This document shows positions 1 to 32,000 of a stretch of 32,000 nucleotides of DNA, one piece after another (position 1 is the stretch's first letter; every line of letters begins with the position of its first letter). Source of the DNA: Moraxella nasovis (lineage in GTDB: Bacteria; Pseudomonadota; Gammaproteobacteria; Pseudomonadales; Moraxellaceae); assembly GCF_022701215.1 (NCBI RefSeq), contig NZ_CP089976.1, forward strand, positions 390,001 to 422,000, written 5' to 3'. The notes beneath the pieces are model-generated. The model did no database searches. It saw only the letters and a list, made by a program, of their open reading frames with translations, and had not been told where the DNA came from. A program made the translations under genes and the position numbers.

Positions 1-463
1 GCTCTACGTCCAGCACAAAAAGCCTAGCCAAACCAACTCGCCGAGACTGACCTGCTGATAACTGACCGCTTGGCATTTGTTCTAAACCTTGCAAACCCAC
101 CCTTTCAAGAGCTTGTTCAATCACAGTCTTGCTGCCATCCACACCATACAGTGATAATAAAAATTGCAGATTTTGAGCTACTGTCAAATGCTCACTAATG
201 CCAAGCTGATGCGACACATACACAGGTGCTAAGTCGCCTGCGATCATCATCTTACCTGTCATCATCGGTAAAATCCCTGCAATCTGCGACAGTAGTGTCG
301 TCTTACCTAAGCCATTTTCTCCAATGAGATGGCAAATATCACCAGCGTGTAAAGTTAGGCGAACATCGCTACACAGTACAAAATCGCCCCGCTGTACGTC
401 CACGCCTTGCATGGCAAAGACGCAGTTAGGCGAAGTGGTATTAAGATGAGAAAAATCAGTCAT
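1..463 (-). CDS. ABC transporter ATP-binding protein, N-terminal part only (CcmA-like); C-terminus runs off the window
   Basis: Own translation of the minus strand from ATG at 463-461: MTDFSHLNTT...LIGENGLGKTTLLSQIAG (Walker A)...LSAGQSRRVGLARLF (ABC signature). The short Walker A-to-signature spacing resembles the heme exporter CcmA. Not in the ORF track because it is truncated by the window edge. Confidence 0.7.
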   Translation of the reverse strand, partial: MTDFSHLNTTSPNCVFAMQGVDVQRGDFVLCSDVRLTLHAGDICHLIGENGLGKTTLLSQIAGILPMMTGKMMIAGDLAPVYVSHQLGISEHLTVAQNLQFLLSLYGVDGSKTVIEQALERVGLQGLEQMPSGQLSAGQSRRVGLARLFVLDVE

Positions 464-600
464 GGTAGATGTGTTATGGCTAAATATCACCGCCCATCAT
501 ACCAAAATTTACAAAATTTTGCCCAAAAATTGACCAGATTTGCTATGATAGCTAAGCGATTTTAGCCCATTTATCTTTTGTCATTCAACCAAGACCTTTT

Positions 601-1305
601 ATGAACCTTTTTAAAAAATTACGGCAGCTATTTCAGTCATCGCCAAGCGATATGCCTAAAGACGATGTGTCTAATCATCAAAACACCCCAAGTGATACAA
701 CAAATCCAAACCATTTGGCTGATTTTTGGCTTAATCAAAAAACGATCAATGACCAAAAAGACTTTTATTTACAGCCCATCACAACCGTTATTAAACAAGT
801 GCTTGATGAGCAAGATTTGTATTACGAACACCGACCGCCAAAAGCTGATGAATCTCGTATCCATCATCTAATTTTAAGCTTTGGTGATGATGATGGCGAT
901 GATTTGGCCTGCGTATTTCGCATTAATGAAACAAATCAGCTGGTTAGTATTTTTGGTATTTTAGATGAAATTGTACCGCAGTCGTATTTTGCTGCTGCCA
1001 TGGCTAAAATCGCTTATGTCAATAACAGTCTAGGCTTTGGCAGTATTGAGCTTGACCCAAATGATGGTGAAGTGCGAGTGAAGATTTTTATGGATGCTGA
1101 ATTTACCATTATCAATACGCACTCTGTCATGAGTCATATGCATGGCGTACTAGGGCTGACTAAAATTGCCAAACAGCTGATTGACGATGTGCTTACCAAT
1201 GACTTATATGGTTATGATTTACGCCCCTATTTAAGACTTGATGGCGATGATGGGAATAATGCTGATGATACAGATCAATTTACCCCGACAAGCACTGTCC
1301 AATAA
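601..1305 (+). CDS. hypothetical protein, possibly YbjN-like (T3SS-chaperone-like fold) domain with low-complexity acidic termini
   Basis: 234-aa ORF with codon usage like its neighbours. The core (LACVFRINETNQLVSIFGILDEIVPQSYFAAAMAKIAYVNNSLGFGSIELDPNDGEVRVKIF) resembles YbjN-family proteins from memory only. Its stop lies 2 nt before the next ATG. No clear SD at 601, so the start is uncertain. Confidence 0.55.
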   Translation: MNLFKKLRQLFQSSPSDMPKDDVSNHQNTPSDTTNPNHLADFWLNQKTINDQKDFYLQPITTVIKQVLDEQDLYYEHRPPKADESRIHHLILSFGDDDGDDLACVFRINETNQLVSIFGILDEIVPQSYFAAAMAKIAYVNNSLGFGSIELDPNDGEVRVKIFMDAEFTIINTHSVMSHMHGVLGLTKIAKQLIDDVLTNDLYGYDLRPYLRLDGDDGNNADDTDQFTPTSTVQ

Positions 1306-1307
1306 CC

Positions 1308-2210
1308 ATGCTTAAAATCGCCCACTCACCCCTGTTTTGCCACCCCTTGCCTATGGGTCATCGCTTCCCCATGGCAAAATATGACCTAATCCCCAAAAAA
1401 CTCATCAATGATGGCGTGATTCGTGCAGATAATTTATTCCACCCACAAATGCTCTCCGAGAGTGAAATCCTAAGCACGCACAGTAATGATTATTGGCATA
1501 AATTAAAAACAGGCACACTATCTGACAAAGAGATTCGTAAAATCGGTCTGCCAATGTCAGCACAGCTTGTCAAAAGAGAACGCTACATCACCCACGCCAC
1601 CTATGAATGTGCCTTATACGCACTACAATACGGCATATCACTGTCCACGTCAGGCGGAACGCATCATGGTTTTGCAGACCATGGCGAAGGGTTTTGTGTG
1701 TTTAATGATGTGTGCGTAGCAAGTAATTTACTCTTGCAAAGGGGTCAAGCTCGGCAGATATTAAGCGTGGATTTGGACGTACACCAAGGCAATGGCAATG
1801 CGTCCATTATGGCAAATAATCCTAGTGTATTTATATTTAGTATGCACGGCAAGAAAAATTACCCATTCATCAAACCACCGTCCGACCTAGATATTGAGCT
1901 TGCCGATGGTACAGGCGATGATGAATATCTACAAATCCTAACAGACACTCTGCCAAATCTTATCAAACAGACAAATCCTGACATCATCTTTTATCAAGCA
2001 GGTGTGGACGTATTGGCAACCGATAAGCTCGGCAAACTGTCGCTAACGATGGCAGGCTGTCATGAGCGAGATGAGATTGTCCTAACCACCGCTTATCAGT
2101 TTGGTGTGCCTGTGGTGGTGGTCATGGGCGGGGGATATAGTGATGATGTAAATGTGGTGGTTGATGGGCATTGTGGGGTGTTTAGGGTGGCGAGTGGGCT
2201 GGTAGGATAA
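1308..2210 (+). CDS. histone deacetylase / acetoin-utilisation (HDAC, AcuC-like) family Zn-dependent deacetylase
   Basis: 300 aa with the family motifs GGTHHGFADHGEGFCVFNDV and DLDVHQGNG, plus a C-terminal VVVVMGGGY. Confidence 0.85.
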   Translation: MLKIAHSPLFCHPLPMGHRFPMAKYDLIPKKLINDGVIRADNLFHPQMLSESEILSTHSNDYWHKLKTGTLSDKEIRKIGLPMSAQLVKRERYITHATYECALYALQYGISLSTSGGTHHGFADHGEGFCVFNDVCVASNLLLQRGQARQILSVDLDVHQGNGNASIMANNPSVFIFSMHGKKNYPFIKPPSDLDIELADGTGDDEYLQILTDTLPNLIKQTNPDIIFYQAGVDVLATDKLGKLSLTMAGCHERDEIVLTTAYQFGVPVVVVMGGGYSDDVNVVVDGHCGVFRVASGLVG

Positions 2211-2284
2211 TGAGATTATTAACCTACCAACCTAACAATATTTATACCAAGTTTGGTTTTAGAAAAACTAGATTGAACAATTTA

Positions 2285-4168
2285 TTAACTTTGATTAAAT
2301 TTATTATGCCACCTTTCTCCAAAATCAAATAACCTACTATCAGAACACACAACATAAATTACAGACGTATCATCTTTTTTAATTCTTGTTAAAGCCACAT
2401 AAATTAACTCATATGCACATTCTACAAAAGATAAATCATCTAAGATTATCATTAAAGCCTTTGACTCCCAGCCTTTGTAACTGTGAATTGTACAGGCTTT
2501 AATTGTTTGAGCACCTTTAAAGAAATATTGTTTCTTTCTGCGAGACTCCAATTTATCTGTGGAAAATATATCAGTATATCTTTTTCCATTAGATTTTAAG
2601 ACTTCGCATATTTGCAACCCTAGATTATGTGTTGTAGTAATGATAGTTTGGTCGGCAAATGCCATATTTAAACTCCTAGCTACACCTTCAAATTCTAGAA
2701 TATGATTTCTTAAAATTGACTTATCTAAATTTATTTCATTTATCCACCTAAATTGAAAGTTTCCTGCATTACTTGCATCTGATGAAAACATATCATTTTC
2801 ATCAAATTCTATTGGCTCTGGCTTTATGATATTTGAATTTGGTAAGAATGTATCTATATAATCACAAACAAATGGAATGACAGGGAATGGTAATCTATAA
2901 GTGGCGTTTAACTCTGACCAACGACCAGAAAAACCGCAATCGGTCATCGCATCATCAGTCCAAAGATTATTTTTAGCATAAATATCCTGGGTTGAATCTG
3001 CAACTAATAACATTTCACCACCATCATTTAATAGCCTTCTTAATATGTTCCACCATCTTGGATTATAATCTTGACCCTCATCAACTAAGATGGCATCATA
3101 TTTCTCATTAAAAAGCCCTTCATCTAAACATTGCTCTACCAATGCACAAAGTTTATTATCATCAACAAATTCGTCATTTTTTAAATTTTGAAATAAGGCA
3201 TTATATTCTTTATCATACCCTGATTCTATACAAATTCTTGAACATAAATAATGAAAATTAAGCCATACACCTTCTTTTCTTGCTTTTGAATACTCTCTAA
3301 CCGCCAAATCAGTAAGATAATTACACAAAGTAATATTAAAACTAACGACCAATACAGATTTTCCTTGCTCCAATAAATGAGTTGCTTTTTTAGCAACAAC
3401 AATTGACTTTCCTGAACCAGCTGGACCCTTTAAACGTCTATAACCAGACTTTGTGCGAGTTGTCGCAAACTCCAATTGTTTTTTATCCAATTGCAATGGT
3501 TGTCTTTGTTCCTTATTTGCATCAGGCTCTATTAACCAAAACTTTAAATAACTAGCAACAATATCATTCATGGTTGAATTTTTATTATCTAGCAATCGTT
3601 TTGGAAATACATTATTAATATCGTCATAAAAAGATTCTTGGGAAATAACAAAATATTTTGCATAGGGATTCTCTTTATTAAAAATTCTACGCCCCCTATT
3701 TTCAAAAATACTATAAATTCCAGCCTTACTTAACTGCTCTTGTGTTGCCGATGGGAAAACCAAACCACAAAACAACACTCTCTTACCACTTTCAGTACCC
3801 AACTGTGGCGTGTACAGATGAATCATTTCTTTCCTATACAGCAATAATTTATCAACAGGGTTTTCAGGGCGATAAGGTTTTTCCACCCCCTTTTGTGCTT
3901 TTAAATGCAGTTTTCCATTATTGGCATAATCTGAATAATAATGGATAGCATCAAAGTTCCAATTTTTAACTTCAAAAATACAAATACCAACTTTCGGATT
4001 TACAATAATAACATCAGGACAAAGTCCATTAAAAGCAGGTTGAATATAAATTTCCCAATTTGCATTCAAATGTTTATCTAAATACTCAATAAATTGCCTT
4101 TCTCCTGACTCCAAAGGTTGCCGCAAATTATCCCATTCAGACTTTGGTGGCACAATCACTCTTTGCAT
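2285..4168 (-). CDS. NERD (PD-(D/E)xK nuclease-like) domain fused to UvrD/PcrA-like SF1 helicase; candidate single-gene defence protein
   Basis: N-terminus: GERQFIEYL...CPDVIIVNPKVGICIFEVKNW (D...E-x-K, NERD-like). Helicase motifs: QPLQLDKKQLEF (Q-like), GPAGSGKS (Walker A), ILVDEGQDY (motif II), LLVADSTQDIY (III), ATYRLP (IV), TIHSYKGWES (V), LIYVALTRIKK (VI). Start moved to ATG 4168 because GGAG sits 6 nt upstream; the track start at 4198 is TTG. Confidence 0.8.
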   Translation of the reverse strand: MQRVIVPPKSEWDNLRQPLESGERQFIEYLDKHLNANWEIYIQPAFNGLCPDVIIVNPKVGICIFEVKNWNFDAIHYYSDYANNGKLHLKAQKGVEKPYRPENPVDKLLLYRKEMIHLYTPQLGTESGKRVLFCGLVFPSATQEQLSKAGIYSIFENRGRRIFNKENPYAKYFVISQESFYDDINNVFPKRLLDNKNSTMNDIVASYLKFWLIEPDANKEQRQPLQLDKKQLEFATTRTKSGYRRLKGPAGSGKSIVVAKKATHLLEQGKSVLVVSFNITLCNYLTDLAVREYSKARKEGVWLNFHYLCSRICIESGYDKEYNALFQNLKNDEFVDDNKLCALVEQCLDEGLFNEKYDAILVDEGQDYNPRWWNILRRLLNDGGEMLLVADSTQDIYAKNNLWTDDAMTDCGFSGRWSELNATYRLPFPVIPFVCDYIDTFLPNSNIIKPEPIEFDENDMFSSDASNAGNFQFRWINEINLDKSILRNHILEFEGVARSLNMAFADQTIITTTHNLGLQICEVLKSNGKRYTDIFSTDKLESRRKKQYFFKGAQTIKACTIHSYKGWESKALMIILDDLSFVECAYELIYVALTRIKKDDTSVIYVVCSDSRLFDFGERWHNKFNQS

Positions 4169-4200
4169 GATACACTCCATAAAATAAACAACCCCCAACC

Positions 4201-4229
4201 ATCATAGCTAGGGATTGATTATTTTTCAA
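4201..4229 (-). promoter_or_regulatory. candidate sigma70 promoter for the NERD-helicase gene
   Basis: Minus strand reads TTGAAA (4229-4224), 17 nt, TATGAT (4206-4201). It lies just after the valS stop (4234-4236) and about 33 nt upstream of ATG 4168. Confidence 0.4.
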
Positions 4230-4233
4230 CAAA

Positions 4234-7056
4234 TCACAACGCTCTCAACTGCTCCATTTGCTTATCTATCTCCCCCACTTGCCCTTGCAACTCCGCCAAC
4301 TTCCCCTTCTCCGCTTCTACCACACTCGCAGGAGCCTTAGCAACAAACCCTTCATTCGCCAATTTCTTAGTGATAGCGTCCGCCTGCTGTTGTAGTTTAT
4401 CACGCACTTTTTGTAGGCGGGCAAGCTCAGCACTTGGGTCAATCAAGCCTTTCATCGGCACCAAAACTTTTAAAGAGCCGATTAGAGCTTGCGATGATAA
4501 TGGAACTTCATCATTGTCGCCCACAATCGTTAGGCTCTCTACTTTGGCAAGTGCCTTGAACTGGCTTTCAATGCGGTTTAGGCTTGACCGCTCTTCATCG
4601 CTCACACCTTGTAGCAATACAGGCAGACGCACAGCATTGCCCAGTTTCATCTCGCCACGGATATTTCGCACCGCACCAATTAAACCTTGTAGCCACGCCA
4701 TATCATGCTCGGCTTGCTCATTGATAAGCTCTTGATTTGCCACAGGAAAATCTGCAAGCATGATACTCTTGCCTTTGATACCCAACATGGGAGCGATGGT
4801 CTGCCAAATCTCTTCGCTGATAAATGGCATGATTGGGTGGATTAGTCGCAGTGCAGTCTCCAAGGTGGCAAGTAGCACACGGCGAATTTCTGCCTTACGT
4901 TCATCAGCTACCGTGTCGTCATTTAAGACAGGTTTGACCAGCTCCAAGTACCAATCGCAATATTCATTCCAAATAAAGTCATAAATCGCCTGACTTGCCA
5001 AATCAAAACGGTAAGTCTCAAAGGCAGTATTGACCGCCTGCTCGCATTTTTGTAGTCGGCTGATTATCCATTTTTCGGACAATTCCCAAAGCTTGGGTCG
5101 TTTGGTGTCGCTGATGCTCTTACCTTCTACATTCATCAGCACAAACTTGCTGGCATTCCAAATTTTATTACAAAAATTGCGATAACCCTCCACACGTTTT
5201 AGGTCAAATTTAATATCTCGCCCTGTACTAGCAAGGCTTGCAAAAGTAAATCTAAGTGCGTCCGTGCCATAAGCCATCAGCCCTTCGGGAAATTCTTTAC
5301 GTGTCGCTTTTTCAATTTTGGTGGCATCTTTGGGGTTCATAAGACCTGTGGTGCGTTTGGCAGCCAAAGCGTCCAAATCAATGCCATCAATCAAATCCAA
5401 AGGGTCTAGCACATTACCCTTAGATTTACTCATCTTTTGACCTTCACCATCACGCACCAGACCATGTACATAGACGGTTTTAAATGGCACTTGCGGTTTG
5501 CCATCTTTGTCTTTGACAAAATGCAAGGTCATCATAATCATGCGAGCCACCCAAAAGAATATGATGTCAAAGCCAGTAACCAGCACACTTGTTGGGTGAA
5601 AATGTTGCAAAATGGCATTATCAAAATCTTTGTCCGTGCCTGTCCAGTCAAGCGTGCTAAACGTCCAAAGTGCAGAACTAAACCAAGTATCTAGTACGTC
5701 TTCATCTTGGCGAAGCGGTATGTCGCCTAAGTCGTATTTGACACGCACTTCACTCTCATCACGCCCCACATAGACATTGCCAGTCTCATCATACCACGCA
5801 GGAATGCGATGTCCCCACCACAGCTGGCGTGAGATACACCAATCTTGAATGTCTTTCATCCACGCCATGTACATATTGGTGTACTGCTCTGGGACAAATT
5901 TGATGTCGCCATTTTCTACCGCCTGTATGGCAGGCTTAGCAAGCGGTGCGATTTTGACATACCATTGGTCGGTCAACAGTGGCTCAATCACCACGCCAGA
6001 GCGGTCGCCATAGGGGCGTTTTAATTCGTGGGGTTCAATTTTTTCAAGATAGCCGTACTCTTGCAAATCTTCCACGATTTTTGTGCGAGCATCAAAGCGG
6101 TCAAGCCCACGATAACGTTCTGGGGCATTGTCATTCATCGTAGCATCAAGATTCATCAAATTGATGATCTCAATGTCGTGGCGTTTGCCGACTTCATAAT
6201 CATTAAAATCGTGAGCAGGGGTAATCTTCACGCACCCTGTGCCAAACTCAGGGTCAGGATAAGGGTCTGCGACAACTGGAATGATGCGGTCGGTCATGGG
6301 AACGTGTACCATCTTGCCAATCACGTCTTTATAACGCTCATCATCAGGGTGTACTGCCAAACAGCCGTCCGCCAAAATTGTCTCTGGGCGAGTGGTGGCG
6401 ATGTGCATATAGCCACCGCCAAAGCTTTCGTCTTTGTCCACAAATGGGTAGCGAACATGATACATAAAGCCTTTTTCATCACGGTTTTCTACTTCCAAAT
6501 CCGAGACGGCGGTTTGTAGTTTTGGGTCCCAGTTCACCAATCTTTTACCACGATAAATCAGACCTTCATCGTGCAGACGGACAAACACTTCTTTGACCAC
6601 TTGGGATAAATCATCGTCCATCGTGAAACGTTCACGAGACCAGTCTACACTTGACCCAAGACGGCGGATTTGGCGTGTGATGTTACCGCCACTCTCATTT
6701 TTCCATTCCCACACTTTATCAATGAATGCCTCACGCCCCAAGTCATGACGACTTACGCCTTGCAAACCAAGCTGACGCTCCACCACCATTTGCGTAGCAA
6801 TCCCTGCATGGTCGGTACCGGGTTGCCACAGAGTGTTATAGCCTTTCATGCGATGAAAACGAGTGAGTGCGTCCATGATTGTATTATTAAAGCCATGCCC
6901 CATGTGCAATGAACCTGTTACATTCGGTGGCGGAATGACGATAGAAAAGGATTTTGGCTTGTCAAGCGTAGGTTTGAAGTAGCCTTGTTGCTCCCAAATC
7001 TGATACATACCTGCTTCAAGTTCAGCTGGATTATAAGTAGTCGCTAATTTATTCAT
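4234..7056 (-). CDS. valS: valine--tRNA ligase
   Basis: 940 aa with class I motifs [12 protein letters not shown] (HIGH) and KMSKSKGN (KMSKS), and a long C-terminal coiled coil typical of ValRS. Confidence 0.97.
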
Positions 7057-7081
7057 AAAATTACCTGTTAATCATTGCTTA

Positions 7082-7124
7082 TAAAAAAATAAAATCCCCC
7101 TAATTTTACCGTAAAATTAGGGGG
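7082..7124 (-). terminator. rho-independent terminator downstream of the EamA gene, abutting the valS 5' region
   Basis: Near-perfect inverted repeat CCCCCTAATTTTAC/GTAAAATTAGGGGG (7096-7124, 14 pairing positions). On the minus strand it is followed by ATTTTATTTTTTTAT. Confidence 0.6.
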
Positions 7125-7145
7125 TTGTGTAGATTTTTTATATAT

Positions 7146-8042
7146 CTACAAAATGCTATCAGATTTTTTTAATGTCAGCAAATGTCTAATTGTATTATCA
7201 TTGAGTTTACCGATAAACAATCCAAGCATAATGATAATAATTGCGATAAATTGTAATTTTGTTAAATATTCGCCAAATAAGACATAAGCATACAAAGCAG
7301 ATATAGCTGGCTGGCTAAGCACAATTAGCGAAGCGGATATGGCAGTTAAATGCCCCAAAAAATAACTCATGCCACCTTGTCCTAAAACATGAGAAAAAAT
7401 TGCCAATCCTAGTAATGGAATGATGGCGTTGATGCTGGTTGGTAGTGAAAAACCCTCAAATAAAACAAATGGTATTAATGCAATAATAGAACCAATACAT
7501 GAATAATACATGATAACCATAAAATCAATATCTTTTCTTAATTTATATACAGTTACCAAAAAAAGTCCATAAAAAAACGATGTTGCCAATGCCAACAAAT
7601 TTCCTAAAGTATGATTTGAACCTAATTGTGCTTTTTCTAAAAATAGTAAAACAACACCAAAAACCATCACAGGGGCTGAAATCAAAAAAGAAAGCGTAGG
7701 TTTTTCTTTAAATAAATAATAAGAAATTGGCACAACCGTTAAAGCAACAAGGTTGGATAAAAGATTGGCATTAACCACCGTAGTATAAGAAAAAGAGATG
7801 TTCCATAGCACCAGATCCAAAGCTAAAAACACACCAGAGAGCATGGCAAATAATTTGTGCTTATTATTGATACTTAAAGAGCTTTTTTTGTTTCTTTTGC
7901 ATAAAATATAAAATATAGGCAAGGCAAATAACACACGATAAAAAGCGGTGTTAATCGGCTCTAATGCACTATATCTGACAAATATGCCGCCCAATGCCAA
8001 TAACGAAATGCAGATTAAGGCACCAAATATATACTTATTCAC
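7146..8042 (-). CDS. EamA/DMT-superfamily permease (10-TM drug/metabolite transporter)
   Basis: 298 aa, strongly hydrophobic, two-halved EamA-like organisation. GTG start at 8042 with GGAG 7 nt upstream. Visibly AT-rich. Confidence 0.7.
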   Translation of the reverse strand: MNKYIFGALICISLLALGGIFVRYSALEPINTAFYRVLFALPIFYILCKRNKKSSLSINNKHKLFAMLSGVFLALDLVLWNISFSYTTVVNANLLSNLVALTVVPISYYLFKEKPTLSFLISAPVMVFGVVLLFLEKAQLGSNHTLGNLLALATSFFYGLFLVTVYKLRKDIDFMVIMYYSCIGSIIALIPFVLFEGFSLPTSINAIIPLLGLAIFSHVLGQGGMSYFLGHLTAISASLIVLSQPAISALYAYVLFGEYLTKLQFIAIIIIMLGLFIGKLNDNTIRHLLTLKKSDSIL

Positions 8043-8074
8043 ACTTTGGCTCCATTTTTTTAGTTATTTGGCAC

Positions 8075-8191
8075 TCAGATTTTAATGTGATGATTGAATT
8101 TGTGACTTCCGCCTTGATAATTTAAATCCAGCTTAGCTAAAATATTTGGAGAAATCTCAACAAGTTGCGATTCGTAACTATTTTTCATCAT
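8075..8191 (-). CDS. possible small ORF (38 aa), unknown function
   Basis: Own translation: MMKNSYESQLVEISPNILAKLDLNYQGGSHKFNHHIKI*. AAGGAT lies about 8 nt upstream of the ATGATG. No recognisable family, and it is below the ORF-track size cutoff. Confidence 0.2.
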   Translation of the reverse strand: MMKNSYESQLVEISPNILAKLDLNYQGGSHKFNHHIKI

Positions 8192-8231
8192 AAGTAAACA
8201 TCCTTGTTAAAGTTAAATTAAGAATAAATAA

Positions 8232-8260
8232 ATTTTAATAAGAACAAGACACAATATCAA
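8232..8260 (-). promoter_or_regulatory. candidate sigma70 promoter for the small ORF / EamA unit
   Basis: Minus strand reads TTGATA (8260-8255), 17 nt, TAAAAT (8237-8232). Chance matches are common in AT-rich DNA. Confidence 0.3.
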
Positions 8261-8268
8261 TTTTTAGA

Positions 8269-8760
8269 TTATGGCAGTCTTGGCGACACCTTTGGGTTTG
8301 TCTCACTCATCACCGCTGTGCCATAAGCCAACACTTCTACACCACCTGCATCTATACTTGATGTTTCAATCCTAATGCCGTAGATTTGGTTATAGCCGTG
8401 GCTTTGGGCAAGGCGTTTCATACGCACCACCGCTTCTCGGCGGGCTCGCTCCAACAGATTTTCATACACCGTTAGATTCCTACCAAACAGGCTAAGAAAG
8501 TCTGCAAACACGAGCTTAAATCGGTCTTGGGCAACAGACACACTCCCCATCACAAGCTGTCCGTCTGTCTGTGTGATGGGCATATAAAATCGCTCATTTG
8601 AGATGATGATATGAGCAAGCAGTTTCTCATCTTCATCAAGCTTGGCTAAGTGTTTATGCTCATTTGCCCTGCCAAAATACCAACCAACAAAAAACAAAAC
8701 AACAGCGATAACAATTTGTAGATTGTTTAAAATAAAAGCAGTCACATCTTTCATCATCAT
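8269..8760 (-). CDS. YbjQ/UPF0145-family protein with an N-terminal transmembrane anchor
   Basis: 163 aa. TM segment ILNNLQIVIAVVLFFVGWYF, then a divergent YbjQ-like domain (...YENLLERARREAVVRMKRLAQSHG...VEVLAYGTAV). Its ATG overlaps the upstream stop (ATGA, 8757-8760). Confidence 0.7.
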   Translation of the reverse strand: MMMKDVTAFILNNLQIVIAVVLFFVGWYFGRANEHKHLAKLDEDEKLLAHIIISNERFYMPITQTDGQLVMGSVSVAQDRFKLVFADFLSLFGRNLTVYENLLERARREAVVRMKRLAQSHGYNQIYGIRIETSSIDAGGVEVLAYGTAVMSETNPKVSPRLP

Positions 8761-9122
8761 TCCCCAAAGGGATTGTAACGTGGTATGTCTTGATGATTTG
8801 GGGTGTTTCTTATCGCCTTAACCGCCGTGCCATAGACAAAAATCTCAGACGCACCCGCTGCCACATTAGATGTAGAAAATCGCACCCCCACGATGGCATC
8901 TGCCCCAAGCTGTGTGGCTTTGGCAATCATACGCTCCACAGCCTCGGTGCGTGCTTCTTCTAGCAATTGGGTATAGGCAACCAATTCGCCACCTACGATA
9001 TTTTTTAGTCCTGCCAAAAAATCCTTACCAACGTGTTTGGTGCGTACCGTGCTACCATAGACCACATCTAGGCGTTCGGTGATGGTATGGTTTGGTAGGT
9101 GCTCTAAATTAGACAGTTGCAT
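8757..9122 (-). CDS. YbjQ/UPF0145-family (putative heavy-metal-binding) protein
   Basis: Canonical family pattern VRTKHVGKDFLAGLKNIVGGELVAYTQLLEEARTEAVERMIAKATQLGADAIVGVRFSTS...VYGTAV. Start set to the internal ATG at 9122 (MQLSNLEH...) to give the usual family length; the track start is 9155. Confidence 0.8.
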   Translation of the reverse strand: MQLSNLEHLPNHTITERLDVVYGSTVRTKHVGKDFLAGLKNIVGGELVAYTQLLEEARTEAVERMIAKATQLGADAIVGVRFSTSNVAAGASEIFVYGTAVKAIRNTPNHQDIPRYNPFGE

Positions 9123-9366
9123 ACTTATCTCTTTACACAATTTTTTTTGACACAATAAAACATCAAATAATAATAAATCTTATTTGATTCATTCTATCAC
9201 AACTTCTATCACAACATTTTTATCGCAATAAATAAGGCGATGTTGATAATATTTTTGTTCTGTTTTATCGCTTGGTTAATGGCAAACACGGCAGTCATTC
9301 AACATCATTTTGCATTCACGGCATCATCTTGTAAACAGCCAAACACCCAAAAGAGCATTTAAAAGA

Positions 9367-9891
9367 CTATTCATCGGTATGGAATAACAAAAACAGTTCC
9401 GTGATGTTATCTTCTAGGGCATTTGCCATCTGTGCTAGCGTTTCTTCATCACGCATGTCGTCCATTTCAGGGTCAATGCCAGAGAGTATGACCATCGGCA
9501 AGGTGAGCATTGCCACATCTTCTTCGGTATTCTCATCATCAAACCAATCTACGTTCTCGTCTGAGTACATGGCATCTACAAAGCCAATTGCCCACGCCGC
9601 CAAATCGCCCTCATCACTAAAATCTTCTGCTTCTTCACTGGCATCAAAAGGCAGTTCAATCGGCTGTTCTGCTTTTAGTGTGTCGTACAGCTCTTGTCGC
9701 CATGCAACTAAAGCCTCTTTGACCTCATCAGATACCTGCTCTTCGCCCCCTTCAAAGAAAGCTGAAATCCAATTTGGTAGGGGCTTGCCCACCACCGTTG
9801 CGGTCAAAAAGCCATGTGCGGCAATCGGGTCTAAGCCCAATTGGTTGGCATCTGATGCCAAATAATCAAATAATTCTTGTTTATTCATCAT
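9367..9891 (-). CDS. UPF0149 (YgfB/YecA-like) family protein
   Basis: 174 aa, acidic. The pattern AAHGFLTATVVG...WAIGFVDAM...DEETLAQMANALEDNITELFLLF matches my memory of UPF0149 proteins. Confidence 0.65.
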   Translation of the reverse strand: MMNKQELFDYLASDANQLGLDPIAAHGFLTATVVGKPLPNWISAFFEGGEEQVSDEVKEALVAWRQELYDTLKAEQPIELPFDASEEAEDFSDEGDLAAWAIGFVDAMYSDENVDWFDDENTEEDVAMLTLPMVILSGIDPEMDDMRDEETLAQMANALEDNITELFLLFHTDE

Positions 9892-9929
9892 ATCCTCACG
9901 GTTTCATTAAGATTATTATTAAATTAATT

Positions 9930-9952
9930 AAGCCTGTGAAAGGCACAGGCTT
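9930..9952 (-). terminator. hairpin downstream of the acidic small-protein gene
   Basis: AAGCCTGTG / CACAGGCTT, 9-bp stem with a 5-nt loop. The trailing tract on the minus strand is A/T-rich but not a clean U-run. Confidence 0.45.
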
Positions 9953-9957
9953 AAGGT

Positions 9958-10170
9958 TTACATATCATCAAAGTCGTCATCGCCTTCAATATCAAACTCA
10001 TCAAAGTCATCGTCTGACAATGCTCGCTCTAACTTCTTTAGACGTTGCTCTTCTAGTAACGCATCAATTTTTAGACGTTTTTCAAGTGGCTTGGCTTTAG
10101 TGTCATCTGCCAGCTTAGCATCAACATCTTCCTCAAAATCATCATCAAAATCATCATCAATATCACTCAT
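9958..10170 (-). CDS. small, extremely acidic protein (possibly PA3496-like envelope-integrity family)
   Basis: 70 aa. D/E/F-rich ends (DIDDDFDDDFEEDVD ... DDDFDEFDIEGDDDFDD) flank a basic helical core (KRLKIDALLEEQRLKKLERAL). The family assignment is from memory only. Confidence 0.55.
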   Translation of the reverse strand: MSDIDDDFDDDFEEDVDAKLADDTKAKPLEKRLKIDALLEEQRLKKLERALSDDDFDEFDIEGDDDFDDM

Positions 10171-10329
10171 AAAACCTCCAATATATTAAGGCTTGGACTA
10201 TCACCAAAAGTCATTCAACACCACATCTGCTTATACTGACTTTTTTGTAGGTGTTTAATTATGCCTTATATCGGTTATTTTTACTTTTGTCAAGCAATTT
10301 TTAAGGGCAGTCGTATTTTAGATGTTAAG

Positions 10330-11598
10330 CTAGTTCTCATCAGACAATAAGACACCATCTCTGAGTGACTGCAGACGGTCTGTCGTAGCTGAAGTTAATG
10401 ACACAATTTGATACATTGTGCTATCTGTGCCGACCGTGGTATCTGTTATAGGCTCAAGTTCAGCACCGACTTTTACTTCGTTATAAGACACTTCATCTAA
10501 TAATAGCATTGGCGACTGATCGTGCCGCTTAGTCATTTTACGCATGGTGTCAGCATATACTGCATCGCTGACCACTGTTTTGACGTGTAAGGCAAATCGC
10601 TGAGATTCACGGTGTTTTTCATAGATGATGTTATTTAGCATAATCACCAGTTTTGATAATAAAAATGCAGCTGTAGCGACTTTTGCACGATCATCTTCGC
10701 CATATAGAGCAACTGTCGCCCCTTTATCATCAAAGTCTTTGATTACTCTTGCCTTAACACCCACGACCAAAGGCGATGTCATCAAGTGCACCACTGCCTT
10801 TTCTAATAGCTGAGTGCATAGCGAGAAGTACGCTTTTTTGGTATCCACATGAACAGCAGATAATAGGTTGTTTGGGTCGTTATACAATACTTGTACTACA
10901 AAATCTGCCTTTTGATGCGTGCTGTCATCTGCTGATTTAAGCTCATCGGTTGTTGCCTTAGCAGTGCTGTCATCTTGGTCTTTATGAGCGTGCGTAGTCT
11001 GCATTACAGACAAATCTTGACGGCTTTTTTCCTCATGCATAAACGAATCAGGATGGATAAGCACACCATGCTCTAACAGACGATTGCGCACATCTTTAGC
11101 AATCTTAAGCTGCATCTCTTGGGTTGGGCGTGCAAGATTGCCGTACAGTAACCACAGTATCGCATGCAAGGCAATAGAACTCAATAAGAACAGCCAATGC
11201 TTAGCGATGATAGACGCACGTCCAATGGACTCAGCTTTCACCACTACGCTACCTAGTGCCTTATCTCCTGTTACAACGGGTACTTTTACACTCGCTCCAT
11301 CGCCACTTTCATTACCCACAGGCACGATTAGCACGTCTTTTGTGTCATACACGCCAACAAATGCGATTTGTTCTTCATCTACATAACGCTTACCGATAAC
11401 GCTCATACTAACACGATCAGACGCTGGTAAAGGTACGGTCATCTCTTGGGCGAGCAAATCTGCCGATTGCTGGATCGCTGTCTGATACGTCTCACGCATC
11501 TGTCTTTCTTCGCTGACAATGAAAAATAAGATGTGTAGGCATAAACTGGCTAACACAACAAAAGCAAATAGTACTTGTCTAGGGGCTAAATAGGTCAT
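10330..11598 (-). CDS. AhpA/YtjB (Smp)-like membrane protein with a long C-terminal extension
   Basis: 422 aa. An N-terminal TM, a periplasmic-like segment (...FVGVYDTKDVLIVP...) and a second TM mirror E. coli YtjB/Smp. It is divergent from serB, the same synteny as smp-serB in E. coli. The roughly 250 C-terminal aa have no family I recognise. Confidence 0.55.
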   Translation of the reverse strand: MTYLAPRQVLFAFVVLASLCLHILFFIVSEERQMRETYQTAIQQSADLLAQEMTVPLPASDRVSMSVIGKRYVDEEQIAFVGVYDTKDVLIVPVGNESGDGASVKVPVVTGDKALGSVVVKAESIGRASIIAKHWLFLLSSIALHAILWLLYGNLARPTQEMQLKIAKDVRNRLLEHGVLIHPDSFMHEEKSRQDLSVMQTTHAHKDQDDSTAKATTDELKSADDSTHQKADFVVQVLYNDPNNLLSAVHVDTKKAYFSLCTQLLEKAVVHLMTSPLVVGVKARVIKDFDDKGATVALYGEDDRAKVATAAFLLSKLVIMLNNIIYEKHRESQRFALHVKTVVSDAVYADTMRKMTKRHDQSPMLLLDEVSYNEVKVGAELEPITDTTVGTDSTMYQIVSLTSATTDRLQSLRDGVLLSDEN

Positions 11599-11864
11599 GG
11601 CACTGCTTAATTGGTTTTGGCAAATGAATGATAGTAAAAAAAGTATGACTGTATAAACTCGCTAGAATACCACAAAATCGCAATAAAACGATGAAAATGA
11701 GTAAAAATTTATGATAAAAATTTGCAAAATGTGATAAGTTTAGTTAATATCAAAGCACTTTTTGTTTTTTTATGTTTTGCTCTTATAAAATCGCTGTTGT
11801 GGTCAATATGTAAGTTTGGCTACATTTACCAACTTCTACCACATATGTCATCACAGGAATTGCC

Positions 11865-12953
11865 ATGACAGATTACGCTTTAGATTATCCTAAGCATCAC
11901 CATCAACAAAAACAAAACTGGTACACCACTTTAACCCATGCCCTGCCCGCCCTTACTGGCACGTTAAGCGTGCATGATTTAGATGCCCTGCCTGCTTTTG
12001 CGGTAATCGTTGTATCCAAGCGTGATAACGTAGGCGAGTATATACAATCTTCTTTAAGCAACTGGCAAGCTAAAAATCCAAATTGGCAAATTACTTTCGT
12101 CCAAGATAATGATACACCAAAAGCTGACAGCGACACCTTAACTGTGTATGTTCATCGCTATGTGCTAACTCCAGCTTATAACCTACCCATGACGAAAGCC
12201 AAGCGAGCTGCTGCTGCTCACATTATTGATGAACAGATTACCCTAGCTTTACAAGATTATCATGCCGATGTACATATTTTACCAATTTCTAAGGTGCTAA
12301 CAGAATATAAGCTTGCTTGCTTTGATATGGATTCCACCTTGATTGAGCAAGAAGTCATCGTTGAGCTTGCTAAATTCTGTGGCGTTGAAGATAAAATCAG
12401 CGAAATTACCGAGTCTGCCATGCGTGGCGAGATTGATTTTAGTACAAGTTTTGCCCGTCGTGTCGCCCTACTTAAAGGAGCTGATATTACCATCATTGAT
12501 ACCATCATTCAAAACAACCTAAGCTTTAGCCCTGGTGCAAAAATACTCATCAAAACCCTAAAGGCTCTCGGTTTTCACACCGTCTTAGTCTCTGGTGGAT
12601 TTACGCCTTTTGCCAAATATGTCGCAACCACGCTTGGCATAGATGAGTATTATGCCAATGATTTATTAGCAGTGGAAGGTAAGATAACTGGTCGTGTGAC
12701 AGATACCATCTTAGATGGCGATCGTAAAGCTCAAATCGTCCAAAAAGTCGCTGACAAACTCGGTATTCATACCGACCAGATGGTTTGTATTGGAGATGGG
12801 GCAAATGACCTGCCAATGATGATGGCTGCAGGACTTGGAATCGCCTATCACGCCAAACCCATCGTTCAGGCTCGTGCTGATGCAGCTGTGAATATTACAG
12901 GTCTTGAAGGTGTGCTATACGCACTAGGTTATGCTACTATATATAACACATAA
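11865..12953 (+). CDS. serB: phosphoserine phosphatase
   Basis: HAD motifs FDMDSTLI, VSGGF and IGDGANDLPM. AGGA lies 6 nt upstream of the ATG. Confidence 0.9.
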   Translation: MTDYALDYPKHHHQQKQNWYTTLTHALPALTGTLSVHDLDALPAFAVIVVSKRDNVGEYIQSSLSNWQAKNPNWQITFVQDNDTPKADSDTLTVYVHRYVLTPAYNLPMTKAKRAAAAHIIDEQITLALQDYHADVHILPISKVLTEYKLACFDMDSTLIEQEVIVELAKFCGVEDKISEITESAMRGEIDFSTSFARRVALLKGADITIIDTIIQNNLSFSPGAKILIKTLKALGFHTVLVSGGFTPFAKYVATTLGIDEYYANDLLAVEGKITGRVTDTILDGDRKAQIVQKVADKLGIHTDQMVCIGDGANDLPMMMAAGLGIAYHAKPIVQARADAAVNITGLEGVLYALGYATIYNT

Positions 12954-12981
12954 AATACGCTTATTGTTTTTAAGGAATATC

Positions 12982-13458
12982 ATGTTTACTTTGCCTATTA
13001 TTGATGTCAAAACAGATGCACTAGATTTACTGCTTGCAGGCCTAGGCTTTCGTTTACATTCACTTGCCAAAAATCGTGAAAACGCATCATTTAACCGCCT
13101 AATTGAAGGCAAAAACATCACAATACAGTTCACAAGCCCCACTGTCGCACGCTATTACCGCTTTAAAAATAGTCATTTTCATCAAGTAGCAGGTACAGCT
13201 AATAATGCCGATTTAAGTATCGCTTTTAAGGACTCTATGACAGGTGCTAAGATGCTTGCTAAGTCTGATGTTACTGCCTTTATGACCGCTGTCCAAGATG
13301 GCGAGGTAACGATAACAGGCGATTATAAATTGGTGCTGTGGTTTGCAGGCGTTGCCAAACATGCTGCCAAAATCCCTGATGAATATCAAACTTATATCGA
13401 TCAAGCTAAACCCTACACCAAACAAATCATCAACGCCATTAAAAATAAGCTAAAATAG
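12982..13458 (+). CDS. SCP2 sterol-binding-domain protein (UbiT/YhbT-like)
   Basis: About 158 aa from ATG 12982, with TAAGGAA 4 nt upstream; the track start 12931 overlaps serB. SCP2-like pattern ...DLSIAFKDSMTGAKMLAKSD...VTITGDYKLVLWF. Confidence 0.55.
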   Translation: MFTLPIIDVKTDALDLLLAGLGFRLHSLAKNRENASFNRLIEGKNITIQFTSPTVARYYRFKNSHFHQVAGTANNADLSIAFKDSMTGAKMLAKSDVTAFMTAVQDGEVTITGDYKLVLWFAGVAKHAAKIPDEYQTYIDQAKPYTKQIINAIKNKLK

Positions 13459-13578
13459 CCCAATCATTAACCTGTTTTTAGCCCATCATTATTAAAAGCA
13501 GGTTTGCTATTTTTGAATAAATTGATTAAAATAAGAACAACTGTTTACTAAACCAATCTAAATCTTGTGTGAATACAC

Positions 13579-13597
13579 TTGTCAAAAGGATTGACAA
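13579..13597. promoter_or_regulatory. perfect palindrome upstream of bioB (candidate operator)
   Basis: TTGTCAA-aagga-TTGACAA at 13579-13597, ending 32 nt before ATG 13630. Confidence 0.3.
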
Positions 13598-13629
13598 CCA
13601 ACAAGAATCTTATCTACCAAGGCACCGCC

Positions 13630-14670
13630 ATGAATTTTACTCCCGTCCGTCGCACCAAAAACGATATTTCTGCTTTATTTGATTTGCCACTCATGGATTT
13701 GCTCATGCAGGCTCAAAGCGTCCATCGTCAGCATTTTAATGCCAACGAAGTGCAAATCAGCACACTACTGTCCATCAAAACAGGCAACTGCCCAGAAGAC
13801 TGTGGCTACTGCTCGCAGTCAGGTCATCATCGTGATAAGACAGGTTTGGTCGCCGAAAAACGCATGGAAATCGCCAAAGTTATCAAAGAAGCCCGACGTG
13901 CCAAAGCATCAGGCTCATCTCGCTTTTGTATGGGGGCGGCATGGAAACACCCATCACCAAAAGATATGCCCTATTTGGTTGAGCTGATTGGCGAAGTTAA
14001 GGCATTGGGCTTAGAGACGTGCATGACTTTGGGTATGCTACAACCAGAACAAGCCCAAACCTTGGCGGCGGCAGGACTTGATTATTATAATCACAATCTA
14101 GACACATCAAGAAACTATTATAGCCAAGTAACCAGTACTCGCTCATACGATGACCGTATGCAGACACTAGAACACGTCAGAGATGCAGGCATTAACGTCT
14201 GCTCAGGATCTATCGTTGGTATGGGCGAAAGCCGAGACGACCGCATTGATTGGATTTTTGAACTCACTCAAATGCCCCTACCGCCACAGTCCATTCCTGT
14301 CAACCTGCTTGTCCCCATCAAAGGCACGCCACTGGGCGACAAGGTGCTATCAGAAGGCAAATTATCCGTCATTGAATGGATACGCACCATCGCCGTTACT
14401 CGCATTTGTTGTCCGACAAGCTATGTGCGTCTGTCGGCTGGGCGTGAAAGCCTGACAGACGGCGAGCAGGCACTTGCCTTTATGGCAGGGGCAAATTCGT
14501 TTTTTTATGGTGATAAACTGCTCACCACAGGCAACCAATCACAAGCCAATGATGACCGTCTCATGGCAGAGCTTGGCTTGACTGCCCAAAAGCCCACTCC
14601 CAAACCAAAAATCATCAATGCCATGACAGGCAATGATTATCGTGATGAGCCATGCTCGCTGTCCGCTTAG
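13630..14670 (+). CDS. bioB: biotin synthase
   Basis: Radical-SAM cluster motif [11 protein letters not shown] and conserved YNHNLDTS. Start set to ATG 13630 (MNFTPVRR...); the track start 13579 is a TTG inside the palindrome. Confidence 0.93.
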
Positions 14671-14876
14671 CTTGTATTCATGTGTCTGTATTCATGTATG
14701 CCATCGTCCTACACGATTATCCATGAAGCACATGAGCGGTCTTGGTAGTTGGCTTATTACAAATACAACTTGACCAAATCCGCAAGTGCCAATCAAGCCA
14801 AACCAAATAAAGCAACTAAGACAGCTTTAATGAGCCTTGTTATGGCTTTTAACTTTAATTCATCAAGGGTATTTTT

Positions 14877-16739
14877 ATGAAAATTTGTTCCACAAAAAAG
14901 GCATTATGCCTATCTGTCATCGCTGTACTTAGCAGTCATGTTTATGCCAAAGAGTTTAGCCAGACCATCTTTTTTGGTGATAGCCTAACCGACTCTGGTC
15001 GCTTGGCAAATACCGTCAATAGTGGCTTTATCAAAAATATCACAGGCGAATTACAAAACTCTTTCACCACCAATCCTGACCCCACTTGGGCAGGCGTACT
15101 TGCCAAGCATTATGGACACGATGCCATCGCCCACAAAGATAAGCTCAATCAGACCAACTACGCCGTCAGCTCCGCTCAGGTGAGTACCCCTGTAAACTTG
15201 TTTGGTTTTGTGTCAGTCGCCCCTGTGAACAAGCAAGTTGATGGCTACTTAAAAGAAGCAAAACAAGCTGATAAAGATGCTCTATATGCAGTGTGGATCG
15301 GTGCAAATGACTTGTTGGCAGCCGCCCAAATCAACAACACCACAGATGCCATCAAAGCCATCAAAAAAGCAGCGACTGACGAGAGCGATGTGGTGAACAC
15401 CCTGCATACCGCTGGTGCAAGGCATATTTTGGTGCCTAATCTGCCTGATGTGGGCAAAACACCACGCTTGATACAAAACGCCGAACAGTCAGTCACCGCC
15501 ACCACAGCCTCTGGTATCTACAACCGAAGCCTATATCAAAATCTAAACAACAGCAACGCCAACGTCATACCTGCCAACACCTTTGCCCTACTCCAAGAAG
15601 CCAACGCCAATCCTCAAGCATTTGGCTTCACCAATGTAACAGACACCGCTTGTCCAAATCAAGGGGGCGAATCTGCCCAAGCGATTTTATGCAAACAAAG
15701 CGATTGGCAAAGCACCGAACCCAACGCCAACGAAACCTACGCTTTTGCTGATGGCATTCACCCATCAGGTCGTACGCACCGTATTTTGGCTCAGTATTAT
15801 ACGTCCATCATTGACACCCCTGCTAAATTTGCCCGCCTGCCCAGACAGCTATTCATTCAAGGCAATACTACTGCCGATGAGCTAAATAAACAGCTGAATC
15901 TTTTGGGTCAAACGCCAACAAATACAGCACAAAATTCGCTTTGGGCGAAGCTGTCTGTTGATACTGCCAAGCAAAATGACAATAAAAACAGACCTGCATT
16001 TACCTTAGGCTTAGACCACGCCAACGAAAACAGCCACACAGGCATCTATCTAAACCAAGCTTCTAAGTACAGCACCCTTGACAAACACCTGACCGCACGC
16101 ACGAACCAAGTGGGCGTTGGGCTTTATCATCGCCATGACATCGGCAATATTCGTGTCAATGCCAGTGCAGGCATGGACAGACTTGGCATTGAAAGCCAAA
16201 GAACGGTTGCATGGGACGGACAAGCACGCACACATACAGGCAAAACAACCGCCAGACGCACGCACGCCAATCTACAAGCAAGCTATGGCGTTGATATGAA
16301 CCGTCTAAGCGTGCGTCCTTATGTGGGTGCTAACATACAAAAACTACGCATTGACACACTGACCGAAAATGAGCCAAACCTGTCTACCGCACTGCGTTTT
16401 CATGAGCAAAGCCAAAAACTCATCAATGCCAACGTTGGCGTAGACGTGGCGTATCATCTCACGGACAACGCACAGATTATCGCAGGGATTGGTCATGAAC
16501 GCTCACTGAGCAATGATGACCCACAAGTCATCACCACGTCTTTGCCGTCTATTCATGAATACACCAAAGGGTTTCAAACCACCATCAAAAATGATAAACC
16601 AAACAGCACCACAGCCAATCTTGGTGGCGTGATACATCTTGGCAACAACACCCTAAGTGCCAGCATCACTGCCAATCGCCAAAACCAAGACACCGACACC
16701 CATCTTGGTGGCTTTGTTGGGCTACAAAGTCAATTTTAA
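14877..16739 (+). CDS. GDSL/SGNH lipase-esterase autotransporter (McaP/EstA-like)
   Basis: Signal peptide (ALCLSVIAVLSSHVYA), SGNH block I FFGDSLTDSG, block V DGIHPS, and a C-terminal beta-barrel region of about 270 aa ending in the aromatic residue ...GLQSQF. Confidence 0.85.
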   Translation: MKICSTKKALCLSVIAVLSSHVYAKEFSQTIFFGDSLTDSGRLANTVNSGFIKNITGELQNSFTTNPDPTWAGVLAKHYGHDAIAHKDKLNQTNYAVSSAQVSTPVNLFGFVSVAPVNKQVDGYLKEAKQADKDALYAVWIGANDLLAAAQINNTTDAIKAIKKAATDESDVVNTLHTAGARHILVPNLPDVGKTPRLIQNAEQSVTATTASGIYNRSLYQNLNNSNANVIPANTFALLQEANANPQAFGFTNVTDTACPNQGGESAQAILCKQSDWQSTEPNANETYAFADGIHPSGRTHRILAQYYTSIIDTPAKFARLPRQLFIQGNTTADELNKQLNLLGQTPTNTAQNSLWAKLSVDTAKQNDNKNRPAFTLGLDHANENSHTGIYLNQASKYSTLDKHLTARTNQVGVGLYHRHDIGNIRVNASAGMDRLGIESQRTVAWDGQARTHTGKTTARRTHANLQASYGVDMNRLSVRPYVGANIQKLRIDTLTENEPNLSTALRFHEQSQKLINANVGVDVAYHLTDNAQIIAGIGHERSLSNDDPQVITTSLPSIHEYTKGFQTTIKNDKPNSTTANLGGVIHLGNNTLSASITANRQNQDTDTHLGGFVGLQSQF

Positions 16740-16754
16740 GCACCCACCACCCAC

Positions 16755-16790
16755 AAAAAAAGATGGTATAATATGCCATCTTTTTTTTTA
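16755..16790 (+). terminator. rho-independent terminator of the autotransporter gene
   Basis: Stem AAAGATGGTA / TGCCATCTTT followed by T9 (16781-16789). Confidence 0.7.
16764..16772 (+). promoter_or_regulatory. possible extended -10 element (TGGTATAAT) for hemJ, embedded in the terminator hairpin
   Basis: TGnTATAAT match at 16764-16772, 33 nt upstream of the hemJ ATG. No good -35 element. Confidence 0.3.
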
Positions 16791-16804
16791 TTAAAGCCAA
16801 TACC

Positions 16805-17230
16805 ATGTTGATGTATCTTAAAGCCTTTCATATTATTGCCGTTATCTGTTGGTTTGCGGGGATTTTTTATTTGCCCCGTTTGTTTGTATATCATGCCATG
16901 AGCGATGATGTCATCAGCCAAGAGCGGTTTGTTGTCATGGAAAGAAAGCTATATCGTGGCATCATGAATCCTGCCATGATGCTAACTTGGCTATTGGGAT
17001 TGTCTATGGTGGTGATGAATTGGGATATTTACAAAACGCAAGGCTGGCTACACGCCAAAATCATCTTGGTGATTTTATTGACCGTGTATCATGTGGTCTG
17101 TGGTAAGTTTCGCCTAAAACTGATGGCTAACCACGCCTACAAATCTCACGTCTATTGGCGATGGTTTAATGAAATCCCTGTGTTTATCTTAATTGGTGTT
17201 GTGCTACTTGTCGTGATTAAGCCGTTTTAG
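16805..17230 (+). CDS. hemJ: protoporphyrinogen oxidase HemJ (UPF0093 family)
   Basis: 141 aa, 4 TM. The N-terminus YLKAFHIIAVICWFAGIFYLPRLFVYH is characteristic of HemJ. Confidence 0.8.
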   Translation: MLMYLKAFHIIAVICWFAGIFYLPRLFVYHAMSDDVISQERFVVMERKLYRGIMNPAMMLTWLLGLSMVVMNWDIYKTQGWLHAKIILVILLTVYHVVCGKFRLKLMANHAYKSHVYWRWFNEIPVFILIGVVLLVVIKPF

Positions 17231-17280
17231 GTAAAGCCATTAGCTATTTTAAGCAAAGTCGTTTTAACCGAAACACCCAA

Positions 17281-17361
17281 CAATATCAGCATCACAATAT
17301 CAGCATCACAATATCAGCATCACAATATCAGCATCACAATATCAGCATCACAATATCAGCA
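17281..17361. repeat. 14-bp tandem repeat, 5 perfect copies plus a partial sixth
   Basis: CAATATCAGCATCA repeated head-to-tail at 17281, 17295, 17309, 17323 and 17337, with a degenerate copy from 17351. It lies in the intergenic region between the convergent 3' ends of hemJ and the 153-aa ORF. Confidence 0.95.
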
Positions 17362-17470
17362 CACAACAAGCCAAATACTCAGCACAGCATATTTAGCATA
17401 GCCATCAAAAACACACCACAGCTTTCAATGACAAAGGCAAAAAGTGGATAAAGACAAAAAAGGATAAAAG

Positions 17471-17932
17471 TTAGCCCTGCATTTTGATGGTTTTTTGTTG
17501 TTTGGCGATATCTTTACCCATCAGCACCGATTGGGCGACCATCAGCTCTTTTTCATGCTCAAATCCTGAAATTTGCCACGTTTTATCCTTATCCTTGATA
17601 ATCAGCGTGTCATTGGCGACAATGATTTGGGCGGTTGGGCTAAGCTGTACGGCATGATGACCACAACAAAAGGATTGATTTTTTAGCACCAAATGACCAG
17701 ATGTGATAGATAGACGGCTTTTGGCTTTCGCCTTGATTGTATTAAAAATAAAAATCACCACCGCAAATACCGCCATCATACCAATCGTTATCTGTACCTT
17801 TTGGGTCATCGCTACCACCGCCACGATGAGTGCAAGCACCACCAAAACGATTGACACCCAAAACAGCGAGTTACTCTGTTTGCCATGCAGTGCAATCTCT
17901 ACGCCATCATCTATTACTTTTAGCATCACCAA
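17471..17932 (-). CDS. hypothetical membrane protein (2 predicted TM)
   Basis: 153-aa ORF whose start overlaps the rph stop by 7 nt. TM segments [20 protein letters not shown] and [14 protein letters not shown]. No family recognised. Confidence 0.5.
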
Positions 17933-18642
17933 CCCAACGCTTGCTTTTGGATTTCAAACAGCTCGCCGATGCCTTTTTCGGCAAAATCTAGCATGACATT
18001 GAGCTCATCACGGCTAAAATGCTTATCTTCTGCCGTCCCTTGTATCTCAATAATTCCGCCCATCTGCGTCATCACGACATTCAAATCCGTATCACAAGTA
18101 GAATCTTCGGCATAGTCCAAATCCAAGTACGCTTGTCCATTTTTGATGCCCACCGAGACCGCCGCCACAAGACCAATCAATGGGTCTTTGGTCAGTTTTT
18201 TATCTCGTTGTAGGCTTTCTAATGCGTCAATGACCGCCACCGCCGCCCCTGTGATACTGGCGGTGCGAGTACCGCCATCAGCTTGAATGACATCACAATC
18301 AATATAAATGGTCTTCTCACCAAGTTTGGACAAATCAATCATCGCACGCAACGACCGCCCAATGAGTCGCTGAATTTCTTGGGTGCGTCCAGACTGCTTG
18401 CCACGAGTCGCTTCTCGTTGGGTGCGGGTGCCTGTGGCTCGTGGTAGCATACCGTATTCGGCGGTCAGCCAGCCTTGTCCTTGTCCTTTTAACCAACGTG
18501 GCACACCTGTCTCAATACTTGCGGTACAAAGCACTTTGGTATCGCCAAACGACACCAACACAGAACCTTCTGCGTGCTTGGTGTAGTTGCGTGTTAATGA
18601 AATGGAGCGAAGCTCGTTAAAAGCACGGTGATTGTGTCGCAT
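17926..18642 (-). CDS. rph: ribonuclease PH
   Basis: 238 aa, RNase PH-typical throughout: [51 protein letters not shown]. Confidence 0.95.
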
Positions 18643-18726
18643 GGCAATTACTCTTATAAAAATTTAGACTATTGTAACAAGTTTTTGTCCAAATTAAAAA
18701 CCTACAATGAAAAATATCAACACACT

Positions 18727-20190
18727 CTATTCTTGTGGACTTTTATCATTTAATAGGTCGTCTTGACGTTTTTGTAGTTCTTCATCTAGTGTATGCAATA
18801 TCCGAATATCAGGCACAGTATTAACAATCTCATCTTCTGGCACACCGCACAAAATACCTTTTGCCCTTGCTCGAGCTTCATCTTTACTCTGCGATTTTTG
18901 AGCCTGAGACTTTTGAGCTTGATTGACGTCCAATTTTTGTTCTAAGGCACTGGCGGTCATCGTCTCAATCTTATCATCAAAGCGAATCTGATAATTGGGT
19001 CCAGGCAGAGCAAATCCATGTGTTTCAAGAGCGTGTTTCACTTCACGAATGCCTAGCGTTCTGGCTGTTTTAAAATTGATTTGTTCTTGATTAACCCATG
19101 CAGAAAATTCAATAATCACCGCAAAATCGCCCACATCAATGATATTGGCACTCGCTTTGGGCGTATCTAATACAAAATCTAGCTGATTTAATGCATCTAC
19201 CCCCACTTTGATGGCTGCCAATGGGTCATCATCTGGGTCAACCCCCAATTCAAACACAAAACGCCTGTCCGTATTTTTAGAATAATTTAAAATTGTCCCA
19301 GTAAAAACTTCTGAATTGGGCAATCGTAATTGGTTACCATTTAATGTCATTAAAATGGTTGCCCTACTGGTCAAGCGAACCACGATACCTTCATAATTAT
19401 TGATTCTTACATGGTCTTTGACACGAAATGGCTGACGAAGCGATAACATCAAAGATGCAATGTAGTTTTCAATAGAATCCTTCACCGCAAAGCCCACTGC
19501 CACGCCCAAAATACTTGCCCCACCAAGCAATGTGCCAATAATCGCCTGAGCCCCCATCAAATACAGCCCTGCAATCACACCAATCAGAGCAAAGCCAAAA
19601 CGTATAATTTGCGAGACAAGTTCAGCCACAAAAACGTTCGGCGTGATTTTTCGCCAAAACCACTCACGTCCAGCGAAAAACCCACCAATTTTCCAAAAAA
19701 TCCACATCACCAAAAGCGACAACGCTAATAAGGGCAAGGCACGCACCACATCTACCGAACGGTCTTTTAGATTTTTTAAAAATGGGGTGACATTCTCTTG
19801 TAAATCTAGCGTACGAGTAAGCTCATCATTGACTGGTAGACTACTCATCTGCTTAGCAAGATTGACCGCCTGTGTAGCTTTGGCGTCATTTGGCACATCG
19901 CCTGACAACGTAACACCCAAGCCATCTACGGCAATCTGCACATCTTTTAGACCATCTATTTGAGTATAAATACCAAGTAGCTGGGATTTTAATAATGAAT
20001 AGTCGTGCGTGTCTTTTGGTGTAAATTTAAGAACGCTGTTATCTTGTGGGGCTGTGTCATTGGTTGCATGGGCTTGATTAGCAGAAACTCCGCCATTGAG
20101 TGCGGTATTAATAACCAATGAATCATCGGCATAGCTTGGCATAACCGACCCAAAAACAGCGAGCAACACTAGGGATTTTAATAACTTCAT
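18727..20190 (-). CDS. MscS-family mechanosensitive channel with an N-terminal periplasmic BON-like domain
   Basis: Signal peptide, a BON-like segment (LKDVQIAVDGLGVTLSGDVPNDAKATQAVNLAKQ), TM helices, and an MscS beta-domain (RQPFRVKDHVRINNYEGIVVRLTSRATILMTLNGNQLRLPNSEV). Confidence 0.85.
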   Translation of the reverse strand: MKLLKSLVLLAVFGSVMPSYADDSLVINTALNGGVSANQAHATNDTAPQDNSVLKFTPKDTHDYSLLKSQLLGIYTQIDGLKDVQIAVDGLGVTLSGDVPNDAKATQAVNLAKQMSSLPVNDELTRTLDLQENVTPFLKNLKDRSVDVVRALPLLALSLLVMWIFWKIGGFFAGREWFWRKITPNVFVAELVSQIIRFGFALIGVIAGLYLMGAQAIIGTLLGGASILGVAVGFAVKDSIENYIASLMLSLRQPFRVKDHVRINNYEGIVVRLTSRATILMTLNGNQLRLPNSEVFTGTILNYSKNTDRRFVFELGVDPDDDPLAAIKVGVDALNQLDFVLDTPKASANIIDVGDFAVIIEFSAWVNQEQINFKTARTLGIREVKHALETHGFALPGPNYQIRFDDKIETMTASALEQKLDVNQAQKSQAQKSQSKDEARARAKGILCGVPEDEIVNTVPDIRILHTLDEELQKRQDDLLNDKSPQE

Positions 20191-20346
20191 AACATAAGAA
20201 CTAGAATATAAGAGCTAGAATAAGAGCTTGGAAATTAAGGGCTTGGGTTAATTGTTTGGTAGATTAGCATATTTTTGCATATCTTTATATATTTTTGTTG
20301 TAAATACCCTATAATAATCACACACCCAATTATTTAAGGAATCATC

Positions 20347-20844
20347 ATGGCGATACAAGCTTGGCATTGGCTCGTTTTTGGGTTGGTGCTTTGCCTATTA
20401 GAGATATTCGTACCCACCTTTTTCTTGCTGTGGTTTGGGCTGTCGGCGATATTGGTGGCACTCATCGCATGGGTATTATCCCCATCAATGTCTGTCTTAG
20501 TTGTCTTGTGGCTTATTGTTTCTGTACTGCTCTTGTGGCTTATTGTTTCTGTACTGCTTTGTGCTACTTGGTTTGCATTCTTTAAACCCAAGATGACAAA
20601 TAAAACCACGGCAGGGCTTGGGGGTAGCAGTATTATTGGTGATACAGGGGTCATCATCAATGCACAAGGTCATTTGGGCGTGGTGCAATTTGCCGTGCCA
20701 AAACTTGGGTCAAGGCAGTGGGAATGCCAAAGCGATGAGATATTGATGGTGGGTGATGGTGTACAAATCACTCAAATCATCGGCAATAAACTGATTGTAC
20801 AAAAACATCTTATTGAAAAAACATCTTATCAAAACCACGCTTGA
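20347..20844 (+). CDS. NfeD-family membrane protein (YbbJ-like)
   Basis: 165 aa with N-terminal TM helices and a C-terminal OB-fold-like tail (GHLGVVQFAV...WECQSDEILMVGDGVQITQIIGNKLIVQ). It lies directly upstream of an SPFH gene, the classic NfeD-SPFH pairing. Confidence 0.8.
   Translation: MAIQAWHWLVFGLVLCLLEIFVPTFFLLWFGLSAILVALIAWVLSPSMSVLVVLWLIVSVLLLWLIVSVLLCATWFAFFKPKMTNKTTAGLGGSSIIGDTGVIINAQGHLGVVQFAVPKLGSRQWECQSDEILMVGDGVQITQIIGNKLIVQKHLIEKTSYQNHA
20505..20558 (+). repeat. perfect 27-bp tandem duplication inside nfeD (in frame)
   Basis: CTTGTGGCTTATTGTTTCTGTACTGCT occurs at 20505-20531 and again at 20532-20558, giving the repeated peptide LWLIVSVLL-LWLIVSVLL. Confidence 0.95.
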
Positions 20845-20899
20845 TTGACATTGAATTTTAAAGTGTGTATCCCACACAAAACGTCATCGGAGTAAGCTT

Positions 20900-21793
20900 A
20901 TGACAACAGACATCATAGATATGATATTAGGACAATTCATCGCAACGAATGTGATATTGGTTGTGCTCGTGATTTTTACTATTTTTACCATATTTAAGGG
21001 CGTGCGTCTTGTGCCACAAGGCTACAAATGGGTTGTCCAACGACTTGGCAAATACCATCGCACCTTAGAACCCGGTCTTAATTTCATCATTCCTTTTGTG
21101 GATACGGTGTCATATAAAGTTACCACCAAAGACATCGTATTAGACATTCCTAGCCAAGAAGTCATCACCAAAGACAACGTGGTCATCATCGCCAATGCCG
21201 TCGCCTACATCAGCATTATCCGCCCAGAACATGCGGTCTATGGGATAGAAAACTATCAGTACGGCATTCAAAATCTGGTACAAACATCACTACGCTCCAT
21301 TGTCGGTGAGATGGATTTGGATAACGCCTTATCTAGCCGTGATCAAATCAAAGCACAGCTAAAACACGCCATCTCAGATGACATTGCCGATTGGGGCATC
21401 ACCCTAAAAACCGTAGAAATCCAAGACATCAAACCATCAACCACCATGCAGTTGGCGATGGAAGAGCAAGCAGCGGCTGAACGACAACGCCGTGCCACCG
21501 TAACTCGTGCCGATGGTCAAAAACAAGCAGCAATCTTAGAAGCAGATGGACGACTTGAAGCATCTCGCCGTGATGCCGAAGCCCAAGTGGTGCTTGCTCG
21601 TGGCTCAGAAGAATCTATCCGCCTTATCAGTCAAGCTATGGACGGCAAAGAAATGCCTGTCATCTATTTGCTTGGCGAACAATACATCAAGGCAATGAAT
21701 GAGATGGCTCAATCAACCAACGCCAAAACCATCGTCATACCAGCAGACATTGTCAATACCGTCAAAGGTTTGGTTGGCGATAAGCTAAAATAA
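20900..21793 (+). CDS. SPFH/Band-7 (stomatin-like, QmcA-like) protein
   Basis: 297 aa with an N-terminal TM. VRLVPQGYKWVVQRLGKYHRTLEPGLNFIIPF...DIPSQEVITKDN... aligns by eye with E. coli QmcA. Confidence 0.88.
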   Translation: MTTDIIDMILGQFIATNVILVVLVIFTIFTIFKGVRLVPQGYKWVVQRLGKYHRTLEPGLNFIIPFVDTVSYKVTTKDIVLDIPSQEVITKDNVVIIANAVAYISIIRPEHAVYGIENYQYGIQNLVQTSLRSIVGEMDLDNALSSRDQIKAQLKHAISDDIADWGITLKTVEIQDIKPSTTMQLAMEEQAAAERQRRATVTRADGQKQAAILEADGRLEASRRDAEAQVVLARGSEESIRLISQAMDGKEMPVIYLLGEQYIKAMNEMAQSTNAKTIVIPADIVNTVKGLVGDKLK

Positions 21794-21813
21794 ACCCAGT
21801 CAGCTTAGCAAAT

Positions 21814-21841
21814 AAAAACCGTCAAAAGACGGTTTTTATTT
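21814..21841. terminator. bidirectional rho-independent terminator between SPFH gene and fadD
   Basis: AAAAACCGTC-aaaa-GACGGTTTTT, with A-run and T-run on the two sides. Confidence 0.65.
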
Positions 21842-21920
21842 GTTGATTTATTCACTTACCCATATCACTCTTATGTTGTTTGCAAGGCGGTTTTGGGCAA
21901 TTTTGGTTATTGCTTAATGG

Positions 21921-23639
21921 TTATTGACCGCCTTGTTGCTTGCTATCTTCAAGCACACGCAAATCTTTTCTTAAAATTTTGCCAACATTAGATTTTGGCA
22001 ATTCATCAATAAACTCAATAAATCTTGGGCGTTTATAGCCAGTCAGATGCTCTTTTGCCCATGCCTTAATCTCTTCTTCGGTCAGACTGCTGTCTTTTTT
22101 CACGATGAACACCTTGACCGCTTCGCCACTGTGGCTGTCATCTACACCAATCACGCCACATTCCAAGACTTTGGCATGACCTGCGATACACTCTTCTACT
22201 TCGTTGGGATAGACATTAAACCCCGATACCAAAATCATGTCTTTTTTGCGATCAACGATTTTAATGAAACCATCATCGTCCATCACGCCGATGTCGCCTG
22301 TGCGAAAATAGCCGTCTTTTGTCATGGATTTTGTCGTTTCGTCTGGGCGATTATGATAGCCTGCCATCACCTGTGGGCCTTTGGCACAAATCTCGCCTGC
22401 TTCGCCAAGTGGCACTTCGCATTCGTCATCACCCAATAAGATGATGTCCGTTGATGGAAAAGGAATGCCAATTTTACCCGTGTAACCCCCCGGTGGATTG
22501 AGCGTGAGTACAGGCGATGTCTCAGATAAGCCATAGCCTTCAATAATCTCGTTGCCTGTCAGATTTTTCCAAAGATTGGCGGTGCTTGGCAGTACAGACA
22601 TACCGCCACCCAACGACAGTTTTAGGTTGCTGTGGTCTAGTGCCTTAAAGCCTTCGTGATTTGCCAAGGCGTTAAATAAGGTATTGACCGCAGGGAAAAA
22701 TGCTGGCTTATATTTAGCAAAGTCTTTGGTTACCGCCGCCAAATCTCTGGGGTTGGTGATAAGTAGCATGGCAAAACCCATTTTCATGCCAAGCATAGAG
22801 ACGGTAAATGAAAAAATATGATACAAAGGCAATGCTGTGGCAATGTATTGATGATGAGCGTCATCATCATCGGCGAATACTTTGGTAACAAAGGTCATGC
22901 ACTGCTCAATATTACACACCAAATTGGCGTGGCTTAACATCGCCCCTTTTGCCACACCTGTCGTGCCACCTGTGTACTGCAACACAGCAATATCATCAAG
23001 GCTTGGGTTTGGTCTTTGGTAGCGACTGGCAGACACACTGTCTAAGGCATCTTTAAAGCTGATATGATTGGGGATTTGCCATTTTGGCACCATTTTTTTG
23101 ACATGACGCACCACTGTATTTACCAAAAATCCTTTTATGCCGAGCATATCGCCCAGTGTCGCCACAATCACGTGTTTAATACCGCTTTTGTCTTGCACTT
23201 TTTCAAAAGTATGGGCGAAATTCTCCACAATAAACAGCACGCTGGCACCACTGTCTTTGAGCTGATGTTCAAGCTCTCTTGGGGTGTATAACGGATTGAC
23301 ATTAACGAGCGTCAGCCCTGCTCTGATGATGGCAATCATGGCGATGGGATATTGCAAAATATTTGGCATCATCACCGCCACTTTATCGCCCTTGGTCAGC
23401 CCAAGCGACTGTAAATAAGCCGCCATCTGTCTGCTGTACAAATCCAGCTGTTTGTAGGTCATGGACGCACCCATACAGCTAAATGCCACATGATTGCCAT
23501 GCTTGGCGAACGCTTCTTCAAAAACATCAATCAAAGAATGAACATGGCTTGGTATCTTCAAATCAATGTCCAATCCATATTTGGCATAAGTTTGAACCCA
23601 AGGGCGACTGGCAGGGGTGGTAAAGTGGCAATGATTCAT
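21921..23639 (-). CDS. fadD: long-chain-fatty-acid--CoA ligase
   Basis: AMP-binding motif YTGGTTGVAKGAMLSH, plus GYGLSETSP and TGDIGVMDDDGFIKIVDRKKD. Start set to ATG 23639 (AGGAAG 6 nt upstream) rather than the track start 23705. Confidence 0.9.
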   Translation of the reverse strand: MNHCHFTTPASRPWVQTYAKYGLDIDLKIPSHVHSLIDVFEEAFAKHGNHVAFSCMGASMTYKQLDLYSRQMAAYLQSLGLTKGDKVAVMMPNILQYPIAMIAIIRAGLTLVNVNPLYTPRELEHQLKDSGASVLFIVENFAHTFEKVQDKSGIKHVIVATLGDMLGIKGFLVNTVVRHVKKMVPKWQIPNHISFKDALDSVSASRYQRPNPSLDDIAVLQYTGGTTGVAKGAMLSHANLVCNIEQCMTFVTKVFADDDDAHHQYIATALPLYHIFSFTVSMLGMKMGFAMLLITNPRDLAAVTKDFAKYKPAFFPAVNTLFNALANHEGFKALDHSNLKLSLGGGMSVLPSTANLWKNLTGNEIIEGYGLSETSPVLTLNPPGGYTGKIGIPFPSTDIILLGDDECEVPLGEAGEICAKGPQVMAGYHNRPDETTKSMTKDGYFRTGDIGVMDDDGFIKIVDRKKDMILVSGFNVYPNEVEECIAGHAKVLECGVIGVDDSHSGEAVKVFIVKKDSSLTEEEIKAWAKEHLTGYKRPRFIEFIDELPKSNVGKILRKDLRVLEDSKQQGGQ

Positions 23640-23902
23640 AGTGACTTCCTTTTTTGGTCGTTTTGGCAGTTGTTTACAATATTTAGCAGGTGTTGTAGTA
23701 ATCACAACATATTTATCAAAGCAAATGTGGTTTGTGCTTTATTTAGAAAACAAGTGTTTTATAAAATACACTATTTTTGGTCAATTGCCAAATGGTTTTT
23801 GTGTCAACATACCAAAACAAACCATCACAATGGCAATGCCCAACAAAAGTATTTGCCAATCTTGTACTTGACGACAATCAAACAGACAATCAACAGTTAA
23901 AA

Positions 23903-23953
23903 TTTAAGACAACATTTAAGTAAGACAACATTTAAGACAACATTTAAGACAAT
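23903..23953. repeat. about 12-bp tandem repeat (TTTAAGACAACA), roughly 4 copies, one with a 4-nt insertion
   Basis: Copies at 23903, 23915 (with an extra TAAG), 23931 and 23943. Intergenic: about 265-315 nt upstream of the fadD start and about 30 nt downstream of the TSUP stop. Confidence 0.8.
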
Positions 23954-23980
23954 CATATGAAACGACTTAACATAAAAACA

Positions 23981-24736
23981 TTATATCAATAACATATTGA
24001 TGCCCTGCCAGCCGACTTTGATACCAAGCAACAATAAAATCAGCAAAATCAGCAAGCGAAATTTGTCCGTTGGTAAATATCCGCCCACACGCCCACCCAC
24101 CAAAATCCCCACAACCGACAGCACCGTCAAAAGACCAATCACACCCCACGTCGCCATTGGCACGGTCATAATAATATCTTTTAATACAATCACTTGCACA
24201 AGTTTATTGACAAAGTAACACAGATTACCCACCTTAATGATCGTCATCTTATCGTCCGTCATGGACAATAGATACATCAGTAGCACAGACGACATGGCAT
24301 TGGTCGCACCGCCCACCACGCCTGCAATTAACGCCATGATAATTAGCGATGCAGTCGTATTTGGCAGGACAATCTTTTTACCCAAAAGGCTTGTGATGGC
24401 ATACCACAGCACCACGACACTCAAAGCAAGCATCAGATACGCCGAATTAACCACCAAAAGCAGATACGCCCCCATCGCCGAGCCGAGTACCGAGAGCATG
24501 ACTAAGGGTAGGTATTTTTTAAGATAAAAGCAAAAATTATGACAAATACCGCCATCGCCACCAAGCCATGCGACGAGATTAAGTACAGCGGTTGGCACCA
24601 AGACCAAGATGATGGCATAGGTCAGCCCATACCCACTCAACGCCCCAATGGTGATGAGCGGAAATCCCATGCCTGCAATGCCGTGTAGCACACTTGCGAT
24701 GATAAATAAAGGAATGAGCCAAAGTTCAAATTTCAT
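23981..24736 (-). CDS. TSUP (TauE/SafE) family anion permease
   Basis: 251 aa, polytopic, with glycine-rich TM motifs (GIAGMGFPLI..., AGVVGGATNAMS) typical of TSUP. Confidence 0.7.
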   Translation of the reverse strand: MKFELWLIPLFIIASVLHGIAGMGFPLITIGALSGYGLTYAIILVLVPTAVLNLVAWLGGDGGICHNFCFYLKKYLPLVMLSVLGSAMGAYLLLVVNSAYLMLALSVVVLWYAITSLLGKKIVLPNTTASLIIMALIAGVVGGATNAMSSVLLMYLLSMTDDKMTIIKVGNLCYFVNKLVQVIVLKDIIMTVPMATWGVIGLLTVLSVVGILVGGRVGGYLPTDKFRLLILLILLLLGIKVGWQGINMLLI

Positions 24737-24827
24737 AGATGCTTTGCTTAGTCATTCGCCCAAATCAGAGCAAATGATGGTCTTTTGGGAGAAAATGGCG
24801 TAGTTGATGTGGTTGTTTTTTCTTGCT

Positions 24828-26096
24828 TTATCTTTCGTCTTGTGCTGTTGCCCGATGAGCCAATACCTGCCCCACGCACGCCACCAGTTGCTGTGCGATA
24901 TTATCCTTACTCGCCTTAGATAGCACCACCTTATCTTGTTCATATTGCTTGGCAAAAAACACCGTCATGGCGTTATCATCACTGCCAAAACCGATGGATT
25001 GGTCTGATACGTCATTGACGGCTATCATGTCTAAGTTTTTGGCGACAAGTTTGCCTTTGGCATAATTTTCTGTATCAAAAGTCTCAGCAGCAAAGCCCAC
25101 CATGATGGCGTGGGGGAAATTTTGACTGATGGTGGCTAAAATATCAGGATTTTTAATCAGTTCAAGTGTCAAGCTGTCTTGTCCGTCTACTTTTTTGATT
25201 TTTTGGGTAGCGACATTGGCAACTTTATAATCTGCCACAGCGGCAGTTGCAATAAAAATGGTGTCGCCGTCGTCCGTCATCGCACCTTGACAAGCGGTGA
25301 GCATCTCATCTGCCGTACCGACATTTAGGCGTGTTATGCCAATGGGTGTGGGCAGTTGTACCGATTTGCCTACAATGATGGTAACATCTGCCCCTGCACG
25401 CACGCACGCACGAGCCAAAGCAAAGCCCATTTTGCCTGTGGAATGATTGGACAAAAACCGCACAGGGTCTATCGGCTCAACCGTTGCCCCTGCGGTAATG
25501 ACGACTTTTTTATCGGCAAGAAGAAGGGGTGGCGACTGCTTTGAGCTGACAAAATCCAAAATCCGCTCGCACAAGTCTTCTGGCTCAGGCAATCGCCCCA
25601 CCCCCATATCCCCACACGCCTGCTCGCCACTGGCAGGCATGATGATGTGATGTCCAAACTTGATGAGCGTGTCTAGATTATTTTGTACGATTGCGTGATG
25701 GTACATCGCTTGGTTCATGGCAGGGGCAACCAAGATGGGGGCAGTCGTGGCAAGGGCGACGGTACTCACAAGATTATCCGCCAAGCCCATAGCGAGTTTG
25801 GCGATGGTATTGGCAGACGCTGGGGCAATCACCAATAAATCCGCCCATTTGGCAAGCTCGATATGCCCCATGCCACGCTCAGCAGTCTCATCAAGTAAAT
25901 CGGTATGTACTTCATGCCCTGTCAATGCCTGCAACGTCAACGGCGTGATAAATTCACACGCCCCATCAGTCATCATCACACGCACATCGCACCCAGCTTT
26001 GATGAGTAGGCGAGCAAGAATGGCAGATTTGTAGGCAGAGATACCGCCTGTGATGGCAAGCAAGATATTGGCGTTTTTCATGGATAGGCTTAACAT
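24828..26096 (-). CDS. coaBC: bifunctional phosphopantothenoylcysteine decarboxylase / phosphopantothenate--cysteine ligase
   Basis: ILLAITGGISAYK flavoprotein N-terminus, PAMNQAMY, ITAGATVEPIDPVRFLSNHSTGKMG. The start is ambiguous (ATG 26096 or 26081). The track extension to 26186 crosses a tandem repeat and is unlikely to be coding. Confidence 0.9.
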   Translation of the reverse strand: MLSLSMKNANILLAITGGISAYKSAILARLLIKAGCDVRVMMTDGACEFITPLTLQALTGHEVHTDLLDETAERGMGHIELAKWADLLVIAPASANTIAKLAMGLADNLVSTVALATTAPILVAPAMNQAMYHHAIVQNNLDTLIKFGHHIIMPASGEQACGDMGVGRLPEPEDLCERILDFVSSKQSPPLLLADKKVVITAGATVEPIDPVRFLSNHSTGKMGFALARACVRAGADVTIIVGKSVQLPTPIGITRLNVGTADEMLTACQGAMTDDGDTIFIATAAVADYKVANVATQKIKKVDGQDSLTLELIKNPDILATISQNFPHAIMVGFAAETFDTENYAKGKLVAKNLDMIAVNDVSDQSIGFGSDDNAMTVFFAKQYEQDKVVLSKASKDNIAQQLVACVGQVLAHRATAQDER

Positions 26097-26215
26097 GGCT
26101 ATAAAACAGCCATTATAACGCAAAAAACCATCGCAAGTAACCCCATCACGCACTGCCCATTGCACAGCCCCATTGCACAGTCCCAAGCTATCCCCAGCAC
26201 CATTTAAACATTGGC

Positions 26216-26285
26216 TTAGATGTTGTTGGTTTAATGCAATCGGTTTAGTGCTGTTGGTTTAATGCAATTGGTTTAGATGCGATTG
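26216..26285. repeat. about 28-bp tandem direct repeat, roughly 2.4 copies
   Basis: TTAGATGTTGTTGGTTTAATGCAATCGG / TTAGTGCTGTTGGTTTAATGCAATTGG / TTAGATGCGATTGG... The last partial copy overlaps the stop of the MFS pseudogene. Confidence 0.7.
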
Positions 26286-27439
26286 GTATTGATTTTTGTT
26301 GTCCAAAACACATACAAAATAAGAACAACCACCACCATCAACGGCAAAAATAATTGAGCCATAGTAATGTTGCCAGATGTTGCCAAAATATAGCCAATGG
26401 TCAAACTGGCACCTGCTTGAAATAAAGTATAACTCACCGCACTGTATTGCCCAATGATTGATGCTTGGTTGTCATCTTTGGCAAGCAAAGATAAATTCGC
26501 CCTAACCAACATTCTGACACTATTCATAAATAACCCAATAAAAAAACACATCAAAAACGACACCATCTTGATGTCAGACAACACAAATACAACATCAGCC
26601 ACAATCATCAAAAACGCCATCGCCAAACATTTTTTGACACCATTTTTCAAAAAACTGCCGAAAAAGCCCCACGCCTGCACAGGCACTAGACAACCCATAA
26701 TCTTGGGCGGTCCACTGCCTAATTTCTTGAAAAATGATTGGTGTTGTGATATTAAAACTGATGATATGAATGCCAAGAAACCCAAGCAAAGCACACAGCA
26801 GATAAACCGATTTACGGTCTAACTGATGATGAAAGCTGTTATGATTGGTGGTGCTGTGTTGTTTTTGAAGCTGTATTTGCTCAAACTTACCTTTTTTAAC
26901 CAAAAACAAATTAAAAATACAAAAAGCAATGTCAATCAAAGCGATGATAAGCACCGCCAAAAAAAAATGTAAAATGGCTTAATAAAAATCCGCCAATCAT
27001 CGCCCCAGCAAAAGCACCAATCTGAATGACTGCCTGCATATATCTTGACGCTTTATCAGCACTAACCAACTGCTTAACCACAAGGCAATTATTATAAGAT
27101 TCGTAGTTGCTCAATATACTCACGCCCAAGATACCCAAACTTAATGCCATGCCGATAAACGTGTATGTATTAGGATTGATGGCAGACAACATCAGTACAA
27201 ACAAATATAACACAATCCGAACTTTCATCAGCCAAGACATGGGCAATGACAGCAGATTAACTTTGGCGATTTTTTTTGATGACAAAAGGTATGATGGTGC
27301 TGATAAAAACAAGCACACTAAGCATGAGTGGATTTTTGGTGATTTGGTAAGATAGCCACATCACCATCAATAGTAGCGACATATCACTAAAATAAAAGAC
27401 AATCAAACCCCCATAAAACTTTTTTTAATTTAAGTCCAT
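26273..27439 (-). pseudogene. MFS transporter, disrupted (three +1 frameshifts plus an early in-frame TAA)
   Basis: Three overlapping minus-strand ORFs (26932-27318, 26595-26960, 26273-26794) plus an upstream piece join into one MFS-like protein of about 389 aa if one base is removed at each of T8 (27270-27277), A9 (26959-26967) and the CCCC/AAAAA region (26661-26670). ATG 27439 is followed by TAA at codon 5 (27425-27427). Confidence 0.75.
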
Positions 27440-27480
27440 ATCAACTCCATATCCAATCCCCATCTCATCTTTACGTCAAT

Positions 27481-28251
27481 CTAGCCCCACACCAATTTCC
27501 CCACCATCGCAAAGCACATCACCACAATCACAGGGCGGATAAATTTCGCCCCACCTTTGACCACCAAATGACTGCCAAGATACGCCCCAATGACCTGCCC
27601 TGCCATCATAACAAACCCAACAACCCACACCACTTGCCCGCCCAAAATAAAGAAAATCAAGCTTGCAATATTGGTGGCAAAATTTAAGAGCTTCGCCCTT
27701 GCTGTGGCAGCCACCAACTCTCGCCCACGCAAGACAACTTGTGATAAACTAAAAAACGTCCCTGTCCCCGGTCCAAAATACCCATCATAAAAGCCGACAA
27801 GGGGAGCGACTGTTTTTTCATAAACCGCTTGGCTCATGCGTGGCGTGCTTTCTAATTTGCCAAGATTTGGGCTAAATAAGGTATAAATCCCCACCCCTGC
27901 TATGACAAAGGGCAAGGCTTTACGCAAAAAATCAGGGGGCGATAATTGCACCAAAATCGTCCCCACCGCAGAACCGATGAACGCCATCATCAAAGCAGTT
28001 TTCATCATCTTGGGGTGAACCAATCCTTTTTTTATCATGGCGACACTTGCTGAGAGCGACCCTGCACAGGCTTGTAGTTTATTGGTTGCCAGGGTTGCCA
28101 CAGGGTTCATGCCTGTCAGTAGCAGTGCAGGTATCGTCAACAGTCCGCCACCGCCTGCCATCGCATCAATAAATCCTGCAAATAACGCCACAAAAAAGAG
28201 CATGACAATGATATTAAACGTAAAAGACAAATCCATCTTGGGCTTTTCCAC
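27481..28251 (-). CDS. TSUP (TauE/SafE) family anion permease, second copy
   Basis: 256 aa with FIDAMAGGGGLLTIPALLL and GYFGPGTGTFF motifs typical of the family. Confidence 0.8.
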   Translation of the reverse strand: MEKPKMDLSFTFNIIVMLFFVALFAGFIDAMAGGGGLLTIPALLLTGMNPVATLATNKLQACAGSLSASVAMIKKGLVHPKMMKTALMMAFIGSAVGTILVQLSPPDFLRKALPFVIAGVGIYTLFSPNLGKLESTPRMSQAVYEKTVAPLVGFYDGYFGPGTGTFFSLSQVVLRGRELVAATARAKLLNFATNIASLIFFILGGQVVWVVGFVMMAGQVIGAYLGSHLVVKGGAKFIRPVIVVMCFAMVGKLVWG

Positions 28252-28511
28252 AAATAAAATGCCGATTATAATGCTTTTACAAGTAATCTTCTATGAAAAA
28301 CTGATACCGACTTTAGGACATCACTACCTTAAGTAGTATAGATAAACACAAAAAAGCTTTATCCCTACCTTTTTTTATGGTAAATTGGAGTGTTTAAAAA
28401 ATAATTTAATGATCGGTAGTCTACGCTTAAAAAAACCAAGGTCTATCGCTCAATTTGTGTTAATTGCACGCATCTTAGCAATACATAAATAAACCAAAGG
28501 GGAGTAAATAC

Positions 28512-29729
28512 ATGGCAATAGGTCGCATCAAGGCATTTTTTGAATTAGAGGCAGCAGGAGGCATCATTCTTGCACTAGCAGCGATGCTTGCTATGATTGT
28601 CGCCAACTCTCCTTTACACGACTTATACCATGGCTTTATCCATGCTCCTGTGGTGGTGCAGATTGGTAATTTTTCTATCAATAAAGACGCCCATCACTGG
28701 ATCAACGATGGGCTGATGGCGATATTTTTCTTTTTGGTTGGACTTGAGCTAAAGCGTGAAGCTTTGGTCGGTGAGCTATCTGACATTAAGCAAATTTTAC
28801 TCCCTGCCTTATGTGCAGTAGGTGGTATGATCGCTCCTGCAGTAATCTATGCTTTGTTTAACTACCAAAACAGTGAACACTTATCAGGGTGGGCAATCCC
28901 TGCTGCTACCGACATCGCCTTTGCCATTGGGGTGCTTAGCCTTTTAGGTAATAAAGTGCCAAATGCCCTAAAAGTGTTCTTGGTATCCATCGCTATCTTT
29001 GATGATTTAGGGGCAATCATCATCATTGCTTTATTTTACACTGCCGACTTATCCTTGACATCGCTTGCTATCGCTGGCGTATGCTTACCCCTACTATTCG
29101 CCCTAAATCGCTTTAACGTTGTCCGCCTTACCCCTTATCTGCTGATTGGGCTTGTGCTGTGGGCAGCCATGCTCAAATCAGGCGTACACGCAACATTGGC
29201 TGGGGTGTTGTTGGCATTTTTTATTCCACTGCGTAATAAATACGACCCAGAACACTCTCCACTTGAAGAGCTAGAGCATGATTTAAGCAACACAGTTGCC
29301 TATGGTATTTTGCCATTATTTGCTTTTGCTAATGCAGGTATCTCTTTGGTGGGGACAGACTTGTCAAGCTTAACTCACAGCGTACCACTTGGAATCACGC
29401 TTGGCTTATTTTTTGGTAAGCAGATTGGGGTTATGGGCGTATTTTTACTCGCCATTAAGCTAAAGCTTGCAAGCCTACCATCAGGCACAAATTATAGACA
29501 AATTTATGGAGCAAGTCTGCTTTGTGGTATCGGCTTTACCATGAGTCTGTTCATCTCAGGGCTTGCCTTTAATGGTGTGCCAGACGCTTTTGATCCACGT
29601 CTTGGTATCATCTTAGGTTCGCTCATCTCTGGGATTGCAGGCTATCTGATATTGCGAGGTGCCATCAAAGATGCCGATCACCCTACTTGGGCTAAAAATC
29701 AAGAAGAAGGGTTTATCGCCAACCATTAG
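28512..29729 (+). CDS. nhaA: Na+/H+ antiporter NhaA
   Basis: 405 aa with [21 protein letters not shown] and [16 protein letters not shown] (the DD pair). AAAGGGGAG RBS upstream. Confidence 0.93.
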
Positions 29730-29745
29730 CCTGTTAATACCGCCT

Positions 29746-29776
29746 AAAGCCTAACTTTATTGTTAGGCTTTATATT
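29746..29776 (+). terminator. hairpin terminator after nhaA
   Basis: AAAGCCTAAC-tttatt-GTTAGGCTTT followed by ATATTT. Confidence 0.55.
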
Positions 29777-29852
29777 TGCCACGCCGTCACTATAACCGCC
29801 GACTTTGCCAAAGTGGTTAAAACAAGCCACAGTGCAGACGATAAAGATAAGA

Positions 29853-30900
29853 CTAATTTAACAGTCTATCGATGAGTTCTGATATGCTTTCATCACGGCA
29901 TTTATCCACCGACGTACCTGCCCATAAGCTCATAAGATTAGGGTCTTTTAGATGCTTTGCCGTAGCACGAAGTTCTTTTGTCATGGCGTTTAATTCAGGA
30001 TAAGGCGGTATCTGTGCGTGCTTAATGACGCCATCAATATCGGCAAACTCACGCAGATAGTCATTCACAAGTCCCCTTGCAAGCTTGCCAGAAAATAATC
30101 TTGTCAAATGAGTATCTTTTGCACAAGCACTTAGCAACTTTGCTTTCCATAATTCATCAATCACCGATTCTGTCGTCGTCAAAAATGCCGTTCCAACTGC
30201 CACCATATCTGCACCCATCATCAGTGCATCACGCACCGCTTTGGCGTCTGCAATGCCACCTGACGCAATTAGCGGCACACAGCTCAGCTTTAAGGCTTGG
30301 GTTAGTAACTCAAATGTCGTTATGCGTTCAGCTTCATCATACAGCCAACCACCTTGGTGTCCGCCCGCTTGTCTGCCTTGCACCACGACCGCATCTGCCC
30401 CCCATTTGTTGCCATAACACCACTTCATCACAGTGATTTGCCGTACCAATAACAAGCGTACCTACCTGCTTAAGCTTAGCAACTTCATCATGGGTTAAAA
30501 TACCAAACGTAAAGCTTGCCACAGGCACAGGGTGGTCAATTAATACCTGAAACTGTTCTTTAAAATCCAATGCAGGCTTAGCACCAAGATTAGGATTAAC
30601 ACCCAGCAAAGCATACTTTTGGATAAGCCAATCTGGCATGGCGTGGGTAAATTTTTGGGTTTGATGATCTCGTAGCACCATTAAATTTACCGCAAAAGGT
30701 TGGTTAGTGAGAGTTTTAATAGCACTAATCTCACTTATCATTAGCTTAGGTGGCATCATGCCCGCCCCTAGCGAACCTAACGCACCTGCCGTGGAAGCTG
30801 CTGCCACAAAGCTTGCATTACTTGCTTTTGCCATCGGTGCTTGCATGATAGGCGTTGCAAGCTTTAGGTGCTGTTTTATACTAATGTTTATCTGCTGCAT
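29853..30900 (-). pseudogene. nitronate monooxygenase (NMO / 2-nitropropane dioxygenase family), frameshifted
   Basis: ORFs 30337-30948 and 29853-30455 overlap in different frames. Removing one base from the C6 run at 30398-30403 (G6 on the coding strand) gives ...TANHCDEVVLWQQMGADAVVVQGRQAGGHQGG..., the family's GADxVVxQGxEAGGH motif. The likely start is ATG 30900 (MQQINISIKQ...IMQAPMA). Confidence 0.8.
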
Positions 30901-30936
30901 CAAATCTTCTTTTATCCTTATCCATAGTATACTTTT

Positions 30937-30970
30937 AATAAAAAACACCCAAGCAAGCTTGAGTGTTTTT
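30937..30970 (-). terminator. rho-independent terminator of mdh
   Basis: ACACTCAAGC-tt-GCTTGGGTGT on the minus strand (one mismatch), followed by TTTTTTATT. Confidence 0.6.
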
Positions 30971-30994
30971 AGTTACCAAAAGAACAAAACTAAA

Positions 30995-31981
30995 TTATAG
31001 CAGATGGCTAATCGCATCACGTTCTTCGATTAATTCATTTAGCGTAGTGTCAATGTATTTTTGGCTAAAGTCATCAATCTCAAGCCCTTGAACGATTTTG
31101 TATTCGCCATTTTCGGTAGTTACAGGGAAACCAAAAATCACACCTTCTGGGATACCATAAGAGCCGTCAGATGGCACACCCATTGTTACCCATTCACCGT
31201 TTGAGCCAAGTGCCCAGTCACGGATGTGATCGATTGCTGCATTGGCAGCAGAAGCAGCAGATGACAATCCACGAGCTTCAATAATGGCTGCACCACGCTT
31301 ACCAACTGTTGGCAAGAAAGTATTGGCATTCCACTCTTGGTCGTTAATGATGTCTTTTACGTTTTCGCCATTAATGGTGGCAAAACGGTAATCAGCGTAC
31401 ATAGTTGGGCTGTGGTTGCCCCATACGGTTAAATTTTTAATATCTTTAACTGCTTTGCCTGTTTTTTTGGCGATTTGAGTTAAGGCACGGTTATGGTCAA
31501 GACGTAACATTGCTGTGAAGTTTTTAGCAGGTAGGTCTGGTGCTGACTTCATCGCGATATAAGCATTGGTATTAGCAGGATTACCAACTACCAGAACTTT
31601 AACATCACGGCTTGCCACGTCATTTAGGGCTTTACCTTGAACGGTGAAAATCTTAGCATTTTCTTGGAGTAAATCAGCACGTTCCATGCCAGGACCACGG
31701 GGACGAGCACCCACAAGCAATGCATAATCAGCGTCTTTAAATGCCACATTTGGGTCATCTGTACCGATTACATCGTGAAGTAGTGGGAATGCACAATCAT
31801 CAAGTTCCATAATCACGCCTTGTAGAGCCTGTTGAGCTTTTTCTACTGGAATCTCTAGCAGTTGTAGAATAACCGGCTGGTCTTTACCAAGCATCTCACC
31901 TGAAGCGATGCGAAATAGTAGGCTATAACCAATCTGACCTGCAGCACCTGTCACAGCAACACGAACGGGTTGTTTACTCAT
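30995..31981 (-). CDS. mdh: malate dehydrogenase (NAD-dependent, long cytosolic-type form)
   Basis: 328 aa with [30 protein letters not shown] and RLDHNRA. Confidence 0.95.
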
Positions 31982-32000
31982 TGTTGTATCCTCAAAAAAA

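What the first reader, a model, noticed from the sequence alone, without database searches (positions are those of the whole stretch)
2285..4229. AT-rich single-gene islet encoding a NERD nuclease-like domain fused to an SF1 (UvrD-like) helicase: candidate stand-alone defence gene
Seen in the sequence: a 627-aa protein has an N-terminal NERD-type PD-(D/E)xK signature (PDVIIV...FEVK). A segment of about 140 aa follows that I cannot assign, then a full set of UvrD/PcrA-type motifs (GPAGSGKS, LVDEGQDY, ADSTQDIY, TIHSYKGWES, YVALTRIKK). The gene is much more AT-rich than its neighbours: my spot counts on 60-nt lines gave about 25-33% GC inside it versus about 45% in valS. It sits between a conserved deacetylase gene and valS. 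It has its own TTGAAA-N17-TATGAT promoter and a GGAG RBS directly after the valS stop. There is no partner gene, integrase or flanking repeat. From established knowledge, NERD is a predicted nuclease domain, and nuclease plus SF1-helicase fusions act as single-protein anti-phage or anti-plasmid factors (for example staphylococcal Nhi) or as helicase components of other systems (GajB). My inference is that this is a horizontally acquired one-gene immunity module, possibly a distinct Nhi-like family with a novel central domain.
Basis: partly seen in the sequence, partly recalled or inferred. Interest (0 to 1): 0.78.

Follow-up and report, generated by a model that had tools for sequence, protein, structure and literature searches.

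The report
Solitary nuclease-helicase gene in defence hotspot
A single AT-rich gene next to valS in Moraxella nasovis encodes a DNA-cutting domain fused to a DNA-unwinding motor; it sits where related species carry known anti-phage systems, and it belongs to a widespread, already catalogued family that nobody has tested.

Summary
Window 2285-4168 (-) encodes an intact 627-aa protein with a NERD PD-(D/E)xK nuclease domain and all UvrD-type SF1 helicase motifs. Its GC is 32% (GC3 22%), against 47% in valS.

The defence reading is supported by context only. In three other Moraxella species the same deacetylase|valS junction holds Zorya II, three type II R-M systems, or an unknown gene pair. Family members elsewhere sit beside or inside type I R-M, BREX, Hma and Gabija loci, and most have no conserved partner gene.

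Three points need correcting:
- The family is not new. It matches PADLOC model C3a187 'NERD+UvrD' full-length (E=1e-106). That model comes from a 2018 list of predicted type III CRISPR accessory genes. There are 536 family clusters at 50% identity.
- It is not Nhi. Nhi and Nhi-like proteins use a DUF2075 helicase.
- The 'novel central domain' is the C-terminal half of an extended NERD fold plus a linker.

The claimed promoter exists and is conserved in one relative, but it overlaps a strong valS terminator hairpin and is not statistically distinctive. dN/dS is 0.08, and dS equals that of valS, so the gene is a long-term resident under selection, not a recent arrival.

Verdict: a new member of a known, experimentally untested kind.

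The parts
2285..4168 (-). CDS, 627 aa: NERD nuclease fused to a UvrD-type SF1 helicase. It is 100% identical to a Moraxella nasovis protein annotated 'UvrD-helicase domain-containing protein'.
   Evidence: dN/dS 0.08 against the L081 homologue
3524..4168 (-). Residues 1-215: one compact, extended NERD / PD-(D/E)xK nuclease domain.
   Evidence: Pfam NERD covers residues 21-129. The AF2 model of residues 1-225 has pLDDT 91.4 and pTM 0.88. The only sensible fold hits are PD-(D/E)xK nucleases: NucS/EndoMS, N.BspD6I, XisH, Can2 and MmcB. All are weak.
3965..4015 (-). Catalytic D52 ... E66-x-K68 of the PD-(D/E)xK site. E23, further upstream, is also invariant.
   Evidence: invariant in 63 family members
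3461..3523 (-). Residues 216-236: a low-confidence linker followed by the Q-motif helix that leads into the helicase.
   Evidence: pLDDT <50 at residues 215-217; Q221, R222 and Q231 invariant
2288..3460 (-). Residues 237-627: compact SF1 helicase core with UvrD-type motifs I, Ia, II, III, V and VI. It has a small 1B insert and no recognisable 2B/UvrD_C domain.
3404..3427 (-). Walker A motif, GPAGSGKS
3068..3082 (-). Motif II, DEGQD (Walker B)
4181..4225 (-). A-tract, 13-bp hairpin and U-tract directly after the valS stop codon. Probably the valS intrinsic terminator.
   Evidence: terminator-like site; -20.9 kcal/mol, z -5.68, 0 of 200 shuffles as stable
4201..4229 (-). Promoter-like TTGAAA-17-TATGAT, overlapping the hairpin.
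   Evidence: 10 of 12 matches, but the count in the region is not above shuffles. The -35 box is conserved and the -10 box reads TATAAT in L081.
4175..4178 (-). GGAG ribosome-binding site, 6 nt before ATG 4168
2211..2284 (.). 74-bp convergent intergenic spacer to the deacetylase gene. It has no significant structure and is not conserved in other Moraxella.

Best explanation
The gene encodes an autonomous, single-polypeptide nuclease-helicase of the catalogued but untested 'NERD+UvrD' (C3a187) family. It occupies a defence-gene hotspot at the 3' end of valS.

Proposed mechanism, all of it inferred:
1. The UvrD-type SF1 motor loads on a DNA feature typical of invading phage or plasmid DNA, such as a free end, a nick or a replication intermediate.
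2. It translocates using ATP, probably 3'->5' as SF1A motors do.
3. It feeds the strand to the N-terminal Mg-dependent PD-(D/E)xK (NERD) site, which cuts repeatedly and destroys the invader. This is the same logic as Cas3, RecB/AddA, Dna2 and Nhi.

Shown here: domain identity, conservation of the catalytic residues, purifying selection, variable presence at the hotspot, and defence-island neighbourhoods.

Inferred: that it protects, what its substrate is, its polarity, and how it tells self from non-self.
For: Domains and residues:
- Pfam NERD and UvrD-helicase both score above their cut-offs.
- The match to PADLOC C3a187 is full-length (E = 1.2e-106).
- E23, D52, E66, K68, Walker A, DEGQD and motifs III, V and VI are invariant in 63 homologues.
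- The AF2 model is confident (pLDDT 86.5, pTM 0.84). Its fold hits are SF1 helicases, including the nuclease-helicase Dna2.
- dN/dS is 0.08.

Hotspot:
- The same junction holds ZorA2/B2/E2 in M. canis.
- It holds three type II R-M systems in M. lacunata.
- It holds an unknown pair in Moraxella sp. VT-16-12.
- None of the three carries this gene.

Islands:
- hsdM-hsdS-[gene]-hsdR on an A. pittii plasmid and in L090.
- Type I R-M next to it in L082, L083 and L085.
- Neighbours matching BrxL (1e-251), HmaC (E = 0), GajA (5e-238), BrxHI (5e-260) and an Old-like protein.

Autonomy:
- Across 87 loci no neighbour family recurs in more than 8.
- The one recurrent upstream pair also exists without the gene.

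Mobility and spread:
- 20 plasmid records carry a homologue.
- 536 clusters at 50% identity have E <= 1e-30.
Against: - I found no experimental test of any family member (paper searches).
- All defence evidence is guilt by association, and the neighbour census has no matched control.
- Seven independent loci place the gene in a tight operon behind an ABC ATPase and a ~300-336-aa protein. Some members may therefore need partners.
- The original C3a187 label implies a CRISPR accessory role.
- A NERD domain can cut RNA rather than DNA, as reported for ZwsA in a preprint.
- The rest of the M. nasovis genome could not be inspected for trans-acting partners.
Confidence: 0.6

Rival explanations
1. 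It is an auxiliary effector rather than an autonomous system. It would processively degrade DNA first marked or nicked by another system encoded elsewhere: type I R-M, a type III CRISPR-Cas system, or an ABC-ATPase sensor pair. This would resemble the roles of Cas3 or GajB.
For: - The family was first flagged as 'Cas type 3 associated'.
- The gene sits between hsdS and hsdR, the position PrrC occupies, in Acinetobacter and in L090.
- Tight ATPase + ~305-aa + NERD-UvrD operons occur in L083, L085, L092, L099, L119 and L188, with a partial one in L095.
- ABC ATPase + NERD is a validated architecture, HEC-02.
Against: - In M. nasovis both neighbours are housekeeping genes, and the 32-kb window holds no defence gene or CRISPR array.
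- Most of the 87 loci have no recurrent partner.
- The ATPase pair occurs without the gene in Pectobacterium and V. cholerae, and six genes away from it in L126.
- No cas family appears among the 25 most frequent PADLOC families matched by the neighbours.
Confidence: 0.2
2. It is a housekeeping DNA repair or recombination enzyme, for example an end-processing or fork-processing nuclease-helicase, that merely happens to be AT-rich.
For: - It has UvrD-type motifs, and the fold resembles UvrD, PcrA, Rep and Dna2.
- It is under strong purifying selection.
- It lies next to valS in three lineages.
Against: - It is absent from the junction in M. lacunata, M. canis and Moraxella sp. VT-16-12. By valS identity these are closer to M. 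nasovis than the lineages that keep the gene.
- NCBIfam scores are at most 25 bits, against cut-offs of 419-1697, for UvrD, Rep, PcrA, RecB, AddA, helicase IV and HelD.
- Its distribution is patchy and partly plasmid-borne.
- It keeps defence-island company.
Confidence: 0.08
3. It serves a mobile element, for example in plasmid or ICE maintenance, exclusion of competing elements, or an addiction function. The chromosomal copy would be a stranded remnant of such an element.
For: - 20 plasmid records carry it, 9 of them conjugative or mobilizable.
- In Sphingobium it lies near ParB and integrases.
- 8 full-length hits occur in IMG/VR contigs.
Against: - There is no integrase, repeat, att site or other element gene around the M. 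nasovis copy.
- No homologue is found in 50,697 isolated phage genomes.
- On the A. pittii plasmid examined it sits inside a type I R-M locus, which is itself a defence context; on the Sphingobium plasmid it does not.
- This reading also overlaps with an anti-plasmid defence role.
Confidence: 0.07

Closest known systems
C3a187 'NERD+UvrD' (Shah et al. 2018, RNA Biol, PMC6546367; PADLOC-DB model PDLC01087)
   Same: Full-length profile match: E = 1.2e-106, residues 8-622 against profile positions 7-555 of 559. Domain order is the same. The N-terminal and C-terminal halves each match on their own.
   Different: That cluster had three members and was defined by adjacency to type III-A/B cas cassettes. 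Here no cas gene or array lies within 32 kb. Family neighbours are mostly R-M, BREX, Hma and Gabija genes rather than cas genes. The function was only predicted.
Nhi (S. epidermidis) and Nhi-like (Millman et al. 2022)
   Same: Both are one polypeptide with an N-terminal nuclease and an SF1-type helicase. Both are stand-alone and reside in defence islands.
   Different: The Nhi helicase is DUF2075/PF09848. This protein has PF00580/AAA_19 with UvrD-type motifs, no PF09848 hit and no Nhi model hit. In Plesiomonas a separate DUF2075 gene (PDC-S41) sits right beside the NERD-UvrD gene, so they are two distinct families.
Gabija GajB
   Same: Both are UvrD-like SF1 helicases used in defence. The match is local, around motifs II-III (E = 4e-12).
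   Different: GajB has no nuclease domain and works with GajA. Here the match covers only about 45 residues, there is no GajA neighbour, and the nuclease is fused.
RT-associated NERD-helicase of UG34 (PADLOC RTasNERD-Hel; Mestre et al. 2022, PMC9226505)
   Same: Same architecture, an N-terminal NERD domain followed by a helicase. It is the second-best PADLOC hit (E = 3e-12, residues 51-401).
   Different: The similarity is weak, and that family is partnered with a UG34 reverse transcriptase. There is no RT here.
RecB/AddA, Dna2 and Cas3 (processive helicase-nucleases)
   Same: Each couples an ATP-driven motor to a nuclease on one chain. RecB, AddA and Dna2 use a PD-(D/E)xK nuclease. Dna2 appears among the fold hits.
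   Different: In RecB and AddA the nuclease is C-terminal and they act in multi-subunit complexes. Dna2 is SF1B and has an Fe-S cluster. Cas3 is an HD nuclease plus an SF2 helicase. NCBIfam scores are far below the recB and addA cut-offs.
HEC-02 (ABC ATPase + NERD protein; Payne et al. 2024 preprint, doi 10.1101/2024.01.29.577857)
   Same: A NERD nuclease acts as the defence effector. A minority of family members sit behind an ABC ATPase inside R-M or Hma islands.
   Different: HEC-02B is not a helicase fusion and did not appear among the PADLOC hits. The M. nasovis gene has no ATPase partner.

Membership tests
C3a187 NERD+UvrD (PADLOC PDLC01087) | Full-length match to the family profile | tested here: met
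   E = 1.2e-106, 355.8 bits, residues 8-622 against profile positions 7-555 of 559. The halves match separately at 8e-31 and 3e-69.
C3a187 NERD+UvrD (PADLOC PDLC01087) | Encoded adjacent to a type III CRISPR-cas cassette (the basis of the 'Cas type 3 associated' name) | tested here: not met
   The 32-kb window has no CRISPR-like array, no Rfam hit and only housekeeping Pfam families. No cas family is among the top PADLOC families of 149 neighbours. The rest of the genome was not available.
NERD (Pfam PF08378), PD-(D/E)xK superfamily | Profile score above the gathering threshold, and the D...(D/E)xK catalytic residues | tested here: met
   30.5 bits against a cut-off of 22.1. D52, E66 and K68, plus E23, are invariant in 63 sequences. 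The secondary-structure order is alpha-beta-beta-beta-alpha-beta. Fold hits are weak and are all PD-(D/E)xK nucleases.
UvrD/Rep/PcrA-type SF1A helicase (Pfam PF00580) | N-terminal helicase domain profile, and motifs I, Ia, II, III, V and VI | tested here: met
   54.6 bits against a cut-off of 23. The motifs are located and invariant. Foldseek hits UvrD, PcrA and Rep with TM 0.42-0.45.
UvrD/Rep/PcrA-type SF1A helicase (Pfam PF00580) | UvrD_C / 2B accessory domain, and orthology to the housekeeping UvrD, Rep or PcrA | tested here: not met
   UvrD_C_2 scores 12 bits against a cut-off of 27.4. The NCBIfam uvrD, rep and pcrA models score 18-25 bits against cut-offs above 900. The helicase part is only about 390 aa.
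UvrD/Rep/PcrA-type SF1A helicase (Pfam PF00580) | 3'->5' translocation polarity | not testable with these tools
   The top Foldseek E-values go to SF1B proteins (Upf1, Sen1), while UvrD gives longer alignments. Polarity needs biochemistry.
Nhi / Nhi-like | DUF2075 (PF09848) helicase domain after an N-terminal nuclease | tested here: not met
   PF09848 is absent from the Pfam hits down to E = 1. The definition comes from Millman et al.. No model named Nhi is among the PADLOC hits listed (the best 25 of 31 for the whole protein and of 35 for the C-terminal half, all of those for the N-terminal half). I could not verify that PADLOC 2.0.0 contains an Nhi model.
Nhi / Nhi-like | Single-gene anti-phage activity that targets phage replication intermediates | not testable with these tools
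   Requires phage challenge experiments and biochemistry.
Gabija (GajB) | Full-length GajB profile match and an adjacent GajA (ATPase-TOPRIM) gene | tested here: not met
   Only local matches of about 45 residues. The neighbours are valS and a deacetylase.
Defence-island / hotspot cargo (operational definition) | Variable presence at a conserved junction that holds known defence systems in relatives, and family members enriched next to known systems | tested here: met
   (Zorya II; type II R-M systems). (type I R-M, BREX, Hma, Gabija). Caveat: the neighbour census has no matched control.

The most novel reading that the evidence does not exclude
The NERD+UvrD family is a widespread, autonomous single-protein immunity system. 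It would be mechanistically separate from Nhi (DUF2075), Hna and Gabija, and it has been overlooked because it was filed as a minor type III CRISPR accessory. In addition, the 3' end of valS is an undescribed defence-gene hotspot in Moraxella. The M. nasovis gene is solitary and compact, which would make it a clean entry point for showing how a minimal UvrD motor plus a NERD nuclease tells foreign DNA from self DNA.
Probability: 0.45. Interest if true: 0.55.

Novelty: new member of a known kind. Interest (0 to 1): 0.35.

Why it matters
If the family does protect cells, it would add a validated single-gene nuclease-helicase system with hundreds of sequence clusters across Proteobacteria, cyanobacteria, Firmicutes and plasmids. 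It would also give a minimal model, a 390-aa motor plus a 215-aa nuclease, for processive degradation of invader DNA. The valS-3' junction could be mined as a hotspot for further Moraxella defence cargo. One example is the unassigned NA37-like + membrane protein pair in Moraxella sp. VT-16-12. As it stands, the finding is a sound but unsurprising candidate of a type that defence-prediction databases already list.

Tried and rejected
Interpretations rejected:
- Nhi membership. There is no DUF2075 domain and no Nhi model hit.
- GajB membership. Only a local match of about 45 residues.
- A novel central domain. Residues 1-215 model as one compact domain with PD-(D/E)xK topology.
- An obligate three-gene system with an ABC ATPase and a ~305-aa protein. 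I pursued this through. The triad is real in seven loci. However, the pair occurs without the helicase in Pectobacterium and V. cholerae, and the helicase mostly occurs without the pair. I therefore rejected it as a requirement.
- Type III CRISPR linkage. Not seen.
- Recent horizontal transfer. dS equals that of valS, although dS is near saturation.

Searches that found nothing or could not run:
- Exact-sequence look-up of the deacetylase found no contig.
- phmmer against PDB sequences found nothing.
- Isolated phage genomes gave no match.
- Rfam gave no match.
- The deacetylase-side spacer has no significant RNA structure.
Full report
**What is there**

The window holds an intact ORF on the minus strand at 2285-4198. 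The start is ATG 4168, which gives 627 aa.
- This ATG, the GGAG six bases upstream, and most of the 65-bp spacer back to the valS stop codon are conserved in the closest metagenomic homologue (L081, 79% protein identity).
- The alternative upstream starts are not conserved there.
- The protein is 100% identical to a Moraxella nasovis entry on a 2.03-Mb contig.

Domain assignments:
- NERD covers residues 21-129 (30.5 bits, cut-off 22.1).
- UvrD-helicase scores 54.6 bits (cut-off 23), and AAA_19 also matches.
- UvrD_C_2 is below its threshold.

In an alignment of 63 full-length homologues at 40-79% identity, these positions are invariant:
- E23, D52, E66 and K68;
- the Walker A motif and DEGQD;
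- D391/Q394/D395/Y397;
- T560/S563/K565-E568;
- Y590/T594/R595.

Composition:
- The gene's GC is 0.321 and its GC3 0.225.
- valS is 0.466/0.472 and the window average is 0.424.
- This is the lowest GC3 of the 27 ORFs examined in the window.

The flanking genes are a Hist_deacetyl-family deacetylase and valS. The rest of the 32 kb is housekeeping: NhaA, CoaBC, Mdh, RNase PH, BioB and others. There is no integrase, transposase, cas gene, CRISPR array or Rfam element. No meaningful flanking repeats were found.

**Expression signals**

The TTGAAA-17-TATGAT element is real, at 4229-4201. Two caveats apply:
- Promoter-like hexamer pairs are no more frequent in this AT-rich stretch than in shuffled sequence (11 found, 10.1 expected).
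- The -10 box lies inside a 13-bp hairpin with an A-tract before it and a U-tract after it (4225-4181). The hairpin folds at -20.9 kcal/mol, z = -5.7, and none of 200 shuffles does as well. It looks like the valS intrinsic terminator.

The two readings are compatible. A transcript starting near 4194 would lack the 5' arm of the hairpin. In L081 the -35 box is identical and the -10 box reads TATAAT. Still, an independent promoter is inferred, not shown.

**The 'unassigned' 140 residues**

The full-length AlphaFold2 model is confident (pLDDT 86.5, pTM 0.84). Residues 1-225 modelled alone give pLDDT 91.4 and pTM 0.88, which indicates one compact domain.

The order of secondary-structure elements is:
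- helix 21-33, carrying E23;
- strand 39-42;
- strand 53-57, directly after D52;
- strand 61-67, carrying E66, with K68 next;
- a hairpin at 76-92;
- helix 104-119;
- strand 132-137;
- helices 143-157;
- strand 172-175.

This is the alpha-beta-beta-beta-alpha-beta core of a PD-(D/E)xK nuclease, extended by one more helix-strand unit. Residues 215-217 form a low-confidence linker. Residues 225-236 carry the helicase Q-motif helix (Q231 is invariant).

The helicase part is compact, about 390 aa. It has a small helical 1B insert and no recognisable 2B domain. Its fold hits are generic SF1 enzymes: Upf1, Sen1, UvrD, PcrA, Rep, Dna2, SLFN11 and RecD, with TM 0.33-0.45. Motifs II, III, V and VI are of the UvrD type, but polarity cannot be settled in silico.

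**What family is it**

PADLOC gives one overwhelming hit, PDLC01087 'C3a187', described as 'NERD+UvrD' (E = 1.2e-106, end to end). The name traces to Shah et al. 2018. There, C3a means 'Cas type 3 Associated', and cluster 187 had three members (example Dole_0738). It was predicted, without experiment, to supply helicase and nuclease function to type III CRISPR systems.

- NCBI already names relatives 'nuclease-related domain-containing DEAD/DEAH box helicase'.
- An exhaustive search of 1.84 billion cluster representatives finds 536 at E <= 1e-30.
- Homologues occur in Acinetobacter, Psychrobacter, Pseudomonas, Plesiomonas, Photobacterium and Methylococcales.
- They also occur on 20 plasmid records from sphingomonads, cyanobacteria, Bacillus, Klebsiella and Deinococcus.
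- None occurs in 50,697 isolated phage genomes.

The family is therefore known and catalogued, but I found no paper testing it.

It is not Nhi. Millman et al. define Nhi and Nhi-like proteins by an N-terminal nuclease plus DUF2075/PF09848. That domain is absent here. The N-terminal half alone hits nothing in PADLOC except C3a187. In Plesiomonas a DUF2075 gene (PDC-S41) sits right next to the NERD-UvrD gene as a separate entity. GajB matches cover only about 45 residues around motifs II-III. Housekeeping UvrD, Rep, PcrA, RecB, AddA, helicase IV and HelD models score at most 25 bits, against cut-offs of 419-1697.

**Context in Moraxella**

Using the deacetylase as an anchor in one genome per species, three Moraxella species keep the deacetylase and valS convergent but carry different cargo between them:

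| Species | Cargo at the junction |
|---|---|
| M. canis | Complete Zorya type II: ZorA2 9e-82, ZorB2 2e-89, ZorE2 1e-76 |
| M. lacunata | 6.4 kb with three type II R-M systems, including DpnII |
| Moraxella sp. VT-16-12 | An NA37-like protein plus a membrane protein, with no PADLOC match |

None of the three has the NERD-UvrD gene. All cargo is oriented like valS and abuts its stop codon. The intergenic sequences are unrelated between these species. The junction is thus a defence-gene hotspot.

Conversely, two metagenomic lineages carry homologues at 79% and 66% identity directly after valS. Their valS is only 71-72% identical to that of M. nasovis. That is more distant than the three species above, whose valS is 76-82% identical. 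One of these lineages has a different far flank. In both, the gene is again about 33% GC in a roughly 42% GC background.

Between M. nasovis and L081 the gene has dN 0.136, dS 1.70 and dN/dS 0.08. valS has dS 1.62. dS is near saturation, so this is not precise. Even so, the gene looks like a long-standing, selected resident of the hotspot that other lineages have swapped out. It does not look like a recent import.

**Context of the family elsewhere**

I collected 87 loci with full-length homologues from metagenomes, IMG/VR and exact-protein look-ups, and clustered their neighbours. The most frequent neighbour families are:
- type I R-M hsdM and hsdS, each in 8 loci;
- an ABC-type ATPase at position -2, in 7 loci;
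- a ~305-aa protein with no Pfam domain at position -1, in 7 loci;
- valS, in 2 loci.

Everything else is sporadic.

On an Acinetobacter pittii plasmid and in L090 the order is hsdM-hsdS-[NERD-UvrD]-hsdR. That is the slot the anticodon nuclease PrrC occupies in classical loci (my own knowledge).

A PADLOC census of 149 genes within two positions of the helicase, with follow-up on ten large neighbours, found:

| Neighbour match | E-value | Locus |
|---|---|---|
| BrxL | 1e-251 | L123 |
| HmaC | 0 | L133 |
| GajA | 5e-238 | L089 |
| BrxHI | 5e-260 | L134 |
| Old-like protein | 3e-42 | L164 |
| PDC-M57A | 6e-32 | L135 |

Several type I methylase and specificity subunits also appeared. I did not run a matched control, so this is qualitative. 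These particular matches are unambiguous, however.

**Is it really stand-alone?**

The ATPase / ~305-aa / NERD-UvrD triad is tight: the ATPase and ~305-aa ORFs abut or overlap, and 7-16 bp (109 bp in L085) separate the latter from the helicase gene. It recurs in L083, L085/86, L092, L099 and L119, in the more divergent L188-190, and partially in L095.
- The two accessory proteins are homologous between loci. The ~305-aa proteins share 29% identity (E = 3e-44), and the ATPase segments share 41-56%.
- This triad includes the ~800-aa relatives that are 56-58% identical to the Moraxella protein.
- However, the ~305-aa family (119 clusters, all 'hypothetical') occurs with its ATPase but without any NERD-UvrD gene in Pectobacterium and Vibrio cholerae type I R-M islands. 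In L126 the pair lies six to seven genes away from the helicase.
- Most helicase loci, including 40 of the 46 with at least 3 kb upstream, lack the pair.

The modules are therefore separable. The autonomous reading is favoured for the M. nasovis gene. A supporting role for other systems remains the main rival.

**Mechanism**

Established:
- an intact PD-(D/E)xK site;
- an intact SF1 ATPase/helicase motif set on one chain;
- strong purifying selection;
- the defence-type genomic behaviour described above.

Inferred from how RecB/AddA, Dna2, Cas3 and Nhi work (my own knowledge):
- The motor loads on ends, nicks or replication intermediates of invading DNA.
- It translocates with ATP.
- It presents the strand to the NERD site for repeated cleavage.

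Unknown:
- the substrate, whether DNA or RNA (a NERD RNase, ZwsA, has just been reported in a preprint);
- the polarity;
- the trigger;
- how self DNA is spared;
- whether the outcome is direct clearance of the invader or abortive infection.

**Verdict**

The sequence observation is correct, and the 'candidate defence gene' reading is reasonable. It is now backed by a hotspot comparison and by family-wide neighbourhoods. The gene is nonetheless an ordinary new member of an already catalogued, untested family. It is not an Nhi relative, and it has no novel domain. Interest is moderate to low (0.35). The value lies in a clean, compact candidate for experiments and in the valS-3' hotspot.

Noticed in passing
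window 7146-8042 (-): A second AT-rich single-gene islet lies on the other side of valS. It encodes an EamA-family transporter (GC 0.321, GC3 0.288). The gene is absent between valS and the ybjQ genes in L081, and it is not found in the Moraxella loci L001, L002 or L051.
   Followed up: partly
L001 10975-13351 (-) (Moraxella sp. VT-16-12): At the same deacetylase|valS hotspot lies a two-gene cargo. One gene encodes a 384-aa NA37/YejK-like nucleoid-associated protein (Pfam 5e-24). The other encodes a 409-aa protein with C-terminal hydrophobic helices. Neither has a PADLOC match. Because of its position, this pair is a possible unrecognised defence system.
   Followed up: partly
L002 10893-13538 (M. 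canis); L051 10914-17315 (M. lacunata): The hotspot holds a complete Zorya type II system (ZorA2/B2/E2) in M. canis. In M. lacunata it holds three stacked type II R-M systems, including DpnII. There the first cargo gene starts 3 nt after the valS stop codon, with no terminator between them.
   Followed up: yes
L085 7239-9892; L083 6798-9992; L195 6358-8927; L197 6229-8927: A recurrent two-gene module sits inside type I R-M islands. It pairs an ABC ATPase (AAA_15/AAA_21, with partial hits to PDC-M55A, NsnB and HEC-03B) with a ~305-aa protein that has no Pfam domain (119 clusters, all annotated 'hypothetical'). It occurs with the NERD-UvrD gene downstream in seven loci, and without it in Pectobacterium and V. 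cholerae. The ~305-aa partner matches no PADLOC model at E <= 1e-5, apart from a weak local BrxL hit for the L083 copy.
   Followed up: partly
P0009 / L083 10001-10520; also P0005, P0010, P0014: A subclade 56-65% identical to the Moraxella protein carries an extra N-terminal segment of about 170 aa with no Pfam match. P0009 and P0014 sit in the ATPase triads. P0005 sits next to a reverse transcriptase (RVT_1).
   Followed up: partly
P0213, P0231, P0259, P0261: Some relatives are only about 420-440 aa long and align from about residue 200 onward. They are helicase-only versions without the NERD domain. They could be fragments, split genes or a distinct architecture.
   Followed up: no
L186 3924-12464 (A. 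pittii plasmid pAR3651_1); L090 6782-13881: The NERD-UvrD gene is inserted between hsdS and hsdR of a type I R-M operon. This is the position the PrrC anticodon nuclease occupies in classical loci.
   Followed up: partly
window 17280-17366: An almost perfect tandem repeat: a 14-nt unit (ACAATATCAGCATC) in 6.3 copies with 98% matches. It lies in the spacer between ORFs 16805-17230 (+) and 17471-17932 (-). A 27-nt repeat in 2.3-2.6 copies lies inside ORF 20347-20844.
   Followed up: no
L192 1012-9077: Upstream of a 55%-identical homologue (P0015) lies a cluster of an HSP70-like ATPase, a radical-SAM protein, two unknown proteins and a 1177-aa protein with three AAA domains. This may be another uncharacterised island module.
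   Followed up: no
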